In this document: one piece after another, positions 1 to 64,000 of the stretch
Numbering within the stretch: the stretch's first letter is position 1
How the letters are laid out: each line of letters begins with the position of its first letter
From: a bacterium
Lineage (GTDB): Bacteria > Patescibacteriota > Minisyncoccia > Phycocordibacterales > UBA5272
Assembly (NCBI GenBank): GCA_023267595.1
Contig: JAHFNB010000001.1
Location: forward strand, 94,590 to 158,589
DNA: 64,000 nucleotides
Reading direction: 5' to 3'
Program-made: the position numbers and the translations under genes
Notes under the pieces: model-generated
The model's database searches: none
Seen by the model: the letters and a program-made list of their open reading frames with translations, nothing else
What the model was told of the DNA's origin: nothing

Positions 1-1068
1 AATATTACAATTACCGGCCAAGTTCTTCCTCTTGCTGATTTATATATTAATAAAGATGATGGACTTAATCCTCGTTATACATTTGATACATTTATAGTTG
101 GATCTTTTAATGAAGTTGCTTATGCATGTTCCCAAGCAGTAATTAATAACTTAGGTATTGTCTATAACCCTTTATTTGTATATGGAAATACTGGGCTTGG
201 AAAGACACATATGATGCAAGCAATTGGAAATACAGTAAAGAAAAAATATCCTGATAGAAAAGTGTTTTATACCTCGCTTGAGAAATTTTATATGGATTAT
301 GTAAATGCTACTAATTTAAATAAGATAAATAGTTTTAAAGAAAAATATCGTAAATATGACGTTTTTATTATGGATGATATTCAATTTATTAATGGAAAAG
401 AAAGAACTCAAGATGAATTATTTCATTTATTTAATTCTTTATATGAAATGAATAAACAAATTATCTTTTCTTCAGATAAACCACCTAATTTAATTACAGG
501 ACTTGAAGATAGATTACGTTCACGTTTTAATCAAGGAATGGTAGTTGATGTAAACATTCCTTCTTTTGAGTCTCGTCTTGCTATTTTACAATCAAAAACA
601 AAAGAATACAGAGAGAAAATACCTCTTGAAGTGTTAGAGCATGTAGCAGAAACAATACAAGGAAATATTCGTGAATTAGAGGGGGTTATGACTTCAATTT
701 TAGGTCATATTCAAATGAAACAACAAGCAATTACTCTTCTTGATGTAAAAAATCTCCTTAAAAATAGTGTTCGTGCTAAGAAAACTATCTCTATTCCAGA
801 AATAGTAAAATTAATTGCAGATTATTATCATATACCGGACGTATATATTTATAATAAAACTCGTAGAAAAGATGTTGTTAAACCTCGTCAAATTGTTATG
901 TATATATTACGAGAAGATTTTGATATTTCATATCCTATGATTGGTGATAGATTAGGTGGGAGAGATCATACTACTGTTATTCATTCATATGAGAAAATAA
1001 AAGGTATTTTAAAAGATAACCCTCAACTTTCTCGTGAAATAGAGGATATACGCGCAATGCTTGTATAA
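1..1068 (+). CDS. dnaA: Chromosomal replication initiator DnaA (5'-truncated by window edge)
   Basis: Frame 1 is open from nt 1. It translates to ...LNPRYTFDTFIVGSFNEVAYACSQAV...YNPLFVYGNTGLGKTHMMQAIGN (Walker A), then a DnaA C-terminal DNA-binding domain (RDHTTVIHSYEKI). Stop at 1068. Confidence 0.95.
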   Translation, partial: NITITGQVLPLADLYINKDDGLNPRYTFDTFIVGSFNEVAYACSQAVINNLGIVYNPLFVYGNTGLGKTHMMQAIGNTVKKKYPDRKVFYTSLEKFYMDYVNATNLNKINSFKEKYRKYDVFIMDDIQFINGKERTQDELFHLFNSLYEMNKQIIFSSDKPPNLITGLEDRLRSRFNQGMVVDVNIPSFESRLAILQSKTKEYREKIPLEVLEHVAETIQGNIRELEGVMTSILGHIQMKQQAITLLDVKNLLKNSVRAKKTISIPEIVKLIADYYHIPDVYIYNKTRRKDVVKPRQIVMYILREDFDISYPMIGDRLGGRDHTTVIHSYEKIKGILKDNPQLSREIEDIRAMLV

Positions 1069-1071
1069 GTA

Positions 1072-1174
1072 TGTGAATAACTTTGGGGATAAGTAAAGAA
1101 TATTGGTTGGAAAACAATGTTTTATAAATATAGATATTTAATTAAGGTTTAATATATGTTTATTTTTATACACA
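1072..1174. promoter_or_regulatory. Putative oriC element: DnaA-box-like 9-mers in the AT-rich dnaA-dnaN spacer
   Basis: TGTGAATAA (1072-1080), TGGGGATAA (1084-1092) and TTATACACA (1166-1174) are each one mismatch from TTATCCACA or its reverse complement. TTTCCACAA lies at about 1259. The spacer is very AT-rich and sits in the canonical dnaA-dnaN position. Confidence 0.5.
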
Positions 1175-1305
1175 TATAAAAAATTATTCCTTATGAATAA
1201 AGTAATTAGTAATTATATAAAAACTATATATTATAAGGTTTTTATATGTTTTTAACAGTTTCCACAATCCTATACGTATCATTATATTTTATATATACTA
1301 ATACT

Positions 1306-2397
1306 ATGAAATTCGAATGTAGAGGAAACGTTTTTATTAAAGCAGTTGGGCAAGTTGCTCGTGCTCGTAGTAAACAACAAACACAAAACTATTTACAAGA
1401 TATACATCTTACCTTAGAAACACACTTACTTACTCTTCGTGCAACTAATTTAGAACTTTTTTGTGAGAAAAGTATACCTGTAAAAGGTTTAACTAATGGA
1501 TCATGTTTATTACAAGGAGAAACACTTCTTCGTGTTATTTCTACATTACAATCACTTGATACTAATTTTATATGTGAAGTACATGAAGGAGTTTTTTCTA
1601 TTACTACAGAAAAAGGTATTATAGAAATAAAAACAAGTACTTATGAAGATTTTCCAACTTTACCACAACAAGGTGAAACATTAGGAGTACTTCCAAAAGA
1701 AGTACTTGTATCTCTTTTAAAAGATGTTTCTTTTTGTGCAGCGACCACAGAAATTAAACCAGAAATAGCATCATTATATCTCTACACAAAAGATAATCTT
1801 ATATATACAGTTGCAACAGACTCTTATCGTCTCGCAGAAAAAACAATACCAAATAATTACACTATTGAATTTTCTCTTTTAATTCCTCAAAAACATATAA
1901 CAGATATTATTCAAATTATTAGTGATGAAACAGAAGATTTAACACTATCATTATATGAAAGTATTTTATCTATAAGTTCCCCAAATACTACACTTTCTAT
2001 TCATACAATTACTGGACAATTTCCCGACTACAGACAACTTTTTCCAAAAGAATTTACAACAATAGTAACACTTTCAAAAGAAGAATTAAGTAAAACATTA
2101 ACTCTTACAACTTTTTTTAATGAACAATACTCACAAGTAGAATGTATTTTTACAAATTCACAAGCAACCCTTCATAGTAAAAACGAAGCAATAGGACAAG
2201 TAACACATACACTTTCTTGTAAAAAAGAAGGGGAAGATATAGAAGTAAAATACAATAATAAATATTTCTTAGAAGTATTACCACATCTAGAAGGTGATAG
2301 TATTATTTGCCGCTTTACAACACCACAAAAACCAATGTTTATACAAAGCACAAAAGATGTAACTTTTACATACTTACTTATGCCTCTTAATAGGTAA
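1306..2397 (+). CDS. dnaN: DNA polymerase III beta sliding clamp
   Basis: Directly downstream of dnaA. About 360 aa starting MKFECRGNVFIKAVGQVARA, with the three-domain clamp length and the typical MKF N-terminus. The ATG at 1306 is preferred over the upstream in-frame 1246. Confidence 0.85.
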   Translation: MKFECRGNVFIKAVGQVARARSKQQTQNYLQDIHLTLETHLLTLRATNLELFCEKSIPVKGLTNGSCLLQGETLLRVISTLQSLDTNFICEVHEGVFSITTEKGIIEIKTSTYEDFPTLPQQGETLGVLPKEVLVSLLKDVSFCAATTEIKPEIASLYLYTKDNLIYTVATDSYRLAEKTIPNNYTIEFSLLIPQKHITDIIQIISDETEDLTLSLYESILSISSPNTTLSIHTITGQFPDYRQLFPKEFTTIVTLSKEELSKTLTLTTFFNEQYSQVECIFTNSQATLHSKNEAIGQVTHTLSCKKEGEDIEVKYNNKYFLEVLPHLEGDSIICRFTTPQKPMFIQSTKDVTFTYLLMPLNR

Positions 2398-2401
2398 CAG
2401 T

Positions 2402-2635
2402 ATGGATAAAGGACTTTTTGGTAAATATATACACCATATTCAAAAACAAAAAAGTAATAAAGAAGATATTTGTATATATATTAAAGAAAAAACAGGAATA
2501 GAATTACAAGATAAAGAAATACAACTTACAAAAAAACAAATAACATTACATATATCATCTGTGCTTAAACAAAAACTTTTTCAAAATAATATAGAAAAGT
2601 TTCTACAAGAAAAAGGATATACCTTAAAAAGATAA
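2402..2635 (+). CDS. Small hypothetical protein (77 aa), possibly DUF721/DciA-like given position after dnaN
   Basis: ORF tightly following dnaN. The C-terminal ITLHISSVLKQKLFQNNIEKFLQEKGY resembles the DUF721 pattern. Weak. Confidence 0.35.
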   Translation: MDKGLFGKYIHHIQKQKSNKEDICIYIKEKTGIELQDKEIQLTKKQITLHISSVLKQKLFQNNIEKFLQEKGYTLKR

Positions 2636-4783
2636 AAGAGGTTGTTCTGTAGGAGGTTGTTCTATTGTTTGACCACAAGAGAGTGTGTGTTTGCTAAGCC
2701 AGTTTTGTAGTGCAGTTTCCCAAAGAGTATATTGAGAATCATTACTGGGATTACTAGGATAAGGGCCATCAGGATTATTTTTTATAACAGAATTAAGAAT
2801 AGTGTGTATTCCATTTTGATCACAATATATACCACGTAAAATTGGCTTAGATGATGTGTTTGGTAATGGATCAGGGAAATACTCAATAGAAGATGTTCCA
2901 ATAGCACTATCCATCGCTTTTCGCCAAATAGGAGCAAGTACAAGTCCCGCCACCTTTTTATCTATTGGTGTATTATCATTATTTCCTCCCCACATACCAA
3001 CGACCACAGAAGGGGTGTATCCAATAACCCAAACATCACGATAATCATTTGTAGTTCCAGTTTTATCTGCAACAGGACGTGATCCAAAATATAGAGGGGA
3101 ACTTACCCCGTAGGAAGGTATTTTTGCTGTATTATCAGATAAAACACTAGAAACAAGAGAGGTTACTGATTCAGGAAGAACTTCTTTTTCTTGTTGTGAA
3201 TATTTTTCTAATATTGTGTCATCATTATCACGAACTTCAAGTACTCCTTGTGGTTTATTGTAAACACCATTATTAGCAAATACACCGTAGGCATTTGTTA
3301 ACTCAAGTAACGTTACTTCACCACCACCCAAAACTAAAGATAAACCGTATCTATCAGGATCATTAATAGTAGAGAGTCCCATATTTTGTGCAAGTGTTAT
3401 TGCATTGTTAATACCTGTTAAATAAAGAAGTTTAACAGCAGGAACGTTAAGTGATTGTGCAAGTGCGTTACGAAGACTCACAGGTCCACGAAATAATCCA
3501 TCATAATTATCCGGCATGTAACAAACAGACTCCTTTACTCCTTTGTTTGGTTTTCCATATGCATCACATTGAGAACTAAATTGTGTTGGTACGTCAAATA
3601 AAACAGTTTCAGGGGTATACCCTAATGAAAATGCTGCAGCATAGACAATAGGTTTAAAAGAAGAACCTGGTTGTCGTGATGCTGTTGCAATATTATATTG
3701 ACCAGGAATTGCAGTATCAAAAAAATCTCGTGAGCCAACCATAGCAAGTATTTGTCCAGTACGGGGGTCTATTGCAACCGCAGCAGCATTTGTTGCTTTG
3801 TATCTTTTTTCATTCTCAAATGCACCTTGCTTTACAATTTCCTCTAATTGTTTTTGAAGGTTATAGTCAATTGTTGTTATAATTTTGAGTCCACCATTTT
3901 GTACCATATCATCACCATATTTTTGTTCTAAGTATTCACGTATATACATAACAAAATGAAGTGCTTTTCCACTATTTGAAACATCTCGTTCAAAAGAAAG
4001 ATTTTCTCCCTGCGCTTTATTCCTCTCCTCCTTGGTGATGTAACCAAGTTCATACATTCTTTGTAACACTAAGTTTTTTCTTTTTTCAAGTAAATCACGA
4101 TGTTTACCATACGGAGAATAATATGTTGGAGACTGAGGGAGTGCTGCAAGATATGCTGCCTCAGGAAGGGTAATATCTTTCGCATGTTTTCCAAAATATG
4201 CATTTGAGGCTTCTTCTACACCATAAAGAGTACCACCATATGGACTTTCATTGAGGTATATTTGTAAAATAGTATCTTTTGGAACCTCTCTATCTAGTTT
4301 TAAAGAAAGAATAATCTCTTTTATTTTTCGTGTAATAGTTTTATCGCGAGTAAGAAGTGCATTTTTTACAATTTGTTGATCTATAGTAGATCCACCTTGA
4401 GAAAAACCACCACTTATAATATTTGCAAGTAATGCACGTATAAACGAAGTTGGACGAAAACCATAATGTTCGTAGAAATGGGCATCTTCAATAGATATTG
4501 TTGCTTGTTGTATATAAATACTCATTTCAGAAAGTGGTATTTCGGTACGTTTTACGTTGTCATGAATGTTGTATAAAACAATCGTTCCTGTTCTATCATA
4601 GATTTTTGTAGAGTTAGCAACTGATCTGTTTTCAAAGTTATTAAAATCAGGAAGTTCTATAGTAGATATCCACGCAAAAAGAAAAGCAAAAATAACAACA
4701 CAAAAAGAGAGACCAAGCAAGATTAACTCACGAAAAAAATGTTTCTTTACCCTCGCTTTTTTATGAGACACAGAAAGTGACAT
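2624..4783 (-). CDS. ponA: Class A penicillin-binding protein (bifunctional glycosyltransferase/transpeptidase, PBP1A-like)
   Basis: N-terminal TM. GT51 motifs EDAHFYEHYGF and GGSTIDQQIVKN. Transpeptidase SSFKP (SxxK), SRN-like and KTGT motifs. 719 aa. Confidence 0.9.
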   Translation of the reverse strand: MSLSVSHKKARVKKHFFRELILLGLSFCVVIFAFLFAWISTIELPDFNNFENRSVANSTKIYDRTGTIVLYNIHDNVKRTEIPLSEMSIYIQQATISIEDAHFYEHYGFRPTSFIRALLANIISGGFSQGGSTIDQQIVKNALLTRDKTITRKIKEIILSLKLDREVPKDTILQIYLNESPYGGTLYGVEEASNAYFGKHAKDITLPEAAYLAALPQSPTYYSPYGKHRDLLEKRKNLVLQRMYELGYITKEERNKAQGENLSFERDVSNSGKALHFVMYIREYLEQKYGDDMVQNGGLKIITTIDYNLQKQLEEIVKQGAFENEKRYKATNAAAVAIDPRTGQILAMVGSRDFFDTAIPGQYNIATASRQPGSSFKPIVYAAAFSLGYTPETVLFDVPTQFSSQCDAYGKPNKGVKESVCYMPDNYDGLFRGPVSLRNALAQSLNVPAVKLLYLTGINNAITLAQNMGLSTINDPDRYGLSLVLGGGEVTLLELTNAYGVFANNGVYNKPQGVLEVRDNDDTILEKYSQQEKEVLPESVTSLVSSVLSDNTAKIPSYGVSSPLYFGSRPVADKTGTTNDYRDVWVIGYTPSVVVGMWGGNNDNTPIDKKVAGLVLAPIWRKAMDSAIGTSSIEYFPDPLPNTSSKPILRGIYCDQNGIHTILNSVIKNNPDGPYPSNPSNDSQYTLWETALQNWLSKHTLSCGQTIEQPPTEQPLLSF

Positions 4784-4838
4784 ATATTAAGTAATACTAC
4801 CATATTAAAAGCATAAATGAGGTGATTATGATAGTATT

Positions 4839-6038
4839 GTGTGTATGGATAAAGTTATTACAGATGAATCAAAAATTGAGGAACTACTTACTCGTGGTGT
4901 AGAAGAAGTTATTGTAAAAGATGAATTAAAACAGGCACTTTTGTCTGGGAAACAATTACGTATCAAATTAGGTGTAGACCCAACAGGAGGGAAAATACAC
5001 ATTGGTCGTGCAGTTCCTCTTCGTAAACTAAGAGAGTTTCAACGTCTCGGACACCAAATCGTTTTTATTGTTGGTGATTTTACTGCTCAAGTGGGGGATG
5101 CATCTGATAAAAGTGAAAAGCGCCCAATGCTTACACGGGCACAAATTGATGAAAATCTTAAAGATTATAAGAGTCAGATTTCTAAAATATTAGATATTAC
5201 AAAAACTGAGTTTGTTTATAATAATGATTGGCTCTCTAAATTAACTTTTGCAGAAATTGTGACACTAGCAGAGTGTTTTTCTGTACAACAAATGCTTGCG
5301 CGTCGTAATTTTAAAGAAAGATATGAACAAGGAAAAGAAATATCACTTCGTGAATTTTTATATCCAATAATGCAAGGATATGATTCTGTTGCGGTAAAAG
5401 CAGATGTAGAGATAGGTGGGTTTGATCAACTTTTTAATTTAAAAGCAGGAAGAATTATTCAGGAACATTATGGTATGCCGAAGCAAAGCATTGTAACTTT
5501 TACAATGCTTGAAGGAACAGATGGTAGAAAAATGTCTACATCTTGGGGGAATATCATTTCTATTGTTGATGAACCATTTGATATGTTTGGAAAAATAATG
5601 GCATTACATGATGATCTTATTATCAAATATTTTACATTGTGCACTGACGTTTCGCTAGAAGAGATAGAAGGATTTAAAAAAGAATTAGAAGGTGGAGCAA
5701 ATCCAAAAGATATAAAAATGAGATTAGCACTTGAAATTGTGACGCTGTACCATACAGAAAAAGACGCCTCTCTTGCAAAAAACTCTTGGATTGAAACTTT
5801 TTCAAAAGGTGGTGTCCCAGAAAAAGTGCCTGAAATAATAACTGAAGAAGGAAAAGAGATAGGAGATGTGGTTGTTGAAAATAATATTGTTGCATCAAAG
5901 ACTGCGTGGCGACGTCTAGTAGAGGATAAAGCAGTTGGAGACACAAATGGAAATATAGTTACTGATGTAAAAGAATTAGTTAAGAACGTGACTCTTAAAA
6001 TAGGAAAGAAGAGATTTGTAAAAATTATAGTGAAATAA
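4839..6038 (+). CDS. tyrS: Tyrosyl-tRNA synthetase
   Basis: GVDPTGGKIHIGRAVPLRKLREFQRLGHQIVFIVGDFTAQVGDAS aligns with the bacterial TyrRS HIGH region. YPIMQGYDS and KMSTS (KMSKS-like) are present. C-terminal S4-like segment ASKTAWRRLVEDKAV. Confidence 0.8.
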   Translation: MCMDKVITDESKIEELLTRGVEEVIVKDELKQALLSGKQLRIKLGVDPTGGKIHIGRAVPLRKLREFQRLGHQIVFIVGDFTAQVGDASDKSEKRPMLTRAQIDENLKDYKSQISKILDITKTEFVYNNDWLSKLTFAEIVTLAECFSVQQMLARRNFKERYEQGKEISLREFLYPIMQGYDSVAVKADVEIGGFDQLFNLKAGRIIQEHYGMPKQSIVTFTMLEGTDGRKMSTSWGNIISIVDEPFDMFGKIMALHDDLIIKYFTLCTDVSLEEIEGFKKELEGGANPKDIKMRLALEIVTLYHTEKDASLAKNSWIETFSKGGVPEKVPEIITEEGKEIGDVVVENNIVASKTAWRRLVEDKAVGDTNGNIVTDVKELVKNVTLKIGKKRFVKIIVK

Positions 6039-6048
6039 TCAGGTAAAG

Positions 6049-6075
6049 AAAAATGCACCGTGTGGTGCATTTTTC
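6049..6075. terminator. Rho-independent terminator hairpin after tyrS
   Basis: atgcacc-gtgt-ggtgcat stem followed by a T-run. Confidence 0.6.
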
Positions 6076-6076
6076 T

Positions 6077-6250
6077 TTACCAATAACCTTCATCATTTGC
6101 TCTAAAGGCTAAATCTATCTCATCCTCCTCCTCATCTTCTCCCGGAAATAGTACAATTTCTTCCTCTTCAATTATATCTCCCTCAAATAAAGCCTCGAGA
6201 GCATCTGGATTTACTTCACCCACATTTTTTGGTTCTTCTTCAATAAGCAT
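6077..6250 (-). CDS. Small acidic hypothetical protein (57 aa), below ORF-track cutoff
   Basis: The reverse strand translates MLIEEEPKNVGEVNPDALEALFEGDIIEEEEIVLFPGEDEEEDEIDLAFRANDEGYW*. It lies immediately downstream of ruvC on the same strand. Confidence 0.3.
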   Translation of the reverse strand: MLIEEEPKNVGEVNPDALEALFEGDIIEEEEIVLFPGEDEEEDEIDLAFRANDEGYW

Positions 6251-6323
6251 ACAAAGTTTATACCGTTAATGTATGCAAAGATACCATCTTACGTAAAACT
6301 GTGCAAGTCAATTTGTGGAAAGG

Positions 6324-6821
6324 CTAGTTTAAGGCTTTCATACCACGTGAAGCAGAGTGGGTAAGCGCGATTGCTATTGCATCTAGTTCATCATCAATTA
6401 AGCCGTTTTGTACCTGTTTTGTAAGTATTTTTGGAACCATATGTGCAATATCTTCCTTGGTTGCTTTACCATGACCCGCAATGGCCAGTTTTATTTGAGG
6501 TGGAGAATATTCATGAATAAAAATGCCATGTGATTGTGCAATGTAAATACAAACCCCACGGACTTCCGCGACAGTAATAATAGTTTTTTGATTAGTGGTA
6601 AAAAAAATTGTTTCAATTGCTAGTTCTTTTGGTTTGTACTTTGTAATAATTTTCTCTAGATGTTTACCTATTGTTTGTAAACGAACTTCGAAGGATTCTT
6701 TTTTTGATGTTTCAATGCAAGTAGAAAATACAAGAGTTTCTTTATCTCTCTCTTTATCCAAAACACATATCCCTAATCTTCCAAATCCAGGGTCTATACC
6801 TAAAATACGAACAGTGCTCAT
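6324..6821 (-). CDS. ruvC: Holliday junction resolvase RuvC
   Basis: MSTVRILGIDPGFGRLGICVLD..., acidic catalytic residues, about 165 aa. Confidence 0.9.
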   Translation of the reverse strand: MSTVRILGIDPGFGRLGICVLDKERDKETLVFSTCIETSKKESFEVRLQTIGKHLEKIITKYKPKELAIETIFFTTNQKTIITVAEVRGVCIYIAQSHGIFIHEYSPPQIKLAIAGHGKATKEDIAHMVPKILTKQVQNGLIDDELDAIAIALTHSASRGMKALN

Positions 6822-6822
6822 A

Positions 6823-7806
6823 CTATTTTTTAAATCGCGTTACTGCTTTTTCTGTAGCCTTTCTTCCACGAGGAGTTCTCTCCAGCATTCCTATTTGTAA
6901 GAGATAGGGTTCAGTTACATCCTCGATAGTTGCCTCTTCTTCTCCAGTTGCAGCAGCAAGTGTGTTTAATCCAACAGGTCCACCATTAAATGTGTTTACA
7001 AGAGCATCGAGTACCATTCGTTCTGCAACACCTAACCCAAACTCATCAATTTCAAGAAGTGTCAAAGAGGTATCAACAACATCTTTATCAATGATTGCTT
7101 TGTGTACCTGTGCATAGTCACGTGCACGTTTTAAATAGTAGTTTGCAATACGTGGTGTAAATCGTGAACGTTTTGCTATTTCAAGCGCAGCATCATGTGG
7201 AACTTTGGTACCTAATGTCTGAGCACTTCTTTTTACAATGGTTGCAATTTCATCCTCTGTATAATAAGAAAGACGATATACTCCACCTGAGAATCGTGAA
7301 CGAAGCGGGGATGATAAAAGCGATATACGTGTCGTTGCACCTATCAATGTAAAAGGAGGTAAATCTAATTGTATGGTACGAGCAGAGGGACCTTTACCAA
7401 TAATAATATCTAACTTACCAGATTCCATAGCAGGATAGAGTACTTCCTCGATCATTTTATTTAATCTATGTATTTCATCTATGAAAAGAATATCTCCTGG
7501 GGCGAGATTAGTGAGTATCGCGGCTAAATCTCCTACTTTTGCGATTGCAGGACCACTCGATAATTTTAAATTGGCATTTAATTCTTTTGCAATTAAATGT
7601 GCAAGTGTGGTTTTACCAAGTCCAGGTGGACCGTACAAAAGAATATGTTCTGGAGGGGTATTTCGTTCCCGTGCAGCAGTCAAAAGTATGTGAAGATTTT
7701 TCTTTATAGTCTCTTGTCCTATATAATCATCAAATTTTTCTGGACGAAGTGTACTATCCAAGTGTCTTGTTTCTTCTATTTCTATTGGAATATCATGTGG
7801 TGTCAT
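6823..7806 (-). CDS. ruvB: Holliday junction branch-migration helicase RuvB
   Basis: LLYGPPGLGKTTLAHLIAKEL Walker A, AAA+ sensor motifs and a winged-helix C-terminus. ATG at 7806 is chosen. The track ORF extends to a GTG at 7872. Confidence 0.88.
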   Translation of the reverse strand: MTPHDIPIEIEETRHLDSTLRPEKFDDYIGQETIKKNLHILLTAARERNTPPEHILLYGPPGLGKTTLAHLIAKELNANLKLSSGPAIAKVGDLAAILTNLAPGDILFIDEIHRLNKMIEEVLYPAMESGKLDIIIGKGPSARTIQLDLPPFTLIGATTRISLLSSPLRSRFSGGVYRLSYYTEDEIATIVKRSAQTLGTKVPHDAALEIAKRSRFTPRIANYYLKRARDYAQVHKAIIDKDVVDTSLTLLEIDEFGLGVAERMVLDALVNTFNGGPVGLNTLAAATGEEEATIEDVTEPYLLQIGMLERTPRGRKATEKAVTRFKK

Positions 7807-8091
7807 ATAAAGGAGGGGAATGGGTCTGATTTGACAAAAGTTTTTTATGTGATATAATCTATACAGAGACACTCATTGTAGTGTTTCATTTTTGTCAGAA
7901 CCTATAGATCTCTAAACAATCGGGAATTTATTTCTCACTTTCTATATTCAAAGGACGGTCTGGTGCACCTCGTGTGCTACTGTGCCTATCCTTATGGAGG
8001 AATGTTCTTCACCAAGGGGTTGCTTAGAGATCTATCGGCTCAGATAAATTTCCTTAAAATGAACACAAGAAATTGTGTTCATTTTTTGTTT

Positions 8092-9792
8092 TTATTCACT
8101 ATAAAGATCAACTACACGGGAAACTTCATCAAAAGAAGTAATTCCCTCTAACACTTTGAGTATAGCATCCTCACGAAGAGAGGGGATTCCCTGATTTTGT
8201 GCCGCCGCACGTATTTCTCGTTCGCTCGGATTGGTAATTAATATCTTTTCAATATCTGCATTCATACTAATTGCTTCAAATATTCCAATACGATTATCAT
8301 ACCCTGTCATACTACAATGATCACACCCAACTGGTTTATAAAGTTTATATGAGGTATCTGGTAGGTGTCCTAACATAGAATCTTCTTTTCCTGATGTTTT
8401 CATAGCACCCAAAATATTGGTAATGGTACGTGATTCTTTTTCATTTGAAATATATTCTTCCTTGCATTGATTACATAGTGTTCGTACCAGTCGTTGTGCA
8501 AGTGCAAGTGATAATGCGCTTGCAATTACTTTTGGATTGACCCCAAGATCAATTAATCTGGGGATGGTTCCTGCTGCGTTATTAGTGTGAAGCGTAGAGA
8601 ATACCAAGTGGCCTGTGAGTGCGGCATTAATCGCAACTTTTGCTGTATCTTCATCACGTATTTCCCCAACCATAATAATATCTGGATCTTGGCGTAGTGC
8701 TGCCCGAAGTCCTGATAAAAATGTATAACCTTTTTCTTCTTCAACTTGTGTTTGTGTGATTCCTTCTAAATGATATTCAACAGGATCTTCGATGGTAATT
8801 ATTTTTACCTCTTTGTTATATACCTTATGTAAAAATGCGTAGAGTGTCGTTGTCTTTCCGCTACCTGTTGGACCAGTGGTTAGGATAACGCCATTTGGTT
8901 TACTAATTGCGTAGTCAATTAGTTCACGAAGTTTTGCAGGGAAAGCAATGTTATCAAGGTTAGATACTGAGTGACGTGGATCTAATAATCGCATTACAAA
9001 ACTCTCCCCATAATTTCCAGGAATTACAGAGACACGCACTTCCACCTCTACCGCACCTAAATCAATACTAAATCGTCCATCTTGTGCATTTGCACTCGTT
9101 GAGAGTTTTAATCCTGCGAGTAATTTCAATCGACTTGTAATATTTTTCAGTGCATTAAAATCAAAAAATGAAATATCATTCAACACACCATTTAAACGAT
9201 AACGCAGACGCACTGTTCCTTCTTCTGGTTCTATGTGAATATCACTTGCATCAAACTTGAGTGCACCTGCCATTATCATTTCAATAAGTCGTGTTGTTTT
9301 GTAGAGAACTTGAGAATTGATCAGTGCATCAAATTGTGTTTTCAATTCTTCGATAGAATTGAAACTCGCCATGAGTGTCTTCATCTTTTCTTCGGTTAAC
9401 TCGAGCATTCCACTTTCTACTTTATTTGATTGATTTAAATCTGCATATCGAGAAAGGACATGTTCTAATGATGCATGTGAACAAAGAAATAATAGTAATT
9501 CACTTCCACGTGTTTCAAGTGGACGAAGTAGTTCTTCTAGTTTTTGATTGTTAGGAGATAATGTTGCAATATACAGTTTTCTCCCTACAACTTTAAAAGG
9601 GACCAGTCCTGCTGCTCGCGCTTCTTCTTCTTTTATCATTTGCATTGCGTCTGGTTCAGGTGCAATACCACGCAAGTCAATATAAGGGAGTCCATATTTA
9701 TCAGAAAGAACTTTTACCAGTTCTTCTTCTTCATCTTTACGAAGGTCGGCAAGCGCATGATTTTGTACTGCCTCATCAAAGGTAATTGTCAT
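8092..9792 (-). CDS. pilB: Type IV pilus / type II secretion assembly ATPase (GspE/PilB family)
   Basis: N-terminal GspII_E_N-like domain. Walker A TGPTGSGKTTTLYAFL. Asp and His boxes. Tetracysteine CNQC...CDHC motif. Confidence 0.85.
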   Translation of the reverse strand: MTITFDEAVQNHALADLRKDEEEELVKVLSDKYGLPYIDLRGIAPEPDAMQMIKEEEARAAGLVPFKVVGRKLYIATLSPNNQKLEELLRPLETRGSELLLFLCSHASLEHVLSRYADLNQSNKVESGMLELTEEKMKTLMASFNSIEELKTQFDALINSQVLYKTTRLIEMIMAGALKFDASDIHIEPEEGTVRLRYRLNGVLNDISFFDFNALKNITSRLKLLAGLKLSTSANAQDGRFSIDLGAVEVEVRVSVIPGNYGESFVMRLLDPRHSVSNLDNIAFPAKLRELIDYAISKPNGVILTTGPTGSGKTTTLYAFLHKVYNKEVKIITIEDPVEYHLEGITQTQVEEEKGYTFLSGLRAALRQDPDIIMVGEIRDEDTAKVAINAALTGHLVFSTLHTNNAAGTIPRLIDLGVNPKVIASALSLALAQRLVRTLCNQCKEEYISNEKESRTITNILGAMKTSGKEDSMLGHLPDTSYKLYKPVGCDHCSMTGYDNRIGIFEAISMNADIEKILITNPSEREIRAAAQNQGIPSLREDAILKVLEGITSFDEVSRVVDLYSE

Positions 9793-9807
9793 GTAAACAA
9801 GTATATA

Positions 9808-9832
9808 GGGACTAGGGACTAGGGACTAGGGG
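9808..9832. repeat. Tandem heptamer (GGGACTA) x3.5 in the pilB upstream/divergent promoter region
   Basis: gggactagggactagggactagggg read directly. Confidence 0.8.
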
Positions 9833-9990
9833 ATACACGAGAAAGTATAGAGATAATCATATAAAATCCCTGTATTTACAAGGATTTTTTGCTTGACAAA
9901 TAATTAAAATCATGTATACTGTATTCATACTTTACAAGAGGGCTATCCTGCTCTCTACCAAAGACAGATCTTTCAAAAAAGGAGACCATC

Positions 9991-10821
9991 ATGGTCACGA
10001 AAATCGCGAAGTTTTTTACGACAACGTTGTTCACACTCCTCGGAGTGTGTGGAATGACTAGTGCGGGCGCGCAAGTGGTTCAGGGAGGCACTTGCGCCTA
10101 CCAGAACCCGGGTTACGGGCGTCCAGCAGTGTGGGTATGCCCTCAATCGGCATACAACAATCAACAAATTGTCGGTGTTGCTCCGCAAGGGGTTAGCATC
10201 GGCCAACCAGGTTTTGTGAATGGTCAACCGTGCACGTGGCGTGATCGGGCTGCAAGTGCAGGGGTGGGGGCAGTCATCGCAAACCTGGGAGCCTACGCAA
10301 TCAATCGTTTCTCAGGGCGCGGAGTAATTGACCGCACCGGTGCTGGCATTGTCGGAGGTATTGCAGGCGGAACTCTGTTCTGTGATCCCAATATCGTCAA
10401 TGATGGCCAAAGAATTGTTGTTGCTCCGCAAGGTGGTGCACCATACGGAAACGTTGGTGGTAGTATCACAAGTGGAGGAACCTCCATTGGTGGACCCATC
10501 ACTGTCCCCGGCAAATGCGACTTCGGTAATAACGTCGTTGCGTACACCTACGAAGGTCAGACTGGATGCGATAAACTCGCATCCACAATGACCAAAACGG
10601 TAAGCGGCGGAACGAGTTCGATGACGATGCCATCATCCTACACTGTGCAAGCGACAAAAGTGTTGTCTGAAGATGATCGCGACACATGCCGACTCCGTGT
10701 AAACGGAGTCTCGGTTGCAGAAATCAAACTTCCTCAATCTGTAAAGAAGGAAGAATCCAAAACGATTTGCGATGAGTGGCAAGTCCGCGAAGCCCGTTCA
10801 CGCGGACTCACTCGCCAGTAA
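9991..10821 (+). CDS. Secreted Cys-rich glycine-zipper protein (hypothetical), compositionally foreign
   Basis: GGAG RBS upstream. Signal peptide MVTKIAKFFTTTLFTLLGVCGMTSAGA. Glycine-zipper stretch AGVGAVIANLGAYAINRFSGRGVIDRTGAGIVGGIAGG. At least 8 Cys. Visibly GC-rich relative to flanks. Confidence 0.6.
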   Translation: MVTKIAKFFTTTLFTLLGVCGMTSAGAQVVQGGTCAYQNPGYGRPAVWVCPQSAYNNQQIVGVAPQGVSIGQPGFVNGQPCTWRDRAASAGVGAVIANLGAYAINRFSGRGVIDRTGAGIVGGIAGGTLFCDPNIVNDGQRIVVAPQGGAPYGNVGGSITSGGTSIGGPITVPGKCDFGNNVVAYTYEGQTGCDKLASTMTKTVSGGTSSMTMPSSYTVQATKVLSEDDRDTCRLRVNGVSVAEIKLPQSVKKEESKTICDEWQVREARSRGLTRQ

Positions 10822-10837
10822 AAAATCATCAACTTTT

Positions 10838-10864
10838 GACCCTCCTTGAGAGGGTCTTTTTTAT
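10838..10864. terminator. Rho-independent terminator
   Basis: gaccctc-ctt-gagggtc followed by tttttt. Confidence 0.6.
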
Positions 10865-10986
10865 TGTATAAATCATTGGGCGAACACATTGACTTTTCTA
10901 TATTTTTACTGTATAATAATAAATAGAGGTTGATTAGAAAATTGTTTCTAATCACTAACCAATTCACAAATCTGGACTGGAGGTAT

Positions 10987-11616
10987 ATGATGCTATCCCA
11001 ACGTCAAAAAGATTTTGCCATCATGATGCTTAAGTTGTTGGTTCTGTTGATTCTCATAGGTTTAGTTCTCACTTATTGGTCAGACAACAGTGATCTTAAT
11101 AAAAAAAATGAGATCCTGAAAGCAGATCTTCAAAAAGAAAAAAAGCAGAGCGCAGATCTCGTTGCAGAAAAAAAATATCTCGAGGAGAAGTTGAACAAAA
11201 AACTCGAGATGCCAGTCACACAGGCATGCACCATCAATGACGAAATGAAAAAACTTGTTGCAGATAGTTGTACTGCAAAAAAGCAGGCTCAAGCACCAGC
11301 CTCTGTTGCGCGGAAAAGAGCGGTTTCGATATCGAGGGTCGGGGAAGAAGAACGGATCAAACAAGCCCTTGATCTTGCGAGGTTGAGAGCAGAAGCACAT
11401 AGGGAAGTTGTGCTTGTGAATCCGACACCCTCACGGTCTACTGTAAAAGTTGTACAAGATCACTGTATTTTTCGGGTAGATGGGAGAATCGTCGCTGAAA
11501 AGTTTGTCCCTGAAGGGCAAGGAGCAAGTCAGTGCCCGATCTGGAGGGAAGCAGAAAGAGAAGAAAGAAAATTAAAACAAAAAGACCTGATTTGGGACAA
11601 GAAGTATCCGTCCTGA
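10987..11616 (+). CDS. Membrane-anchored coiled-coil protein (hypothetical)
   Basis: GGAGG RBS at 10979-10983, then ATG at 10987. N-terminal TM FAIMMLKLLVLLILIGLVLTYW. Lys/Glu-rich coiled coil. Cys-containing C-terminal domain. Moderately GC-rich. Confidence 0.55.
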   Translation: MMLSQRQKDFAIMMLKLLVLLILIGLVLTYWSDNSDLNKKNEILKADLQKEKKQSADLVAEKKYLEEKLNKKLEMPVTQACTINDEMKKLVADSCTAKKQAQAPASVARKRAVSISRVGEEERIKQALDLARLRAEAHREVVLVNPTPSRSTVKVVQDHCIFRVDGRIVAEKFVPEGQGASQCPIWREAEREERKLKQKDLIWDKKYPS

Positions 11617-11635
11617 AGAAGATTAAGTATATTTT

Positions 11636-11667
11636 GTGCCACCTCTAGAGGTGGCACTTAGTTTTTA
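11636..11667. terminator. Rho-independent terminator (10-bp perfect stem)
   Basis: gtgccacctc-ta-gaggtggcac followed by ttagttttt. Confidence 0.65.
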
Positions 11668-11751
11668 CCTTTAATGTTAAAACATTGACAAAACTTTATA
11701 AAACATATATAATGTTATTACGTTATTAAACGCACCCATATTTTACATTTT

Positions 11752-13656
11752 ATGAAAAAAATAATCTTAGCGACAAGTGTAGTATTTTCGCTAGTTTTCC
11801 AAGGGGGGTTCGTTTCTGCTCAATCTACGTTTGATTATAATTATGATTCAGGCACTACCTATGACTATAATTACGGTTCAAGTAATACATACGATTATAA
11901 CTACGGTTCAGGGAATACGTATGACTATAATTATGCCTCAGGCAATACGTATGATTATAACTATACTGCTCCACAAACAGGCACTACCTATGACTATAAT
12001 TACGGTGTAACTCTACAAACAGGTACAACATACGATTATAATTATTCTTCTGTGTTAGGTGGATCTGGTATAACATCTCCTTCGTACACATACACTCCTG
12101 GATATACATATACATCTCCAACAACATATGGTTCATCATACAGTTATCCAACAGTTGGAAATACTTCATACGGTGGAACTAGTTACGGAGGCATTAACTA
12201 TGGATATTCAAATTACGGATACTCTGCACCATCTGTAAGTTGGACAGGATATAACTATGGTTCTACATATGTAGCACCTCCAGTTACTACAACAATTCAA
12301 ACAATACAATGTTGGAATGGAACAGTGATTCCAAATACACAAACATGTCCTGCACAACCGACAACACCAACACAATGTTCGTATCTTTCTGATTCATATA
12401 CAACACGTTTCGATAATAATTATCCAACATGTACAAAACTTTGTTCTAATGGAACAACTATAGCAGGGAATCAACTTTGTCCTTCTACAGTAGTACAACC
12501 ACCAATCTATACTCCACCAACAATTAACTATCAAACATGTTGGGACGGATCTGTGATTCCTACAACATCAGTTTGTTCTTCACAGTACAAGGTGTGTGCT
12601 AATGGAACAAGTATTCCAATTTACCAAACATGTTATTACGGTAATACTTATGTTCCGTATGTGCCCCCACAAACAACAAAGTTCAACAGTGTTATAACAA
12701 GTATCGCAACACAAGTAACTATGAATAGTGGACGTTGTAACGGAATCGGACTCATCGCAAATAACGCGCAGTCAACAGGATGGTTTGAATACGGTGAAAC
12801 TGCATCTCTTGGTCGCACAACTGCGTCATCTGCAATCGGAAATTCATCATCTGCTCCATTTTCAAATCTTCTTTCAAATCTTAAAGCAAATACAAAATAT
12901 TACTGTCGCGCAGTTATGCAAAATCAGTACGGTATTGTAAAGGGTGATATTGTTTCTTTCACAACAAAGAGTAAGAGTGTTACGTATGTAAAACCAGTTA
13001 CAACAACGATAAAGACCGTTGTAAAACCAGTAGTAAAGAAAACAGAAATCATTTGTATTGATGGAAGTATTGTTTCAGTAGGAAGTCAATCATCTGCAAC
13101 ACTTATCAATAAAGGAGAGAAGTTGGTTGCTCTTCAAATGGTAAAGACAAATGGCTCACTCTCTGCAGGGAACTCAGTATCATATAACTTGTCATACAAG
13201 AATCTTTCAGACTCTCGTCTTACAGGTGTTGTTATTAAAGTAACTATTCCTCAAGAAATAACTAATGTGTCATCAAGTGTAGGAAATTATGACGAAGCAT
13301 CACACATGCTTACTCTTAATCAAGACACTATTGATGCATATACAGAAGGTGTAATTACATGGACTGGTAAAGTTGTAAAAGATGCACCAGTAGGAAAATC
13401 AATTGTTACAACTGCGTATGTTGTATATACCGTACCTGGAACATCAGTTCAAGATGAAGTAACTGCATATGTTGTTGGATCTATTATTCCTGCAACGACA
13501 ACTACTGTAGATACTGGAGCAAAGAATGTTATAGGAGCAAGCGAACGAGGATTCCTTCCAAACTCTCTCGTGGAATGGTTAGCCCTTATTGCAATCTTCT
13601 TTATTATCTATATCTTGGGTCGCAGTATTTATAGTTCCTATAAAGAGGAAAGATAA
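11752..13656 (+). CDS. Large repetitive cell-surface protein (Tyr/Ser/Thr-rich; DUF11-like beta-sandwich region; C-terminal membrane anchor)
   Basis: Signal peptide MKKIILATSVVFSLVFQGGFVSAQS. Eight or more copies of a T-YDYNY-GSGN decapeptide. Four C-x-N/D-G-T/S-x-I-P...C motifs. C-terminal LPNSL plus hydrophobic helix plus a basic tail. Confidence 0.75.
   Translation: MKKIILATSVVFSLVFQGGFVSAQSTFDYNYDSGTTYDYNYGSSNTYDYNYGSGNTYDYNYASGNTYDYNYTAPQTGTTYDYNYGVTLQTGTTYDYNYSSVLGGSGITSPSYTYTPGYTYTSPTTYGSSYSYPTVGNTSYGGTSYGGINYGYSNYGYSAPSVSWTGYNYGSTYVAPPVTTTIQTIQCWNGTVIPNTQTCPAQPTTPTQCSYLSDSYTTRFDNNYPTCTKLCSNGTTIAGNQLCPSTVVQPPIYTPPTINYQTCWDGSVIPTTSVCSSQYKVCANGTSIPIYQTCYYGNTYVPYVPPQTTKFNSVITSIATQVTMNSGRCNGIGLIANNAQSTGWFEYGETASLGRTTASSAIGNSSSAPFSNLLSNLKANTKYYCRAVMQNQYGIVKGDIVSFTTKSKSVTYVKPVTTTIKTVVKPVVKKTEIICIDGSIVSVGSQSSATLINKGEKLVALQMVKTNGSLSAGNSVSYNLSYKNLSDSRLTGVVIKVTIPQEITNVSSSVGNYDEASHMLTLNQDTIDAYTEGVITWTGKVVKDAPVGKSIVTTAYVVYTVPGTSVQDEVTAYVVGSIIPATTTTVDTGAKNVIGASERGFLPNSLVEWLALIAIFFIIYILGRSIYSSYKEER
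11830..12046 (+). repeat. Approx. 30-bp in-frame tandem repeats encoding TYDYNYGSGN units
   Basis: The motif acntatgantataantayggttcagg/naatac is repeated about 7-8 times. Confidence 0.8.
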
Positions 13657-13696
13657 GTAGCCTACACATGCCTTATGTGAGCAACGTGAAATAGAA

Positions 13697-13729
13697 GAAA
13701 GCCGTCCCGAAGGGACGGCTTTCTTCTAT
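13697..13729. terminator. Rho-independent terminator (12-bp stem)
   Basis: gaaagccgtccc-gaa-gggacggctttc followed by ttctat. Confidence 0.65.
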
Positions 13730-13743
13730 GGTATTATGGACGC

Positions 13744-14193
13744 ATGAGAGAGACCTGTTTAGTACACAAAGAGGATATAGAGGGGCTTGCTTTTAAAGTT
13801 TCTGAGATAGTAACAAAAGATAGTTCATCTCGTGCAAAGGTTATTCTCCTTGAAGGGGATTTGGGTGCTGGTAAAACTACCTTTACCAAAGCATTAGCCC
13901 ATGTTCTTGGTATTGAAAAAGATACCGTGCATAGTCCAACCTTTATTTTGAAAAAAGAATATAATGCAGAGCATATGATTTTCAAAAAACTTATTCATGT
14001 TGATGCATACCGTTTTACGCATCCAAGTGAAGCAAAGGTACTTCGTCTTGAAGAAGATTTAAAAAATCCAGACAATATAGTTGTTGTTGAATGGCCTTCA
14101 AAAATGAATTATATAAAGTCAGATATAGAATTAGAGTTTACAGTTGTAGACGATGATACTCGTGAGGTAACTATTTCATATGGTAAAGAGTAA
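13744..14193 (+). CDS. tsaE: tRNA threonylcarbamoyladenosine biosynthesis protein TsaE (YjeE)
   Basis: LLEGDLGAGKTTFTKALAHVLG P-loop. About 150 aa. Overlaps the start of polA. Confidence 0.8.
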   Translation: MRETCLVHKEDIEGLAFKVSEIVTKDSSSRAKVILLEGDLGAGKTTFTKALAHVLGIEKDTVHSPTFILKKEYNAEHMIFKKLIHVDAYRFTHPSEAKVLRLEEDLKNPDNIVVVEWPSKMNYIKSDIELEFTVVDDDTREVTISYGKE

Positions 14194-16522
14194 ATTAAAA
14201 ACAGTAGTATTGTTGGATGCTCACGCGATACTCCATCGTGGATATCATGCAATGGGTGGATTTGCGACCCATGACGGTAGACCAACAGGAGCGCTGTATG
14301 GTTTTGTGACTATGGTGCTTAAAATATATGAAGAAATAAAACCAGATTATATTGCAGCATGTTATGACTTACCAAAACCAACCTTTCGTCATACAAGTTA
14401 CGATGGTTATAAAGCAGGACGTGCAAAAACAGAAGATTCTCTCATTGAACAAATAAAAGAATCATATAAGTTATGTGAGGCACTTGCTATACCTGTATAT
14501 ACATGTGAAGGATTTGAGGCAGATGACTTACTTGGAACAATAGCAGAGCAGGTAAAGAAAGATAAAAAGTTTCGCGTTGTGATTGCAAGTGGGGATATGG
14601 ATACATTACAACTTGTCGATAAGGAATGTGTTACAGTATTTACCTTGAAAAAAGGAAATGAAGGAGTTTTTTATACAGAGAAAAGAGTAATTGAACGATT
14701 TGGTTTTGGTCCAGAACATATCCCTGATTACAAAGGTCTTGCAGGAGATAGTTCTGATAATATTATTGGTATTTCAGGGATTGGGGATAAGACTGCTACA
14801 GAACTTATCAAAAAATACGGCACCATAGAGAAGATGTATAAAGTGGTAAAGAAAAATCCACAAACACTCATTGACGATGGATTCAAGGAGCGCATGGTAA
14901 AACTTATAGAAGAAGGGGAAGAAGAAGCACTTTTTTCAAAGACACTTGCAACTATCAGGCGTGATGCTCCTGTGATCTATGAACATCCAAATAAAGAATG
15001 GCTAGAAAGTATTGAAGTTGAAAAATATCAAAAGATGTGCGATCTCTATGAGTTTCGTTCATTACGAAACAGGTTACACCTTATGCGTGGAGATGATGTG
15101 AAGAAAGAAGTGGAAACAGAAGAAGAAATAACAAAAGATGAATTGGAAGAATTGCGTGTGATGGTACATTTACTTCACAGTGAAATGACCAATGCTTCGT
15201 TAGTAGATATTCAAAATATTTCTGGTCATAAAAAAGTAAAGGACATACGCACTTTTTTAATAGAAGAATTAAAAAAGCATGATCTCTGGAAACTATTTGA
15301 AACGGTAGAGCAGCCACTTATGCCGCTTGTTAAAGAAATGGAGACAAACGGTATTGTTCTTGATGTGAAAAATCTTAAAAAGTTAAGTGATGAATTACAC
15401 ACTCGCGTGAAAGAACTTGAAAAGAAGATTTATAAATCCTCAGGTGTTGAGTTTAATATTGCATCCCCAAAACAATTAGGAGAAGTATTGTATGAAAAAT
15501 TAAATCTTGGTACAAAAATCAGAAAAACAAAGACAGGACAAAAAAGTACAAATGTAACAGAACTTGAGAAGATGAAAGGTGAGCATGAGATAATTGCATA
15601 TATTTTGGAATATCGTGAACTCACAAAATTGCTCTCGACATATATTGATTCATTACCTGTATATGTAAAAGATGACGGAAGAATACATGCTCACTTTATA
15701 CAAACAGGAGCAGGAACAGGGAGGTTTAGTTGCGAAGACCCAAATTTACAAAATCTTCCAATAAAAAGTGAATTAGGGCAAAAAGTAAGGAAGGCATTTA
15801 TTGCAGATAAAGGAAAAGTACTTTTATCGTGTGACTATGCACAAATCGACTTGCGCGCAGCAGCCATTTTATCAGGGGATGAAAACTTGGTAGAGATTTT
15901 CAAAAAAGGAATTGATGTACACACAGGAACTGCAGCACGAGTGTTTGGTGTGAAGGAAGAAAAAGTAACTCCCGAAATGCGTCGCAAAGCAAAGGCTATC
16001 AATTTTGGTATCTTGTACGGCATGGGAGTGACCTCTCTTAAAGAGGGAATGGGGGTTGAACGAAAGGAGGCTCAAGAGTTTTATGATCAATATAAAATGA
16101 CATTTACTCGTCTTATGGAATATCTTGAAGAGGTAAAAGCATTTGCATGGAAACATGGGTATACAGAAACATTACTCGGTCGTAGACGAGAAGTTCCTCT
16201 TTTGAAAAGCCCTCTCCCTTTTTTACGTGCACAAGGGGAACGTATTGCGATCAATGCTCCTATTCAAGGGACGTCTGCAGATATTTTGAAACTTGCAATG
16301 ATAGATGCTCACGAATATATAGTAAAAAATAAGTTAGAAGATAAAGTTAAATTGTTGATGCAAATTCACGATGAACTTGTATTTGAAATGGATGAAACTA
16401 TATCTGAAGATGTTGCAGATGGATTGGTGGAAGTTCTTGAACATGTATTATCAAAAAGAAAATTAGCAACTCTTCCACTCGTTGCGTCTCGGTCACTTGG
16501 TAAGAATTTACAAGCACTATGA
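14180..16522 (+). CDS. polA: DNA polymerase I
   Basis: N-terminal 5'-3' exonuclease domain (LLDAHAILHRGYHAM). Polymerase motif A DYAQIDLRAAAILSGD. Motif B RRKAKAINFGILYGMG. Motif C QIHDELVFE. Confidence 0.9.
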   Translation: MVKSKLKTVVLLDAHAILHRGYHAMGGFATHDGRPTGALYGFVTMVLKIYEEIKPDYIAACYDLPKPTFRHTSYDGYKAGRAKTEDSLIEQIKESYKLCEALAIPVYTCEGFEADDLLGTIAEQVKKDKKFRVVIASGDMDTLQLVDKECVTVFTLKKGNEGVFYTEKRVIERFGFGPEHIPDYKGLAGDSSDNIIGISGIGDKTATELIKKYGTIEKMYKVVKKNPQTLIDDGFKERMVKLIEEGEEEALFSKTLATIRRDAPVIYEHPNKEWLESIEVEKYQKMCDLYEFRSLRNRLHLMRGDDVKKEVETEEEITKDELEELRVMVHLLHSEMTNASLVDIQNISGHKKVKDIRTFLIEELKKHDLWKLFETVEQPLMPLVKEMETNGIVLDVKNLKKLSDELHTRVKELEKKIYKSSGVEFNIASPKQLGEVLYEKLNLGTKIRKTKTGQKSTNVTELEKMKGEHEIIAYILEYRELTKLLSTYIDSLPVYVKDDGRIHAHFIQTGAGTGRFSCEDPNLQNLPIKSELGQKVRKAFIADKGKVLLSCDYAQIDLRAAAILSGDENLVEIFKKGIDVHTGTAARVFGVKEEKVTPEMRRKAKAINFGILYGMGVTSLKEGMGVERKEAQEFYDQYKMTFTRLMEYLEEVKAFAWKHGYTETLLGRRREVPLLKSPLPFLRAQGERIAINAPIQGTSADILKLAMIDAHEYIVKNKLEDKVKLLMQIHDELVFEMDETISEDVADGLVEVLEHVLSKRKLATLPLVASRSLGKNLQAL

Positions 16523-17148
16523 TATATACCATAGTAGGAACAGATATAGATAAAAGAGAAGTTGCCCTTGCTGCTTGTGCAAAAATGGGAGAGGTGACAA
16601 ATCATATTTATAGTGAACACATTGCATTACTCGAACCACTTATCTCTGCAACAAGTTTATTTGGTGATAAGGTAATAGCACATATCATTCAGGTGATGGA
16701 TGTAGCCTCATCTCGTGATGAACTTATACGATTACTTGGAGAGATGAAGGAGTCAAAGAATATTTTTATTATTGATGAACCATTTGCAGATGTAAATCGT
16801 GTGAAGCGATTAGAAAAGTATTCAGAAAAAGTTTTTGATGCTCGTCTTGAAAAAGAAAAAGGAGTTGATGTATTTATGCTATGTACTTTATTTGCTCGTC
16901 GTGACAAAAAAGGGGTATGGGTAGAATGGATGCATGTGAGAGACAAAGAATCACCTGAAGCAATTCATGGCGCATTATGGTGGAAGTTTTCGACTATGTG
17001 GCAAGACGTGAGAGCAGGTAAACCGAGTAAGTTTACATTACAAGAATGTGAATCAATTGGACGACAATTAGTCACTTCAAGCATAGAAGCACATCGTGGA
17101 AATAAAGATTTGAAAGTGGAACTAGAAGCAATATTGCTTAGTATTTAG
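16519..17148 (+). CDS. Hypothetical protein, possibly short DNA polymerase III delta (HolA)-like
   Basis: Follows polA with a 4-nt overlap. The N-terminal region LLEPLISATSLFGDKVIAHI resembles HolA. Weak. Confidence 0.4.
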   Translation: MIYTIVGTDIDKREVALAACAKMGEVTNHIYSEHIALLEPLISATSLFGDKVIAHIIQVMDVASSRDELIRLLGEMKESKNIFIIDEPFADVNRVKRLEKYSEKVFDARLEKEKGVDVFMLCTLFARRDKKGVWVEWMHVRDKESPEAIHGALWWKFSTMWQDVRAGKPSKFTLQECESIGRQLVTSSIEAHRGNKDLKVELEAILLSI

Positions 17149-17211
17149 TTCATTACTATACAGTGAAAATACTGGAAAGATACACCTTAATCTGCTAGTA
17201 TGTAGCAACGC

Positions 17212-17284
17212 GTCCCTATAGCTCAGTTGGTAGAGCAGCTGCCTTTTAAGCAGACGGTCGTAGGTTCAATCCCTACTGGGGGCA
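17212..17284 (+). tRNA. tRNA-Lys (anticodon TTT)
   Basis: Cloverleaf is GTCCCTA/TGGGGGC acceptor (2 G.U), GCTC..GAGC D-arm, loop CTTTTAA, GTAGG-TTCAATC-CCTAC T-arm. G27.A43 mismatch. CCA not encoded. Confidence 0.75.
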
Positions 17285-17532
17285 CAAATTATTTCGGTAA
17301 ACTTTCTTTTCCAAATGATTGTAATTCACCTTGTTGGTTTAAGCCAATATATGGTTTTGATCTATCGTCGCGAAGTGGCCCACCAGTTAAATACCAAAGA
17401 ATCCAAATTATCCAAAAGCCAACAAAGATTTTTAAGAGAGTTCCCATGAGAATAGTATATAGTTACTAGTCACTTGTTACTAGTCAGGTATTCATCTGTA
17501 TTTTCTATTAATCAATAACTATAAACTAGTAA

Positions 17533-18435
17533 CTATCTTTGGCACTTGGGGCAGAAGTGAGCAGATCGTCCACCAATTTTTAATTTTTTGATGATACCAA
17601 TACATCCTTTGGTTTTGCATTTTTGTCCTGTACGTAAATACACATTATGTTTTTTTTGGAATTTACCACGAACTCCATCTATATTTCTGTAATCACTCAT
17701 ACTGTCTCCACCGAAATCAATTCCACTCGATAAAACTTTTTTCATAGATTTATACAATAAAGAAATCTCATCTTTCTTTAAACTTTTTGATGTTCGTGTT
17801 GGTTTAATATGTGTAAGATGTAGCATTTCATCTGAATAAATATTTCCAATGCCTGCGATGATAGTTTGATCCATTAACACTGTCTTTATGGCGCGCGTTT
17901 TTGATAGTAGTATTCTTTCTTTAAAATTATTTTCGGTAAAGTCTCTCTCGAGCGGTTCTGGTCCAAGGTGAGATAATTTTTCTGTATGAATAGTAGATGT
18001 TTTTTGCACTAATATAGTTCCGAATTTTCGTGAATCACAAAAGGCTAACTGGTTCCCGTTGGATAGTGTAAACACAACATGAATAAAACGATTATAAGGA
18101 TCATTCAGTGGTCCTTTTGTATTTTTTGGTTTCCATTTTCCATTTTCTAATTTCCATGTACCAACCATGAGATGCCCAGTCATTTTCATATGAATAATCA
18201 TCGTGAAACCATTTTCCAAATGAATCAGAATATATTTTGCGCGACGCGTAACAGAAAGTACTTTTTGGTTTAAGGTATATTTTTTAAAATAGGAAAAGTA
18301 TGCCTTATCTTTAATAGTATTTTTTGCTAAGGTAGATGTAGACCACATATCACACCAGATATCTGTAATGGTAAGTTTTGGTAATACTTTTGCAAGTCCA
18401 GTGACCGTTGTGTGTACTTCAGGGAGTTCCGGCAT
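17533..18435 (-). CDS. mutM: Formamidopyrimidine-DNA glycosylase (Fpg/MutM)
   Basis: MPELPEVHT N-terminus with the catalytic Pro2. C-terminal zinc finger C..C...CPKCQR. The internal ATG at 18435 is preferred. Confidence 0.85.
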   Translation of the reverse strand: MPELPEVHTTVTGLAKVLPKLTITDIWCDMWSTSTLAKNTIKDKAYFSYFKKYTLNQKVLSVTRRAKYILIHLENGFTMIIHMKMTGHLMVGTWKLENGKWKPKNTKGPLNDPYNRFIHVVFTLSNGNQLAFCDSRKFGTILVQKTSTIHTEKLSHLGPEPLERDFTENNFKERILLSKTRAIKTVLMDQTIIAGIGNIYSDEMLHLTHIKPTRTSKSLKKDEISLLYKSMKKVLSSGIDFGGDSMSDYRNIDGVRGKFQKKHNVYLRTGQKCKTKGCIGIIKKLKIGGRSAHFCPKCQR

Positions 18436-18485
18436 ATAGAAAGTAGGGTATAGGAAAATGGGCAAATATACAAATAAAAAGAAAA

Positions 18486-19214
18486 ATGATAGGGTTGTAT
18501 CTAGAAAGGTGGCTATTGTTACCTTGTTCCATTAATGGGGGAATCATGAACACAACTCTTTTGAAAAAAGTTGTTCAACATCCGCTTAGGTTTTACGACA
18601 TTCCACTTACGGTTCAATGGCTGGTCCATTGGTCATCAAAGGCTTTCGAAAACTTCTTAGGAAGTGATATACGAAGCGACATTCTTGAGGCAATACAAAA
18701 CGGGGGAGACGGAAAAGTTGATTTGACCCACTTTTCTCCCAATGTGAGGGAATATCCTCCAGGAGATGTTACCTACAATCAAGGTCTTGAGTTTTTGAAA
18801 AGTGTTCCTCAAAATGAATACCATGAAAAATTCATGTGTGCACTTACTCATTGGTCAAAGTCTGTGTACTGGTGGGAAAGACAATACGAGGGTCTTTCGT
18901 GGGAACAACGTGATGCATGGCGTATAGAAATGGGGCTTAAACCGATTAACCCTACGTGTTCTGTTGGAACTGTTACTGTTGTTTTTAAGCGAGTAGGGCA
19001 CGGTAAGTTCCACTTTCCAGAAGGGTATCGGTTTGCAACCGAACATGAAATCCCAAATAATCTCCAAAAAGATTTGCCATGCTTGGTACGAATTAACGGA
19101 GAGTGGCAATACATTGAACGTAACCATGAAGGAATGCTTAAGTTCATAGGTATTAGAGATTGGATTACGTATTTCCATAAGAATGTTTTCTTTGCCCTTA
19201 TTGTAAAAGAATAA
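18486..19214 (+). CDS. Hypothetical protein (no recognisable domain), GC-richer than flanks
   Basis: 242-aa ORF. An alternative start is MNTTLLKK at 18546. Trp/His-rich. Composition differs from its neighbours. Confidence 0.5.
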   Translation: MIGLYLERWLLLPCSINGGIMNTTLLKKVVQHPLRFYDIPLTVQWLVHWSSKAFENFLGSDIRSDILEAIQNGGDGKVDLTHFSPNVREYPPGDVTYNQGLEFLKSVPQNEYHEKFMCALTHWSKSVYWWERQYEGLSWEQRDAWRIEMGLKPINPTCSVGTVTVVFKRVGHGKFHFPEGYRFATEHEIPNNLQKDLPCLVRINGEWQYIERNHEGMLKFIGIRDWITYFHKNVFFALIVKE

Positions 19215-19344
19215 GAAGATGGGTATTACTGCCGCGATTATGTCGCGGCTTTATCTTTTACATATAGCGACACACAGATTTGAATATGCTAGGATATCGG
19301 CAGAAGTTTCATTAATTTGAGTAAATCACTCGAAGGAGATTACC

Positions 19345-19701
19345 ATGCCAAGTAGGGCACAAAGAAGGAAAATAAGAAAAGCCAGTATTCTTCGCCGTAT
19401 ACGTGAACACTATGACGATCCTCATCGTACAACGAAAGGATCTCAAAGTATTCCTCATTCCACACTGCAAAAACGAGAACCTTTGATCCTTAGGGAAAGT
19501 ATTCTCAAACTTGCAGATATGTCTCGCGACCGATTAGAACAGAAGTATTTGTCTATTCTTCATGGGGCGGGGATTCACGAAGTGAAGGATCTCGTTACAA
19601 AAACAGAAGCACGTCTTCTTGAAATAAAAGGGATAGGCCCCGCAACAGTGAAAAAGATTAAAGAGGCACTCAACGCCTACGGAGTATCTCTTACCTCTTG
19701 A
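19345..19701 (+). CDS. Small basic protein with C-terminal helix-hairpin-helix (RNA polymerase alpha-CTD-like)
   Basis: Arg/Lys-rich N-terminus MPSRAQRRKIRKASILRRIREH. C-terminal HhH-like LLEIKGIGPATVKKIKEAL. GC-richer. Confidence 0.5.
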   Translation: MPSRAQRRKIRKASILRRIREHYDDPHRTTKGSQSIPHSTLQKREPLILRESILKLADMSRDRLEQKYLSILHGAGIHEVKDLVTKTEARLLEIKGIGPATVKKIKEALNAYGVSLTS

Positions 19702-19715
19702 TTGGTTTTTTCTCA

Positions 19716-19745
19716 AAAAGGCTGCGCTACGCGCGGCCTTTTGTA
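19716..19745. terminator. Bidirectional terminator hairpin between the HhH protein and the Mur ligase
   Basis: aaaaaggctgcgc-tac-gcgcggcctttt. Confidence 0.55.
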
Positions 19746-21011
19746 TTATTTTGTTGTTATCTTCTTTATTTCTTCTCGTGCAACTGTTGCATCATCCCAC
19801 GTTTCTTTTGCTCCATTTTTACCCATAATGTATGGGTCAGTTCCTTTTCCTGTAATAAGAACAACGTCACCCTTTTTTGCAATAGATAATGCATAGGCAA
19901 TTGCTTCTCTGCGATTGAGTATTATGTTTGGTGTATGTTGTGTGATGCCACCTGCAACTTCATGAATTATTTTCATCGGATCTTCATCATACGGATCTTC
20001 ATTAGTAACTATAATTTCATCACAGTATTCGTCTGCTATTTTCCCAAGTATTGGTCGTTTCCAAGAATCACGCCCGCCACCAGTAGAACCAAGCACTGCA
20101 ATTTTCCTCGAATCTTTAAATGTTTCGTATAGTTTTCGTAAACTGTCATCTGTATGAGCATAATCAACTATTACAGTAAAATCTTGTCCCTCATCTATTT
20201 TTTCAACACGACCACGAATAAGCGAAAGAGACTCTATTCCTTTTTTTGCATCATCTATGGATATTCCAACTTCTTCCGCAAAATGAAGGGCCGCAAGAGC
20301 ATTTGAAATATTAAATTTCCCAGGGAGAGGAATACTGATTTTCTCTCCTTTCCATTCTATAGTGCTTTCTTGTTCTGTTTCGGAGAGTATGTGTACATCT
20401 TTAAGTGAATATCCAATATTTTTTTCTATTGGATAAATGAGGAATGAGGGTGCATGTTCGTTGTCGATGTTTGCAATTGCAAGACGTACTTCTTTTTTGC
20501 TTTTGGCTAATTGTTTAACGAGGCGCAATTTTGCTTGTTTGTATTTTGCAAATGAACCATGAGACTCTATATGTTCTGGAGAAAGGTTGGTAAAGATGAG
20601 TGCATCCATATGTATACCTTTATGACGAAAAAATCGAGCACCCTCAGAAGTCATTTCTATAATTGCATACTCACACTCTGCATCTACTGCATCACGCAAA
20701 AACTTCTGTGTGAAAAATCTTCCCGGCATTGTCATTTTGTAAAGATTTGGACGAGACATATCCCCAATCTTGAAACGTATAGTGGATAATATCGCAGTTT
20801 TTTTACCGGATGCTTCTAATACTGCATTTACAAATTCTACCGTTGATGATTTTCCTTTTGTACCAGTAACACCAATAACAAAAATATGACGTGATGGATT
20901 TTTATAGAGAATAGTTCCTGTTGTGGCAAGCACAAAATGATATGCCGGTTGAAAAAAGTTGTAGACTTTCTTAGGTATTATTTTCTCTACTGTTCTAAGG
21001 ATATGTTCCAT
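19746..21011 (-). CDS. murE: Mur ligase family protein (MurE-like UDP-MurNAc-tripeptide synthetase; lacks typical N-terminal domain)
   Basis: VIGVTGTKGKSST P-loop. Mur ligase middle and C-terminal domains. DYAHTDDSL matches the MurE-type DNPR-like region. Confidence 0.75.
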   Translation of the reverse strand: MEHILRTVEKIIPKKVYNFFQPAYHFVLATTGTILYKNPSRHIFVIGVTGTKGKSSTVEFVNAVLEASGKKTAILSTIRFKIGDMSRPNLYKMTMPGRFFTQKFLRDAVDAECEYAIIEMTSEGARFFRHKGIHMDALIFTNLSPEHIESHGSFAKYKQAKLRLVKQLAKSKKEVRLAIANIDNEHAPSFLIYPIEKNIGYSLKDVHILSETEQESTIEWKGEKISIPLPGKFNISNALAALHFAEEVGISIDDAKKGIESLSLIRGRVEKIDEGQDFTVIVDYAHTDDSLRKLYETFKDSRKIAVLGSTGGGRDSWKRPILGKIADEYCDEIIVTNEDPYDEDPMKIIHEVAGGITQHTPNIILNRREAIAYALSIAKKGDVVLITGKGTDPYIMGKNGAKETWDDATVAREEIKKITTK

Positions 21012-21012
21012 A

Positions 21013-21573
21013 TTATTTTAATTGAGAAAGTGCTTCTTTGATTAAGGTGCTTGTAGATTTGTTTTCTGTTTTTAATTTTTGTAGTACATCATGTATTTCT
21101 TTTGATGAATAGCCGAGTGTTTCAAGAGCAAGACGCACTTCGTATGTTGTATCTGTTTCTTTTGTTCCAACGAGATGGGATAGTTTTCCTCGTAATTCTA
21201 AGATTATTTTTTCAGATGTCTTTTTACCAACACCAGGAGTGTGTGACAGGGCACTAGCATCTTCACGTTCTACCGCGTCTGCAATAGAAGCAGGGGAATG
21301 AACGGAGAGCATGGCAAGTGCAGATTTTGGTCCAATCCCAGATACGCCAATTAATTTTTCAAACAAAAAAAGATTTAGTTCATCTTTAAAACCAAAAAGT
21401 GTAAGTTGGTCTTCACGTACATGAGTGTATATATAGAGTGAAACTTCCTCTTTCGGTATTAATGATACCAAAAGAGGAAGTGGAGCATGTACTTTATAGC
21501 CAACACCAGAGACATCCAGTATACAGTGGTGTTCATTTGAAGAGAGTATAGTACCTCGAAGAAATCCAATCAT
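21013..21573 (-). CDS. ruvA: Holliday junction DNA helicase RuvA
   Basis: MIGFLRGTILSSNEHHCILDVSGVGYKVHAPLP OB-fold. HhH repeats (GIGPKSALA). About 186 aa. Confidence 0.85.
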   Translation of the reverse strand: MIGFLRGTILSSNEHHCILDVSGVGYKVHAPLPLLVSLIPKEEVSLYIYTHVREDQLTLFGFKDELNLFLFEKLIGVSGIGPKSALAMLSVHSPASIADAVEREDASALSHTPGVGKKTSEKIILELRGKLSHLVGTKETDTTYEVRLALETLGYSSKEIHDVLQKLKTENKSTSTLIKEALSQLK

Positions 21574-21654
21574 AGAGGCAGTATATCATGGTGGTATATA
21601 GGGTTTTCTTGAATAAAAATGATAATTGTGGTAGAGTATGTCTACAAAAAACAT

Positions 21655-21921
21655 ATGGCTATAACACGAGGCGCAAAAAAAGCATTACGAGTAAGTGATC
21701 GCAGACGAGTTGTGAATGATGTTCGACGTCGTACACTTAAGGAAACTGTAAAAACAGTTCGCAAAGATATTGTTGCAAAAGATGTAAAAGCAATAAAAAC
21801 TGACCTCGCCCTTGCATATAAGGCACTTGATAAAGCAGCAAAAACCGGTGTCATCAAAAAGGGAACTGCTTCTCGAAGAAAAGCACGACTTGCCAAAGCA
21901 GTAGCAAAGATGGGCAAGTAA
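21655..21921 (+). CDS. rpsT: 30S ribosomal protein S20
   Basis: MAITRGAKKALRVSDRRRVVNDVRRRTLKETVK...AKAVAKMGK, a basic alpha-helical protein. Confidence 0.9.
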   Translation: MAITRGAKKALRVSDRRRVVNDVRRRTLKETVKTVRKDIVAKDVKAIKTDLALAYKALDKAAKTGVIKKGTASRRKARLAKAVAKMGK

Positions 21922-21928
21922 TATAATC

Positions 21929-21958
21929 AAAAACCACCTCTCGGTGGTTTTTGAATTT
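21929..21958. terminator. Rho-independent terminator after rpsT
   Basis: aaaccacc-tctc-ggtggttt followed by ttgaatttt. Confidence 0.65.
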
Positions 21959-22123
21959 TAGGCAGGAATTGGTTAAAAAATCAATTCATCGGCAGGATAT
22001 CTTCCTCAGTAATTATTTGTCGTCACAAATAATTCTTCGGACGGGCTCGTGGTTTTTCTTGCTAGAAAAACATCACTCCGCCTTTCGATTTCTGCATGAA
22101 AAGTGCGCAGGCACTTTTCTCTC

Positions 22124-22174
22124 GAGCACAAAATACAAAAGACCCCATTAAAGGGTCTTTTGTATTTTGTGCTC
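22124..22174. terminator. Very long perfect hairpin (22-bp stem) abutting and overlapping the 3' end of the minus-strand tRNA-Arg
   Basis: gagcacaaaatacaaaagaccc-cattaaa-gggtcttttgtattttgtgctc. The arms are exact reverse complements. Confidence 0.7.
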
Positions 22175-22241
22175 TCGGCAGGAATCGAACCTGCATCGCA
22201 AGTACCGCAAACTTGAATTCTATCCATTGAACTACGAGAGC
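22170..22241 (-). tRNA. tRNA-Arg (anticodon GCG)
   Basis: Reverse complement: GCTCTCG-TA-GTTC-AATGGATA-GAAT-T-CAAGT-TTGCGGT-ACTTG-CGAT-GCAGG-TTCGATT-CCTGC-CGAGAGC-A. The anticodon loop gives GCG with G37. Confidence 0.7.
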
Positions 22242-22344
22242 ATTGTGGATTTGATACTACACTATTTTTTATCTTTTTACCAGATTATTATTCATTTTTT
22301 AATATGAAATCGCCGTGCGGTTGCCCGCACGGCGATGTGAATCC

Positions 22345-22917
22345 TTACAATTTTCCTTTTGCCCGACGACTCGCGACGTATGCTTGAAATTTTGCACGTT
22401 TGCCGAGTATATCGATGATTGGCATGAGGATAGTGAGAATGATGTCGTTTTTGATTTCCGAGAGTCTCGGTATTCCACCAAAACCTTTCGGTGTATGGTG
22501 CATGACATTTTTTCTTCCATCTCGCCAACATATCCAACGGATACGAAGGTAATGCAGTCTGGTCGAGACGAGATGAATTTCCTTCACATGATTCTCTTTC
22601 GCATATTTGAATATCGCGTCGAGTTGTGTGAAGGTATCGATGCCCTCGCGGAGAAGTATGTAGTCCTCTCCTTCCGTGAAGGCATATTTTTCCAAAACGA
22701 TTCGGTACTGCTCAATTTCTGGAAGAGATGAATCTGCATGTTGAAAACCACTTGCAGTCAGAAGTCTAACTACAAGGTTGTTATCGTACTTTGCGGTTGT
22801 ATACAGGCGGATTGCGTACCGAAGTGCGCAGTACCAGTCCTGATCCTCTAGGTAACCAAGACGACCTTCAGGCCATGCGGATTTCGCAAGCGGGACAACA
22901 AGATAGTCAATATTCAA
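22345..22917 (-). CDS. DUF218/YdcF-like protein, GC-richer than flanks
   Basis: LVVPLAKSAW...RYAIRLYTTAKYDNNLVVRLLTASG...IHLVSTRLHYLRI pattern, consistent with DUF218. Confidence 0.55.
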   Translation of the reverse strand: MNIDYLVVPLAKSAWPEGRLGYLEDQDWYCALRYAIRLYTTAKYDNNLVVRLLTASGFQHADSSLPEIEQYRIVLEKYAFTEGEDYILLREGIDTFTQLDAIFKYAKENHVKEIHLVSTRLHYLRIRWICWRDGRKNVMHHTPKGFGGIPRLSEIKNDIILTILMPIIDILGKRAKFQAYVASRRAKGKL

Positions 22918-23028
22918 GGTACACCTCCACTATTTGTGATTTATTTAAAACTATAATATATTTTTGTATTTGTCAATATTTTTCTCTTCTGAAAGAATTT
23001 AAAACTCCCTTTCGTATATAATGAAATA

Positions 23029-23595
23029 GTGTCCACTATATCTCTGCTCACAGATGAAGAACTTGCCGGTTTAAGTGTTTCAGACACTACGTATTTTGGC
23101 GAACTTATACGGCGGTATGGCACTATTCTCATGCGTTATACCATGAGACGTTCTCATGCGAGTAAAGAGGATGCAGAAGATATCGTACAAAATAGTTTTA
23201 TAAAAATGTATCGTAATATTAATGATTTTGATACTAGCCTCTCATTTTCTTCATGGGCATATCGTATTTGTCATAATGAAATGATTGATTGGTATCGTAA
23301 AAAGAAAAGTCGACCACAACTCTATATATCTCATACTGATGAAAATATTTTTGACTCTATTGCAAGTGATATCAATATAGAAAAAGATATACTTGATAGA
23401 GAAATTAAAAAAGAAATAGAGACTATTGTGCAAACACTAGATCCAAAATACCAAGAAATTATCTCGCTTCGTTTTTTTGAAGATAAAAATTATGAGGAGA
23501 TTGCAGATATTTTAGAAATACCTGCAGGGACAGTTGCTATACGACTATCTCGTGCAAAGAAATTACTCAAAGAAAAGTTAGAACATTTTTCATAA
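23029..23595 (+). CDS. ECF-type RNA polymerase sigma-70 family factor
   Basis: Region 2 DIVQNSFIKMYRNINDFD...SWAYRICHNEMIDWYRKKK. Region 4 HTH YEEIADILEIPAGTVAIRLSRAKKLLKEKL. Confidence 0.8.
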   Translation: MSTISLLTDEELAGLSVSDTTYFGELIRRYGTILMRYTMRRSHASKEDAEDIVQNSFIKMYRNINDFDTSLSFSSWAYRICHNEMIDWYRKKKSRPQLYISHTDENIFDSIASDINIEKDILDREIKKEIETIVQTLDPKYQEIISLRFFEDKNYEEIADILEIPAGTVAIRLSRAKKLLKEKLEHFS

Positions 23596-23600
23596 CTCGT

Positions 23601-24395
23601 ATGAATACACTCACACCACAATCCATCTTGGATAAGATAAAGAAAGAAGAGATTAAGCCAAAAGCAAAATGGCGTCTTGCTTTTGAGCATACTCTTCTTT
23701 GGATACCAGGAGTTGTTGTAACCACTATTGGAGCAATCGCAGTTGCAGGAACACTTTACTCACTATCTCATTCAGGTTGGGAATATCGTGAGTTTACGCA
23801 CGATTCATTGTTTACATTTATTATCGATGCTTTTCCATTGTTATGGCTTCTCTCTTTTGTATTATTCTCATCTCTTATAGTACAAGCCCTTCGTACAACC
23901 CATGCAGGATATAAACTTTCTCTTAAAAGAATATTATTCGGAAGTATTATTGTCAGTATCATTATAGGGTGGGGGATATATATTGCGGATGATACATATA
24001 AAGCAGATAGTTTTATACGGTTTTCTGTACATGAGCGAGAAAAAGTATTATGGGATATGCCATCCGAAGGTCGTTTAGTTGGAATTGTTGAAGCAGTAGA
24101 ACCATCATATGTAACTATGCGGGATGAAGAAGGAGAACTGTGGAATGTTACTATGCCATCCCTTAGTACTACAACATTTCCATTTATTGTTATTGGAGAC
24201 CCTATACGTGTCATTGGAACAACTACAGAAGAAAATACTTTTACTGCATGCTTAGTATTTCCATGGGAAATAGGTGGAGTGCATCCTCCTTTACCAGTAT
24301 TAAAGAATATAAAGAAATATTCTCCTATAAAGATGACACCAGACTGTAAAGTAATACTTGAAACATTGAAACATTTTCCACGTGAAAGAAAATAA
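23601..24395 (+). CDS. Membrane protein, probable anti-sigma factor partner of the ECF sigma
   Basis: Begins 5 nt after the sigma stop. Two TM segments. Assigned by context. Confidence 0.45.
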   Translation: MNTLTPQSILDKIKKEEIKPKAKWRLAFEHTLLWIPGVVVTTIGAIAVAGTLYSLSHSGWEYREFTHDSLFTFIIDAFPLLWLLSFVLFSSLIVQALRTTHAGYKLSLKRILFGSIIVSIIIGWGIYIADDTYKADSFIRFSVHEREKVLWDMPSEGRLVGIVEAVEPSYVTMRDEEGELWNVTMPSLSTTTFPFIVIGDPIRVIGTTTEENTFTACLVFPWEIGGVHPPLPVLKNIKKYSPIKMTPDCKVILETLKHFPRERK

Positions 24396-24484
24396 ATAAT
24401 GTGTTCGTACTAGAGAGTGTGCGGGTATGGAGACGTCTGTATACCGACATAGAAATTAACTCTTAACACTCTATACAAATTATT

Positions 24485-25048
24485 ATGAAAACAAAACGAG
24501 CACATTATCTTGCACTCACACTTGCTTCGATTGGAGCAGTAGGAGCATTCGCATCTGTAAGTGCTGCTTCTATCGCAACAGGTACTCCGACAGAGGTTCG
24601 TGATCAAGTGCATACTGCAATAAAGCAAGCATTTACTGCGGATGACTATCAAGCATATCTTGCTATCACGAAAGATCATTCATCAAAGATGCCAGTTTTA
24701 ACTGAAACACAGTTCCACGCAATGGTACAAGCACAAAAGTTACGTGCATCAGGGGACATAGCAGGAGCAAAGAAAATTCTCGATGAGATAGGTATCAAAC
24801 CACCACCACATATGGAAGGGATGAAAGGTGAACATAAAGAGGGCTCTATGAAGCATCTTACTGATGCTCAAAAAGCAACTCTTGCACAAGCAAAGACACT
24901 TTTTGAAGCAGGAAATAAAACAGAAGCACAAGCACTTCTTGTTGCATCTGGAATAAAAATGCCAGAACACAAGAAGCATGACGGCTCAAAACTTACAGGA
25001 ATGAAAAACTGGTTTAAGAAGACAACCTCAACTACTACAACTCAATAA
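24485..25048 (+). CDS. Secreted hypothetical protein
   Basis: Signal peptide MKTKRAHYLALTLASIGAVGAFASVSAAS. Ala/Lys-rich helical repeats. Confidence 0.5.
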   Translation: MKTKRAHYLALTLASIGAVGAFASVSAASIATGTPTEVRDQVHTAIKQAFTADDYQAYLAITKDHSSKMPVLTETQFHAMVQAQKLRASGDIAGAKKILDEIGIKPPPHMEGMKGEHKEGSMKHLTDAQKATLAQAKTLFEAGNKTEAQALLVASGIKMPEHKKHDGSKLTGMKNWFKKTTSTTTTQ

Positions 25049-25088
25049 AGAATAGACTTCTCTCTCAAAGAAAAACAAGGGTGTACCC

Positions 25089-25562
25089 TTGTTTTTCTTT
25101 TTGGCGTATACTTTATGTATTAGTATTTTAATTTATATATCTATGTCACCAATAAATATAACTGCAGTTTTGGTAGCAGCATTGGCATGTTTTATAATCG
25201 GGTTTTTAATGCATGGGCCATTATTTGGAAAATTGTGGATGAGGCTTGCAGATGTTCATCCTACGGGAAAGGAGAAGTTTTCAGATATGTATGGACAAAT
25301 GTTTTGGAATTATGTAGCAAATGTTGTGACGGCATTTGTTATGGCAGGAATCTTCTGGTTAGTATTTTCTTCCCCATATATGGGAGAAATGAGTGCATAC
25401 AGGGGAGCCATTTGTGGATTCTGGTTATGGCTTGGATTTATCGTAACATCAACGTCTATGGAAGTAATCTGGATGAAACGATCTTTTAAGTACTGGCTAT
25501 TTGAAGTAGTGAGTTCACTACTTGGTATGCTTGCAATGGGCGCGATTATCGCAGGGTGGTAG
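25089..25562 (+). CDS. Polytopic membrane protein (DUF1761-like)
   Basis: Four predicted TM helices. Trp-rich motifs GPLFGKLWMRL and ICGFWLWLGF. Confidence 0.45.
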   Translation: MFFFLAYTLCISILIYISMSPINITAVLVAALACFIIGFLMHGPLFGKLWMRLADVHPTGKEKFSDMYGQMFWNYVANVVTAFVMAGIFWLVFSSPYMGEMSAYRGAICGFWLWLGFIVTSTSMEVIWMKRSFKYWLFEVVSSLLGMLAMGAIIAGW

Positions 25563-25584
25563 AGAGAAGTGGTATACTGGATGA

Positions 25585-26043
25585 GTGCCTGAGAATTATA
25601 TAAGAAAACCAAATACGAAGTGCTCTCTATGTGGAGAATTAATTTATCGAAGACCTTCTGAAATAGAAAAATTACAAGGTCGTGTATTTTGTAGCGCATC
25701 TTGTTATGGTATTTCTTGTCGAAAGGAAATACCATGTCTTGTATGTGGAACATTGATGCTATCTGGTTTGAATAAAAAAACATGTAGTAGAAGTTGTGCA
25801 AATAAACATAGGACAGGGATACAATATAAACTTAATCGTCCAAAAGATAAGGTGATGACCTTAAGAAGGATTAAAATTAGATTGTTAGAATTAAGAGGGT
25901 TAAAATGTGAAAGATGTAGTTATAGTAAGAGCGAGGTTCTGCAAGTTCATCATAAGAATAGAAATAGGAATGATAATAGTATTAAAAATTTAGAGTTGAT
26001 TTGTCCAAATTGTCATTATGAAGAACACTATTTAAAAACTTAG
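25585..26043 (+). CDS. HNH endonuclease
   Basis: C-terminal HNH motif LQVHHKNRNRNDNSIKNLELICPNCH. N-terminal Cys clusters. Confidence 0.7.
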   Translation: MPENYIRKPNTKCSLCGELIYRRPSEIEKLQGRVFCSASCYGISCRKEIPCLVCGTLMLSGLNKKTCSRSCANKHRTGIQYKLNRPKDKVMTLRRIKIRLLELRGLKCERCSYSKSEVLQVHHKNRNRNDNSIKNLELICPNCHYEEHYLKT

Positions 26044-26081
26044 TAAAGTGTGATATAGTATTGCAACAATCAAATATAAAG

Positions 26082-26169
26082 GGAGGAGTGGCAGAGTTGG
26101 TCTATCGCACTTGTCTTGAAAACAAGAGTCTGAGTAATCGGACCGTGAGTTCGAATCTCACCTCCTCCG
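26082..26169 (+). tRNA. tRNA-Ser (anticodon TGA), CCA encoded (to 26172)
   Basis: GGAGGAG/CTCCTCC acceptor. CTTGT-CTTGAAA-ACAAG anticodon arm. Long variable arm. GTGAG-TTCGAAT-CTCAC T-arm. Confidence 0.8.
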
Positions 26170-26175
26170 CCAAAT

Positions 26176-26210
26176 ATAAAAATATACAGGTAAGACCTGT
26201 ATATTTTTAT
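26176..26210. terminator. Terminator hairpin after tRNA-Ser
   Basis: aaaaatatacagg-taaga-cctgtatattttt. Confidence 0.6.
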
Positions 26211-26236
26211 ATTTCATTTTCTGATAAACTAATTTC

Positions 26237-26698
26237 ATGAAATATCTTGGAATTGATTTTGGATCAAAGAAGGTTGGTTTTGCACAGTCAGATGATGAAG
26301 GAAAAATGGCTTTTCCTCTTATGATTTCTCCAAATGATAAAAATCTTATGAAAGATACCTTGGAACTCATTCGGGCACTTACCATTTCTACGGTTGTCAT
26401 AGGGGAAAGTGTAGATAATAAAGGAAAACCAAATGCAATTGCAAAAGAGGCGAGAAAGTTTGGTACGGAAATAGAAAATGCAATTGATGTAAAAGTAGTC
26501 TTTGAAAAAGAATGGTATTCGACAGTAGAGGCTCGTAAACAACCAGGGCAAGAGGATAATCATGAAGTTGATGACCAAGCCGCAGCAATAGTTCTCCAAA
26601 GATATTTAGATAAAACAAATGGACCATCGACATATGAAGAAGTATTACCTGATGACGACGAGAGTGATATCAATGATACAGAAGAAGAATCTTGGTAG
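26237..26698 (+). CDS. ruvX: Putative pre-16S rRNA nuclease / Holliday junction resolvase-like YqgF (RuvX)
   Basis: MKYLGIDFGSKKVGFAQSD...VVIGESVDNKG. Acidic C-terminal tail. Confidence 0.75.
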   Translation: MKYLGIDFGSKKVGFAQSDDEGKMAFPLMISPNDKNLMKDTLELIRALTISTVVIGESVDNKGKPNAIAKEARKFGTEIENAIDVKVVFEKEWYSTVEARKQPGQEDNHEVDDQAAAIVLQRYLDKTNGPSTYEEVLPDDDESDINDTEEESW

Positions 26699-26760
26699 GA
26701 TAATACAGTCAATAAACTATAGATATTAGACAACAGAAAAATACAAGATACAATACATAC

Positions 26761-27117
26761 ATGGATGAACCAGAACATAACGTAGGAAAAATCTATGCAA
26801 CAATTGATGACTTTCAAAAAATCGAAATGAAAGTTGGCACTGTATTATCTGTGGATATAGTAGAAGGAGCAGACAAACTGTATAAACTGATGGTAGATTT
26901 AGGTGAAGAAAAACCACGTCAGATACTCTCTGGTATTCGTGAATATGTACAACCAGAAGATATGCTAGGTAAGCAATTTCCTTTTGTGACTAATCTTGCG
27001 CCACGCGTACTTCGTGGATTAGAATCACAAGGAATGATTCTTGCTGCAAGTGATGAGAATGGTCTTGCACTTTTTAATCCTTCACAAAAGATTGCTAATG
27101 GGTCATCACTTCGCTAG
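26761..27117 (+). CDS. csaA: tRNA-binding domain protein (CsaA/Trbp111-like, MetRS C-terminal-like)
   Basis: KVGTVLSVDIVEGADKLYKLMVDLGEEKPRQILSGIREYV...GMILAASDENG OB-fold. Confidence 0.75.
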   Translation: MDEPEHNVGKIYATIDDFQKIEMKVGTVLSVDIVEGADKLYKLMVDLGEEKPRQILSGIREYVQPEDMLGKQFPFVTNLAPRVLRGLESQGMILAASDENGLALFNPSQKIANGSSLR

Positions 27118-27120
27118 TGT

Positions 27121-27708
27121 ATGTTAGAAAAATTAGTCACATGGGTAGAAAAATGGGTAGGGCATCATCATGCACATAAAGCATTAGCAGTAGTTGCGTT
27201 TGTCGAGTCATCATTCTTTCCGATTCCTCCTTTTGTGCTTGTGGTTGCGATGCTTATTCATGAAAAGAAACCATCATGGATAAAAATTGCTATGGTGGGA
27301 ATGATTTCGTCAGTCGCAGGAGGAGTATTTGGGTATTTTATAGGAAAGTTTTTATATGGATACATTGGCGCTCCACTTGTTGCTTTTTATGGATTAACAA
27401 ATCAAGTAGCACACTTGGGGCAAGTATTTAAAGATCATGTTTTTATAACTATACTCCTTGCATCTCTTTCACCACTTCCATATAAAGTATTTACATTATC
27501 TGCTGGATTGTTTTCTGTAAATCTTTTTTCTTTTATTCTCGCGTCATTAGTTGGACGAAGTATACGATTCTTAGTTGTTGCGTATCTCGCAGATAGATAT
27601 GGTATTCGTGCAAAGAAATTTATGTTGGAACAACAGAAAGTAACAATCATGACAACACTTGTTATTTGTATTGTGGCGATCTTATATTTTGTATCCACTA
27701 TCAACTAA
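27121..27708 (+). CDS. DedA/YqaA-family membrane protein
   Basis: AVVAFVESSFFPIPPFVLVVAM motif. Multi-TM. Confidence 0.6.
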   Translation: MLEKLVTWVEKWVGHHHAHKALAVVAFVESSFFPIPPFVLVVAMLIHEKKPSWIKIAMVGMISSVAGGVFGYFIGKFLYGYIGAPLVAFYGLTNQVAHLGQVFKDHVFITILLASLSPLPYKVFTLSAGLFSVNLFSFILASLVGRSIRFLVVAYLADRYGIRAKKFMLEQQKVTIMTTLVICIVAILYFVSTIN

Positions 27709-27733
27709 TCTCTATAAACTATAAACTATCCTC

Positions 27734-27967
27734 ATGACACATCACATTTGTATAGAAGATGATTACGTAACGTTTGATGGCGAAATGATTCCGCTAGGAA
27801 AACGTATGATTGAAAAAGAAAATACAAAGGTTATTAATGAAATATTAGATACTATTGTTCATAAAATAGGTCGTGACGAGGTACGTGTATGTGGAACGGG
27901 GGATGCAAGAAGAATGTTAGGAAGAAAGTTAGAAGATAGACTACAAAGAGAGGTAAAGTATGAATAG
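27734..27967 (+). CDS. Hypothetical small protein (77 aa)
   Basis: ORF only. Confidence 0.3.
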   Translation: MTHHICIEDDYVTFDGEMIPLGKRMIEKENTKVINEILDTIVHKIGRDEVRVCGTGDARRMLGRKLEDRLQREVKYE

Positions 27968-27969
27968 TA

Positions 27970-28797
27970 TTACTGTAGTGTAATTTTTTTCACATTAATT
28001 TTTTTACCAAAAAACATACTACCAAGAGTCTGAAAGTTTTCTGTTAAATCTGTAGAATAAAAGAGTAGACTGCTTTTCTTACTAAGAGTTTGTTCAAGAG
28101 ATGAGTGATTATGTAGATATAGTTTTAATTTTTTTGGAACGGTACGTGCCTCAGAAATAATTGCAACATCTTTTCCAAGAATCTTTTTTATTTTACTTTC
28201 TAATAGTCCATAATGAGTACATCCCAAAATAAGGGTGTCGATATGTTTCTTTTGTAGAGGTTGTAAATATTCTCGTAAAATAATATCAGTTGCTTTGTGG
28301 TATTTCTCTCCTGCTTCGACAATGGGTACAAGAAGGGGACATGCTTGTTCATAGACACGTATAGACGTATCTCGTTTGTGTATTTCTTTTGTAAATGCAC
28401 AGGAACGAACAGTACTTGCCGTTGCAATAATTCCTACTTTTTTATTTATTGTTTTCTCTAGAGCACTTTCTACTGCAGGAATAAGAACACCAAGAACTTT
28501 TTTATGTGGATATTTTTTTGGTATATAATTTTTTTGTATTTTACGTAAGGCTTCTGCAGAGGCGGTATTGCAAGCAATAATAATTAGTTCACAATTTTTT
28601 GCAAATAAAAAGTCTATTGCTTGCTTGGTGAACTCATAGATGATTTCTTGTGAACGTGTGCCATATGGAGTGCGTGCAGTATCACCGAGGTATAGGTAAT
28701 CGTACTCTCCATTTTCTTGTATGATGCCTCGTAGTATATCCAAGCCACCAAACCCAGAATCAAAGACTCCTATTTTTTTAGTTCTTTGGATCTTCAT
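27970..28797 (-). CDS. murI: Glutamate racemase
   Basis: IGVFDSGFGGLDIL, IIACNTASAEAL and LGCTHYGLL (catalytic Cys motifs). The internal ATG at 28797 is preferred. Confidence 0.85.
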   Translation of the reverse strand: MKIQRTKKIGVFDSGFGGLDILRGIIQENGEYDYLYLGDTARTPYGTRSQEIIYEFTKQAIDFLFAKNCELIIIACNTASAEALRKIQKNYIPKKYPHKKVLGVLIPAVESALEKTINKKVGIIATASTVRSCAFTKEIHKRDTSIRVYEQACPLLVPIVEAGEKYHKATDIILREYLQPLQKKHIDTLILGCTHYGLLESKIKKILGKDVAIISEARTVPKKLKLYLHNHSSLEQTLSKKSSLLFYSTDLTENFQTLGSMFFGKKINVKKITLQ

Positions 28798-28895
28798 ATG
28801 TATGATAATAGCATGTCGATTGGCAGGAAGTTCGGTCACAAAGTCTATTTTGGTTACAAAATATAAGACTTCGCGACCCCTATTCGATTCCTGAC

Positions 28896-28917
28896 AAAAG
28901 CCAAGCAGTTGGCTTTT
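28896..28917. terminator. Hairpin terminator downstream of minus-strand tRNA-Arg(TCT)
   Basis: aaaagccaa-gcag-ttggctttt. Confidence 0.55.
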
Positions 28918-28947
28918 TCCTCAATCACAAATGCTTCGCTTATTTTG

Positions 28948-29019
28948 TGCCCTCGGCAGGAATCGAACCTGCAATAACGGCTTAGAAGTCCGCAGTTATA
29001 TCCATTTAACTACAAGGGC
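28948..29019 (-). tRNA. tRNA-Arg (anticodon TCT)
   Basis: Reverse complement: GCCCTTG-TA-GTTA-AATGGATA-TAAC-T-GCGGA-CTTCTAA-GCCGT-TATT-GCAGG-TTCGATT-CCTGC-CGAGGGC-A. The T-arm is identical to that of tRNA-Arg(GCG). One A31/G39 mismatch. Confidence 0.7.
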
Positions 29020-29078
29020 ATGAATATAGAACATACTAGCAAAAAAATGAAAAATATTGTAGTATTTACCTTACATTC

Positions 29079-29151
29079 GGGCGATTAGCTCAGTTGGTAG
29101 AGCAGCGCATTTACACTGCGAAGGTCGGGGGTTCGAATCCCTCATCGCCCA
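29079..29151 (+). tRNA. tRNA-Val (anticodon TAC)
   Basis: GGGCGAT-TA-GCTC-AGTTGGTA-GAGC-A-GCGCA-TTTACAC-TGCGA-AGGTC-GGGGG-TTCGAAT-CCCTC-ATCGCCC-A. Confidence 0.8.
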
Positions 29152-29198
29152 CAGATATAGAAAAATTCGCGAAAGTTTTTTGTTACTATACATATTTT

Positions 29199-29927
29199 AT
29201 GAAACTTCCAATTCTTTTTGAAAATGTACATGCAGTAGCAGTAGATAAACCTGTGGGTATTATGGTGCATCCTGATGAACGAGGTGATGAGTACACTATC
29301 TCAGATTGGATGAAAGAACATTATGAAGTTAAAGGTGTAGGGGACGTTGGTCGTGAAGGAATAGTGCATAGACTAGATAGAAATACTACAGGAGTACTTA
29401 TGCTTGCAAAAGATAAGATCGCATACACAACATTTAAAAAACAATTTGCAGATCACACAACACGAAAAGTATATCGTGCAATCGTTGAAGGAAATATTAA
29501 ACATGATACAGGTATGATCTCATTACCTATTGCACGTGCGCGTAGTGATTTTCGTAAACGTACAGTAGTAGATATGTTTTCAAAAGATAATCGTGGTGAA
29601 GAACGAGAAGCCATAACACGTTATAAAGTCCTTGCACGATCAACGACAGACGATGGGAAAAATTATTCGTATGTAGAAGTATATCCATTAACTGGTCGCA
29701 CACATCAAATACGTGCGCATTTTAGAGGGATACGACATCCAATTGTTGGTGATGATTTATATGGTTCAGTATCTGGTCGTAATGTTGCTCCACGTTCTAT
29801 GCTTCATGCGTATTCTCTTACTATACAAATACCTAAAGAAAATGAAGGAAAAGAAGAAAAAACTATCGTCTCAGATATTCCAAAGGACATGCAAGAGTCC
29901 CTTGCGAAACTCGGTTTTTCATGTTAA
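29199..29927 (+). CDS. RluA-family pseudouridine synthase
   Basis: HRLDRNTTGVLMLAKDK catalytic motif. The track ORF start at 29094 overlaps tRNA-Val, so ATG 29199 (MKLPILFENVHAVAVDKPVG) is used. Confidence 0.8.
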   Translation: MKLPILFENVHAVAVDKPVGIMVHPDERGDEYTISDWMKEHYEVKGVGDVGREGIVHRLDRNTTGVLMLAKDKIAYTTFKKQFADHTTRKVYRAIVEGNIKHDTGMISLPIARARSDFRKRTVVDMFSKDNRGEEREAITRYKVLARSTTDDGKNYSYVEVYPLTGRTHQIRAHFRGIRHPIVGDDLYGSVSGRNVAPRSMLHAYSLTIQIPKENEGKEEKTIVSDIPKDMQESLAKLGFSC

Positions 29928-29933
29928 GATTCC

Positions 29934-30368
29934 ATGACTATGAAGACAACTATTAAGTTAACTCCAGTTGATATTGCGTCTCGAAAAGCCCTTGATTTTT
30001 CAACAGGCGATGTTGTGTGCGTGTGGAACAAGATCAAAGAATCTGATGGAAAAACTCGTCTTCAAGCATTTGAAGGAATGGTACTTGCCCGTAAGCACGG
30101 TACAGAAATAGGGGCTACGTTTACTGTTCGTAAAGTTGCCTCAGGTGTAGGTGTAGAACGCGTATTTCCACTTTTTTCAGTTACTATTGATAAAATTGAA
30201 CTCGTTCGTCGTGCTCGTACTCGTCGCAGTAAACTTTACTATGTGCGTGATAAGGCGCTTCGTGATGTGCGTCGTAAGTTAAAGGCAGATACTCGTGTTG
30301 TAAAGAAAGGAAGTACAACAACTATGGAAGCAGTTGTAGAAGAAGAACCAAGTGAAGTTGTAGCATAA
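29934..30368 (+). CDS. rplS: 50S ribosomal protein L19
   Basis: DVVCVWNKIKESDGKTRLQAFEGMVLARKHGTEIGATFTVRKVASGVGVERVFPLFS. C-terminal extension. Confidence 0.9.
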   Translation: MTMKTTIKLTPVDIASRKALDFSTGDVVCVWNKIKESDGKTRLQAFEGMVLARKHGTEIGATFTVRKVASGVGVERVFPLFSVTIDKIELVRRARTRRSKLYYVRDKALRDVRRKLKADTRVVKKGSTTTMEAVVEEEPSEVVA

Positions 30369-30370
30369 TT

Positions 30371-30400
30371 AAAATCTCGACCAACGGTCGAGATTTTAAT
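30371..30400. terminator. Rho-independent terminator after rplS
   Basis: aaaatctcgacc-aac-ggtcgagatttt. Confidence 0.7.
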
Positions 30401-30449
30401 TTACCTACTTTCATGTTAGTATTTCATTACTTCTCGAAAGAGAAAATAT

Positions 30450-30511
30450 GCCCAGGTGGCGAAATTGGCAAAGAAAATATTTGCGTACGTCGTACGTCTA
30501 CCAATTTCGCC
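30450..30511 (+). pseudogene. tRNA-Leu-derived fragment: direct copy of tRNA nt 1-19 plus inverted copy of nt 10-29, forming an 11-bp hairpin
   Basis: 30450-30468 gcccaggtggcgaaattgg is identical to the start of tRNA-Leu at 30559. 30492-30511 is the reverse complement of ggcgaaattggtagacgtac. Confidence 0.6.
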
Positions 30512-30558
30512 GTTAAGGTGTAATATGTTTAGAGTTCAAGAAAGATGGTGTGTAATAT

Positions 30559-30642
30559 GCCCAGGTGGCGAAATTGGTAGACGTACTACCTTGAGGTGGT
30601 AGCGCTGGCAACAGCATGGAGGTTCAAGTCCTCTCCTGGGCA
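30559..30642 (+). tRNA. tRNA-Leu (anticodon GAG), long variable arm
   Basis: GCCCAGG/CCTGGGC acceptor. CTACC-TTGAGGT-GGTAG anticodon arm. 16-nt variable arm. GGAGG-TTCAAGT-CCTCT T-arm. Confidence 0.85.
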
Positions 30643-30694
30643 CATACATAAATTAAAAACAGACATAATTATGTCTGTTTTTAATTTATGTATG
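30643..30694. repeat. 52-nt perfect palindrome (26-bp arms), putative terminator immediately after tRNA-Leu
   Basis: catacataaattaaaaacagacataa|ttatgtctgtttttaatttatgtatg. The arms are exact reverse complements. Confidence 0.8.
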
Positions 30695-30757
30695 TCTTCA
30701 AAAAAAGTACGATATATGGTAGAGTAAAAGCCTAATTCAGAAATGAATTATGAATAT

Positions 30758-30833
30758 GGTGCCTATAGTGTAATGGTTAGCACGCGGGCTTGTGGAGCCC
30801 TCAGTTCGAGTTCGAATCTCGATAGGCACACCA
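30758..30833 (+). tRNA. tRNA-His (anticodon GTG) with encoded G-1 and CCA
   Basis: G-GTGCCTA...CGGGC-TTGTGGA-GCCCT...TCGAG-TTCGAAT-CTCGA-TAGGCAC-A-CCA. Confidence 0.8.
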
Positions 30834-30883
30834 AACGAAAGTTGGATAAGGCATATGAATTTTCAAACTGATATACTACATGT

Positions 30884-31297
30884 ATGGAAGTAGGAACTTT
30901 TGCATTTATTCAAGATCAAGAAAAAAGAATATTGATGGTCAAGGATGTGACACGTCAGCAACTTTGGACATTACCAGGTGGGGGAGTGGATTTTAAAGAA
31001 TTAGTGCCTGATGCACTTATAAGAGAAGTAAAAGAAGAAACATCTTTAGATATTAACGTCGGTGGATTATTAGGAATATTTAGTCAACAGAAAACTCCAG
31101 GAATTGTTATTTTGTTTTCTGTAAAAGTTATAGGAGGAATACTTTCACCAAATGAGACAGAAACTAGTACGTGTGAATATTTTACAATAGAACAATTAAG
31201 TAAGATGAAGGAAGAAATAAAACCAGCGCAGTGGAGCATGATACATCAAGTTAATTCCAGTAAAGTATTTCCGATTTTTAATAGTTTCTCAGTTTAA
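30884..31297 (+). CDS. NUDIX hydrolase
   Basis: Nudix box GGGVDFKELVPDALIREVKEETSL. Confidence 0.75.
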   Translation: MEVGTFAFIQDQEKRILMVKDVTRQQLWTLPGGGVDFKELVPDALIREVKEETSLDINVGGLLGIFSQQKTPGIVILFSVKVIGGILSPNETETSTCEYFTIEQLSKMKEEIKPAQWSMIHQVNSSKVFPIFNSFSV

Positions 31298-31372
31298 GGA
31301 ATATAGTTCTAATGCTATCTATGAAAGTAAATCATGTAGAATTTTTTGGAACTGATATACTTGTATTAGTCT

Positions 31373-31777
31373 ATGAACACGTATAATTGGTACTCACAAC
31401 TTATTAAACCATCGTGGTCACCACCTTCGTGGCTTTTTGGTCCAGTATGGACGTTTCTGTATATCATTATTGCATTTTCATTCGGAACAGTTTTTTATAA
31501 AGTCATTACTAGAGAAATCTCGTGGGTAATTGCATTACCATTTGTCCTTAACCTTATTTTCAACTTTGCATTTACACCAATTCAATTTGGATTGAAAAAT
31601 AATATACTCGCAGCAATTGATATAGTACTCGTTCTAGGGACCCTTGTATGGGCGTTATATTCTCTCTGGCATGCTTTGCCTGATCTCCGTTGGGCGGTCT
31701 ATGCTAACATCCCGTATCTTTTGTGGGTAATATTTGCAACATGTCTTCAACTTACTATTATGTACCTCAATCGTTAG
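31373..31777 (+). CDS. tspO: TspO/MBR (tryptophan-rich sensory protein) family membrane protein
   Basis: LIKPSWSPPSWLFGPVWTFLYIIIAFSFG matches the TspO signature. Short, at 134 aa. Confidence 0.7.
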   Translation: MNTYNWYSQLIKPSWSPPSWLFGPVWTFLYIIIAFSFGTVFYKVITREISWVIALPFVLNLIFNFAFTPIQFGLKNNILAAIDIVLVLGTLVWALYSLWHALPDLRWAVYANIPYLLWVIFATCLQLTIMYLNR

Positions 31778-31795
31778 TTATTTTAATGTAACTTG

Positions 31796-32029
31796 TTAAT
31801 TTTTTGGAAGAAAAGATTCAAAGTATTCACTCATACCAAAATATCCTAAGACGTGTACGAGGATAGTAATAACTATCGTTGCAACGATAGTTGCTCCAAC
31901 AAATGTTCCTACACCGCTCACTATTCCACGTAGGAAGGTAAATCTGTAAGAGTTTAATCTCTCTAAGAGGACTAATAACTTTGCCACGTTATCATTTAAA
32001 GATTCTGTAGTATCTGGTACATCTTTCAT
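31796..32029 (-). CDS. Small membrane protein (hypothetical)
   Basis: Two hydrophobic helices. ORF only. Confidence 0.35.
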   Translation of the reverse strand: MKDVPDTTESLNDNVAKLLVLLERLNSYRFTFLRGIVSGVGTFVGATIVATIVITILVHVLGYFGMSEYFESFLPKN

Positions 32030-32093
32030 ATAGTTTACAGTCTAGCATCTCTTGACTGATATACTGCCTCTAATACTATGCAAACAATAAAAA

Positions 32094-32927
32094 ATGAAAA
32101 AACTTTCTATTTTTATCATACTACTTTCTGTTAGCCTAGTTTGTATCTACATTGTTTTTGTTTCCAAAAATAATGTAGAACAGATTCCAGAAGAGAAAAG
32201 TAAGATACAGTTATCTGTTAAAACTTCATGGCAGATTCAGTTACAAGGTATTTTCGGTAAAGATAGAGATTCTAATCTCTACATAGTGGATCTCTTTGAT
32301 GTGAGTACTACAACAGTACATTCTCTTAAGAGTCGTGGTAAAGTTGTTATTTGTTATTTTTCTGCAGGGACTGGAGAAGATTGGCGTACAGATTATTGGA
32401 AATTTAAAGAAAAAGATATGGGTAAAAAACTTACAGATTGGCCAGGAGAAAGATGGCTAGATACAAAATCTCTACATGTTAGAGAAATAATGGTATCTCG
32501 ACTCGATATCGCAAAAGATAAAGGATGTGATGGTGTAGATCCTGATAACATAGATGCTTATAGTAATGATAATGGTATCTTACTTACAGCGGATACTCAA
32601 ATTAAGTACAATATATTCCTTTCGGAGGAGGCACACAAAAGAGGATTACTTATTGGTTTGAAAAATGATGTCTCACAAATTAAGTATCTGGTTTCATATT
32701 TTGATTTTGCAACTAATGAACAATGTTTTAAATTTAGTGAGTGTGAGGGGTATAGTATTTTCACATCACATAATAAACCAGTATTTGACATCGAATACGA
32801 TACTGTGTATAGTAATAATATTCATGGAAGGCGTGATGATCTTTGTCGATTAGCAGACACGATGAATATAAGGACAATTATTTCATCCAAAGAATTAGAC
32901 GGAAGATTTATATATTCATGTGATTAA
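32094..32927 (+). CDS. Putative glycoside hydrolase family 114-like (endo-alpha-1,4-polygalactosaminidase-like) secreted/anchored protein
   Basis: N-terminal TM/signal. VVICYFSAGTGEDWRTDYW...WPGERWLDTKS...GCDGVDPDNIDAY pattern typical of GH114/DUF297 TIM-barrels. Confidence 0.55.
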   Translation: MKKLSIFIILLSVSLVCIYIVFVSKNNVEQIPEEKSKIQLSVKTSWQIQLQGIFGKDRDSNLYIVDLFDVSTTTVHSLKSRGKVVICYFSAGTGEDWRTDYWKFKEKDMGKKLTDWPGERWLDTKSLHVREIMVSRLDIAKDKGCDGVDPDNIDAYSNDNGILLTADTQIKYNIFLSEEAHKRGLLIGLKNDVSQIKYLVSYFDFATNEQCFKFSECEGYSIFTSHNKPVFDIEYDTVYSNNIHGRRDDLCRLADTMNIRTIISSKELDGRFIYSCD

Positions 32928-33002
32928 GAAGAACTTTATATTATGAAAGATAAGTATTAGATTTTTCGTAACAGTCTATATACCAGTAACACACACAACA
33001 TT

Positions 33003-33620
33003 ATGAACTACAATACAATTGCATCACAGGAATCAATAGAAAAGACAATACAAGCACTTAATGAGCATGGTATAGAAGGACTCTTTGTGCAGACAAAAGA
33101 AGAAGCATTAGAGAAAATAAAGACACTTATTCCACAAGGTGTTTCAGTGATGAATGGATCTTCTCGCACTCTTGAACAAATTGGATTTATTGAATATTTA
33201 AAATCTGGGACACATGGTTGGAATAATCTTCATGAAACAATCTTTAAAGAACAAGATCCTATAAAACAAGCAGAACTTCGTAAGCAATCAGTTATTTCAG
33301 ATGTATATCTAGGAAGTGTACATGCTATAAGTGAGGAAGGAGAAGTAGTAATTGCATCTGCTTCAGGAAGTCAGTTACCACATATTGTATTTACATCACA
33401 ACATGTTATTTTTGTTGTTGGAACACAAAAAATTACACCTACATTAGAAGAGGCTATCACTCGATTAAAAGAGTATGTATTTCCGCTAGAAGATAAGCGT
33501 GCAAAAGATGTGGGATATGGTGGAAGTGCGATTTCAAAAATAGTAATTATTAACAGTGAGCCAAAGAAAATGGGAAGAAAAGTACAAGTAATCTTTGTCA
33601 ATGAAGAATTAGGATTTTAA
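33003..33620 (+). CDS. LUD-domain (DUF162, LutC-like) protein
   Basis: About 205 aa. Pattern consistent with the LUD domain. Moderate. Confidence 0.5.
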   Translation: MNYNTIASQESIEKTIQALNEHGIEGLFVQTKEEALEKIKTLIPQGVSVMNGSSRTLEQIGFIEYLKSGTHGWNNLHETIFKEQDPIKQAELRKQSVISDVYLGSVHAISEEGEVVIASASGSQLPHIVFTSQHVIFVVGTQKITPTLEEAITRLKEYVFPLEDKRAKDVGYGGSAISKIVIINSEPKKMGRKVQVIFVNEELGF

Positions 33621-33653
33621 GGATAGATTCCTCATATTGCTATACTCTCTGGT

Positions 33654-34262
33654 ATGCATCTTAGAGATACGTATAATCTGATAGCAGAGGAATGGCATAA
33701 AGATCATCAGACGGATGATTGGTGGTTAGAAGGAACCGATACATTCATTTCTCTTTTACAACAAGGAGATACCGTACTTGATGTTGGATGTGGTGGAGGA
33801 ACAAAGAGTAAGTATCTTTTAGAGCATGGATTGCGTGTCACTGGTATAGATTTTTCTGAAAAATTACTTGAAATTGCTAGGAAAGAAAATAAAGACGGCG
33901 AGTTTATACTTATGGATATGTATGATGTTAAAGATTTACATACAACATTTAATGGTATTTTTGCACAAGCATCATTACTTCATATTCCCAAAAAAGATTT
34001 TACAACAATTGTCTCTTTACTCGTATCACAGTTACAGCAAGATGGTTTACTTTATATAGCAGTGAAAATTTCTTCAGGAAAAAATACTCAAGAAGAAATC
34101 AAAGAAGAAAATAAATATGGCCACACATATACACGGTTCTTCTCATATTATTCTATGGATGAACTTATTGATGCGTATAAAAAATCTGGATTAGAAGTTG
34201 TATATACAAGTAGTAATCAAACAGGGAATAAAGAATGGCTACAAATCATAGGAAGAAAGTAG
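33654..34262 (+). CDS. Class I SAM-dependent methyltransferase
   Basis: Motif I VLDVGCGGGTKSKYL. Post-I acidic residue GIDFSE. Confidence 0.75.
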   Translation: MHLRDTYNLIAEEWHKDHQTDDWWLEGTDTFISLLQQGDTVLDVGCGGGTKSKYLLEHGLRVTGIDFSEKLLEIARKENKDGEFILMDMYDVKDLHTTFNGIFAQASLLHIPKKDFTTIVSLLVSQLQQDGLLYIAVKISSGKNTQEEIKEENKYGHTYTRFFSYYSMDELIDAYKKSGLEVVYTSSNQTGNKEWLQIIGRK

Positions 34263-34298
34263 GTTTTATCTCCCTTTGTAAGATGTTAGAATAGATCC

Positions 34299-34769
34299 AT
34301 GAATACAAAACATATTATTATTATCGTTGGTGCCATAGTTGTTATTGGTCTTTTGGGAATTATAGGCTCTAGTATCTATAAAAAATATACATATATAACG
34401 CCTAGTGAATTTGGAACAAGTACTCCTATTACCACGAAAACTGAAGGTATTTTACAAGGCTCAGTAACTGTTGGTCCAGTATGTACAAAAGAAATCAAAG
34501 AAAAATACCCAACGTTCTCATGTTTGCCAACTCCTGAGATGTATGCAGCAGCACATGTTTTGGTATATATGCCAGATAAAAAGACATTAGTAAAAACAAT
34601 TATTCCTGATGGGCAAGGAAAGTTCAGTATTGCTCTTCCAGAAGGTGAATATTTTATAGACATGATTCATCAACGAATGGGTGGAACAAAAGGAGTACCA
34701 ACAACAGTGACCATTGTTCATGCAAAACCTGTAACACTTAAACTGGATGTAGATACAGGGTTACGATAG
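34299..34769 (+). CDS. Membrane-anchored hypothetical protein
   Basis: N-terminal TM IIIIVGAIVVIGLLGIIGSSI, followed by a beta-rich domain. Confidence 0.45.
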   Translation: MNTKHIIIIVGAIVVIGLLGIIGSSIYKKYTYITPSEFGTSTPITTKTEGILQGSVTVGPVCTKEIKEKYPTFSCLPTPEMYAAAHVLVYMPDKKTLVKTIIPDGQGKFSIALPEGEYFIDMIHQRMGGTKGVPTTVTIVHAKPVTLKLDVDTGLR

Positions 34770-34772
34770 AGT

Positions 34773-35219
34773 ATGTCATCACAAGAAGTAATTTTCTTCT
34801 ACGAACATGAGTATTATATGTTTTCTAACTTCTCTTCATTTGCTCTAGAGTGGAAAGGAAACGTATGGATGACGAGTGAACATGTCTATCATTCTGAACG
34901 ATTTGATAATGAAGAAATAAAAGAAAAAATAAGGAATATGCGTTCAGCGCACGAAGTATTCAGATTTGCTCAAGATAATAAATATCTCCAAATAAGCAAT
35001 TGGAATGAAATAAAGGTGGAGATTATGAAAGAAATTGTACGAGAAAAAATTGTTCAACATCCATATGTGAAAAAGAAATTGCTAGAGTCTGGCAGTAGAG
35101 AACTGATTGAAGATTCACCTCATGATGATTTCTGGGGATGGGGGAAAAATAAAGATGGAAAAAATCAGTTAGGAAAGATTTGGATGGAATTACGAGAAGA
35201 AATAAAAAAGACTACATGA
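34773..35219 (+). CDS. NADAR-domain protein (YbiA/DUF1768-like)
   Basis: FFYEHEYYMFSNFS...WMTSEHVYHSERF...DDFWGWG matches NADAR family hallmarks. Confidence 0.7.
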   Translation: MSSQEVIFFYEHEYYMFSNFSSFALEWKGNVWMTSEHVYHSERFDNEEIKEKIRNMRSAHEVFRFAQDNKYLQISNWNEIKVEIMKEIVREKIVQHPYVKKKLLESGSRELIEDSPHDDFWGWGKNKDGKNQLGKIWMELREEIKKTT

Positions 35220-35812
35220 AGCATATAAAAATTGGTGTAGATATGGATGAAGTATTGTGTGAACTTTTTCTTAGTCTGACTGACCGTTTCAATACCATTA
35301 ATGGTACATTTCATAATGTGCGTGATATACAACATTATGATTTAGAAAAATTGTATGGATGTACAAAAGAAGAATTAGGAGGGCTTCTGCGAGAGTTTTT
35401 TATCAGTAAAGACCATACAACCATGGTCCCGATTGTTGGAGCATTAGAAGGTATTGAAAAAATTAAAGACTTTGATCTTATTATTATAAGTGCAAGACCA
35501 GAACATACCAGAAATAAAACAGAGGAGTGGCTACATAAACATTTTCCAAATATATTTTCAGATATTCATTTAATTGGCGACCCAAGTGGACTAGGAGGCA
35601 TGGCTTTATCAAAAGGAGAATTTGCAAAAGAACTAGGTATACAAGTTTTTATAGAAGATTCATTAACAAATGCAAAAAATATAGCATCGTACGGTATCCC
35701 AGTTCTCCTTCTTGATAGAACGTGGAATCAAGGGGAGTTACCACCCCTTGTTACACGAGCATTTTCTTGGGAAGAAGCAGTATCTTTTATACAGAAAATG
35801 TTTAGAAAGTAG
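35216..35812 (+). CDS. HAD-superfamily 5'(3')-deoxyribonucleotidase-like protein
   Basis: Begins MKHIKIGVDMDEVLCELF (DxDxV/T motif). Overlaps the NADAR stop by 4 nt (ATGA). Confidence 0.65.
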   Translation: MKHIKIGVDMDEVLCELFLSLTDRFNTINGTFHNVRDIQHYDLEKLYGCTKEELGGLLREFFISKDHTTMVPIVGALEGIEKIKDFDLIIISARPEHTRNKTEEWLHKHFPNIFSDIHLIGDPSGLGGMALSKGEFAKELGIQVFIEDSLTNAKNIASYGIPVLLLDRTWNQGELPPLVTRAFSWEEAVSFIQKMFRK

Positions 35813-35827
35813 TGGTATACTTTTCTT

Positions 35828-36232
35828 ATGAGTGAAACTTCTGCATTCCCACGTGTGCATATGGATATGTATCCAAAACTTGTAAAAGAAGGAGTATTTA
35901 TTTTTGATGATGAAGTATGGAGTACACAAAAACGTATTGCACGTATTTACGGACGAAGTATTCCAACAGTAAATGATCATTTAAAGAAGATTTATAAAGA
36001 AAAAGAATTAATAAAAGCAGGGTCTGAACGAGTACTCGTTATTACACAACAAGAAGGAAAGAAAAAAGTTTCTCGTAACATTTATGTGTACAACACGGAT
36101 GTTGTCATTGCTATTGGATTTCGTGTAAAAGGGGAATGGGGAAAACAGTTTCGTATTTGGGCACGTGAAGTAGTACGAGCAAGTTATGATCCAAAGGAAC
36201 AAATCCGTCATCTAACGGGGAGGAAAAACTAA
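35828..36232 (+). CDS. RhuM-family (virulence protein RhuM-like) N-terminal fragment
   Basis: VLVITQQEGKKKVSRNIYVYNTDVVIAIGFRVKGEWGKQFRIWAREVV matches the RhuM core. Only 134 aa, against about 330 for full-length RhuM. Confidence 0.55.
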   Translation: MSETSAFPRVHMDMYPKLVKEGVFIFDDEVWSTQKRIARIYGRSIPTVNDHLKKIYKEKELIKAGSERVLVITQQEGKKKVSRNIYVYNTDVVIAIGFRVKGEWGKQFRIWAREVVRASYDPKEQIRHLTGRKN

Positions 36233-37791
36233 GTGAGGTGGTCGTGGAGATACTGTGTAGTTACAGATAATTTCTTGTTAGGGTTAAAAATCATATGAGG
36301 GTCCCATGCACTTTTTATTCTCATAAAGAGTTCACGCATAGATTCATTGTAAACGTATGAAAGGTATGGAGTACGAGCAAGACCTTCTCCACCTACTGCA
36401 CTAATACCGCCTCTATGTTTTTTTACGCACGAAAAAATAGTTTCATTGTAGACACGGATGTCATCACTTAAGGTGGAAGATTTTTTATCAAAAAGTGTGA
36501 TGATACGTATATGTCCACTCCCTGCATTTCCTGTGATGGTATATAATCTGCCAGAATGTGATAAGTATGTATCTAATTCATTAAGTACAACTCCATAATG
36601 ATGAAGTGGAACAATAATACCATCTCCTGTTGTTATAGGGATGTGAGTACCACCAGTGTATGCATCACACAAAGATACACAAAAAGAGAGTGTCGCAATA
36701 TGTTCACTATAGAGTGTGTCATCACGATGTGTAATAAGTTCTTCTTTGATAGGAAGTGCACGGATAAATGTGCGTACTTTTGAATGTACTTTTTCTTTGT
36801 CTGTATCACGATGTGTTATAAGGAGTGTGTAAGGTGTATCAATAGATATAGGAATAAGTCCTGCGTGGTATTTGTTTGCTAGATCTTTGAATGTTGAGTC
36901 ATATAAAAATATATGTTCGGCATTGTGATGTCGCGCTATTTCAAGACAAGAAGTAAGTAATGATGTATCAGTAACAGGAATCAATGTTGTAACAGAATGT
37001 TCTTTGTAAGGGGACAAACGTAGTGTAACTGAAGTGATAATGCCAAGTGTCCCTTCAGAGCCAACGAGTTCATCAAGAAGTTGTCTAGGGCCAATAGTTG
37101 TATTCCATAGGCTATATCCCGTAGCGTCATCTGCCATTTCTGGTTTTGCAGCGCGAAGTATTGGACCGCCTTCGGTAAGAATTGGAAAGACGGCTTGATA
37201 AATACCTAGTAGTCGTCCACTTGGGGTTATGCCATCTGCTATTCTGTGTTCTTCCCCAGTATCAACAACAACAGTGAGTGCTTCTACCCATTCACGTATT
37301 GTTCCATGATGAAATGACGAAGGTGTAGCACTTTTTGTTGCAAGTAAACCACCAAGAGTTGCCAGTTCATCATCGTGAGTAAGAGCAGGAACATCAACGT
37401 GCCAACCATGTAATTTTTCACGTAATGTTTTAATAGAAACTCCTGCATCGACGGTAATAGTATGTTCCATCATGTTGATTTGCCGAATATGCGTGAAGTA
37501 CCGTGTCAAATCAATAATAATTCCTTCACCTAATGATCCACCATTTCGAGATGTGCCACCACCTCGAACAGTAATAGGCATTCGGTATTCTCGTGCAAAT
37601 GAGACGATATATTTAATATCGGTGGCATTTTTAGGGTACAGTATTGCTTGTGGATATACACGATAAGGTGAACCATCTGTACTGTAATCAGTTATTGCTC
37701 TTCCTGTACAGTCAATATCTCCAGTAAGTAATTGGGCAAGATCTGCAAAAAGCGGTGGAACTCCAGAGAGAATACTAGATACCGTTCGCAT
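36229..37791 (-). CDS. FAD-binding (PCMH-type) oxidoreductase, GlcD/D-lactate dehydrogenase-like
   Basis: FAD_binding_4-like N-terminal region (RGGGTSRNGGSLGEG). 520 aa. Confidence 0.75.
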   Translation of the reverse strand: MRTVSSILSGVPPLFADLAQLLTGDIDCTGRAITDYSTDGSPYRVYPQAILYPKNATDIKYIVSFAREYRMPITVRGGGTSRNGGSLGEGIIIDLTRYFTHIRQINMMEHTITVDAGVSIKTLREKLHGWHVDVPALTHDDELATLGGLLATKSATPSSFHHGTIREWVEALTVVVDTGEEHRIADGITPSGRLLGIYQAVFPILTEGGPILRAAKPEMADDATGYSLWNTTIGPRQLLDELVGSEGTLGIITSVTLRLSPYKEHSVTTLIPVTDTSLLTSCLEIARHHNAEHIFLYDSTFKDLANKYHAGLIPISIDTPYTLLITHRDTDKEKVHSKVRTFIRALPIKEELITHRDDTLYSEHIATLSFCVSLCDAYTGGTHIPITTGDGIIVPLHHYGVVLNELDTYLSHSGRLYTITGNAGSGHIRIITLFDKKSSTLSDDIRVYNETIFSCVKKHRGGISAVGGEGLARTPYLSYVYNESMRELFMRIKSAWDPHMIFNPNKKLSVTTQYLHDHLT

Positions 37792-38099
37792 AAATGCTTT
37801 TACCGTTTTGGTAGATTAGAAAAATAACTACTGAAAGAGCAATAAGGACGCACACAGAAAGAATAATAGTACGAATAGCAGGGTACACATTTGTATCGGT
37901 ATGATATGAATTCCTACTCTTATTTTCTTCTGTAGTTTCTGTTATGTTAATTTCAGGTTGTGTGTCCATAGGTATGTATAGTATAGCGTGATTTTATCGT
38001 TTATATTGTGCGGTTCTATCCACAGTAAAATGAATCTTAAACTGCGCTATACTAGGGACACACAATAGTAACTTATTAACTTATTTATTTACGAATTTT

Positions 38100-40127
38100 A
38101 TGAAACTACTCGCATCTGTTTTTAATCGACTTTATCAGTATGCAACAATATGTATTGTTATCGGGTCTCCTCTGTTTTTTATCCCTGGGACACCATTTAC
38201 TCCAGAAGCAACATATTTCATAACGATGACGTTATTAATTGCACTTGCACTTGTTTCTTACGTTATTTCTGCAAGTATTACCAAGTCATGGCATAGTGTT
38301 TCCAAACTTGAATTCCTATCATATTTCGCATTTGTGATAGCCCTTGTTCTTTCTGTTATATTTGCACAGGATCCACGTCTAGCATTCTTTGGAGATTTAT
38401 TTACTCCATTTTCTGCTGCATCACTCATGTCATTGCCTGCAGTTATGTATCTTGTACGTACTCTCCCTGAAGGAACACGCCAAAAACTTAAGTATATTAT
38501 TGTCGTTATCTTAGGTGTTTCTGCGTTTGTATTTGTAACAGCACTTATGTTTACTGGAAAAATAATAGGAGTAACAAGTCAACTCTTCTCAGGATTTACA
38601 AGTACTCTTTCTTTCGGTGCTTACATTGGACTTTTTGTGATAGCATGTTTCTTTTTTGTACGTAAGATTGAAGTTTCAAAGAAATATAAAGTGGCTATTC
38701 TTACAACTGCAATTCTATTTTCTGCTTGGATAGTTTCACTCTCATCTCAAAATGATGTACGTCCAAATATGGCAAGTACATTCTTTGTCGGTAAGAATGT
38801 ACTCATGCATGATGGAGTATTTGGTATTGGCGCAGGAAATTTTAGTCGAGCATGGCAGTTGTATCGTCCACAAAGTGTTGTCGCGTCACAATATTTTGGG
38901 TATGACTTCAATCAAGGGTCAGATACAGTGACAACATTTTTTGTAACGATTGGAATACTTGGTGTTCTTGCATTTCTAGCACTTGTACTCTCTGCACTGT
39001 ATAGTACCTACCTTAGTTATCGTCAATCAACACGTGGTACGCATGAACATGCAATACTAGGGTTTCTCACACTCATTCTTGTGTACCTATCATTAGTTGC
39101 ATGGACTATACCGCTTTCATTTGCGATGCTTGTCGTATGGATGGTAATCTCTGGTCTTGGTCTGGCAAAAGCACGATTAACTGAATTTCATCCAAGTAAG
39201 AAACTTGCGATACTCATGGTTCCTCTGGCCATTGCACTTCTTGTTAATGGGTATGTAGTTATACAAAAAGTACGAGCCTATACGGTATTTGCAAAAGCAG
39301 CAGCATTAACAAAACCAGAAGAAGCAATACCACTTTTTGCAAAAGCAAATGCCTTGTATCGTTTCGACGGGTTCTATCGTGCACAAGTTGAATATACTAT
39401 TGCTGCAAATCGTGCACTTGTTTCAAATACTACATTAAGTCAAGATGAATTAAAGAGTAAGTACATTATGTATGCATCATCATCAATTGATTCAGGATTA
39501 TCTGCAGTTGCTGCTAATCGTAACAATTATCAAAATTATGTTTCACTTGGACGAGCATATGAACTTATTATTCCATTCAATAAAGATGAAGGGTATAATC
39601 CTGCAAAAAAAGCATATGAAGAAGCAGTAAAATTATATCCAGAAAATCCTTATCTTTATGTAATGCTTGCACGTCTTGAAGCATCAGTTGGTTCAAAAGA
39701 GGGAGTTCGTACACAGTTAACAGAAGCATTGAAAAAGAAACAGAATTTTGCGGATGCACTGTATCTTATGAGTCAACTTGAAGCATCTGATAATCAAGTA
39801 GATGAGGCATTAAACTATGCAATCGAAGCAGTGAAGAATGCACCAAATGACCCATTAACGTATATTCAAGCAGGACTTCTCTATTATGGTAAGAAAGATT
39901 ATCAAAATGCAGTAAGTGCGCTTAATACTGCACTTGAAAAAGATCCAAATAATGCAAATGTTGCATATTTCCTCGCATTATCACTTCGTGATGGTGGGCG
40001 ACCAGATCTTGCAAAACAAATCGCAGATGAATTACTTAAACGAAATCCTGATAATGAAGATTTAAAGACATTTATTAAATCTCTTGAACCAGTAGCAAAC
40101 GACACAACAAAGAAAGGTAAAAAATAA
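38100..40127 (+). CDS. O-antigen ligase (Wzy_C)-like polytopic membrane protein fused to C-terminal TPR repeats
   Basis: At least 10 TM helices. HDGVFGIGAGNFSRAW is Wzy_C-like. C-terminal TPR-like repeats (AYELIIPFNKDEGYNPAKKAYEEAVKLYPENPY...). Confidence 0.65.
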   Translation: MKLLASVFNRLYQYATICIVIGSPLFFIPGTPFTPEATYFITMTLLIALALVSYVISASITKSWHSVSKLEFLSYFAFVIALVLSVIFAQDPRLAFFGDLFTPFSAASLMSLPAVMYLVRTLPEGTRQKLKYIIVVILGVSAFVFVTALMFTGKIIGVTSQLFSGFTSTLSFGAYIGLFVIACFFFVRKIEVSKKYKVAILTTAILFSAWIVSLSSQNDVRPNMASTFFVGKNVLMHDGVFGIGAGNFSRAWQLYRPQSVVASQYFGYDFNQGSDTVTTFFVTIGILGVLAFLALVLSALYSTYLSYRQSTRGTHEHAILGFLTLILVYLSLVAWTIPLSFAMLVVWMVISGLGLAKARLTEFHPSKKLAILMVPLAIALLVNGYVVIQKVRAYTVFAKAAALTKPEEAIPLFAKANALYRFDGFYRAQVEYTIAANRALVSNTTLSQDELKSKYIMYASSSIDSGLSAVAANRNNYQNYVSLGRAYELIIPFNKDEGYNPAKKAYEEAVKLYPENPYLYVMLARLEASVGSKEGVRTQLTEALKKKQNFADALYLMSQLEASDNQVDEALNYAIEAVKNAPNDPLTYIQAGLLYYGKKDYQNAVSALNTALEKDPNNANVAYFLALSLRDGGRPDLAKQIADELLKRNPDNEDLKTFIKSLEPVANDTTKKGKK

Positions 40128-40837
40128 TGACCATACATGAGATACAAAGTACATTAGATACACTTCGTGCACGTCACCCTTATTTGGATGAAGCATTACT
40201 AAGTACCCTTCTTTCCTCTGGTGGTTGGGATGAACAATCTATACGTGAAGCAATAACACTCTTTCGAAGTGGTAAAGAACGTACAGATACATTACTTCCA
40301 GAAATGGCAGATACACACCATATGCTTACGGAGCATAATGATAGTACACAACCATTTGTAGAAATCCCACAAGAAAAAGAAATTATACAAGAGGTGGTAC
40401 CAGAAGTGGTTAAGATCTCAGAAGAAATACCAGAAGAGACTATTATTTCAGAAGTAGTAGAACCAGAAATGCCACATGTGATTGAACAACAAGAACCAGA
40501 AGTCCCGCAAGTGGAACCTCAGTCACTTATTGTTGAAGAACTACCGAATATACCCAAAGTACAAGGAGAACCTCCACATAATTTACCGGTGCGACCATTT
40601 GAAAGTACTCCACATGTCTGGCCTTTTTCTCGATATAAAGATGTATTTTATGGAGAAGTAATGCCAAAACTCTCAGTGCCAGAACATGTGGAAGCAGAAA
40701 AACAAAAAGTAGAGCACATTCATGTGGAACCAGTACCTCTTACCAAGAAAGATGAGAAATTAATAGTACTTGCAAGTACTATGCTACTGATTATCATACT
40801 ATTGTTAGTCTATATGTATAGTAATGGTCGTTTATAG
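40127..40837 (+). CDS. Hypothetical acidic Glu/Pro/Val-repeat protein with C-terminal TM anchor
   Basis: EVVPEVVKISEEIPEETIISEVVEPEMPHVIEQQEPEVPQVEPQ low-complexity region. C-terminal LIVLASTMLLIIILLLVYMY. Confidence 0.5.
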   Translation: MTIHEIQSTLDTLRARHPYLDEALLSTLLSSGGWDEQSIREAITLFRSGKERTDTLLPEMADTHHMLTEHNDSTQPFVEIPQEKEIIQEVVPEVVKISEEIPEETIISEVVEPEMPHVIEQQEPEVPQVEPQSLIVEELPNIPKVQGEPPHNLPVRPFESTPHVWPFSRYKDVFYGEVMPKLSVPEHVEAEKQKVEHIHVEPVPLTKKDEKLIVLASTMLLIIILLLVYMYSNGRL

Positions 40838-40888
40838 TAACAAAATCAGACTTGTTTATATTTAGTAAGTAAGGTAAAGTTTATATAT

Positions 40889-41686
40889 ATGGAACCAAAT
40901 CAAAATCAAACAGGAAATTATAAAAAATATATGTGGATGTCAGGGACGCTCACCCTTGTATGTATTGCTTTTGCAGCATTTGCAATGGGGCTTACCGACA
41001 TTAAGTCATGGAAGCATCCGACAGGACAAGTCGCATCTATCACCGTTAGTGGAGAAGGTGAAGTAACGGCATTACCAGATATCGCAACAATTACCGTAAC
41101 AATACGAGAAGAGGGAAAAACAGTTCCTGAAGTACAAAAATTAGTAGAAAAGAAAGTAAGTGATGCTCTTGCATCTATCGCATCACTTGCAATTGATAAA
41201 AAAGATATTAAAACACTTTCATATACAGTAAATCCAAAGTATGAAACACAAACGATCTATTGTATTACAGTTCCTTGTCCACAAGGGAAGACAAAAATAG
41301 TTGGGTATGAGGCTAGTGAAACAATACAAATTAAAGTTCGCAAAATTGAGTTCGCAGGAGATGTTCTTGGAATGTTAGGATCTGCAAATATTACTGAAAT
41401 ATCAGGACCAGATTTTACTGTTGATGATATAGAAAAAGTAAAAGACGAGGCAAAGGGAAAAGCAATAGCAGAAGCAAAAGTACGGGCAAAAGCAACAGCA
41501 AAATCCCTTGGTGTCTCATTAGGAAGTATTATTCAATACAGTGAAGATAACGGTGGTTATTATCCAACTATGTATTCATATGGATTAGGTGGTGCAATGA
41601 AAGCAGAAAGTTTAGATAGAGTCACTATTCCACAAGGGGAGAATGTTATAAAGTCTCGTGTGACGATTACCTACTCTTTGGATTGA
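40889..41686 (+). CDS. SIMPL-domain (DUF541) protein
   Basis: N-terminal TM, then ITVSGEGEVTALPDIATITVTIREEGKTV, which is typical of SIMPL. Confidence 0.7.
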   Translation: MEPNQNQTGNYKKYMWMSGTLTLVCIAFAAFAMGLTDIKSWKHPTGQVASITVSGEGEVTALPDIATITVTIREEGKTVPEVQKLVEKKVSDALASIASLAIDKKDIKTLSYTVNPKYETQTIYCITVPCPQGKTKIVGYEASETIQIKVRKIEFAGDVLGMLGSANITEISGPDFTVDDIEKVKDEAKGKAIAEAKVRAKATAKSLGVSLGSIIQYSEDNGGYYPTMYSYGLGGAMKAESLDRVTIPQGENVIKSRVTITYSLD

Positions 41687-41839
41687 GTTCTTTCTAGAAA
41701 CAACTTAGCAACAAGGGAAATAAAAGAGCAACATCAATTGATGTTGCTCTTTTATTGACAATACGTAGAGACTCTAGTATAATAGATATATCAATGCCCT
41801 CGGGGGCGTTTTTTAGAATAAACCAAACATATAGTATTT

Positions 41840-42022
41840 ATGAACCTCATTCAATATCTTAAGGAAACACAAGCAGAACTTAAAGAAGTTACATTTCCTA
41901 CTACATCACAAACAGTTATCTATACTGTTGCCGTAGTTCTTATCTCGGTTGTTGTTGCAGTAGTACTCGGCGGACTAGATCTTTCACTTCGTGAAGGACT
42001 CACTCGATTACTTGCTCGTTAA
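41840..42022 (+). CDS. secE: Preprotein translocase subunit SecE
   Basis: 60 aa. YLKETQAELKEVTFPT plus a single TM. Sits upstream of nusG. Confidence 0.8.
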   Translation: MNLIQYLKETQAELKEVTFPTTSQTVIYTVAVVLISVVVAVVLGGLDLSLREGLTRLLAR

Positions 42023-42045
42023 TTTACTCACTTAATTTTATTTTT

Positions 42046-42591
42046 ATGGCAAAACAGGAATTTACCGGAGAACGTCATTGGTATGCGATTCATACCTATA
42101 GTGGATATGAAAATGCGGTACAACGTAATTTAAAACAGCGTATAGAATCTCTCGGCATGGAGAATAAGATTTTTGCCGTTGTTGTACCACTTGAAAAGAA
42201 GATTAAAGTAAAAGGGACAAAGCGTGTTGAAGTAGAAGAAAAGATTTACCCTGGGTATGTTCTTGTAGATATGATTGTGGATGATAATAGTTGGTATGTT
42301 GTTCGTAACACTCCTCGTGTTACTGGTTTCGTGGGGGCAGGGACAACTCCAGTGCCACTTACACAAGCAGAAATTGATTTTCTTTTCAGTCGTATGAATA
42401 CTGGTGAAGTAGAACATGATATTAGTATCGCAGTTGGTGAATTAGTAGCAATTACTGATGGACCATTTAAGGATTTTGAAGGAAAAGTAGGAGAAGTAGA
42501 TAAGCAACGTGGAAAGTTAAAAGTGCTTGTAAATATGTTTGGAAGAGAGACTCCAGTTGAACTTGATTTCTTGCAAATCAAGAAAATTTAA
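42046..42591 (+). CDS. nusG: Transcription termination/antitermination factor NusG
   Basis: NGN domain (WYAIHTYSGYENAV). KOW (KVLVNMFGRETPVELDFLQI). Confidence 0.9.
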   Translation: MAKQEFTGERHWYAIHTYSGYENAVQRNLKQRIESLGMENKIFAVVVPLEKKIKVKGTKRVEVEEKIYPGYVLVDMIVDDNSWYVVRNTPRVTGFVGAGTTPVPLTQAEIDFLFSRMNTGEVEHDISIAVGELVAITDGPFKDFEGKVGEVDKQRGKLKVLVNMFGRETPVELDFLQIKKI

Positions 42592-42620
42592 GGTATAGTA
42601 GGCAAACTTATAAAACATTT

Positions 42621-43034
42621 ATGGCAGGCAAAAAAGTCACAAAATACGTAAAAGTTCAAATTGAAGCAGGTCGCGCTACTCCTGCTCCTCCACTTGGTCC
42701 TGCACTTGGTCAGGCTGGTGTTCAGATCGGGGACTTCGTTAATAAGTTCAATGCAGCCACAAAAGATATGCAAGGACGTCTTTCAGTAAAGATTTATGTT
42801 TATGAAGATAGAACATATGATTTTGTTATCAAGACTCCAACAGCATCATCACTACTTTGGAAGTTATCAGGTCTTGCAAAAGGGGATTCAAAGAACGGGG
42901 CAGGAACAATTTCAAAAGATAAAGTTCGTGAAATTGCTACTATGAAATTAAAAGATCTTACTGCTCATACTGTTGAACAAGGGATGAAGATTATCGAAGG
43001 ATCTGCACGCTCTGCAGGAATCAAGGTGGTATAA
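42621..43034 (+). CDS. rplK: 50S ribosomal protein L11
   Basis: VKVQIEAGRATPAPPLGPALGQAGVQIGDFVNKFN. Confidence 0.92.
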   Translation: MAGKKVTKYVKVQIEAGRATPAPPLGPALGQAGVQIGDFVNKFNAATKDMQGRLSVKIYVYEDRTYDFVIKTPTASSLLWKLSGLAKGDSKNGAGTISKDKVREIATMKLKDLTAHTVEQGMKIIEGSARSAGIKVV

Positions 43035-43120
43035 ACTAATTAAAAATACTCGCATTCGCGAGTATTTTTAATTTATGATAGGGTAATAGGTGAATGTTCT
43101 AATAATTTTGGAGAAATCCT

Positions 43121-44239
43121 GTGAATAACACTATCGGTGTTTTTAGTCAGAATGATTTAAAGAAGATGGTTGAAAATCGTCGCTTAGTACCATGTGAGGG
43201 ATTTTCTCCCGAACATATTGGTACGGCATCCGTTGATTTGACTTCGACTGGAGAAGCATATCAACTTCGCCGGTTATTTCAACCAAGTCAAATCAAGAGT
43301 GAATCTATTCGCGATCTACTTCCTTTTATGGACCCTGAATCGAAACCCCTTGGGTCTACGCTTGAAGTTGGAAGCACAACAATAACCAAAGCAAGTCTCG
43401 AACCAAACTTTCCGCCGGGTATTTACGGATATCTGAATGCAAAATCAAGTTCTGGTAGGAATTTTCTTTTTGCAAGATCACTTGCAGATGGTCAGAACAT
43501 GTTTGATTCTGCAGATCGCCGTGAAAGGGGGTATTCCGGAGAATTATGGATCGTTATTCAACCATTAGCCTTTCCAGTTATTCTTACCAATAAGGAAAGG
43601 TATGATCAGTTGCGAGTATTTAATGGTGATACGCGATTCAAACAACAAGATCTTGATAATCTTTTGCTCAATCACGATCTTTTGTATCGTAGGGAAACTC
43701 AAGAACCATACAAACACGGTGACCTATCACTGTTTACCCACGATGGTTCCATTCTTTGTACGCTTTATGCACCTGCTCGTGAACTCATTGGGTATCGTTG
43801 TAAAAAAAATACGCCACCGGTTGATCTTACAAGGAGAGATATTGATCCCAGAGATTATTTTGAGCCGGTGTATGCCGAGGAAAAAATAGTCGATGGTAAG
43901 AAAATAAGTTTCGTTAAGGTTGAAGGGGGTTACTATTACCTTCTTTCTACAAACGAAATGATTAAAGTTCCAGAGACACACACTGCAGAATTGGTAGCGC
44001 TTGATACACGGCTTGGGTTTTTCTTTAGTCATTTTGCAGGATTTTTCGATAACGGATTTTTCGGGACCGCAACACTCGAGATTTATTCTCCGTTTACGAT
44101 TTGGCTTCGGCATAAACAACCGGTTGCACGATTTGTTTTTGAAAAACTTCGCTCGGAAGCACCGTCGTATGGTGAAAAAGGGACGTATCAGTCACAGATT
44201 GAAACACAACTCCCTAAGCAATTTCTTCCGTGGGAATGA
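43121..44239 (+). CDS. dcd: 2'-deoxycytidine 5'-triphosphate deaminase (long-form DCD family)
   Basis: GTG start with GGAG RBS. The N-terminal region resembles dCTP deaminase. 372 aa. GC-rich. Confidence 0.6.
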   Translation: MNNTIGVFSQNDLKKMVENRRLVPCEGFSPEHIGTASVDLTSTGEAYQLRRLFQPSQIKSESIRDLLPFMDPESKPLGSTLEVGSTTITKASLEPNFPPGIYGYLNAKSSSGRNFLFARSLADGQNMFDSADRRERGYSGELWIVIQPLAFPVILTNKERYDQLRVFNGDTRFKQQDLDNLLLNHDLLYRRETQEPYKHGDLSLFTHDGSILCTLYAPARELIGYRCKKNTPPVDLTRRDIDPRDYFEPVYAEEKIVDGKKISFVKVEGGYYYLLSTNEMIKVPETHTAELVALDTRLGFFFSHFAGFFDNGFFGTATLEIYSPFTIWLRHKQPVARFVFEKLRSEAPSYGEKGTYQSQIETQLPKQFLPWE

Positions 44240-44289
44240 TTATAGGCAGGACCTCAAGAGTCCTGTTTTCTTTTTGGTATAATGAACAT

Positions 44290-44709
44290 ATGAAATTATT
44301 TGTTAAAAAAATGCGTGATGATGCGAGACTGCCGACACGTGCGCATCACGATGATGCAGGTATTGATTTGTATTCATGTGGTAATCATATTGTTCATCCA
44401 CAACAGACACTTATGATTCCAATTGGAATTGCACTTGAAATAGAAGAAGGTTATGTTGGTTTAATTTGGGATAAATCAAGTATTGGATCAAAAAGTATAA
44501 AAACATTAGGTGGTGTGATAGATGCAGGGTATCGGGGAGAATTAAAAGTAATGGTGCATAATTTAAGTAATGAATCCTACACATTTGAACATGGTCATAA
44601 AGTAGCACAGATAGTAATTCAAAAAGTAGAATTTCCAGACATAGTTGATACAAAAGAATTATCGGATTCAAAACGAGGAACAGGAGGATTTGGAAGTACG
44701 GGGAAATAA
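44290..44709 (+). CDS. dut: dUTP diphosphatase (dUTPase)
   Basis: dUTPase motifs AGIDLYS, GLIWDKSSIG, GVIDAGYRGE and RGTGGFGSTG. Confidence 0.85.
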   Translation: MKLFVKKMRDDARLPTRAHHDDAGIDLYSCGNHIVHPQQTLMIPIGIALEIEEGYVGLIWDKSSIGSKSIKTLGGVIDAGYRGELKVMVHNLSNESYTFEHGHKVAQIVIQKVEFPDIVDTKELSDSKRGTGGFGSTGK

Positions 44710-44742
44710 AAAAGAGGCCATAATGCTTGTAGCCTCTTTTTG
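44708..44742. terminator. Bidirectional terminator between dut and the thyX-like gene
   Basis: aaaagaggc-cataatgcttgta-gcctctttt. Confidence 0.6.
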
Positions 44743-44752
44743 AAGTATCGAA

Positions 44753-45793
44753 CTATTCCTCAAATGCGAGGATGAAATCTACGAGAGCCTCATCACCACG
44801 ACAACCAATAAGCAGTTCCTCTCGTGAGATGAGTTTTGTGAAGTCATCTTCTGAAGGGAGTGTTTTTCGGTATTGTGTCCACACTTCGGAATAGTTACCA
44901 TTACTTCCAATAGGATCACTTTCTTCACGTGGGCGTGCTGGGTGTTCGAATGGGGACATATGGCCACTTGCTTGCAAATCGTTCGCCAGACTAACATCCT
45001 TGTCAAGTGCACGAATACCATCATGAGTTAGATAACTGGTCCGTGCACATTTTCCAGAAGAGGCTCTGGCCAAAACTAACTGGTCTTTTTCTTCTGCCTT
45101 GTCTTCTTCTCGAATGTATGGGAGATGCCATTCTCCTTTAGAAAGTTTTATAGGAGAACTGTTCATCATTGCACGTGCAATTGCAATACCGAAGTCTTGT
45201 GCTTCTGGTTGAGCCTTTGCACTCGGGCGGAGACCGAAAAAATTTCTCCAGTACGACGAAGTCACAATGACGACGTGAAAGGCGTATGTTTCCAAAACAC
45301 GATTTGCATGCTGCTTATGGAGTCCTTGGTCTTGAGATGAAAAAAACTGACCCATACCATATTTTTTTACCATCTCTTCAAGTTCTGCACAGAGTTTCTC
45401 TGCGGCCGGATTTTTTTTTGAATCCTTCAGGATCTGATCATATCCGCCGACGAGGAACATTGCTTGAATCACAGCAATATCTCTTCCGGTTAACCAGTTG
45501 GCAACTGCTTTTTTCTTGTCATTATCGGAAAGTTCCAGTTCAGCCTGCATCCCTGCCTTGTTCACTCCGAAGGAGTGAGGAATATAGGGATTTTTCAAGA
45601 CAGAAAGCAAACGTTTCCAGACAGGAATTGCACGCGAACTCGCAGAATTTCTTGCGAATTTTCTGTGTGTATTGAATTCGGCAAGATAGGGCCGAGGAAA
45701 TTCGACCTCGACAGAAGTCAAGCGAGATCTTTTATAGGAACTGTCGCAGATGATGCGAGCAGAGGCTTTCCCTTCAGTGTGAAGTTCTTGCAT
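44753..45793 (-). CDS. thyX: Flavin-dependent thymidylate synthase ThyX-like protein (atypical motif order)
   Basis: THRKFARNSASSRAI approximates RHRxxSxNxxSxRY. AQPEAQDFGIAIARAMM approximates AQxEIRxxA. A HMSPFEH motif occurs near the C-terminus rather than the N-terminus. ATG at 45793 has an AGGAG RBS. The track ORF starts at TTG 45808. Confidence 0.55.
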   Translation of the reverse strand: MQELHTEGKASARIICDSSYKRSRLTSVEVEFPRPYLAEFNTHRKFARNSASSRAIPVWKRLLSVLKNPYIPHSFGVNKAGMQAELELSDNDKKKAVANWLTGRDIAVIQAMFLVGGYDQILKDSKKNPAAEKLCAELEEMVKKYGMGQFFSSQDQGLHKQHANRVLETYAFHVVIVTSSYWRNFFGLRPSAKAQPEAQDFGIAIARAMMNSSPIKLSKGEWHLPYIREEDKAEEKDQLVLARASSGKCARTSYLTHDGIRALDKDVSLANDLQASGHMSPFEHPARPREESDPIGSNGNYSEVWTQYRKTLPSEDDFTKLISREELLIGCRGDEALVDFILAFEE

Positions 45794-45952
45794 GATTACT
45801 CCTAACAATTGGTTATTAAAAGGACTGTAGTATTAGAAACAACTTCTCAAACTCTACATGAAAACATAATGATAAGCAAATCTTGTCAAAAGTTACTTTT
45901 ATTTGTATTTGTAGTACGATATCTTGTGTAGAAGTTCATTCAATTAAGGGGA

Positions 45953-46540
45953 ATGATCATGTCCGCAAGACTTGCACCGTTTATTGTTTTTTGTGGAATT
46001 GATGGTTGTGGAAAGACATCAGCCATCAAAGCAGTAGGGGAGAAATTTCCCACGGTAGATACTACACGAGAACCAGGAGGTACTCCTCTTGCAGAAAATA
46101 TCCGCAACTTACTCTTATCAGAAAAAGGAGGGATACTTTCTCCTTTAGAGCAAATGCACCTTTTCTTTGCGGGGCGTCACATTCATATTCATGAAAGGAT
46201 TCTTCCAAAAAGAAAGAGTGGCATTCCAGTAGTTTCTGATCGTTTTGATGGAAGTACATTCGCTTTTCAACGTTGCCTTAGTTTGGTTGCAGAGAAAATA
46301 GAAATTAACCAACCACTGTACGAAGAATTTTTCCGTTTGCGTGAACAAGTAGTACATCATTGTGAACCTTCTCTTTATATCTATTTAGAAGTTGATCCGG
46401 TAATTGGAATGAGAAGGCGCGCTTTTGCACGTGAACAAGAACTTAATCATTTTGATTTGGCGAATATCGAAGAACAAAAACGCCGAGCAGTTTCGTACCG
46501 TACCTTTTTTAAACATATACGTACGCGGGGTATCTCGTGA
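45953..46540 (+). CDS. tmk: Thymidylate kinase
   Basis: FIVFCGIDGCGKTSAIKAV P-loop. TREPGGTPLAENIR. Confidence 0.75.
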   Translation: MIMSARLAPFIVFCGIDGCGKTSAIKAVGEKFPTVDTTREPGGTPLAENIRNLLLSEKGGILSPLEQMHLFFAGRHIHIHERILPKRKSGIPVVSDRFDGSTFAFQRCLSLVAEKIEINQPLYEEFFRLREQVVHHCEPSLYIYLEVDPVIGMRRRAFAREQELNHFDLANIEEQKRRAVSYRTFFKHIRTRGIS

Positions 46541-46640
46541 GTTGTTTCTATAGATGCAAACAGAAGTAAGGAACTTGTTTTTTCAGATGTTCTTACTACT
46601 GTTGATGAAGAGTTAAGAAACGTCTAGCACTCTTCCAACA

Positions 46641-46670
46641 AAAAGCCGTCACAAAGCGGCTTTTCTTTTT
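46641..46670. terminator. Rho-independent terminator
   Basis: aaaagccg-tcacaaag-cggctttt followed by cttttt. Confidence 0.55.
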
Positions 46671-46700
46671 ATTCATTCATAAATAAGGTAGTATAGAGGG

Positions 46701-48425
46701 ATGAATAAAGGTAGTCTTTCTGAGAGGTTAAGAGGAATTGTTATAGAAGGCCTCTTATCTATTGGTATTAAGGACGCACAAGAGATTTCTTTTTCTCTTG
46801 ATCAACCAGAAGATGTTGTACATGGTGAATACGCAACAAATGTTGCACTTGTTGTTGCAAAAACATTACAAATATCTCCACGTGAATGTGCAGAAAAGTT
46901 AATCACATATATTGAACACAATAAAGGTGAGATAATTTCGCGTGTAGAAATCGCGGGAGTTGGATTCATCAATTTTTTTGTAACAGAGTCTGCAAAAAAA
47001 GAACACATAGAATATGTGGCACACAATGAAGTACAACTCTCTATACTATCTGGTAAAACAGTTATTTGTGAATATACGGATCCAAATCCTTTTAAACTTT
47101 TCCATATCGGTCATACCGTTTCAAATACAGTTGGTGAATCATTGTCACGCATCTATGAAATAGTCGGTGCAAAGGTTATACGTGTATGTTATCAGGGAGA
47201 CATAGGTATGCATGTTGCGACAACTATGTGGGGGATAGAACATATGGGAGAAACTGTAGATGATAGTGCATCTCTTCGTGATAAAGTAACGTATCTTGGA
47301 AAAGGATATGCGTATGGTACACAACAATTAGAAGAGAATCCTTTGATTAAAGAAGAAATACAAACCATCAACAAACATCTCTTTGAAGGAAAAGAACATG
47401 AGATGTACGAGAAAGGAAAGAAGTGGAGTTTAGATTATTTTCAAACTGTTTATGAAAAGTTAGGAACTGCATTTGACTATTTCATTATGGAAAGTGAAGT
47501 TGGAGACAAAGGAAAACAAATTGTTATTGAAAATACACCAAAAGTTTTCGAACAAAGTGATGGCGCATATGTATACAAAGGTGAAAAGGTAGGATTACAT
47601 ACTCGTGTGTTTATTAATTCACAAGGGTTTCCAACCTATGAAGCAAAAGAATTAGGTAACTGTGCACGTAAAGAAGAATTGGTGCCGAATACCGATATTT
47701 CTGTTGTGGTAACTGCACATGAGGTGGACGAATATTTTAAAGTGATACAATCTGCACTTAAAGAAATTAATGAAGTACAAGCACAAAAATTAGTTCATAT
47801 TTCTCACGGAATGTTACGTCTCCCAGAAGGGAAGATGTCGTCACGCACAGGGAATATTATTTCTGCCGAAGATTTACTTGATGAAGTGAAAGAAAGAATA
47901 CAAGATAGATTAGAAAAAAGTGACTTGCCTGCCGGCGAGGCAGGTGCAGACAGTAAAGAACAACTTGCAAATGATATTGCAGTTGGATCAATTAAGTTTT
48001 CAATACTTCGTCAAGCAATTGGTCGCGATATTATTTTTGATATCGATAAATCCATTTCATTTGAAGGAGATTCAGGTCCATATTTACAATATACCCATGC
48101 ACGTATAGTTCAGTTATTAAAAAAAGCAGAAGATTTGGGAATAGCAGGAGCCTATCATAATGATGTTAACGAAGTAGTTCTTTCACGTAAACTGTTAATC
48201 TTTAAAGATGTATTACAAAAAGTTTATGATGATAAAGGTCCACACCATATGGTGAGTTATCTTATTTCACTTGCTCACGAGTTTAATTCTTTATATGGAA
48301 GACAGATTATCGTACATAAAGAAGATCCACACAGTCCTCATTATGTAGTACTTGCATCTGCGGTTGGAAATATTTTGAAGCAAGGACTCTACCTTCTAGG
48401 TATCGTTGCTCCAGATAAGATGTAA
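46701..48425 (+). CDS. argS: Arginyl-tRNA synthetase
   Basis: N-terminal Arg-tRNA-synt_N-like domain. HIGH region PNPFKLFHIGHTVSNTVGESL. C-terminal DALR anticodon-binding-like domain. Confidence 0.88.
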   Translation: MNKGSLSERLRGIVIEGLLSIGIKDAQEISFSLDQPEDVVHGEYATNVALVVAKTLQISPRECAEKLITYIEHNKGEIISRVEIAGVGFINFFVTESAKKEHIEYVAHNEVQLSILSGKTVICEYTDPNPFKLFHIGHTVSNTVGESLSRIYEIVGAKVIRVCYQGDIGMHVATTMWGIEHMGETVDDSASLRDKVTYLGKGYAYGTQQLEENPLIKEEIQTINKHLFEGKEHEMYEKGKKWSLDYFQTVYEKLGTAFDYFIMESEVGDKGKQIVIENTPKVFEQSDGAYVYKGEKVGLHTRVFINSQGFPTYEAKELGNCARKEELVPNTDISVVVTAHEVDEYFKVIQSALKEINEVQAQKLVHISHGMLRLPEGKMSSRTGNIISAEDLLDEVKERIQDRLEKSDLPAGEAGADSKEQLANDIAVGSIKFSILRQAIGRDIIFDIDKSISFEGDSGPYLQYTHARIVQLLKKAEDLGIAGAYHNDVNEVVLSRKLLIFKDVLQKVYDDKGPHHMVSYLISLAHEFNSLYGRQIIVHKEDPHSPHYVVLASAVGNILKQGLYLLGIVAPDKM

Positions 48426-48462
48426 TCTAGAATAGCATCTCTATTTTTGCTATAGTAGATAA

Positions 48463-51400
48463 ATGTCAGAGTCTAAGAATGTACCAAAGAGTATCAATGA
48501 AAAAGAGTTAGAAACACTTGCTTTTTGGCAGGAACATACAATATTTGAAAAGTCAGTAGAGACTCCTGCAGGTGATGTACCAAAAGGTAGTTTTTCTTTT
48601 TATGATGGTCCTCCATTTGCAACAGGGCTTCCTCATCATGGAACACTTATGGCAGGTACGGTAAAGGATATTATTCCGCGATATCAAACAATGAAAGGAA
48701 ATAGTGTTCGTCGTAAGTGGGGGTGGGATTGTCATGGTCTTCCAATAGAAAATCTAATTGAGAAGAAATTAGGATTAAAGAGTAAAAAAGATATTGAAGA
48801 CTTGGGTATTGCTACGTTTAATAAACATGCACAAGACAGTGTTCTTCAGTATGAATCAGAATGGAAAGAAATAATTCCTCGATCTGGAAGATTTGTCGAT
48901 ATGGATCATGATTATAAAACAATGGATGCAACATATACCGAGAGTGTATGGTGGGCATGGAAAACATTATACGAAAAAGGACTTGCCTACGAAGGATATA
49001 AAATGATGCATATTTGTCCACGTTGTGAGACCACACTTGCACAATCAGAAGTAGGAATGAACTACGAAGATGTTACTGATTTATCAGTAACTGCAAAGTT
49101 TGAACTTACTGATGAACCACAGACATTTGTTCTTGCATGGACAACAACACCGTGGACTCTTCCGGGGAATACGGCACTTGCTCTTTCACAAGATGCAGAG
49201 TACCTAAAAATAAGAGTAGGTGGAATGGAAGGAATGTATATTCTCGCGAAAGAAAGAATTGCTGATGTTCTTCAAGAAAAAAATTATGAAGTTATAGATA
49301 CGTTTAAGGGTTCGAAACTTATTGGTAAGTCATATAAACCAGTATTTCCATATTTTATTAATACAGAGATTGATAATAAAGAAAATATTTGGAAAATATG
49401 GCATGCAGATTTTATTACCCTAGATACAGGGACAGGTATTGCACACGAGGCACCCGCATTTGGTGCAGATGACATGGAACTCGCAAAGCAACATTCTATT
49501 CCTGTGATCAAGCATGTGCTTATGGATGGAACATTTACACACGATGTTACTGATTTTGTTGGCATGAAGGTAAAAAAAGTCGGAGATACGCAATCTGCTG
49601 ATATTGAAATCATTAAATATCTCGCACACAGTGGATCCTTATTTGAAAAACATAAAATAGTTCATTCCTATCCACTGTGTTGGCGATGTAAAACACCACT
49701 TCTTAATTATGCAACGTCGAGTTGGTTCATTGATGTGCCAAAAATGAAACCAACATTATTATCTGAGAATCAAAAAATAGGTTGGACTCCAGAACATATT
49801 CGTGATGGTAGATTTGGTAAATGGCTAGAAGGGGCACGTGAATGGGCAGTATCTCGTACTCGTTACTGGGGAGCGCCACTTCCTGTATGGAAAAATAAAG
49901 ATGGTGAATTGCTCGTTATCGGTTCTCTTAAAGAACTTGCAGAAAAAAATAAACAAAAAGTAAAGAATATATACTTTGTAATGCGTCATGGAGAAGCAGA
50001 GAGTAATGTAAAAGGTATTATTGATAGTAGTGGAGACACGACTAATGGGCTTACAGAAAAAGGCAAAGAACAAGTACGTACAGAAATAAAAAATCTTTCT
50101 CAGAAAATTGATCTTATTATCTCGTCTCCATTTTTACGTGCACAAGAAACAGCAGAGATTGTACGACAAGAATTGGGAGATGTTCAAATTATAGTTGATG
50201 AGAGATTGAAAGAGTTTCAATTAGGTATTTTCGACAAAAAACCAATAGAAGAATATTATAAAGTATTTTCCTCAATCACCTTAGATACGGTAATTACAGG
50301 AGGTGAAACTCATCGTGATATGTTCACACGTGCAATGTCAGTATGGAATGATTTGGAAAAGAAATATGAAGGAAAAAATATTCTGATAGTAACACATGGT
50401 GGTCCAGCATGGATGTTAACTGTCGGTACATCACTGATCACTGATGAAGCAATTAATGAATCAATGAAACATCTTGGTACTGGAAATTGGGTTCCAAATG
50501 CAAAGATTATCCCTCTAGAACCCCTCATTGTTCCACGAGATGAGACTGGAAACATAAATCTTCATCGTCCATACATTGATGAAGTAGAACTAGAAGTTGA
50601 TGGTGTTACATATACAAGAATTCCTGATGTGTTTGATTGTTGGTATGAGTCAGGTGCTATGCCATTTGCATCTCTTCATTATCCATTTGAAAATAAAGAT
50701 ATTTTCGATAAAAATTATCCAGCAGATTTTATTGCGGAAAGTATGGATCAAACACGAGGATGGTTTTATTCACTTATAAACTTAGGGGTAGGGCTATTTG
50801 ATAAAGCACCGTACAAACACGTTATTGTAAATGGGCTTATCAATGCAGCAGATGGGAAAAAGATTAGTAAAAGTTTAAATAACTATACTGATCCATTAGA
50901 ATTAATTGCAAAGTATGGAGCAGATGCATTTCGTCTTTACCTCATGTCTAGTTCTGTAGTAAAAGGAGAAAGTGTTAATTTTAAAGATGAGGATCTCGAT
51001 GGTGTTTACAAACGTTGTATTCTTAGACTAGAGAATGTTATGTCTCTCTACGAAATGAATAAACCAGAATCTGTGATACCACTATCTTCTTCAGATCATA
51101 TTCTTGATATGTGGATTATAAGTAGGCTTCATGAAGTTATTCAAGAGGCAACGCATGGATTTGATACGTATATGCTCGATGATGCAGTACGACCGTTTGA
51201 TCAGTTTATTGATGATGTTTCTGTTTGGTATATACGACGTTCACGTGAACGATTAAAAGGGGACTCTGGAGAAGAAGATCAAAGGATGGCCTACGGGACT
51301 CTCACTTACATATTACAAACGTTTGCAAAGACTATTGCACCAGTTATGCCATTTATTGCAGAGCGTCTTTACAAGCAATCAGGAGGAGAAAAAGAGTCTG

Positions 51401-51903
51401 TTCATCTCGAAAAATGGCCAAGTATAGGAGAGATTCATGAAGGTATACTTGCGGAAATGAAAATGGTTCGTGATGTAGTTTCACTTGGACTCATGAAGCG
51501 AACAGAAGTAAAGATAAATGTGAAACAACCGCTACTTTCTATTATGCTTAAACAAGATATTAATCCTAAGTATTTTGACGTTATCAAAGATGAATTGAAT
51601 GTAAAAAATGTTTTTATTCACGCCTCACAATCAGATGAAGTTAAACTTGATACCACAATAACTGAAGCATTACAAAAAGAGGGAGATATTCGCAAACTTA
51701 TTCGTGCTATACAAGATGCACGAAAAGAAAAAGGATTATTGCCACAAGATAGTATTGTGTTAACCTTATCTTCTGTTAGTGGTCTTGGGAATATTTCATT
51801 ACTTATTGCTACATGTAAAATCTCTGAAACAAGAGAAGATGCAAGTATTAAAGATAATTCGGTAGAATTATCTTCTGGAATTATATATTTTTCTATTGTC
51901 TAA
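48463..51903 (+). CDS. ileS: Isoleucyl-tRNA synthetase with an embedded histidine-phosphatase (PGAM-like) domain
   Basis: IleRS signatures PFATGLPHHGT, WTTTPWTLPGN and KISKS. The residue 502-687 segment carries RHGEAESN, SPFLRAQET and IVTHGG phosphatase motifs, in-frame. Confidence 0.85.
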   Translation: MSESKNVPKSINEKELETLAFWQEHTIFEKSVETPAGDVPKGSFSFYDGPPFATGLPHHGTLMAGTVKDIIPRYQTMKGNSVRRKWGWDCHGLPIENLIEKKLGLKSKKDIEDLGIATFNKHAQDSVLQYESEWKEIIPRSGRFVDMDHDYKTMDATYTESVWWAWKTLYEKGLAYEGYKMMHICPRCETTLAQSEVGMNYEDVTDLSVTAKFELTDEPQTFVLAWTTTPWTLPGNTALALSQDAEYLKIRVGGMEGMYILAKERIADVLQEKNYEVIDTFKGSKLIGKSYKPVFPYFINTEIDNKENIWKIWHADFITLDTGTGIAHEAPAFGADDMELAKQHSIPVIKHVLMDGTFTHDVTDFVGMKVKKVGDTQSADIEIIKYLAHSGSLFEKHKIVHSYPLCWRCKTPLLNYATSSWFIDVPKMKPTLLSENQKIGWTPEHIRDGRFGKWLEGAREWAVSRTRYWGAPLPVWKNKDGELLVIGSLKELAEKNKQKVKNIYFVMRHGEAESNVKGIIDSSGDTTNGLTEKGKEQVRTEIKNLSQKIDLIISSPFLRAQETAEIVRQELGDVQIIVDERLKEFQLGIFDKKPIEEYYKVFSSITLDTVITGGETHRDMFTRAMSVWNDLEKKYEGKNILIVTHGGPAWMLTVGTSLITDEAINESMKHLGTGNWVPNAKIIPLEPLIVPRDETGNINLHRPYIDEVELEVDGVTYTRIPDVFDCWYESGAMPFASLHYPFENKDIFDKNYPADFIAESMDQTRGWFYSLINLGVGLFDKAPYKHVIVNGLINAADGKKISKSLNNYTDPLELIAKYGADAFRLYLMSSSVVKGESVNFKDEDLDGVYKRCILRLENVMSLYEMNKPESVIPLSSSDHILDMWIISRLHEVIQEATHGFDTYMLDDAVRPFDQFIDDVSVWYIRRSRERLKGDSGEEDQRMAYGTLTYILQTFAKTIAPVMPFIAERLYKQSGGEKESVHLEKWPSIGEIHEGILAEMKMVRDVVSLGLMKRTEVKINVKQPLLSIMLKQDINPKYFDVIKDELNVKNVFIHASQSDEVKLDTTITEALQKEGDIRKLIRAIQDARKEKGLLPQDSIVLTLSSVSGLGNISLLIATCKISETREDASIKDNSVELSSGIIYFSIV

Positions 51904-51929
51904 TATCTAATGTCTATTATCTGCTCAGT

Positions 51930-52484
51930 ATGGCCATAGAGAAATATACAACCAAATGCATAGTTCTCGATTCATATCCAAATGGTGAACATGATAGGGT
52001 CTATAAATTATTTACACGGGAGTTTGGATTAATTATGGCACATGCAAAAAGTATTCGTAAATTAGAAAGTAAATTACGTGCGCATGTCCTTCCGCGATCA
52101 TTATCTCTTGTAACACTTGTTCTTGGAAAGGAAGTATGGAGATTGGTTGGTGCAGAGGAACAAAGAGGAATACATAGTAATATTCATGAAGTGACACAGT
52201 TACTCAATCGCTTTATTCGTGGAGAAGGGGAACACAAGGCACTTTATGATAGAGTTATTACTCTTATGATGAGTTCATCGTCATATGACGTACAAAAATT
52301 ACGATTACTTGCATACTACATTATTTTGACAGAATTAGGGTATGCAGATGTAAAAGTTATTGGTGCACAGTCGATGAAAGAGTATCTTGCATGGAATATG
52401 GATGATATATATTTGCATATGCTTTTACATGAAACAAAAGTAAAGTCTCATGTTCATGCAGTATTACAAGAAATGCAACTCTAG
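51930..52484 (+). CDS. Hypothetical protein, possibly short RecO-like
   Basis: N-terminal pattern KCIVLDSYPNGEHDRVYKLFTREFGLIMAHAKSIRKLESKLRAHVLP resembles the RecO OB-fold. Weak. Confidence 0.4.
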   Translation: MAIEKYTTKCIVLDSYPNGEHDRVYKLFTREFGLIMAHAKSIRKLESKLRAHVLPRSLSLVTLVLGKEVWRLVGAEEQRGIHSNIHEVTQLLNRFIRGEGEHKALYDRVITLMMSSSSYDVQKLRLLAYYIILTELGYADVKVIGAQSMKEYLAWNMDDIYLHMLLHETKVKSHVHAVLQEMQL

Positions 52485-52507
52485 TTTCCTGCTATACTTA
52501 GGAATAC

Positions 52508-54376
52508 ATGGAGATACCAAACAATGAAGAAAGCGCATTAGATAGTATTGAGCACGAATTATATGATCCAAAGAAGAAAATGGATGATGTAATGATGCAT
52601 CGTGTTCGTGATGCAAGAAGTGTTGATTTACCAACATCATGGGGAGAGATAAATCCTATTATTACAGAAGCGCATGATTCAAAAACACTTTCGTTTGGTG
52701 CAAAAATACTTATCGGATCATGCATACTACTTCTCCTTTCTCTTTCATTTACAGCATGGCGTGTGCTTTCATCTCGTAATGTTGTTTCTGCGGCCAATAT
52801 CGACATGTCGACAGAAATTGTCCCATATATTGAAGGTGGTCAAGATACACCTTTTACGGTGACATTACAAAATAGAAATGGATCTGCCCTCCAAGAAGCA
52901 TCGCTTACTTTATTGTATAAACAAGGTAATGGTACTCAAGATGAACAAGAGAAAATTACCGAGAAACGAGACTTAGGAACAATTGGTGTTAATGAATATA
53001 AGAAACAAGATTTTAAAGTTATTGTATATGGTGGTGAATCAGAAGCACGAGATCTTACGGTAAAACTAGAATACAAAGTTGCAGGATCAAATGCAGTTTT
53101 TAATAAAATTGTTACAACATCTGTTGTACTTAAAACACCACCACTTTCTGTTCATATCGAAGGTCCATCACTACTGTCTATTGGTCAAACAGGAGAGTTT
53201 ATTATTTCTGTAAAAAATAATGCGGCTACATCATCATTACCGAGTGCTCTTCAAGTTATTTTACCTACTAATTTTACCGTTGAGAGTACAGATCCAAAAC
53301 CAAGTTCTCGTGGCCAAGTTTGGAATGTTCCATCACTTGATCAAGGCGAAACAAAAACGTTTACCATCACAGGTGCAATTACTGGGTCTCAAGGTGAGAC
53401 GAGCACCATAAAAGCCCTTGTTGGTTCTCAGGGTGGGCTAATTGCAAGCATTGGTGTTGTATATTCATCTCAGACATATGATATACAATTACGTTCTTCA
53501 CCACTTATGCTCTCATTAGGACTTGAAACGGATAGAGGAAACGTCGAGACATTACGTTATGGTGATAAAACACTTGTAACCGTAACGTATGCAAATAGTA
53601 GTGACCAACCGATTCGTGATGTCTCTCTTGTATTAAAGATACAAGGTGATGCGCCGTTACTTAAACAAGTAGATCCTGATGCAGGATATTATGATTCGCG
53701 TGCTCAGAGTATTACGTGGAATAAATCAATAATATCTAATTTGGCAAATCTTACACCACACGCACAAGGATCATTCCGAGTTGTTATTCCTGTGGTGAGT
53801 AAGGGAATAAATTCTCCTGCTATTAATCTGTCACTTTCTGGTAATGGAACTGTACAGGATAAAAATGATGTGACAACAATGCTTTCAAAATCATGGATAG
53901 TACAAGGTACTGCAACATTAAGTGGACAAACGACATATAAAAACTCTCCTTTCCAAAATACTGGACCTGTACCACCACAACCAAATGTAGATACTACGTA
54001 CACAACACACATTGTTGTATCTGCGCAGAACGCACTTGTAAATAGCCGCGTATCATTTATTTTACCTGCGTATGTGACATGGAAAAATGTAACATCAAAT
54101 ACTACATCTATTAGTTATGATGCAGGGACTCGTACTGTAACATGGGATATTGGTTCTATAGGAGCAGGGAAAACAGTAATGGCAGATATTAATCTTTCAG
54201 TTCGTCCATCACAAAGTCATGTCGGGCAATCACCATCTATTACTTCGGGAATAGTACTCGATGCAGATGAAGAAGTAGCAAGAACTCATATTCGCACCAC
54301 TATCTCTCCACTTACAACGATCCTTGTAGGAGAAAATTGGCCAGTTGATCCATCACGTGTTGTAGATAGTCAATAA
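52508..54376 (+). CDS. Large membrane-anchored surface protein with repeated beta-sandwich (DUF11/CARDB-like) modules
   Basis: TM at about aa 55-80. Long Ser/Thr/Asn/Val-rich extracellular region with repeated 'TVT...N.S...L' modules. Confidence 0.6.
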   Translation: MEIPNNEESALDSIEHELYDPKKKMDDVMMHRVRDARSVDLPTSWGEINPIITEAHDSKTLSFGAKILIGSCILLLLSLSFTAWRVLSSRNVVSAANIDMSTEIVPYIEGGQDTPFTVTLQNRNGSALQEASLTLLYKQGNGTQDEQEKITEKRDLGTIGVNEYKKQDFKVIVYGGESEARDLTVKLEYKVAGSNAVFNKIVTTSVVLKTPPLSVHIEGPSLLSIGQTGEFIISVKNNAATSSLPSALQVILPTNFTVESTDPKPSSRGQVWNVPSLDQGETKTFTITGAITGSQGETSTIKALVGSQGGLIASIGVVYSSQTYDIQLRSSPLMLSLGLETDRGNVETLRYGDKTLVTVTYANSSDQPIRDVSLVLKIQGDAPLLKQVDPDAGYYDSRAQSITWNKSIISNLANLTPHAQGSFRVVIPVVSKGINSPAINLSLSGNGTVQDKNDVTTMLSKSWIVQGTATLSGQTTYKNSPFQNTGPVPPQPNVDTTYTTHIVVSAQNALVNSRVSFILPAYVTWKNVTSNTTSISYDAGTRTVTWDIGSIGAGKTVMADINLSVRPSQSHVGQSPSITSGIVLDADEEVARTHIRTTISPLTTILVGENWPVDPSRVVDSQ

Positions 54377-54430
54377 ACTTTATCCATATACTTCTAGCAG
54401 GCTTGCTATATTTTATGGTAGGATACATGT

Positions 54431-55477
54431 ATGAAAGAAAGTATACGTATTACGATTGCGTCAAGCACTATTGTTAAGTTTCTCTGTTGGGTAACCATTT
54501 TTGCAGGACTTTTTTATGTAAGTGATTTTGTAATTGCACTCTTTGTTGCTGTTGTCTTGGCTTCTACTATTGAGATCCCAGTTCGTACCATGATGAAGTG
54601 GGGGCTATCACGTGGTATAGCAGTAACACTTTTATTTCTATCTATTGTTGCAGTAATAGTAGTAGTTTTCCTTATATTTATTCCGCCACTTGCAGATGAC
54701 ATTGCACGATTTATTAAAACACTTCCACAAATTCTAGACTCAGTTCGTATTTTTGGAAGTGATATGGGATTTAAGGATTTATCTGTAATAGTACAAGATA
54801 TTTCACGAGATATTTCAAAAGGGGAGATACTAACCATATTAAAGAATGCATTTCTTGGAACAAGTGGAGTATTTGCAACAACATCTCTCTTCTTAGGTGG
54901 TGTTGTAAATGTGGTGCTTACTTTTGTACTTGCATTTTATCTGGCTCTTGAAGATCGTGGGGTTCAAAAGTTTTTGAGACTACTTGTTCCTAAGACACAT
55001 GAAGCATATGTTGAAGATCTGTGGAATCGTGCACAGAAGAAAATCGGACTTTGGATGCAGGGACAGTTTCTGCTATCACTTTTAATTGCGCTTCTTGTGT
55101 ATATTCCTAATCTTATTTTGAATATGCCATATGCAGCACTTCTCGCCATCTTGGCATTTATAGGTGAATTTATTCCTATGGTTGGTCTTACTCTTGCAAT
55201 GGTTCCTGCTTTCTTCCTTGCGTGGACTCATGGAGGTGTTCAACTTCTCGGTATAGTTGCACTTATTTATTTCATAATTTCACAACTTGAAAGTCATGTT
55301 ATTTACCCACGTATTATGAGTAAAATGGTAGGCGTTCCATCGGTTGTTGTTATCATTGCTATTATCATAGGAGCAAAGTTAGCAGGTATTTGGGGGGTTT
55401 TACTTGCGGTGCCACTTGCATCTATCTTTATGGAACTTGCAAGTGATTTAGAAAAAAGGAAATTACATGAAGGGTAA
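54431..55477 (+). CDS. AI-2E (UPF0118/PerM) family transporter
   Basis: About 8 TM helices. Topology and length are typical of the AI-2E family. Moderate. Confidence 0.55.
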   Translation: MKESIRITIASSTIVKFLCWVTIFAGLFYVSDFVIALFVAVVLASTIEIPVRTMMKWGLSRGIAVTLLFLSIVAVIVVVFLIFIPPLADDIARFIKTLPQILDSVRIFGSDMGFKDLSVIVQDISRDISKGEILTILKNAFLGTSGVFATTSLFLGGVVNVVLTFVLAFYLALEDRGVQKFLRLLVPKTHEAYVEDLWNRAQKKIGLWMQGQFLLSLLIALLVYIPNLILNMPYAALLAILAFIGEFIPMVGLTLAMVPAFFLAWTHGGVQLLGIVALIYFIISQLESHVIYPRIMSKMVGVPSVVVIIAIIIGAKLAGIWGVLLAVPLASIFMELASDLEKRKLHEG

Positions 55478-56903
55478 TAAGCATCTCATTACGACTGCAA
55501 TTGCATATGGCAATGCTTCACCACATATTGGTCATGCATTTGAGTTTGTAACTGCCGATACTTTATCACGCTTCCATAGACTTATAGGTGGGGATGTGTA
55601 TTTTATTACAGGAATGGATGAACATGGGCAAAAGATCGAGCGAAAAGCAAAAGAGCAAAATATCCCTGTTCAAGAATTTGTAGATATATATGCAAAAAGT
55701 TTTATAGATCTAGATGCAAAACTTTCTGTCGTATATGATTTTTTTGTTCGTACAAGTGATAAAGCAAAACATTATCAAGGTGCTCAACATTTATGGAAAA
55801 AGTTAGTTGATGCAAAGACTATTGAAAAACGTTCATATAAGGCACTCTATTGTGTTGGATGTGAAGAGTTCAAAACTGAAAAAGATTTAAATGAAAAAGG
55901 GGAGTGCCCACTTCATCTCGTTAAACCAGAAATTGTAGAAGAAGAAAATTATTTTTTTACATTGTCACAATTCACAGATAAAATTAAAGAAAAGATTTCA
56001 TCGGATGAATTAAAGATCTATCCAGAAAGTAGAAAAAATGAAATTATGGCGCTTCTTGAACGGGGACTTGGAGATGTCTCTTTTTCTCGACCAAAGAGTA
56101 AGGTGACGTGGGGGATACCAGTACCCGAAGATGATACACAAGTCATGTATGTGTGGTGTGACGCCCTTTCAAATTATCTTACAGCAATTGGGTATGGAAC
56201 TGAACATTTTGATAAAGATTTATGGGTAAATACGACACATATAATTGGAAAAGATATCTTACGTTTCCACGCAGCCATATGGCCTGCTATGTTACTTGCC
56301 GCAGATCTTCCATTGCCAAAAAGAATTTTGGTGCACGGGTTTATTACGTCCCATGGTCAGAAAATGAGTAAGACACTTGGGAATGTTATCGATCCGCAAG
56401 AACTTTTACAGATGTTTGATAGTCCTGCAGGGGAGTTAGCAGGGGAAGCACTTCGTTTTATCTTACTTCATGAAGTGCCAAGTTTTGAAGATGGAGATGT
56501 AACCATGGAAACTATTCGTGCCTCATACACTGCACATCTTGCAAACGGAATCGGAAATCTGACGAGTAGAATTATGAAGATGGCGATATCTAATGCAGTT
56601 AGAAGTAAGATGTCAGATGTTAGAAGTAAAATACAAATACAAGAATATGATACAAATGGATCCTTAAAAAAAGTTATGAGTGAAATGAGACTACTCGATG
56701 AGTACATAGCAACTAATGAACCATTTAAAGTAATAAAAGTAGACATGGAGAGAGGAAAAGAGATGATAGTATATTGTCTTGTGAGACTAGAACAAATTGT
56801 AGAAGATCTGTCTATTTTCATGCCAAAGACATCTGCAAAAATTTTAGAATGTATCCGAGAAAATAAAATGCCAGAAAAACCATTGTTTGGTAGACTTGCT
56901 TAG
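55467..56903 (+). CDS. metG: Methionyl-tRNA synthetase
   Basis: HIGH region AIAYGNASPHIGHAFEFV. Zn knuckle CVGCEEF...CPLH. KMSKTLGNVIDP. Confidence 0.9.
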   Translation: MKGNKHLITTAIAYGNASPHIGHAFEFVTADTLSRFHRLIGGDVYFITGMDEHGQKIERKAKEQNIPVQEFVDIYAKSFIDLDAKLSVVYDFFVRTSDKAKHYQGAQHLWKKLVDAKTIEKRSYKALYCVGCEEFKTEKDLNEKGECPLHLVKPEIVEEENYFFTLSQFTDKIKEKISSDELKIYPESRKNEIMALLERGLGDVSFSRPKSKVTWGIPVPEDDTQVMYVWCDALSNYLTAIGYGTEHFDKDLWVNTTHIIGKDILRFHAAIWPAMLLAADLPLPKRILVHGFITSHGQKMSKTLGNVIDPQELLQMFDSPAGELAGEALRFILLHEVPSFEDGDVTMETIRASYTAHLANGIGNLTSRIMKMAISNAVRSKMSDVRSKIQIQEYDTNGSLKKVMSEMRLLDEYIATNEPFKVIKVDMERGKEMIVYCLVRLEQIVEDLSIFMPKTSAKILECIRENKMPEKPLFGRLA

Positions 56904-56906
56904 TAT

Positions 56907-57719
56907 ATGCAATACGCATTTTTTGATATCCATTCACATCTTCACGATAAAGCATTTGATGAAGATAGAGAAACTATTATTGCTGATATGAAATCTCGTA
57001 GTATCGGTACTATTACTATCGGTACTGATATGAAAGAAAGTAGGGAGGCGATTTTACTTTCTGAAAAGCATGAACATATTTTTGCAACAGTCGGTATACA
57101 TCCTGCAGATAATATTTATGAAGTATGGGATGAAACAGCCTTTGAAACATTAGCACGACATGAAAAAGTTGTAGGAATAGGGGAATGTGGATTAGATTAT
57201 TTTCGCTTGAAAGAAAATATTGCAGGGGATAATGATAGCGAGAAAGAAAGACAAAAAGATTTTTTCAAAAAACAAATTGAAATTGCAGTGAAAGTAAATA
57301 AACCGCTTATGTTACATGGTAGACCAAGTAAAGGAACACAGAATGCATATGAAGATATGCTAGATATCTTAGAAGATGCGAAGAAAAAACATGGGGAAAA
57401 ACTACTAGGAAATGCTCACTTTTTTGCAGGGGACACAGAAATCGCAAAACGATTTTTAGATATTGGATTTACTATGAGTTTCTCTGGGGTTATTACTTTT
57501 GCAAAAGAGTATGATGATGTGGTTAGGTTTATCCCACTTTCTATGATGCATGGAGAGACGGATAGTCCGTATGCAACACCGAGCCCCTTTCGAGGTCAGA
57601 AAAATACACCACTTTTTGTACAAGAAATAGTTGCACGCATTGCAGTACTACGTGAAGAGGGGATGGAAGAAGTGCGTATGCAATTAGTAGAGAATGCAAA
57701 AAAGATGTTTAATGTTTGA
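56907..57719 (+). CDS. tatD: TatD-family metal-dependent DNase/hydrolase
   Basis: FFDIHSHL. GECGLDYF. TIM-barrel metal-binding His/Glu/Asp pattern. Confidence 0.85.
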   Translation: MQYAFFDIHSHLHDKAFDEDRETIIADMKSRSIGTITIGTDMKESREAILLSEKHEHIFATVGIHPADNIYEVWDETAFETLARHEKVVGIGECGLDYFRLKENIAGDNDSEKERQKDFFKKQIEIAVKVNKPLMLHGRPSKGTQNAYEDMLDILEDAKKKHGEKLLGNAHFFAGDTEIAKRFLDIGFTMSFSGVITFAKEYDDVVRFIPLSMMHGETDSPYATPSPFRGQKNTPLFVQEIVARIAVLREEGMEEVRMQLVENAKKMFNV

Positions 57720-57800
57720 CATTAATCATTTAAAATGGTATAAAGTTATAAGATAATTAAGTCGTATTTTCCAATGTCCTTCTAGAGATAGGAGAGGAGA

Positions 57801-58175
57801 ATGTACATCGAAAAAGAAATCGGACCAACAAGAATTTGTTGTTTTGATGCAGTTCTTGCCGAGATAGAGAAAGTAGACGCCGATTTTCCTTGCCATATTG
57901 CCACATTTCTTGGTGATCAAGGAAAGAAGCCTTTCGTTTTTGGTAAAGACGACGAGGTACTCCCACTCCTTTCGCCGGCGAAAGGAAAAGAAGTTTTCTG
58001 TATTTTCATCGGGATTGATGATACCCCAATGAGACTGTATGCTCTTTTCGTGGAGCCGAAAGAATTGGACGTCTCGCAAATATCGACGGCAATCATTGTC
58101 GAAGCATTCTCTGACGAGATGTTCGAAGACTTTCCACCGACGTACAGAATCAGGGAGTCATTTTTCCCCGATTAA
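57801..58175 (+). CDS. Hypothetical protein (124 aa), GC-richer than flanks
   Basis: GGAGAGGAGA RBS before the ATG. Followed by a terminator hairpin. The antisense track ORF 57726-58079 is judged spurious. Confidence 0.5.
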   Translation: MYIEKEIGPTRICCFDAVLAEIEKVDADFPCHIATFLGDQGKKPFVFGKDDEVLPLLSPAKGKEVFCIFIGIDDTPMRLYALFVEPKELDVSQISTAIIVEAFSDEMFEDFPPTYRIRESFFPD

Positions 58176-58193
58176 AATGGAATCGTAACATCA

Positions 58194-58224
58194 AAGGGCG
58201 ACCGCAAGGTCGCTCTTTTCTTTT
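58194..58224. terminator. Rho-independent terminator
   Basis: gggcgacc-gcaa-ggtcgctc followed by ttttctttt. Confidence 0.6.
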
Positions 58225-58252
58225 GTCTTATTTTGTGGTAAAGTGTGCTTCT

Positions 58253-58774
58253 ATGACTGAAAATAATGAAACCATAGTAGATAGTCGTGTATACGAAGTA
58301 TCTTTTATCTTTGATAATAAGATCGACGAAAATACGGCGCTTGAGAAAGCCAACGCCATCAAGCAATCTATTGCTACTCTAGGGGGTAGCTTCATTTCAG
58401 AAGAAGTTCCGTACATGCGTGAACTTGCCTATGAAATGATTCGCGTTGTTAATAATGTGAACGTTCGTTTTAATGAAGGATATTTCGGGTGGATAAAATT
58501 CGAAATGGAAGGAAGTAATGTAAAAGAACTTGAAAAAGGTCTTAAATTAGATGAGCAAATAGTTCGTTTCCTCGTCGTAAAGACAGTGCGTGAAAACACC
58601 GTGTTTACAAAGCGTGCACCAGTTATCAAAGCAGAATCACTCGTTAACAATGAAGACGATACGATGATTGACACAACTGCACTTGATGCAACATCTGAGT
58701 TACCACTAGATGTAATACCAGAACTTCCACTAGAAGATGTAAAGGAAGTGTCTGCTAGCATAGTGAAAGAATAA
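58253..58774 (+). CDS. rpsF: 30S ribosomal protein S6 (with C-terminal acidic extension)
   Basis: YEVSFIFDNKIDENTALEKANAIKQSI...GGSFISEEVPYMRELAYEM...GYFGWIKFE. Confidence 0.8.
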   Translation: MTENNETIVDSRVYEVSFIFDNKIDENTALEKANAIKQSIATLGGSFISEEVPYMRELAYEMIRVVNNVNVRFNEGYFGWIKFEMEGSNVKELEKGLKLDEQIVRFLVVKTVRENTVFTKRAPVIKAESLVNNEDDTMIDTTALDATSELPLDVIPELPLEDVKEVSASIVKE

Positions 58775-58793
58775 GGATTATACTTATCAGTAT

Positions 58794-59246
58794 ATGTATC
58801 TCAATAAAGTATATTTGTACGGAAACCTTACTCGCGACCCAGAAATGAAGTCACTTCCTACGGGAAACAAAGTAACAACATTTTCTCTTGCTACTAATCG
58901 TGTATACAAAGATCAAGCAGGTAACAAAAAAGAGCAAGTAGAGTTCCACAATATTGTGGTATTCGGTCGTCAAGCAGAGACGAGTGCTCAGTACCTTAAA
59001 AAAGGACAAGGTGTGATGATTGAAGGACGTATTCAAACACGTTCATGGGATGATAAAACTACTGGAGAGAAAAAGTATCGTACAGAAATTGTGGCAGATG
59101 CAGTTCAATTTGGTCCAAAGTCAGGTGGTAGTACAGGGGATTTCTCTACTCCACAAGAATCATCCCCAAAGCCTTCGACAGTTCCTGATCTAGATACTAT
59201 TGATTATGGGGATTCAAATATAAATGTTGATGATATACCATTCTAA
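58794..59246 (+). CDS. ssb: Single-stranded DNA-binding protein
   Basis: OB-fold NKVYLYGNLTRDPEMKSL...FHNIVVFGRQAE. Acidic C-terminal tail ending DDIPF. Confidence 0.9.
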   Translation: MYLNKVYLYGNLTRDPEMKSLPTGNKVTTFSLATNRVYKDQAGNKKEQVEFHNIVVFGRQAETSAQYLKKGQGVMIEGRIQTRSWDDKTTGEKKYRTEIVADAVQFGPKSGGSTGDFSTPQESSPKPSTVPDLDTIDYGDSNINVDDIPF

Positions 59247-59258
59247 AATTAAACAACC

Positions 59259-59462
59259 ATGAAAAAACAAGATTACTTTAACCAAAATAATATTAAGTTT
59301 ATCGACTACAAGGATACAGAAATTCTCGTGAAGTTTTTGAATCCTCATGCTCGTATTCTTAATCGTAGAAAAACTGGCCTTACTGCAAAGAATCAACGTA
59401 CACTTGCAAATGCTATCAAGCGTGCGAGATTTATGGGACTTCTTCCATACGTAAGTCATTAA
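59259..59462 (+). CDS. rpsR: 30S ribosomal protein S18
   Basis: IDYKDTEILVKFLNPHARILNRRKTGLTAKNQRTLANAIKRARFMGLLPY. Confidence 0.88.
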   Translation: MKKQDYFNQNNIKFIDYKDTEILVKFLNPHARILNRRKTGLTAKNQRTLANAIKRARFMGLLPYVSH

Positions 59463-59470
59463 TTATAAAG

Positions 59471-59510
59471 AAAAAAGCATGGGTTTGCCTTTGGCAAACC
59501 CATGCTTTTT
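59471..59510. terminator. Rho-independent terminator (18-bp stem)
   Basis: aaaaagcatgggtttgcc-ttt-ggcaaacccatgctttttt. Confidence 0.7.
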
Positions 59511-59551
59511 TGTTAGTATGGTATTTATTATTTACTAACTAGGTAAAAACT

Positions 59552-60169
59552 ATGTCACAACCATCACATCCAAAAAAAGATCAAACATTTGTCATTATAA
59601 AACCAGATGGTGTACAACGCTCTTTGGTAGGAGAAGTTATTAAACGCTTTGAACGTGTAGGACTTAAATTGGTGGCAATGAAATTAGTAGTTCCTACAGA
59701 AGATCAATGTTGGACCCACTATAAAAAAGATGATGAATGGTTCATTCGAAAAGGGACAGGTATTATGGAGAATAAAAAGAAATTGGGAATGGTTGTCGAT
59801 AAAGAACCAATTGAATATGGTAAAGATATTATTCGTGCAATTGTAAACTACATGACTGCAGGACCGGTGGTGTGTATGGTATGGGAAGGTAACCAATCAG
59901 TTGCAGTTGTTAAAAAATTAGTTGGAGGTACTGAACCTACAACATCAGATGTAGGAACAATACGCGGAGATTTTACTATTGATTCTTATTATTTGTGTGA
60001 TGTTGATGATTCACGAGGAATGAGGAATCTTATTCATTGTACAGATGGTGATCAAGCAGAAGCAAAACGTGAAATTGATATTTGGTTTAAACCAGAAGAA
60101 CTTATATCATATCGTCTTGTTCAAGAAGAAATACTCTATGATGTAAATCTTGACGGTATTTTAGAATAA
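59552..60169 (+). CDS. ndk: Nucleoside diphosphate kinase
   Basis: TFVIIKPDGVQRSLVGEVIKRFERVGLKLVAMK. NLIHCTDG (active-site His). Longer than typical, at 205 aa. Confidence 0.85.
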   Translation: MSQPSHPKKDQTFVIIKPDGVQRSLVGEVIKRFERVGLKLVAMKLVVPTEDQCWTHYKKDDEWFIRKGTGIMENKKKLGMVVDKEPIEYGKDIIRAIVNYMTAGPVVCMVWEGNQSVAVVKKLVGGTEPTTSDVGTIRGDFTIDSYYLCDVDDSRGMRNLIHCTDGDQAEAKREIDIWFKPEELISYRLVQEEILYDVNLDGILE

Positions 60170-60206
60170 CTTTACTTTTTTCATACCAAGAATATAATAA
60201 TGGTAG

Positions 60207-60411
60207 GGTGCTTAGGTATTTTTCTGGATAATACATCTTCGGGTAATGGAATATTGCTATGTGGCCGAGGTCATATACGTTTCCTACCCACCTGACATAA
60301 AACATCAGGAAGATGTCCTGAGCCCCTAGAAAAAAATCCCTCCCAAGAGGGATTTTTTTCTAGGGGCTAGAGGACAAGGAAGAGAAAATCCGCCAAAATG
60401 GCGGATTTTCT
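60207..60411 (+). ncRNA. Candidate structured small RNA / complex terminator region (unclassified)
   Basis: TATAAT-like -10 at about 60195. ggtagg...cctacc long-range pairing. acatc-aggaa-gatgt hairpin. 24-bp-stem hairpin 60321-60368. 11-bp-stem hairpin 60384-60410. No CDS. Confidence 0.3.
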
Positions 60412-60428
60412 CATGATATACTTTCTAT

Positions 60429-60785
60429 ATGAAAAATATCTTTATATCTGGACTATATCTCCTTATACTTTTTTGTTTGTCTAAGTATGTTTTTGAACCA
60501 AGTTATTTATACTATGAATTGTGGTGGCTTGATATCCCTATGCATATTCTAGGAGGATTTGGTGTTGCTTCATTTGTAAGTGCTATTCTTTCGTATAGAG
60601 GTATTACCATTTCATTTGGAAAATTATGTTTGGCTTACTTTGCTATTGCCCTTGTTTGGGAATCATGGGAATACTACATGGAAGTTACGTCATACATAGA
60701 CTGGGAAGGATGGTTAGATACAGCAAAAGATGTTATTGATGGATTTATTGGAGTAAGTGCTGCATATCTTTTCATACGAAAGTAG
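60429..60785 (+). CDS. Hypothetical membrane protein (3-4 TM)
   Basis: Hydrophobic ORF with Trp-rich loops. No family recognised. Confidence 0.45.
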   Translation: MKNIFISGLYLLILFCLSKYVFEPSYLYYELWWLDIPMHILGGFGVASFVSAILSYRGITISFGKLCLAYFAIALVWESWEYYMEVTSYIDWEGWLDTAKDVIDGFIGVSAAYLFIRK

Positions 60786-60825
60786 CATGTCGTTATTTCG
60801 TATAACTTTTGCAGGAGGTGCACAA

Positions 60826-62160
60826 ATGCCAACAGGATCAAACTTTCTGGTTGAATTTGGTGGCAAAAAAATTCTCATTGATTGTGGGTTAATTCAAGGA
60901 GAAAAATATGCACTCCCAAGTAATCGTGAACCATTTCCTTACGATACGAAAAGTATTGATGCATTATTTGTTACGCACGGTCACTTGGATCATGTAGGGA
61001 GAATCCCGAGACTTGTTCGAGATGGATTTAAAGGGGAGATTATTAGTACAGAACCAACACGTGAAATTGCAGAACTCATCATGCTTGATTCTATGGGATT
61101 ACTTGGTAAAGAAGCCGCACATGATAATTCTGAACCTTTGTATGAAGAAAAAGATGTTTTTCAGGCACTTCATTTATGGAATACAACATTACTGTATGAA
61201 AAGCCGCATACTTTTACAACACATGATGGTGATGCAACAATTACACTCCATGATGCAGGACATATCTTAGGAGCAGCAATTATTGAAATAGCCTATAAAG
61301 GTAAAAAATTAGTTTTTACGGGAGATCTCGGGAATACACCATCACCACTTATGCGTGATACGACATTACTGCATGATATAGATTATCTTGTTATGGAAAG
61401 TGTTTATGGTGATAGAAATCACAAAGATAAAGATAAACGTCTAGAACTTTTACAAGAAGCAGTAACGTCCACTATTGCACAAGGTGGCACAGTGCTTATC
61501 CCTGCATTTTCTATTGAACGTACACAAGAAATGTTGCTCGCATTTAATGAACTTGTTGAAGGGAATAAGTTACCAAATGTTCCTATATATCTTGATTCAC
61601 CACTCGGTATTAATATTACAAAAGTTTATAAAAAATATGACAGTTGGTTTAATGATGAAACAGAAAAGAGGATTAAAAGTGGAGATGATATTTTTTCATT
61701 TAAAGGTCTCATTCAAACACCTTCACCAGAAGAGAGTAAAGGAATTAATAAAGATGATGGTCCAAAAATTATTATTGCAGGGAGTGGTATGTCAAATGGT
61801 GGGCGTATTACACATCATGAAATAAAATATTTACCAGATGCAAAAAGTACTATTGTAATAGTAGGATACCAAGCAATAAATACTCCAGGGAGAAAAATTG
61901 TTGACGAAGCAAAAGAATTATTTATTAATGGTCAAGAAGTTAAAGTAAATGCACGTATTGTAAATATTCATGGATTCTCTGCACATAAAGATTCTGATAA
62001 TTTGGTAAAGTTTGTTGAATCAACTGCTTCTACTCTTAAAAAGGTAATTGTAGTACTTGGTGAACCAAAGAGTGCATATTATCTCGGTCAAAAAATACAT
62101 GAAGTGTATCAACTTCCAGTTATTGTTCCAGAAAAAGGAGATGTGATAGAACTAGATTAG
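60826..62160 (+). CDS. Metallo-beta-lactamase / beta-CASP family ribonuclease (RNase J-like)
   Basis: ILIDCGLIQGE...ALFVTHGHLDHVGRIP (HxHxDH). beta-CASP-like middle region. The ATG at 60826 (MPTGSNFLVEFGG) is preferred. Confidence 0.75.
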   Translation: MPTGSNFLVEFGGKKILIDCGLIQGEKYALPSNREPFPYDTKSIDALFVTHGHLDHVGRIPRLVRDGFKGEIISTEPTREIAELIMLDSMGLLGKEAAHDNSEPLYEEKDVFQALHLWNTTLLYEKPHTFTTHDGDATITLHDAGHILGAAIIEIAYKGKKLVFTGDLGNTPSPLMRDTTLLHDIDYLVMESVYGDRNHKDKDKRLELLQEAVTSTIAQGGTVLIPAFSIERTQEMLLAFNELVEGNKLPNVPIYLDSPLGINITKVYKKYDSWFNDETEKRIKSGDDIFSFKGLIQTPSPEESKGINKDDGPKIIIAGSGMSNGGRITHHEIKYLPDAKSTIVIVGYQAINTPGRKIVDEAKELFINGQEVKVNARIVNIHGFSAHKDSDNLVKFVESTASTLKKVIVVLGEPKSAYYLGQKIHEVYQLPVIVPEKGDVIELD

Positions 62161-62219
62161 TTCACGCGCCTCTTTGTATCCACTGCTAACTGTAAACTGT
62201 CTACTGTATACTGTATTTT

Positions 62220-62795
62220 ATGAAAGCAGAACGAATTACGATAAGTGTTTCAGGTGCTGCAGAAATTGCACATTGTGGTCCATCTGTTATACCGCTTGCA
62301 AAAGAAATAGGGCGTGAAATTGCACGACAAGGTGCACAGATAATCACTGGAGCAACGAGTGGATTTCCTATGTATGCTGCAGAAGGGGCAAAAGAAGCAG
62401 GGGGATATTCATTCGGTATTTCTCCTGCTGCCAGTAAAAAGGAACATGTAGAAGTGTACCGTTTACCTCTTAAAGCATTAGATACTGTGATTTATACAGG
62501 CTTTGGTTTTCCAGGGCGAGATTTAATGCTTGTACGGTCCTCAGATGCGGTTATTATTGGTTGTGGGCGTATTGGTACCATTCATGAGTTTACTGTTGCG
62601 TGGGAGGCAAATATGCCCTTAGGAGTCTTGCAAGGGGAATGGGCAACTGATGAGGTTATTCAGAATATTATAAAGAATGGAGAACGTGAGAATCCAAATG
62701 TTATCTTTGAAAAAGACCCAAAAGTTTTAGTAGAAAAGTTAATTGCGATGGCAAAATTAAAAGATGAAGATGGCAGTAGAGAAATCAGGCTATAG
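62220..62795 (+). CDS. TIGR00725/LOG-like (SLOG) Rossmann-fold protein, GC-richer than flanks
   Basis: ITISVSGAAE...QIITGATSGFPMYAAEGAKEAGGYSFGISP pattern typical of the TIGR00725/LOG family. Confidence 0.55.
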   Translation: MKAERITISVSGAAEIAHCGPSVIPLAKEIGREIARQGAQIITGATSGFPMYAAEGAKEAGGYSFGISPAASKKEHVEVYRLPLKALDTVIYTGFGFPGRDLMLVRSSDAVIIGCGRIGTIHEFTVAWEANMPLGVLQGEWATDEVIQNIIKNGERENPNVIFEKDPKVLVEKLIAMAKLKDEDGSREIRL

Positions 62796-62870
62796 TATTG
62801 ACTATACCTACTTTAAGTGTTACAATATAGTAAGGTTGATTTCTTAATTTTTTGCAACAAGGAGTTTCTC

Positions 62871-63155
62871 ATGACTTTCCAAATTGCAGTTTTTTCTGTC
62901 GTTATGATTTTAATTGGTATTGCACTGAGCAAACCAATTAAAGCAAAATGGGGGGTAGTAGTATTTTCCCTTATTGTAGGGATTGTTGTATGTGGTGTGT
63001 ATCTCTACCATTTTAAACAACCTGAGAAAATTGCTTTTATCGATTCATTGGTATTGGTAATTACCATTATCGTCTATCGGTTTTACCTTTCAGACCTTTT
63101 TGCTGCTATTCGACAAAATAAAGAAGAAGAAACAGAGCAAGAAAACAAAAAATAA
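62871..63155 (+). CDS. Small membrane protein (hypothetical)
   Basis: AAGGAG RBS then ATG 62871. Two TM helices. Lys/Glu tail. Confidence 0.4.
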   Translation: MTFQIAVFSVVMILIGIALSKPIKAKWGVVVFSLIVGIVVCGVYLYHFKQPEKIAFIDSLVLVITIIVYRFYLSDLFAAIRQNKEEETEQENKK

Positions 63156-63204
63156 AAAGAAAGAAATAAAAAAGCCCCGAATACTTACGGGGCTTTTTAT
63201 ATTG

Positions 63205-63549
63205 TTACTTCACTTGTTCTAGGATTCGAGTAAATGTTTCTGGATTTTCACTAGCCATTTCAGAAAGCATCTTACGATTGATAATTATTCCTTTCTTGGT
63301 TAATTTATCAATGAATACACTGTACGTAATTCCATGTGCTCGTAATGCTGCACTTAGTCGTGTTGTAAATAGACGACGCATATCAGTTTTTTTGTCTTTT
63401 CTATGTGCAAATGCATAGGCTCCTGCTTTTCGAAGTGCTACCTTTGCTTCGATTTCTTTTTTACTACGACCAAAACGATATCCTTTTGCTTGTGCTAGGA
63501 CATTGCGACGATGCTTCATTGCAATTTTTGATCTTTTTACGCGTGCCAT
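63205..63549 (-). CDS. rplT: 50S ribosomal protein L20
   Basis: MARVKRSKIAMKHRRNVLAQAKGYRFGRSK... Confidence 0.9.
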   Translation of the reverse strand: MARVKRSKIAMKHRRNVLAQAKGYRFGRSKKEIEAKVALRKAGAYAFAHRKDKKTDMRRLFTTRLSAALRAHGITYSVFIDKLTKKGIIINRKMLSEMASENPETFTRILEQVK

Positions 63550-63564
63550 ATATTTGGATGATAA

Positions 63565-63789
63565 TTACTTAGTTGTAGGTGATACGAAAACCTTCTTTGT
63601 TTTCATAAGTCCTGGAAGGAAACGAGATTTTTCTTTTCCAGTCATAACAAATTCTGCGCCACGCTTACCAGTTAGTTGCTTTCGGCGAGAAGTCTTTGCG
63701 TTAAAGTGGTTGAGTCCTGGTTTACGACCAATGATTTTACCATTTTTTGTTACCCTAAGACGCTTTAAGAATGATTTGTTTGTCTTCAT
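63565..63789 (-). CDS. rpmI: 50S ribosomal protein L35
   Basis: Basic 74-aa protein MKTNKSFLKRLRVTKNGKIIGRKPGLNHFNAKTSRRKQL, immediately upstream of rplT. Confidence 0.8.
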   Translation of the reverse strand: MKTNKSFLKRLRVTKNGKIIGRKPGLNHFNAKTSRRKQLTGKRGAEFVMTGKEKSRFLPGLMKTKKVFVSPTTK

Positions 63790-63925
63790 ACGTTTTCGTA
63801 TCCTTTAAAGATGTTGTGCTATTCTAGCACAAAGAAAGGTATTTATCAATACTTATAAGACATGGTTTGACATACCTATTTTAGGGTGTAGAGTTGTTAC
63901 AGACCAATCTTTTTTGAGGTGTTAT

Positions 63926-64000
63926 ATGGATAAGCAGAAAGAGCAATATTATCTCCCTTCTTTTCAACTCGACGCGTACCTCGACCGATGTCTTGGTGTA
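63926..64000 (+). CDS. 5' end of an unidentified CDS running off the window
   Basis: GAGGTG RBS then ATG 63926. MDKQKEQYYLPSFQLDAYLDRCLGV... No stop within the window. Confidence 0.3.
   Translation, partial: MDKQKEQYYLPSFQLDAYLDRCLGV

Follow-up and report, generated by a model that had tools for sequence, protein, structure and literature searches.

The 634-residue protein described here, encoded in a 64,000-nucleotide stretch of DNA (the window), is probably a type I membrane-anchored, fibrillar-adhesin-like appendage of one Paceibacteria (Parcubacteria/'Nomurabacteria') lineage, judging from its sequence and modeled folds. What anchors it seems to be an unusually conserved C-terminal helix sitting in the cell's own membrane, and not a sortase-type wall signal. 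By homology, it belongs to an uncharacterized, single-copy Paceibacteria family. The original prediction, which saw in it a modular surface protein that is secreted and anchored at its C-terminus, and a candidate adhesin, fits the architecture found (Table 1), in which an N-terminal signal peptide, a repeat tip, cysteine-bracketed modules, two beta-sandwich domains and a C-terminal anchor follow one another.

Gene Structure and Genomic Neighborhood

The predicted open reading frame was confirmed in position, strand, start codon and length. The gene together with 3 kb on each side is base-for-base identical between the ENA assembly and the Logan assembly of a different run, and since independent assemblies agree, we could rule out that the repeats in the gene are an assembly artifact. 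A promoter scan found the 12/12 site to be unique within positions 9700-14300, and the gene preceding that of the surface protein has a terminator of its own (11636-11657). On the 3' side, the 89-nt stretch 13657-13745 containing the hairpin folds with an MFE of -41 kcal/mol (z -6.8), a stability reached by 0 of 200 shuffled sequences. A simple terminator scan missed this hairpin, probably because its T-run lies within the stem. The dedicated terminator that had been predicted is thus present, and a perfect consensus promoter can be added to it. We propose that the gene is transcribed as a unit of its own, from its own promoter to its own terminator, and the quality of the promoter suggests that transcription is probably strong.

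Table 1. Features of the surface-protein gene and its product, in coordinates of the window.
Feature	Coordinates	Strand	Description
Sigma-70-type promoter, TTGACA-17-TATAAT	11685..11713	+	12/12 consensus matches; ~39 nt 5' of the ATG
Coding sequence, 634-aa surface protein with stop codon	11752..13656	+	ATG start; identical protein in NCBI, ENA and Logan assemblies
Predicted Sec-type signal peptide, aa 1-23	11752..11820	+	hydropathy and sequence; putative cleavage site
Seven [F/Y]DYNY units, hypervariable tip, aa 26-98	11827..12045	+	imperfect 30-bp-period DNA repeat
Tyr/Ser/Gly/Thr-rich low-complexity tract, aa 99-180	12046..12291	+	S 20%, Y 20%, G 17%, T 17%; predicted disordered
Five Cys-bracketed hairpin modules	12310..12633	+	C187-C199, C209-C227, C231-C243, C263-C275, C282-C294
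FN3-like beta-sandwich, aa ~308-408	12673..12975	+	7 strands; C329/C385; WFEYGET...YYCRAVMQN motif
CLIPPER (DUF11)-like CnaA-type Ig domain, aa ~433-578	13048..13485	+	lone invariant C435 at start; without canonical isopeptide triad
C-terminal anchor, aa 600-634	13549..13653	+	G-FLPNSL-VEW, TM helix LALIAIFFIIYILG, predicted cytoplasmic tail RSIYSSYKEER
18-bp perfect hairpin, intrinsic-terminator-like, U-rich 3' arm	13691..13729	+	just past the stop codon, before tsaE

One family copy was found per genome, with the sole exception of contig CAZNZQ010000005.1, where the two copies stem from a palindromic assembly artifact. The gene sits in a conserved neighborhood. A divergent PilB-like ATPase is encoded upstream in 44 of the 45 loci with enough sequence, always separated from the surface-protein gene by genes for 2-3 small exported or membrane proteins, and downstream are found TsaE (67 of 71 loci), PolA (68 of 71) and a 209-aa gene (61 of 71). 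The small secreted upstream proteins are fast-evolving and highly variable across loci, and ruvABC, tsaE and polA all fall within the same conserved block. The window further encodes peptidoglycan genes (PBP1 and a Mur ligase). An episymbiotic lifestyle is plausible for this Paceibacteria genome.

Signal Peptide, Repeat Tip and Cysteine Modules

The N-terminal segment has the makeup of the signal peptide that had been claimed, with MKK followed by a hydrophobic stretch over residues 3-23 and with VSA and QS flanking the putative cleavage site, and the ortholog consensus retains MK...AQ at the N-terminus. Five of the [F/Y]DYNY units that come next have a 10-aa period and two a 13-14-aa spacing. 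At least eight T-YDYNY-GSGN units, encoded by repeats of about 30 bp at 11830-12046, had been proposed; the tandem units exist, but their number is seven, and the 30-bp period extends over 11826-11964, beyond which the spacings are 39 and 42 nt onward to 12044. The proposal that the array is a hotspot for slippage and length variation holds insofar as the number of repeats varies between close strains: aside from two indels, one of 39 aa in the repeat array and one of 9 aa, P0008 and P0010 are ~99% identical. The DNA copies, however, are 63-82% identical to each other, and so make a modest substrate for slippage.

Across orthologs the N-terminal part ranges from 181 to 665 aa in length, the repeat peptide differs in nearly every one, and the variable part contains 0-52 cysteines, mostly in even numbers. 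The AF2 model shows region 1-200 as disordered, with pLDDT <50 for the repeat tip. The low-complexity tract, correctly described before as rich in Tyr, Ser and Gly, is Thr-rich as well. Residues 1-300 matched no Pfam or NCBIfam domain and show no recognizable adhesive (ligand-binding) domain.

The four Cys-bracketed peptides of the original prediction correspond exactly to the pairs C187-C199, C231-C243, C263-C275 and C282-C294. A fifth pair, C209-C227, had been overlooked, as had C329/C385 and the lone invariant C435 in the domains that follow. The last two modules form a conserved QTCWDGSxIP...CANGTSxP...C unit, in which C263, W264, G266, C275, C282, N284, G285 and C294 are at least 90% conserved in the ortholog consensus, and AF2 models residues 217-238 and 260-289 as beta-hairpins, with a block-mean pLDDT of 82-86 across aa 261-290. 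The EB/CC-domain Pfam labels carried by some homologs were set aside as faint compositional matches to nematode Cys-rich modules that do not indicate homology. The cysteines of each pair would be expected to form disulfides, and an MdbA-like oxidoreductase and VKOR, catalysts of extracytoplasmic disulfide formation, are enriched in CPR genomes (PMC6744442).

Two Beta-Sandwich Domains

A DUF11-like region had been expected to follow the Cys pairs directly; such a domain is present, but an FN3-like domain, unseen before, lies between it and the Cys modules. The FN3-like domain is the most conserved globular domain of the family (77% mean pairwise identity), with 7 AF2 strands at 314-404 and block-mean pLDDT mostly ~80-95. 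Foldseek searches with the surface protein returned tandem FnIII/Ig matches that include V. cholerae RbmA (E 1e-7). The sole Pfam match of the FN3-like region was a weak one, under the cutoff, to the FN3-like family Pur_ac_phosph_N (E 0.0075). One source labels a homolog 'fibronectin type protein'. Conservation of this domain goes beyond what would be expected of a passive stalk, and it may itself be a functional (binding) part.

For the CLIPPER-like domain, the match to the CLIPPER/DUF11 family of Pfam (PF01345) reaches 23.9 bits (E 5e-5), 0.7 bit short of the gathering score of 24.6, and orthologs L066 and L070 exceed the cutoff with 37.4 and 30.6 bits. TIGR01451 scores 25 bits against a cutoff of 24, and a precomputed PF01345 match is present on many homologs. 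The fold is a CnaA-like Ig beta-sandwich as in PDB 9IFR, and the folds closest to it are those of pilin and adhesin stalk domains (BcpA, RrgB, CppA/B). At the positions inferred for the isopeptide Lys/Asp/Asn, assigned by sequence register relative to a conserved Pro, the family alignment has K/R, V/I and T/S, suggesting that the domain lacks the Lys-Asn isopeptide bond and the catalytic Asp. A phmmer search of PDB sequences with the C-terminal half returned nothing at E<=10, and one with the family profile nothing at E<=1. A second CLIPPER-containing protein in the window (52508-54376) was considered as a paralog and rejected, having no BLASTP similarity and the opposite topology.

The C-Terminal Anchor

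The C-terminus reads GFLPNSL-VEWLALIAIFFIIYILG-RSIYSSYKEER, in agreement with the motif and hydrophobic helix first described, with a Kyte-Doolittle peak at 600-630, an AF2 helix at 606-631, and R624 and K631 after the hydrophobic stretch. With a mean identity of 84%, this tail is the most conserved region of the protein, ahead of the FN3-like domain, the CLIPPER-like domain (54%) and the linkers (43-48%). The motif F-[LM]-P-x-[STN]-L is present in 119 of 120 close homologs, and these carriers show no variation at F, P, L, E, W, A, L, A, I, I, L and S and conserve the RS.Y.SY of the predicted cytoplasmic side. The TM helix and the predicted cytoplasmic tail match the motif in conservation and exceed every globular domain. 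Orthologs of 33-37% identity carry the variant (I/L)FPQTLLGW, and the two deepest orthologs, L070 and L074, keep the helix and ILGK/R and have neither the Pro nor the Trp.

Between loci, 11-15 of the 31 tail codons differ synonymously versus 3-9 non-synonymously. Because synonymous sites vary freely, a constraint at the DNA or RNA level (e.g. a tsaE promoter) was rejected as the cause of tail conservation, and the tail, on this codon evidence, is under purifying selection at the protein level.

The tail is specific to the family. An exhaustive tail-only search of 1.84e9 cluster representatives yielded 35 matches, of which the 23 that are long enough to judge all have the family core, the others being tail-only fragments. 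With a local HMM of 63 tails, no other ORF carrying the tail was found in ~1.26 Mb of related DNA (the ORFs of the window and of 71 loci), where the best non-family match (E 0.03) was noise, the N-terminal TM of an upstream neighbor in L010. The idea that divergent 'FPQTLLGWL' tails might be common on other Parcubacteria proteins found no support, since a word-indexed profile search gave no significant protein. On the best reading of these data, the anchor TM helix would have a sequence-specific role.

Proposed Model and Alternative Explanations

In the model that we favor, the consensus promoter would drive the gene as its own unit, and the product would be exported by the Sec pathway via its N-terminal signal peptide until the C-terminal helix stops in the cytoplasmic membrane, to remain there as part of the mature protein. 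Beside the membrane, two rigid beta-sandwiches, first the CLIPPER-like domain (no isopeptide bond) and then the FN3-like domain, would presumably cross the wall, and the stalk would be lengthened by disulfide-stapled beta-hairpins whose number varies by lineage. The disordered, aromatic-rich repeat tip would face outward and touch a host cell, a particle or a polymer, turning over fast via repeat gain, loss and replacement. At the other end, the helix and its flanks would contact a conserved membrane partner, or further copies of the same protein, in a sequence-specific manner, and we propose that this contact accounts for the near-invariance of the anchor.

A bolder reading, which we put forward tentatively and regard as rather unlikely, is that the near-invariant GF[LM]Px[ST]L[IV]EW helix and RSxYxSY tail constitute a new Paceibacteria module dedicated to this family, either recognized by a single-substrate processing or attachment enzyme or acting as a docking helix to a membrane machine; in the latter case the machine could, for example, be one associated with the always-adjacent PilB-like ATPase. 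If true, this would amount to a new way for sortase-poor CPR cells to mount their main surface appendage.

It is unlikely that the protein is an abundant S-layer glycoprotein that tiles the cell, membrane-anchored at its C-terminus like the TM- or lipid-anchored ones of archaea. Such a role would suit a core gene that is present once per genome and is flanked by a perfect promoter and a terminator of its own, Ig-like domains with a C-terminal TM, and a composition very rich in Thr, Ser and Tyr with 11 N-x-S/T sequons, and cryo-EM studies have reported S-layer-like layers on CPR cells. However, a lattice is not easily squared with a protein in which one half is low-complexity, disordered sequence whose length ranges widely (181-665 aa); no SLH or other S-layer domain was found with Pfam or NCBIfam; and the folds that match best belong to pilin and adhesin stalks.

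Quite improbable, in our view, is that the tail is a sorting signal cleaved at or close to F[LM]Px[ST]L by a sortase-, exosortase- or rhomboid-like enzyme, leaving the ectodomain covalently attached to peptidoglycan or lipid, with one enzyme dedicated to this one substrate. Its layout has three parts, a Pro motif followed by a ~20-residue hydrophobic helix and then Arg/Lys, so that the hydrophobic segment and positively charged C-terminal end of LPXTG substrates are both present. Loss of the motif among homologs had been named as grounds for giving up a sortase signal; it is conserved in nearly all close homologs, with its variant at greater distance, and conservation as such therefore does not refute a sortase reading. 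Single-target sortase systems exist in other bacteria, and a dedicated processing enzyme could be encoded elsewhere in the genome, our searches having covered the 64 kb of the window and ~20 kb per ortholog. More than half of CPR genomes have sortases, but their occurrence is reported to be patchy outside Microgenomates (PMC6744442).

Against cleavage, an invariant Leu (119 of 119 motif carriers) takes the place of the LPXTG Gly, Asn is accepted at position 4, and L070 and L074 lack the Pro. The region past the motif, which in LPXTG substrates is dispensable in sequence and conserves just hydrophobicity and charge, is here the most conserved of all, with nearly every helix position invariant, and a helix and predicted cytoplasmic tail under stronger constraint than the ectodomain would be unexpected for a discarded peptide. 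The LPXTG models TIGR01167 and PF00746 matched neither the whole protein nor isolated tails at E<=10, and neither tail type matched PEP-CTERM, PGF-CTERM, GlyGly-CTERM, IPTL-CTERM or other curated sorting models of Pfam and NCBIfam. Restriction of the tail to a single family is a further point against such a signal. For these reasons, neither the LPXTG-type nor the archaeal/CPR-type sorting signal of the original prediction could be upheld.

Nor did the regions searched yield a candidate enzyme. No SrtA homolog or TLxTC protein was found in the 64-kb window, where phmmer --max with an approximate S. aureus SrtA query sequence gave a best E of 0.71 among the ORFs, i.e. noise; the approximate query likewise found no sortase homolog in 71 orthologous neighborhoods of ~20 kb each; and Pfam tables over 1752-64000 of the window list no PF04203, exosortase, archaeosortase or rhomboid. 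Dedicated sortase systems normally adjoin their target gene.

Lastly, we consider it very unlikely that the FN3-like, Ig-like and TM half is the membrane base or anchor of a larger filament or machine, as proposed for the RbmA-like PamR of CPR Pam pili, with a possible functional link to the PilB-like ATPase or to the small, fast-evolving secreted proteins encoded upstream. In its favor, the RbmA match combined with a C-terminal TM is the architecture described for PamR, the ATPase gene and the 2-3 intervening small exported or membrane proteins are constant neighbors, and the near-invariance of the TM and predicted cytoplasmic tail suggests that they dock to a conserved partner. On the other hand, RbmA-type matches are generic for tandem beta-sandwiches, the neighboring genes have no recognizable domains and the Pfam tables show no Pam pilin or chaperone homologs in the neighborhood, most reports of Pam homologs concern Saccharimonadia and Microgenomatia, the variability of the upstream proteins is too great for them to partner an invariant helix, and conserved synteny in tiny genomes, in a block that also holds ruvABC, tsaE and polA, need not imply a common function.

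Significance and Comparison with Known Systems

Paceibacteria rank among the most abundant CPR groups without cultured members, and the way in which they attach to partners is poorly understood. Single-copy, syntenic, clade-wide and probably strongly transcribed, with a fast-evolving, predicted outer half and a near-frozen anchor, the membrane-anchored appendage proposed here is a concrete candidate for a host- or particle-contact structure. Its repeat arrays may serve as a strain-typing marker, the protein itself could be an antigen or handle with which to label and enrich these cells, and the tail and FN3-like domain offer well-defined targets for partner-finding. The family may also provide a test case for how CPR bacteria tether surface structures without classical sortase signals.

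CLIPPER domains have been described as stalk domains of fibrillar adhesins, some of the domains being without an isopeptide bond (bioRxiv 10.1101/2025.04.25.650565). The surface protein resembles CLIPPER fibrillar adhesins (PF01345; PDB 9IFR) in its C-terminal anchoring and in having its variable part distal to the anchor. It differs in possessing one CLIPPER-like domain instead of a tandem array, in the absence of the Lys/Asp/Asn triad, in the absence of a recognizable adhesive domain, and in the short disulfide hairpins that would extend its stalk. Whereas CLIPPER fibrillar adhesins are anchored by LPXTG, OmpA-like or type 1/type 5 modules, the surface protein would be anchored by a family-specific TM helix.

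Like the LPXTG substrates of Gram-positive bacteria, it is a secreted protein whose C-terminal end combines a Pro motif with a hydrophobic helix and a basic residue, and its Ig-like stalk domains resemble those of the sortase-assembled pilins BcpA, RrgB and CppA/B. Unlike in LPXTG substrates, its motif is F[LM]Px[STN]L, where Gly is replaced by an invariant Leu, its helix and tail are invariant in sequence, it has no model match and no sortase homolog nearby, and its signal is not common to other proteins.

Archaeal S-layer glycoproteins of the PGF-CTERM/ArtA type are C-terminally anchored by a TM or by lipid. The surface protein is like them abundant-looking, single-copy, Thr/Ser-rich and Ig-like, with a hydrophobic anchor after a short conserved motif. 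It is set apart by having no match to PGF-CTERM or another such model, by a window that contains no archaeosortase, by belonging to a bacterium with peptidoglycan genes, and by its large disordered tip.

For other CPR surface structures, C-terminal TM helices on the Ig/FnIII-like proteins PamR, PamC and PamD have been proposed as the tether, in place of sortase (bioRxiv 10.64898/2026.03.03.709456). Unlike the surface protein, PamR possesses a donor strand at its N-terminus and is encoded in a pam operon together with pilins and chaperones; conversely, the surface protein has an extension of ~300 aa composed of repeats and Cys hairpins, lacks recognizable pam genes nearby and comes from a different CPR class. 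Nevertheless, compared by PamR's description, both are CPR proteins that combine a signal peptide and a C-terminal TM with two FnIII/Ig-like domains in tandem, Foldseek ranks RbmA high among the matches of the surface protein as well, and for both a sortase-free tether to the cytoplasmic membrane is proposed.

Gene, family and conserved neighborhood

The predicted reading frame was confirmed as an ATG-initiated gene encoding a 634-aa surface protein, preceded by a perfect promoter and followed by a strong hairpin (see table); the gene upstream has a terminator of its own. More than 160 homologues were detected, every one of them in a MAG of Paceibacteria, Parcubacteria or 'Nomurabacteria' and unnamed or labelled hypothetical; the family is uncharacterised and clade-specific. 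Conservation spans ~aa 258 (QTCWDGSxIP...CANGTSxP...C) through the C-terminus, and the N-terminal remainder is variable. A scan of GTDB species genomes gave 67 loci. The gene is single-copy; the sole seeming duplicate (L036/L053) lies on a 53-kb contig, CAZNZQ010000005.1, that is a perfect palindrome about its midpoint, so that the gene is seen twice, mirrored, through an assembly artefact of a public MAG.

The gene belongs to a fixed block (dnaN ... PBP1, tyrS, ruvC, ruvB, a divergent PilB-like ATPase, two to three small exported proteins, the surface protein, tsaE, polA and a 209-aa gene). The ATPase lies upstream in 44/45 loci with enough sequence, divergently adjoining the surface-protein block in 44/45 genomes; TsaE, PolA and the 209-aa gene are found downstream in 67/71, 68/71 and 61/71 loci. 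The ATPase is solitary, adjoining ruvB and ruvC and not inside a pilus operon. The 209-aa gene, conserved directly after polA, encodes a cytoplasmic product with no Pfam or NCBIfam match.

Between the ATPase and surface-protein genes sit two genes, each with its own promoter and terminator, whose 276-aa and 208-aa products have in common a C-terminal Cys motif of ~40 aa (C.[LF]RV.G..VAE...P...C..W). Of 71 loci, only 4 and 2, respectively, have a recognisable homologue, indicating that these genes evolve extremely fast; in orthologous loci L004 and L005 the genes at the same position are unrelated in sequence, yet they too have a C-terminal Cys motif in common. Elsewhere in the window, a 622-aa protein, likewise of surface type, carries, after an N-terminal TM anchor, several CLIPPER/CARDB-like beta-sandwich repeats (weak Pfam CLIPPER matches); it has no sequence relation to the 634-aa protein and the opposite topology.

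Features of the surface protein and its surroundings (nt, window positions; aa, surface-protein residues; models from AlphaFold2)
Feature	Position	Strand	Remarks
PilB/GspE-type ATPase	nt 8092-9792	-	MshEN N-terminal domain; T2SSE 387 bits
276-aa protein	nt 9991-10821	+	Gly-rich; signal peptide
208-aa protein	nt 10990-11616	+	N-terminal TM, coiled coil
Promoter	nt 11685-11713		TTGACA-17-TATAAT, perfect; 5' of surface-protein gene
Surface-protein gene	nt 11752-13656	+	634 aa
Tandem repeat	nt 11826-11964		30-bp period, 4.6 copies, 77% matches (Tandem Repeats Finder)
Cys435 codon	nt 13054-13056
Hairpin	nt 13691-13729		18 bp, perfect; 3' of stop codon; folded 89-nt stretch z -6.8
209-aa gene	nt 16519-17148	+
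622-aa protein	nt 52508-54376	+	TM anchor at its aa ~66-85
Disordered region	aa 1-200		pLDDT <50
Short beta-hairpins spanning Cys pairs	aa 217-238, 260-289
FN3-like seven-strand sandwich	aa 314-404		block-mean pLDDT mostly ~80-95
CLIPPER-like second sandwich	aa 432-577		pLDDT 94-98 for most of length
C-terminal helix	aa 606-631

A variable N-terminal half and a conserved core

On inspection, the N-terminus (MKKIILATSVVFSLVFQGGFVSA/QS) resembles a Sec signal peptide. The tandem array that follows is present as predicted, with one unit fewer than the "at least 8" proposed: seven [F/Y]DYNY motifs start at aa 27, 37, 47, 57, 67, 80 and 94. At the DNA level a repeat finder traces the array to 12044, with spacings of 39 and 42 nt and copies that are 63-82% identical and thus well diverged at synonymous sites. 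An assembly artefact, the objection attached to the original prediction, was ruled out as the source of the array because the gene and 3 kb on either side match base for base in an ENA assembly and a Logan assembly from a different run. Residues 99-180 are 20% Ser, 20% Tyr, 17% Gly and 17% Thr.

Among homologues, the variable part ranges from 181 to 665 aa, and its aromatic-rich repeat peptide differs in nearly each orthologue (TYDYNY, DTGSWN, NDGYIG, YTSPSY, SEPYITGG and others). Repeat gain and loss among close strains is seen directly in two homologues, P0008 and P0010, which are ~99% identical apart from two indels, one of 39 aa within the YDYNY array and one of 9 aa within a YTQP repeat. 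The variable part of orthologues holds 0-52 Cys, mostly in even counts, as repeated CPxGxxLxNGxC-type hairpins; no curated family matched these modules. The surface protein itself has 13 Cys, among them the four predicted Cys-bracketed peptides exactly as placed (C187-199, C231-243, C263-275 and C282-294). The others, overlooked originally, are a fifth pair (C209-C227), C329/C385 as another pair, and C435 on its own.

AlphaFold2, run with a 120-sequence family alignment, predicted two sandwiches, the first previously unnoticed. The second coincides with the sole Pfam match, DUF11/PF01345 (aa 462-558, E 5e-5, 23.9 bits versus a gathering score of 24.6); an NCBIfam search of the surface protein gave nothing meaningful. 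We accept this domain as CLIPPER-like since divergent orthologues exceed the cut-offs for PF01345 (37.4 and 30.6 bits) and TIGR01451 (25 bits versus 24). PF01345 was lately renamed CLIPPER, a CnaA-like Ig domain from which fibrillar-adhesin stalks are built and of which many but not all members contain a Lys-Asn isopeptide bond (bioRxiv 10.1101/2025.04.25.650565). In the family alignment the inferred isopeptide Lys/Asp/Asn positions are occupied by K/R, V/I and T/S, and the canonical bond is probably absent. The FN3-like domain has many invariant residues, and this high conservation suggests binding to something constant, e.g. a partner protein or the wall of the cell itself.

The lone Cys435, in a C-x-D-G-S motif opening the CLIPPER-like domain, is invariant save for its absence from the most divergent orthologue (L074). 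Exactly seven Cys occur in the conserved core of 53/60 orthologues, comprising three presumed disulfide pairs and Cys435, which could be a free thiol or form an intermolecular disulfide.

The C-terminal tail

The one hydrophobic C-terminal peak (600-630) falls in the tail (aa 600-634), for which 119/120 homologues share the pattern G-F-[LM]-P-x-[S/T/N]-L-[IV]-E-W-L-A-L-x-A-I-x-F-I-I-F-I-L-G-R-S-x-Y-x-S-Y-K, with F, P, L, E, W and most helix positions invariant. Mean pairwise identity is 84% in the tail, 77% in the FN3-like domain, 62% in the conserved Cys double hairpin, 54% in the CLIPPER-like domain and 43-48% in the linkers. Among five loci, synonymous differences affect 11-15 of the 31 tail codons and non-synonymous ones only 3-9, indicating constraint on the peptide and not the DNA. 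At 33-37% identity, orthologues have a variant tail, (I/L)FPQTLLGWLVLFAIILI..., and in the two most divergent (L070 and L074) the helix and ILGK/R are kept and the Pro and Trp lost. A short His cluster (..HH or ..IHHH) on the cytoplasmic side ends most orthologues of either tail type; it is missing from the window's protein, which has KEER as its terminus.

Exhaustive phmmer searching of 1.84 billion cluster representatives with the last 48 residues returned 35 proteins at E<=0.001; the 23 long enough to judge all have the FN3 and CLIPPER core, and the other 12 are short fragments containing the tail only. Searched against every ORF in the window and loci (~1.26 Mb), an HMM built from 63 tails turned up no further carrier.

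We consider that the tail most likely stays on the protein as a type I membrane anchor and that its helix and short cytoplasmic segment act in a sequence-specific way (partner contact or self-association), because a discarded peptide would not be expected to be the best-conserved part of its protein, nor is it likely to be confined to one family without an adjacent enzyme. There is a low probability that a dedicated, unrecognised processing enzyme encoded elsewhere in the genome cuts the tail. PamR, which is RbmA-like and combines tandem FnIII domains with a C-terminal TM helix, has recently been proposed to tether the Pam pili of CPR, whose chaperones are likewise TM-anchored (bioRxiv 10.64898/2026.03.03.709456); the proposal is a precedent for holding Ig-like surface structures of CPR by TM helices without sortase. 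It also prompted the rival idea that the surface protein might be a filament base, but pam-like genes are not recognisable beside its gene. The LPXTG-like or CPR/archaeal sorting signal originally proposed is not supported: Leu, not Gly, follows the Ser/Thr; neither tail type matched curated C-terminal sorting models in Pfam/NCBIfam, even at E<=10; the window holds no sortase homologue or TLxTC protein, its Pfam tables (1752-64000) no sortase, exosortase or rhomboid family, and all 71 orthologous neighborhoods no SrtA homologue. Sortase is common across CPR and patchy outside Microgenomates (PMC6744442).

Proposed mechanism and comparison with fibrillar adhesins

We infer most of the mechanism. 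The surface protein would be exported by Sec, with the C-terminal helix acting as a stop-transfer segment, and its hairpins would fold oxidatively; an MdbA-like oxidoreductase and VKOR are enriched in CPR genomes (PMC6744442), and neither occurs in the window. The CLIPPER-like and FN3-like sandwiches, with Lys/Thr/Val/Pro-rich linkers, may form a wall-crossing base, the hairpins may lengthen the stalk, and the disordered Tyr/Asn/Gly/Ser/Thr-rich repeat tip would present an exposed, fast-evolving contact surface.

The original description was largely right, and its reading as a surface protein or adhesin is reasonable. The logic is that of a fibrillar adhesin, from which the surface protein differs in having no recognisable adhesive domain and a TM helix as anchor. 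Its parts are of known kinds (signal peptide, Ig/FN3 stalk, variable repeats and TM anchor), and what is unusual is the C-terminal module, frozen and private to the family.

Follow-up and report, generated by a model that had tools for sequence, protein, structure and literature searches.

A block of direct and inverted copies of the tRNA-Leu(GAG) 5' end in Paceibacteria: a possible product of local duplication-inversion

In a genome of the Paceibacteria, the tRNA-Leu(GAG) gene is immediately preceded by a block of DNA that repeats the 5' part of the gene itself, first as a direct copy and then as an inverted one. We favour, with moderate confidence, a local duplication-inversion at the 5' end of this gene, the products of which have been kept in concert with the resident tRNA and would now form a self-masking leader that the cell tolerates. 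The window referred to below is the whole 64-kb stretch of DNA that was analysed, and all positions are given within it.

The gene upstream of the block is rplS (L19; 29934-30368), for which the Pfam domain Ribosomal_L19 is on record for an identical gene. An inverted repeat on the plus strand at 30360-30408 (23-nt arms, 87% complementary) would form a terminator-like hairpin at the end of this preceding transcription unit, and no ORF was found between rplS and tRNA-Leu in the window. The features that follow are also on the plus strand. An extended -10 promoter-like motif, TGTTAGTAT (30414-30422), is probably the ancestral tRNA-Leu promoter, judging from its conservation, and is followed by a small hairpin, TTCTC-GAAA-GAGAA (30431-30444), in the predicted fold of the precursor. 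Leaders of a CTTCnnnGAAG type are found in relatives, and the leader hairpin is present with or without the block. Next comes the upstream direct-repeat copy (30445-30468), consisting of AATAT and tRNA nt 1-19, which appears to be the retained original 5' end of the gene. The initial annotation had described an exact 19-nt copy at 30450-30468; this is indeed identical to the first 19 nt of tRNA-Leu(GAG), and the true repeat is longer, being 100% identical over 24 nt to 30554-30577, where the 5-nt AATAT leader runs into nt 1-19 of the functional tRNA. An A-rich linker, CAAAGAAAATATTT (30469-30482), stands in place of tRNA nt 20-22/23, and an upper stem-loop, GCGTAC-GTC-GTACGT (30483-30497), has a 5' strand that resembles tRNA nt 23-28.

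The inverted, or antisense, arm occupies 30489-30511 and is the reverse complement of tRNA nt 9-31 at 22 of 23 positions, so that, with one mismatch allowed, the inverted repeat measures 23 nt (30489-30511 versus 30567-30589). The inverted copy originally reported at 30492-30511 is the exact reverse complement of ggcgaaattggtagacgtac, but corresponds to tRNA nt 9-28 (30567-30586) and not to nt 10-29. The last 11 nt of the arm pair with nt 9-19 of the upstream fragment to give the 11-bp lower stem (30458-30468/30501-30511) that had been noted before, and the two CGTACG motifs, also present as described (30484-30489 and 30491-30496), make a 6-bp upper stem (GCGTAC/GTACGT). The GCGTAC-GTC-GTACGT sequence is a head-to-head junction and the centre of symmetry, lying directly after the tRNA-like nt 23-28. 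Two segments are unpaired in the hairpin, the linker and a CTA of the arm (30498-30500) that is complementary to U20-A21-G22 of the tRNA, and nt 1-8 of the old fragment (the acceptor strand) are left unmasked by it. A spacer (30512-30553) with a degenerate promoter-like sequence, TGTTTAGAGT (30526-30535), is read as what decay has left of a duplicated promoter and leader, and it ends at the downstream direct-repeat copy (30554-30577). The tRNA-Leu(GAG) gene itself (30559-30643) is intact, as first annotated, with ARAGORN and Rfam in agreement (RF00005, 50.4 bits), and its last bases begin a perfect 27-bp palindrome (30642-30695) that, from the inverted repeat and a terminator-like site prediction, would be the hairpin ending the tRNA-Leu unit. 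The order is then promoter, leader and tRNA nt 1-19/28, inverted nt 9-31, degenerate promoter and leader, and intact tRNA.

The first 19 nt of tRNA-Leu have no third site with up to three mismatches in the 64 kb beyond the two described, and none of 100 dinucleotide-preserving shuffles contained a recurrence of the 19-mer. Folded by itself, the hairpin region shows no exceptional stability (z = -1.64), and 16 of 200 shuffled sequences do equally well. An antisense promoter-like match, TTGCCA-17-TATTTT, is present on the minus strand at 30471-30443, and such matches are no commoner in the region than in shuffled sequence.

A fragment together with an inverted arm at tRNA-Leu is found in the window and in eight other Paceibacteria species (L001, L005, L015, L022, L021, L044, L038 and L042). 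Seven species (the window, L001, L005, L015, L022, L038 and L042) share the same junctions and have an alignable linker and upper stem, while L021 and L044 carry a variant block with the fragment broken by a TCGAG insert. Two nested upstream fragments occur in L038, a decayed copy of the block in L013, and a retained fragment without the inverted arm in L078. The flanking DNA of the block-bearing species is only about 72-83% identical. The block is missing from most relatives, including the nearest (L003, L002 and L250), and its distribution on the trees is patchy. An 88-kb public contig in ENA (ERZ27279977) shows 100% identity to the window across 6.4 kb surrounding the site, although the two probably go back to one assembly. 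Exact-protein look-ups led either back to this contig, again at 100% identity, or to relatives that have no block. The same architecture is seen in MAGs from unrelated studies, which argues against an assembly artefact.

The position of the upstream fragment is informative. In 22 relatives without the block, the motif TGnTAGTAT lies a median of 29.5 nt before tRNA +1 (23-37 nt in most), and this conserved promoter with a short leader directly precedes the tRNA. In seven of the nine block-bearing loci the motif instead precedes the upstream fragment, by 25-51 nt (by 27 nt in the window itself). In the window this fragment fills the slot that the tRNA has in relatives, and the locus is therefore read as a local duplication-inversion. 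The duplicated unit includes non-gene flank that is specific to each genome, as this reading predicts, the leader inside the direct repeat being 5 nt long in the window, 20 nt in L044 and 15 nt in L013. The similarity of the spacer to the local promoter and leader varies, with shuffles scoring as well in 1/500 cases for L022, 0/500 for L044 and a marginal 33/500 for L015; it is not significant in the window (407/500), L001, L005 or L042. A full tandem duplication of the tRNA with a decayed upstream copy was rejected, as the spacer appears promoter- or leader-like and does not resemble the 3' half of a tRNA.

The same observations bear on a mobile origin, either as a non-autonomous miniature element of 85-109 bp, mobilised in trans into the tRNA D-loop and restoring the 5' end, or as the remnant (att scar) of a larger element. 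Some features would suit it: the block lies between direct repeats, tRNA-Leu and tRNA-Val share a GG|CAAAAGA junction, L038 has its two nested fragments, the 3' flanks of tRNA genes (see below) carry non-tRNA hairpins that are conserved across different tRNAs, and the occurrence among relatives is scattered. Against these, the repeat holds a genome-specific leader and the spacer appears to derive from the local promoter, indicating that the material was not imported. There are no terminal inverted repeats. The inverted arm lies inside the block and pairs in sequence with the flank rather than with the other end; it is the 5' and not the 3' end of the tRNA that is duplicated; the 64 kb hold no other copy, with no integrase or transposase nearby; and no match with this architecture was found in viral contigs. 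We regard a mobile origin as very improbable, and its island-scar version is largely refuted.

A scar of integration or excision was the reading favoured by the initial annotation, and it is widely applied, as tRNA fragments near tRNA genes are commonly explained by integrated elements (PMC9897764). That annotation had itself named a matching repeat at the far end of the accessory region, and absence of the fragment from relatives without the cargo, as the points on which the reading would turn, and neither came out in its favour. No matching direct repeat exists at the far end; the partner of the fragment is 109 bp away and not about 7 kb, and a further copy of the 5' or 3' end of the tRNA with up to three mismatches is absent across the whole window. 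Nor is the fragment tied to an accessory insertion: fragment and arm are present in the eight other species, and the NUDIX, TspO, GH114 and LUD genes that lie downstream in the window are not within the fetched flank of any of these, nor are the window's downstream genes carried within the flank by any of 80 related loci (0/80). The ten ORFs at 30884-37791 specify NUDIX, TspO, GH114, LUD, a methyltransferase, an ORF without a Pfam match, NADAR, NT5C, a RhuM fragment and an FAD oxidase, with no integrase or recombinase among them. With integrases that target tRNA genes, it is the 3' portion that becomes duplicated, beginning at the anticodon or T loop and reaching the 3' end. The segment duplicated here runs from leader position -5 to tRNA nt 19, that is, the 5' end and its leader. 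The block does resemble the attL/attR repeats of prophages and genomic islands in having a partial tRNA copy as a direct repeat beside an intact gene, but the repeat brackets 85 bp of non-coding DNA rather than an element, has neither integrase nor far boundary, holds an inverted copy, is built from local sequence and occurs in species without the downstream genes. Scans of viral contigs with the linker junction and with the core of the 3' element gave chance or coding matches only, none with the architecture, and so no sign of a phage attP. The block is not an attachment-site scar of foreign-DNA insertion. The alternative offered alongside the scar was a structure derived from the tRNA that might serve in regulation; all findings can be reconciled with it, but they do not prove it.

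In every block-bearing species, the tRNA-derived pieces share the substitutions of the local tRNA. Changes at tRNA nt 5, 13, 16 and 26 have their counterparts in the fragment and the arm, and the pair at nt 26 covaries, being T-A in the window and C-G in the other species. In the hairpin alignment 95% of cells are paired and three pairs show compensatory changes, a covariation score reached by none of 500 shuffles. All three compensatory pairs also mirror the tRNA, and so covariation cannot separate selection from conversion. One independent case comes from the tRNA-Val locus of L014, where the fragment has diverged from the tRNA (TTAATTCA versus TTAGCTCA) and the inverted arm has followed the fragment (TGAATTAA). 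L021 and L044 are orthologous through the block, and the 20-nt identical leader is present in L044 only, which points to a conversion tract of recent date. At the base of the stem, G-U pairs are tolerated in plus-strand RNA alone. Identity with the resident tRNA is likely to be maintained by gene conversion between the repeats, by selection for pairing, or by both.

The block is probably transcribed as a pre-tRNA-Leu 5' leader of roughly 130 nt and processed by RNase P. Indirect evidence for its transcription comes from TGnTAGTAT, which lies upstream of the fragment in seven of the nine loci, and from the lack of any terminator-like site on the plus strand between this motif and the tRNA. In a fold of the leader without the tRNA, arm and fragment are paired, and in the predicted minimum free energy (MFE) fold of the precursor the arm lies on tRNA nt 8-28 (six of seven species), this antisense-bound state being a predicted 6-17 kcal/mol below the separate folds. 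The models thus contain two mutually exclusive pairings of the arm, both of which would involve copies of the tRNA itself. Two other roles for the leader were considered and rejected. A terminator or attenuator was discarded because no T-run follows the hairpin in any species, and for a leader peptide (a 22-codon ORF from the ATG at 30448) no ribosome-binding site and no CUC or CUU codons were seen.

A local duplication-inversion would account for these features as follows. The original promoter, leader and tRNA nt 1-19 would have stayed in place, the retained piece reaching about nt 28 if the linker substitution is included, to be followed by the A-rich linker, the inverted nt 9-31, the decayed copy of promoter and leader, and the intact tRNA. 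Such an order may have arisen when replication or repair switched template or folded back at a break close to where the D-arm meets the anticodon arm, all of the material being made in situ from the genome's own sequence. The three tRNA-derived pieces would then remain identical to the resident tRNA through conversion and/or selection for pairing. As the RNA emerges from the conserved upstream promoter, the old 5' fragment would pair with the inverted arm in the 11 + 6 bp hairpin, masking an arm that is complementary to 20-23 nt of the tRNA body and would otherwise trap the tRNA; the tRNA could then fold and RNase P remove the leader. The element would be a tolerated, self-neutralising one that is lost in many lineages, and not an essential device. 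Pure neutrality is hard to reconcile with persistence, as a 109-bp insert between the copies of a 24-nt direct repeat should be easily lost, yet it is found in at least nine species at near-saturated divergence. The conserved CAAAAGA linker, with homologues (CAAAAGA(N5-8)) at tRNA-Leu in six other species and also in upstream fragments of tRNA-Val, is explained by neither conversion from the tRNA nor a one-off repair.

The two predicted pairings raise a second reading, in which the leader is a selected cis-acting switch. The arm would pair either with the old fragment, allowing maturation, or with tRNA nt 9-31 in a non-productive fold where the acceptor strand of the fragment pairs with the 3' strand of the tRNA, and the unpaired CUA would serve as a toehold. 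How much tRNA-Leu(GAG) matures would be tuned by the balance of the two states, which would depend on transcription speed, temperature, a linker-bound protein or linker cleavage. We consider such a switch possible but doubtful. The antisense-bound state is the predicted MFE fold in most of the species folded, the CTA of the arm is invariant in seven species though unpaired in the hairpin, the linker motif is conserved at Leu and recurs at Val, the upstream promoter is kept in most block-bearing loci, the deletion-prone repeat has been retained for long, and the G-U pairs of the stem base suit plus-strand RNA alone. Synthetic leaders that sequester the 5' region of a pre-tRNA control RNase P cleavage (PMC7897497). 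On the other side, the absence of the block from most relatives, its closest ones included, means that it is dispensable; the tRNA-Val and tRNA-Ser versions have short, discontinuous inverted pieces, so that strong antisense to the tRNA is not a general property; the L013 copy has decayed; leader and tRNA would be made 1:1; and there is no known ligand, protein partner or Rfam family. Like attenuators and the designed RNase P riboswitches (PMC7897497), the leader has three segments of which the middle one can pair with either neighbour, and its alternative fold is predicted to block formation of the RNase P substrate, but here the competing segments are copies of the tRNA itself and there is no known signal or ligand.

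A homing endonuclease may have made the break that the duplication-inversion presupposes. A LAGLIDADG enzyme would cut at the pseudo-palindrome GGTAGACGCACTACC (tRNA-Leu nt 18-32), and fold-back or template-switch repair would leave the old 5' part, ending near nt 28, head-to-head with its own inverted copy and beside a re-copied gene. LAGLIDADG ORFs lie directly upstream of tRNA-Leu in L003, L034, L059 and L074 (Pfam PF14528 confirmed for L003 only), and L003, with its ORF at 4955-5611, is the closest relative of the window in both trees. A conserved tRNA-Leu-like piece (nt about 17-38), disrupted at its centre, comes before each of these ORFs, and the tRNA-Leu that follows the ORF differs from the common type at nt 18-32; at the Leu loci, the arm-less L078 among them, the retained fragment stops at nt 28-30. 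Beside the tRNA-Leu of the window there is no homing-endonuclease gene, the HNH ORF at 25585-26043 adjoining tRNA-Ser instead, and the tRNA-Val fragment, ending at nt 37, has a different breakpoint. The cleavage specificity is only putative, a cut of this kind would leave the conserved linker unexplained, and the intact tRNA retains the putative target, so the rearrangement gives no immunity. We consider an endonuclease footprint quite improbable.

Among known systems, the products of template switching (quasipalindrome correction, and the duplication-inverted duplication structures that fork stalling or microhomology-mediated break-induced replication produces) share the direct-inverted-direct order of the block, with junctions at short homologies in hairpin-prone sequence and material copied from the immediate neighbourhood. 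They are usually one-off events, whereas the block persists across species, stays identical to a functional gene and has a conserved, non-templated linker; a template-switch mechanism is read from its product only. Group I introns occur in the tRNA genes of Patescibacteria (PMC13011429), and here too a tRNA gene of the same phylum is interrupted and an internal guide-like sequence is complementary to a preceding exon-like piece. The block differs in being 109 nt long, compared to at least about 200 nt for an insert with a P1-P9 core, in lacking an Rfam intron match and in its site at the D-loop rather than the anticodon loop. Since a complete, uninterrupted tRNA follows the block, no splicing is needed.

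The tRNA-Leu locus is not the only one with such flanks. Similar 5' structures, with upstream fragments, are present at tRNA-Val and tRNA-Ser in relatives, and mirror-image 3' elements flank the genes for tRNA Leu, Val, Arg and His, two of them in this window, at 28821-28920 and 21989-22129. Eight of nine pairs in the 3' element hairpin covary, and it belongs to no Rfam family. A single event behind the 5' and 3' structures was rejected, as their co-occurrence is not significant (3/9 versus 7/62, p = 0.11). That all of these represent an undescribed class of tRNA-templated flank elements in Paceibacteria, acting as functional RNAs or recombination sites for each tRNA, we consider unlikely. Its 5' form would be a leader that holds the 5' part of its own tRNA both as a copy and as antisense, and its 3' form an antisense and a copy of the T-arm/acceptor strand around two conserved, strongly covarying hairpins; possible roles include cis or trans control of tRNA folding, processing and turnover, or guide- or decoy-like RNAs.

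Searches of Rfam 15 gave no hit other than tRNA at the gathering threshold, and relaxing the limit to E = 10 added no credible match. In a metagenome scan with the pattern GGTGGCGRAAYTGGYAAA, which also matches ordinary tRNAs with a GGTAAAC D-loop as well as chance sites, 4 of 122 matches had a second copy nearby and none had the architecture. A literature search turned up only group I introns in the tRNA genes of Patescibacteria and tRNA fragments that stem from integrated elements. Neither Rfam nor the papers found describe the block, the similar structures at tRNA-Val and tRNA-Ser or the 3' elements, and neither contains a comparable leader on a natural pre-tRNA.

When part of a tRNA lies next to a tRNA gene, the usual interpretation is an integration scar; for the present block that interpretation is demonstrably wrong, which makes the case a useful caution when islands are predicted in uncultivated lineages. 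The comparison shows tRNA genes in this Paceibacteria clade to be hot spots of local rearrangement, with fragments at Leu, Val and Ser, 3' elements, LAGLIDADG cassettes at tRNA-Leu and frequent strand flips, and this bears on how single-copy essential genes survive in tiny genomes. The 3' elements qualify as candidates for a new structured motif, and following them may prove more rewarding than the 5' block itself. If a class of flank elements exists, they would stand in for protein-based control in reduced genomes. The arrangement of an antisense plus a decoy is so far known only from designed RNase P riboswitches, and if the leader is transcribed as we infer, this would be a natural pre-tRNA whose own leader includes a perfect antisense of the tRNA body, kept in check by a decoy copy. 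If true, this would make leader-controlled tRNA maturation testable in bacteria without many protein regulators.

The intact tRNA-Leu(GAG) gene was placed at 30559-30643 (+) by both ARAGORN and Rfam, as was the tRNA-His (30759-30833) on its 3' side, and its upstream neighbour is rplS (L19), which has its own hairpin at 30360-30408. The initial annotation's observations on the sequence between them were confirmed. Nucleotides 30450-30468 are an exact copy of tRNA nt 1-19, and by sequence reading can form an 11-bp stem with the inverted segment at 30492-30511 (+), which is the exact reverse complement of ggcgaaattggtagacgtac as described, although it corresponds to tRNA nt 9-28 and not to nt 10-29. 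Two CGTACG motifs do lie between the fragment and the inverted copy, and in the predicted fold they are the opposite strands of one 6-bp upper stem. A repeat search showed the direct repeat to be longer than noted, at 24 nt (30445-30468 matching 30554-30577, including 5 nt of leader), and the inverted segment reaches 23 nt if one mismatch is allowed. No other copy of the 19-mer occurs in the 64-kb window with up to 3 mismatches, nor was one found in shuffled sequence. A loop-less, perfect 27-bp palindrome (30642-30695) starts within the final bases of tRNA-Leu, and further perfect hairpins of 16-22 bp with A-run/T-run flanks are numerous in the window, resembling bidirectional terminators.

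The arrangement had been read, by preference, as an att-like remnant of integration or excision bounding accessory genes downstream, a reading that was to be abandoned if the fragment occurred in relatives without those genes. To retrieve relatives, the L19 protein was used in a scan keeping one genome per species, which gave 80 syntenic loci (designated by L numbers). The fragment and arm are present in relatives, yet within the flanks retrieved the window's downstream genes are found at none of the 80 loci, and the scar interpretation is therefore refuted. The matching repeat expected at the far end was also missing, with no further copy of either the 5' or the 3' end of tRNA-Leu in the 64-kb window. 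The ten ORFs 3' of tRNA-His (NUDIX, TspO, GH114, LUD, methyltransferase, one without a Pfam match, NADAR, NT5C, a RhuM fragment and FAD oxidase) do not include a recombinase, and there is no shift in base composition across the region. The only hint of a mobile element in this gene block is the partial RhuM-family match of a short ORF at 35828-36232 (+).

The block (fragment, linker, inverted arm and spacer) has no Rfam family, and no viral contig matched its architecture. It is too short and wrongly positioned for a group I intron, and is followed by an intact tRNA, while a MITE would have terminal inverted repeats and multiple copies, both of which are lacking. The literature search returned only group I introns in tRNAs of Patescibacteria (PMC13011429), tRNA fragments derived from integrated elements (PMC9897764) and designed RNase P riboswitches (PMC7897497).

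All 80 loci are from Patescibacteria, mostly labeled Paceibacterota, Nomurabacteria or Parcubacteria (best identity 92%), and most retain the gene order rplS, tRNA-Leu(GAG), tRNA-His. L001, L005, L015, L022, L038 and L042 share two partial copies of the tRNA on its 5' side: nt 1-19 in direct orientation, between roughly -90 and -110, and approximately nt 10-28 in inverted orientation, between roughly -45 and -70. Variant forms of the arrangement are found in L021 and L044. The flanks of block-bearing species are only 72–83% identical (DNA) and their spacers are unalignable. Carriers are scattered across a clade of about 45 species in both the L19 and RluA+L19 trees, and each has a close relative without the block. 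Compared with its orientation in the window, tRNA-Leu is flipped relative to rplS in L004, L008, L011, L015, L019, L020, L022, L028, L068 and L078; that of tRNA-Val likewise switches between species, and L015 and L022 have the entire promoter-fragment-arm-tRNA module turned round as a single unit. L038 carries two nested upstream tRNA-Leu fragments, and a Mutator/IS256-type transposase ORF (L038:1985-2947) about 190 nt 3' of tRNA-Leu. Upstream of tRNA-Leu in L021, L044 and L038, and of tRNA-Val in L018, some 50 nt (TCGAG-stem-loop-CGAAGA-stem-loop) are inserted after nt 9-11 of the upstream fragment; this insert has stems that vary between copies and is not in the window.

In relatives lacking the block, tRNA-Leu is preceded by an extended -10 motif, TGnTAGTAT (22 loci, median distance 29.5 nt), and a leader, typically of 23-37 nt with ATAT at its end. 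The window motif (30414-30422) lies 27 nt 5' of the upstream fragment, and in 7/9 block-bearing loci the motif is 25-51 nt 5' of the fragment. In L042, the fragment directly follows the rplS stop codon, at the site occupied by the tRNA in the related L045. This spacing and position indicate that the upstream fragment is the retained original 5' end of the tRNA; the added material runs from the linker through the second AATAT and nt 1-19. The direct repeat carries a genome-specific leader (20 nt in L044, 15 nt in L013), and the spacer resembles the local promoter/leader significantly in L022 and L044, marginally in L015 and not significantly in the window. The product would have the order promoter-leader-tRNA 1-19/28, inverted 9-28, promoter'-leader'-tRNA, as expected of fold-back and template switching in replication or repair, an origin that we infer from the product.

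The retained fragments end at nt 28-30, near the D/anticodon junction. In L003 (closest to the window on both trees), L034, L059 and L074, an ORF lies immediately 5' of tRNA-Leu, and that of L003 (within 4955-5650) overlaps the tRNA start and matches LAGLIDADG in Pfam. A tRNA-Leu-like piece (GGTAGACGCTATTACCTTGAGG, about nt 17-38, centre disrupted) is conserved before each such ORF, and nt 18-32 of the tRNA-Leu after it are unlike the common pseudo-palindrome GGTAGACGCACTACC. The ORF and flanking pieces look like a homing cassette targeting tRNA-Leu, with its site at the D/anticodon junction; a link to a homing endonuclease as a possible source of the break behind the block is suggestive only. 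The window itself has an HNH endonuclease-domain ORF (25585-26043, +) ending 38 nt 5' of tRNA-Ser(TGA) (26082-26172).

Divergence notwithstanding, the fragment and arm agree with the local tRNA at each variable position (nt 5, 13, 16 and 26), the sole fragment mismatch being an unpaired U8 in L022. L021 and L044 are orthologous across the block (82.6% over 1.6 kb), and since the identical 20-nt leader is present only in L044, a recent conversion tract appears to be visible there. Across 7 species the hairpin is 95% paired with three compensatory pairs, but as all three mirror the tRNA, this covariation does not separate selection from conversion. Two features go further than tRNA-templated conversion would: CAAAAGA(N5-8), the linker motif, has no tRNA donor yet is conserved at Leu and recurs in tRNA-Val fragments, and at tRNA-Val of L014 both the fragment and its inverted arm have moved away from the tRNA sequence, the arm following the fragment.

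Exact-match scans revealed partial copies beside many tRNAs of the related loci. Upstream tRNA-Val fragments with nt 1-19, a similar A-rich linker, a direct tRNA piece and an inverted copy occur in L001, L003, L014 and L035, and fragments lacking that linker in L018 and L031 (tRNA-Val) and L022 (tRNA-Ser). Structures mirroring the 5' form lie 3' of Leu, Val, Arg and His genes (30 occurrences) and have no Rfam match. In order, they consist of acceptor 3'-strand antisense, hairpin 1, T-arm antisense, hairpin 2 and a copy of tRNA nt ~56-76. The 9-bp stem of hairpin 1 encloses a CTGC loop; across 18 of the 30 copies its pairing reaches 98.8%, and 8/9 pairs show compensatory change. One such element (28821-28920, minus), downstream of tRNA-Arg(TCT) (28947-29019), comprises the hairpin AAAAAGCCAA-CTGC-TTGGCTTTT, T-arm antisense (CAGGAATCGAA), a long hairpin GGGGTCGCGAAG...CTTTGTGACC and a degenerate T-stem/acceptor-strand copy. 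A second (21989-22129, minus), downstream of tRNA-Arg(GCG) (22169-22241), has acceptor-strand antisense, the hairpin AAAGTGC-CTGC-GCACTTT, T-arm antisense (GCAGAAATCGAA), two more hairpins and the direct copy ATCCTGCCGA. Co-occurrence of the 5' and 3' forms at tRNA-Leu is not significant. The window hairpin may belong with an undescribed family of tRNA-flank elements.

Folded alone, the leader is predicted to form the fragment:arm hairpin. With the tRNA included, the predicted minimum free energy structure places the arm on tRNA nt 8-28 and the fragment's acceptor strand on the tRNA 3' strand, and the arm is on the tRNA body in 6/7 species. This state is predicted to lie 17 kcal/mol below the summed separate folds in the window and 6-13 kcal/mol below in the other six species, values that represent potential rather than behaviour because nearest-neighbour models take account neither of the tertiary folding of the tRNA nor of the order in which the RNA is transcribed. 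The arm's CTA, unpaired in the hairpin and complementary to the tRNA, is invariant. On these models the arm would not be innocuous, and competition between fragment and tRNA for the arm might serve control, a rather unlikely explanation but the main rival. We prefer the reading that the fragment, transcribed earlier, would keep the arm masked, in a structure that may simply be tolerated. The best account, which we consider about evenly balanced, is a local duplication-inversion that is conserved in the clade, changes in concert with the tRNA, and may now act as a masked-antisense hairpin in a putative pre-tRNA-Leu leader.

Follow-up and report, generated by a model that had tools for sequence, protein, structure and literature searches.

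The perfect palindrome that begins at the last base of tRNA-Leu(GAG) is probably a symmetric, bidirectional-type Rho-independent terminator; its sequence suggests that it ends a single-gene tRNA-Leu unit and separates it from the promoter of the neighbouring tRNA-His gene. The palindrome itself is ordinary, as one member of a lineage-wide class of terminators. Behind many other terminators of this kind in the clade lies a tRNA-like element, apparently undescribed, whose existence is well supported and whose link to the tRNA-Leu palindrome is speculative.

The palindrome lies in a 64-kb stretch of bacterial chromosome (the window; ~36% G+C) with seven scattered tRNA genes and a housekeeping content that includes PBP1A, PilB, DNA polymerase I (Pol I), MurE, ArgRS, IleRS and ribosomal protein L19. 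It comes from an 88-kb metagenome contig (ERZ27279977). The nearest L19 proteins, 85–93% identical, are labelled with names such as Candidatus Taylorbacteria, Paceibacterota and Pacebacteria, which places the source among the uncultured bacteria of the Candidate Phyla Radiation (CPR, or Patescibacteria), in class Paceibacteria taken broadly. A Pfam scan of six ORFs around the tRNA-Leu locus identified a pseudouridine synthase, L19, a NUDIX protein, TspO, a GH114 hydrolase and a LUD-domain protein, and the gene order of the locus matches that of relatives. At the gathering threshold, Rfam returned the seven tRNAs of the window and nothing else. A phage origin was rejected: megablast of the 28–34 kb region against phages matched tRNA-Val only, at 83–85%, and the gene content is that of a bacterial chromosome. 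As a separate observation, the isoleucyl-tRNA synthetase (48463–51903, + strand, 1146 aa) carries an inserted domain of ~150 aa (residues ~501–653) resembling histidine-phosphatase/phosphoglycerate-mutase-type families, an unusual fusion.

Structure and proposed function of the tRNA-Leu palindrome

The features of the tRNA-Leu locus are as follows.

30414–30422, + strand: putative extended −10 promoter TGTTAGTAT of the tRNA-Leu unit (TGnTAGTAT conserved in 13 relatives aligned by eye)
30559–30642, + strand: tRNA-Leu(GAG), found by ARAGORN and by Rfam (tRNA, 50.4 bits), with 7 of 7 acceptor pairs
30642–30695, + strand: perfect palindrome, proposed symmetric intrinsic terminator of tRNA-Leu (sequence, fold, pattern scan and a second assembly)
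30660–30677, + strand: core terminator hairpin CAGACAT-AATT-ATGTCTG, read from the sequence, its layout shared by orthologous trailers
30678–30689, + strand: T-rich tract TTTTTAATTTAT, 9 T of 12, directly 3' of the core stem; putative release zone for + strand transcripts
30717–30725, + strand: putative tRNA-His promoter TGGTAGAGT, a conserved block 22 nt past the palindrome

The palindrome comprises 54 nt in two 27-bp arms (30642–30668 and 30669–30695) that are strictly Watson–Crick paired, with neither mismatch nor spacer. An earlier sequence-only reading had described a 52-nt perfect palindrome with 26-bp arms that starts one nucleotide after the discriminator base of tRNA-Leu. Its perfection and its contact with the tRNA 3' end are borne out, but 30643–30694 are only the inner 52 nt: the first base of the palindrome is the discriminator itself, A30642, which pairs with T30695, placing the palindrome end at +53 from the tRNA. 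At its centre, the core hairpin has a 7-bp stem and a 4-nt loop and sits between A5 (30655–30659) and T5 (30678–30682), so that TTTTT follows ATGTCTG immediately. Six further paired bases lie beyond TTTTTAATTTAT, and pairing runs 13 nt past T5. The A-rich tract at 30648–30659 mirrors the T-rich tract and would play the same role for − strand transcripts.

The 7-bp core extends to a stem of 25–27 bp, and the hairpin is predicted to fold with −31.1 kcal/mol on the + strand and −31.7 kcal/mol on the − strand (z = −11.7); both strands thus fold alike, with an upstream A-tract mirroring the T-tract, as in bidirectional terminators. In a joint fold of −67 kcal/mol, the tRNA cloverleaf and the hairpin form next to each other and do not compete. 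In a pattern scan that returned 11 terminator-like sites, against 4.4 ± 2.1 in shuffles, the palindrome was the top site. Counting against a terminator is the low G:C content of the core stem (3 of 7 pairs): the core alone is weak, and this A+T-rich stem is weaker than those of textbook terminators.

An assembly or sequencing artefact, such as a fold-back chimera, is an extremely improbable source of the symmetry. Perfect palindromes can arise in de Bruijn-graph metagenome assemblies, and a related contig, L004, starts with adapter sequence. However, the palindrome recurs unchanged, and away from contig ends, in assemblies of two samples (ERZ27279977 and ERZ27279937, the latter L004), and the independence of the second assembly rules out a fold-back; moreover, the two flanks differ and are syntenic with relatives, and analogous hairpins occupy the same place in 14 other genomes. 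The adapter sequence of L004 is an observation in its own right: positions 1–85 consist of poly-T and Illumina adapter that run into the rplS terminator hairpin, so that this public assembly of the same strain contains an adapter chimera.

A-rich tracts immediately 5' of terminator hairpins have been described as the mark of bidirectional terminators, and the upstream A-tract may pair with the U-tract (PMC12207403). Together with established knowledge of intrinsic termination, this link is the basis on which we assign a terminator role to the T-rich tract. RNA polymerase would start at the conserved TGTTAGTAT (30414–30422) and transcribe tRNA-Leu; the core hairpin CAGACAU-AAUU-AUGUCUG would form right behind the polymerase, the upstream A-rich arm would zip onto the emerging U-rich tract (UUUUUAAUUUAU), and the weak rU:dA hybrid would free the transcript at ~30680–30690. 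Since the DNA is perfectly palindromic, the same signal is present on the opposite strand, and antisense transcription arriving from the tRNA-His side would halt before it reached the tRNA-Leu gene. The locus has no convergent gene or mapped antisense promoter that would make such bidirectionality necessary. The released precursor would carry a trailer of ~40 nt, fully paired and starting at the discriminator. The bases after A30642 are CAT and CCA is not encoded; maturation would therefore require an RNase Z-like endonuclease to remove the trailer behind A73, with CCA added later. From these features we infer termination, its release point, the processing and the promoters. To our knowledge, transcription signals in CPR are essentially unstudied, and our literature searches found no studies of CPR terminators.

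Like the bidirectional intrinsic terminators mapped by Term-seq in Firmicutes and E. coli, the palindrome consists of a stem-loop followed by a T-run, with an A-run mirrored upstream; it lies just past a gene 3' end, and its structure is kept while its sequence turns over. Unlike them, it has unusually long and perfect arms (27 bp), pairing that continues 13 nt past T5, an A+T-rich core and no spacer to the tRNA discriminator, and it is described here from sequence alone. The tRNA-Leu trailer likewise resembles the RNase Z-processed trailers of CCA-less bacterial tRNAs: it lacks CCA, starts right after the discriminator and would require an endonucleolytic cut after N73. It differs from these in being paired throughout as a single duplex, with the discriminator itself in the first pair. 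The locus thereby adds a CPR example of very long, perfectly symmetric intrinsic terminators, and indicates that a terminator can start at the discriminator of a tRNA without encoded CCA, which constrains 3' maturation in reduced genomes.

The length of the arms is a different matter. The distal 13 nt of pairing past T5 would be absent from the terminated RNA, so simple termination does not explain 27-bp arms, and the earlier remark that the stem is longer than intrinsic termination needs applies to the outermost 6–8 pairs. Possible sources of these pairs are selection for stability in an A+T-rich core (5 of the 27 pairs are G:C), symmetry on the two strands, or perfecting of the palindrome at the DNA level. 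Quasipalindrome correction, a form of template-switch mutagenesis, perfects and extends hairpins. This process would fit perfect, strictly Watson–Crick arms well beyond functional need, and also the palindromes of relatives that extend into conserved tRNA sequence, which would be the template.

A conserved block, (T)GGTAGAGTAAAAGCC, precedes tRNA-His in L137, L131 and L139 (L numbers denote related loci), and the TGnTAGTAT motif of the tRNA-Leu unit recurs upstream of tRNA-Arg(GCG); with conserved promoter-like blocks before both tRNA-Leu and tRNA-His, the palindrome lies exactly between two transcription units. More generally, an extended −10-like sequence, TGnTAG(T/A)(A/G)T, recurs 12–50 nt upstream of tRNA genes in the window and in relatives (for example at 22258–22265, − strand) and is a candidate for the consensus promoter of the lineage.

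These blocks bear on an alternative in which the hairpin serves mainly in RNA processing or stability, as an RNase III-type substrate or as a block to 3'-exonucleases that defines the tRNA 3' end, while transcription continues into tRNA-His. The hairpin does begin exactly at the discriminator, the two tRNA genes lie on the same strand only 116 nt apart, and the duplex reaches the classic size of RNase III substrates, which are perfect duplexes of at least 22 bp. However, the conserved promoter-like block before tRNA-His would serve that gene separately, hairpins of this design also stand behind protein-coding genes, and a T-run behind the core stem, unneeded for processing, is nevertheless present here and in every orthologue. 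We consider a role mainly in processing improbable.

The interval between the tRNA-Leu promoter and the tRNA shows a further peculiarity. An insertion of ~110 nt (30446–30558) separates the conserved promoter/leader from the tRNA and contains a direct copy of tRNA-Leu nt 1–19, plus 4 upstream bases, at 30450–30468, and an inverted copy of tRNA nt 9–28 (the D-arm region) at 30492–30511, which gives an 11-bp hairpin (GGCGAAATTGG/CCAATTTCGCC). L132 and L142 share this arrangement, and the copies in L132 carry the tRNA variants of their own genome, which points to concerted evolution or functional pairing. The insertion looks like a 5' counterpart of the 3' trailer described below.

A class of long perfect hairpins at gene ends

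The palindrome is one of 15 perfect hairpins in the window with a stem of at least 12 bp, where dinucleotide-preserving shuffles of the window gave 0.17 per shuffle and a longest stem of 12 bp; chance does not account for the excess. Four of the 15 have stems of at least 20 bp. Those discussed here, in addition to the palindrome, are the following.

22124–22174, − strand: 22-bp perfect hairpin overlapping the last 5 nt of tRNA-Arg(GCG) (22170–22241), −39.2 kcal/mol
26172–26214, + strand: 20-bp perfect hairpin of the same class, starting at the last A of the encoded CCA of tRNA-Ser(TGA), −21.1 kcal/mol
30367–30401, + strand: rplS terminator of the same class, with a 16-bp perfect stem overlapping the stop codon; the hairpin is kept in orthologues
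59471–59511: 19-bp perfect hairpin following the S18 gene
60321–60368: 22-bp perfect hairpin with 5 further pairs beyond a bulge (extended form 60315–60375, −46 kcal/mol)
60382–60412: perfect hairpin, tandem partner of the hairpin at 60321

Three of these had been named in the sequence-only reading. The 22-bp stem at 22124 is as described there, while the other two exist with other lengths, the 24-bp stem at 60321 proving to be 22 bp perfect plus 5 pairs after a bulge, and the 18-bp stem at 59471 proving to be 19 bp.

On the first gene map, 12 of the 15 started between −5 and +34 nt from the 3' end of a gene or tRNA; the count rose to 13 once the S18 gene, which encodes 67 aa, was missing from the first map and ends 8 nt before hairpin 59471, had been added. 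The zone covers 5.9% of the window as a whole and 29% of the intergenic sequence in it. Hairpins were found in 13 of 43 tandem or convergent intergenic regions versus none of 10 divergent ones; the palindrome, like most of its class, is thus located at a 3' end and not at a 5' end. The arms, read manually, share a design: in 13 of the 15, a run of at least four A in the 5' arm is mirrored by at least four T in the 3' arm, with G:C pairs in the core. The proposal of a class of extended palindromic terminators, made earlier from the letters of the window, is therefore upheld for the 64-kb window and its relatives by the 13 of 15 at 3' ends, the absence from 10 divergent regions and the structure kept in orthologues. 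For annotation, long perfect hairpins with A and T runs can serve as marks of transcription-unit ends in this lineage. Separately, the two remaining hairpins of the 15, at 60321 and 60382, are both strong and stand in tandem 150–210 nt after ndk, with no convincing ORF between (60170–60412); this interval may hold a small RNA or peptide gene with its own terminator.

Conservation in related genomes leads to the same conclusion at tRNA-Leu. We collected 14 non-redundant genomes with tRNA-Leu(GAG) through a scan with the tRNA 3' half, a longer tRNA pattern and L19 homologues. All 14 have a hairpin and T-run at −9 to +6 nt from the tRNA-Leu end, 11 of them perfect over at least 11 bp and three imperfect, and their core sequences are unrelated: among orthologues the structure is kept and the sequence varies. 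The rplS terminator shows compensatory changes in orthologues, for example CTCGACC/GGTCGAG to CTCAACC/GGTTGAG in L118. Among the closest L19 homologues (91–93% identity: L133, L164 and L165), we did not find a slightly diverged copy of the palindrome in a near relative; these loci have no intact tRNA-Leu after rplS, or their sequence ends early. In L164 (1997–2331), the sequence after rplS consists of a tRNA-Leu fragment covering no more than the D-loop to the anticodon stem, with an ORF behind it; the tRNA gene may be interrupted or intron-bearing, or it may have decayed.

Turning to DNA-level functions, the palindrome might serve as a recombination or cruciform target or, at a tRNA hotspot, as an integrase att site; it might also belong to a REP/MITE-like repeat family. 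It is a perfect DNA palindrome, it adjoins a tRNA 3' end, the classic target of integration, and the tRNA flanks of the clade are insertion-prone. Against this, the arm is unique in the window and has a single 14-mer in common with other loci, no tRNA 3'-end repeat flanks any island here, none of the six Pfam-scanned flanking ORFs is an integrase, and the gene order is as in relatives. A DNA-level site is thus very improbable at tRNA-Leu, and the recombination or cruciform site at an integration hotspot proposed in the earlier reading finds here neither a copy of the tRNA 3' end nor a recombinase nor a repeated arm. Three specific candidates were rejected. For a repeat family or MITE, the arm occurs once in the window even with 3 mismatches allowed, and the fetched loci share the one 14-mer only. 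REP/BIME, Correia and RPE families are likewise intergenic, hairpin-forming and often near gene ends, but each window hairpin, unlike their members, has its own sequence. For an integrase att site, the 230 nt downstream contain none of the 9-mers from the tRNA 3' end, direct or inverted, and the six flanking ORFs are housekeeping genes and include no recombinase; att sites in the T-loop or 3' end of tRNAs share the position of the palindrome, and small inserts in relatives are bounded by direct repeats from T-loop to discriminator, whereas the window tRNA-Leu has no tRNA-end repeat, island or integrase. For a known RNA family, permissive Rfam scans of 28700–30900 gave only meaningless microRNA hairpin matches.

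A tRNA-like element behind tRNA terminators in the clade

The 3' flanks of tRNA genes in the clade repeatedly carry a tRNA-like element. Among 65 non-redundant clade tRNA loci, 37 show a perfect hairpin (10 bp or more) whose start is no further than 25 nt from the tRNA end; at 20 of the 65, the palindrome starts inside the tRNA (−1 to −14) and has a stem of 22–32 bp. In a control set covering other phyla (mostly Gammaproteobacteria), hairpin starts range from +3 to +38 and no hairpin reaches into the tRNA; this set was drawn from a genome collection with the last 22 nt of the tRNA as the pattern, which was too general and returned mostly Gammaproteobacteria. In the clade, the acceptor 3' strand is repeated in inverted form right behind the terminator and in register with it, which accounts for the overlap. 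The T-arm, too, recurs as an inverted copy 30–130 nt downstream of 35 of 65 clade tRNAs, 6 of 38 other-CPR tRNAs (one of the six, L085, being probably a neighbouring tRNA-Leu gene and not the element) and 1 of 125 non-CPR tRNAs, against a hand-calculated chance expectation of ~0.01 per tRNA.

The element is 100–150 nt long and lies directly behind the terminator in about half of the clade tRNA genes. Its parts follow in a fixed order: the inverted acceptor copy, RAG (two or three bases), a 9-bp stem capped by a CUGC loop, CGU, the T-stem and T-loop of the tRNA copied in inverted form over 11 nt, a conserved core, and a direct copy of the 3' side of the T-arm, which in several cases reaches the discriminator and is then followed by a second terminator. 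The core reads AUAGGGGUCGCGA...UUGUGACC (also written AUAGGGGUCGCGA...GUGACC) or is a longer variant with an extra arm, and it contains an invariant G:U pair. The arms always match the local upstream tRNA, and sub-variants of the core are common to different tRNAs and genomes. The CUGC hairpin has 25 different stems in 27 instances, with double compensatory changes at 9 of 9 pairs; out of 243 pairs, 239 are Watson–Crick, one is G:U and three are mismatches.

Folded from the acceptor-like strand to the direct copy, the element is tRNA-like. Its closing stem is identical to the tRNA acceptor stem, the CUGC arm takes the place of both the D arm and the anticodon arm, and the core occupies the T-loop position on a T-like stem that has arms inserted in it. 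The sense strand folds 5–10 kcal/mol better than the antisense strand in six of seven folded instances, with no difference for the window copy at tRNA-Arg(GCG). In relatives, the element behind the terminator is apparently transcribed in the same sense as the tRNA, which would need read-through and counts against the terminator assignment; these hairpins may be leaky or may also act in processing.

A covariance model (R1) was built on 11 copies and used to search 425 kb of CPR loci with E at most 0.01. It gave 37 non-redundant hits, of which 28 lie 10–54 nt downstream of a same-strand tRNA; the others are three second tandem copies, five hits at contig or locus edges and one at a decayed tRNA-Ser locus. 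A hit in L037 overlaps the last 2 nt of a same-strand tRNA-Leu(CAG). The element was also seen in L118, L126, L128–L132, L134, L137, L139, L140, L142, L144, L053 and L082. The window contains two copies, the first of them forming, with the terminator at 22124–22174, a module of terminator and tRNA-like trailer.

~21989–22128, − strand: copy after tRNA-Arg(GCG) (22170–22241), behind the terminator at 22124–22174; R1 hit at 22024–22128
28822–28927, − strand: copy after tRNA-Arg(TCT) (28948–29019); R1 hit

These were the only two R1 hits in the window; neither R1 nor a heuristic scan found an element at the window tRNA-Leu. Presence of the element is polymorphic, and at tRNA-Leu it is absent from the window, L137 and L094. 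Searches for known counterparts gave no match. For the element, Rfam returned nothing, permissive scans of 28700–30900 and 21900–22260 hitting only meaningless microRNA hairpin families; blastn against phages found no match, and pattern hits in IMG/VR were unrelated coding sequences of high G+C. Literature searches on Parcubacteria tRNA inverted repeats and Patescibacteria tRNA-like RNAs yielded nothing relevant. Nine related loci contain, according to Rfam, tRNAs and one LOOT RNA only; the latter (RF03000, 68.6 bits) is at 302–424 (− strand) of L094, a related Nomurabacteria locus.

The element may have arisen by duplication and inversion at hairpins; alternatively, it may be a tRNA-like RNA co-transcribed with the tRNA, or a small insertion element specialised for the ends of tRNA genes. 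Quasipalindrome correction does not explain its conserved hairpin and core. Any mobility or function is speculative; if the element proved to be mobile or to act as an RNA, it would add a new component to the tRNA gene biology of CPR. If the element is mobile and targets tRNA ends behind terminator palindromes, the junction 30695/30696 would be an unoccupied target.

The tRNA-Leu palindrome can be read in this light, as the 'solo' or 'empty-site' form of a clade-specific trailer in which a terminator palindrome is followed by the tRNA-like element. Its long arms would then result from a DNA-level process, possibly template switching or the copying of a fold-back at the hairpin, or else the loss of an element once inserted. 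Several observations suggest such an origin: the 22–32 bp palindromes that enter the tRNA (20 of 65) and the inverted copies of the own T-arm (35 of 65) in the clade, the end of the palindrome at +53, which equals the palindrome end in element-bearing loci, the strictly Watson–Crick arms, and an arm 14-mer (AAATTAAAAACAGA) in common with the trailer of tRNA-Val in L131. An intermediate may be seen at tRNA-Val in L132, which has the palindrome and the inverted acceptor copy without the element. However, the covariance model is negative at tRNA-Leu, no copy of the tRNA 3' end, inverted or direct, lies downstream, the palindrome halts at the discriminator and does not enter the acceptor stem, and protein-coding genes also have equally long perfect hairpins, as at 60321. 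We regard this origin as unlikely; it is compatible with terminator function and not opposed to it. Stated for CPR as a whole, the palindrome would be the bare form of an undescribed tRNA 3'-end arrangement, with a symmetric terminator abutting or invading the tRNA and a tRNA-like 'shadow' behind it, a generalization that we put forward tentatively, as possible but doubtful. The symmetric terminator remains our preferred assignment for the palindrome.

At the level of the clade, the earlier idea of an integration hotspot, which fails at tRNA-Leu, retains some substance: behind such terminators, some genomes have and others lack a tRNA-like element flanked by direct repeats of the tRNA 3' end. 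A different type of small insertion was noted in the 3' flanks of tRNA-Ser(TGA) in L134 (tRNA at 5710–5797, − strand), L139 (tRNA at 6500–6587, − strand) and L140; direct repeats containing the final 6 nt of the tRNA (CCTCCG|CA...) delimit the insertion. At 6130–6470 of L140, the body of tRNA-Ser is missing, and only a trailer element remains together with the direct repeat of the tRNA 3' end.
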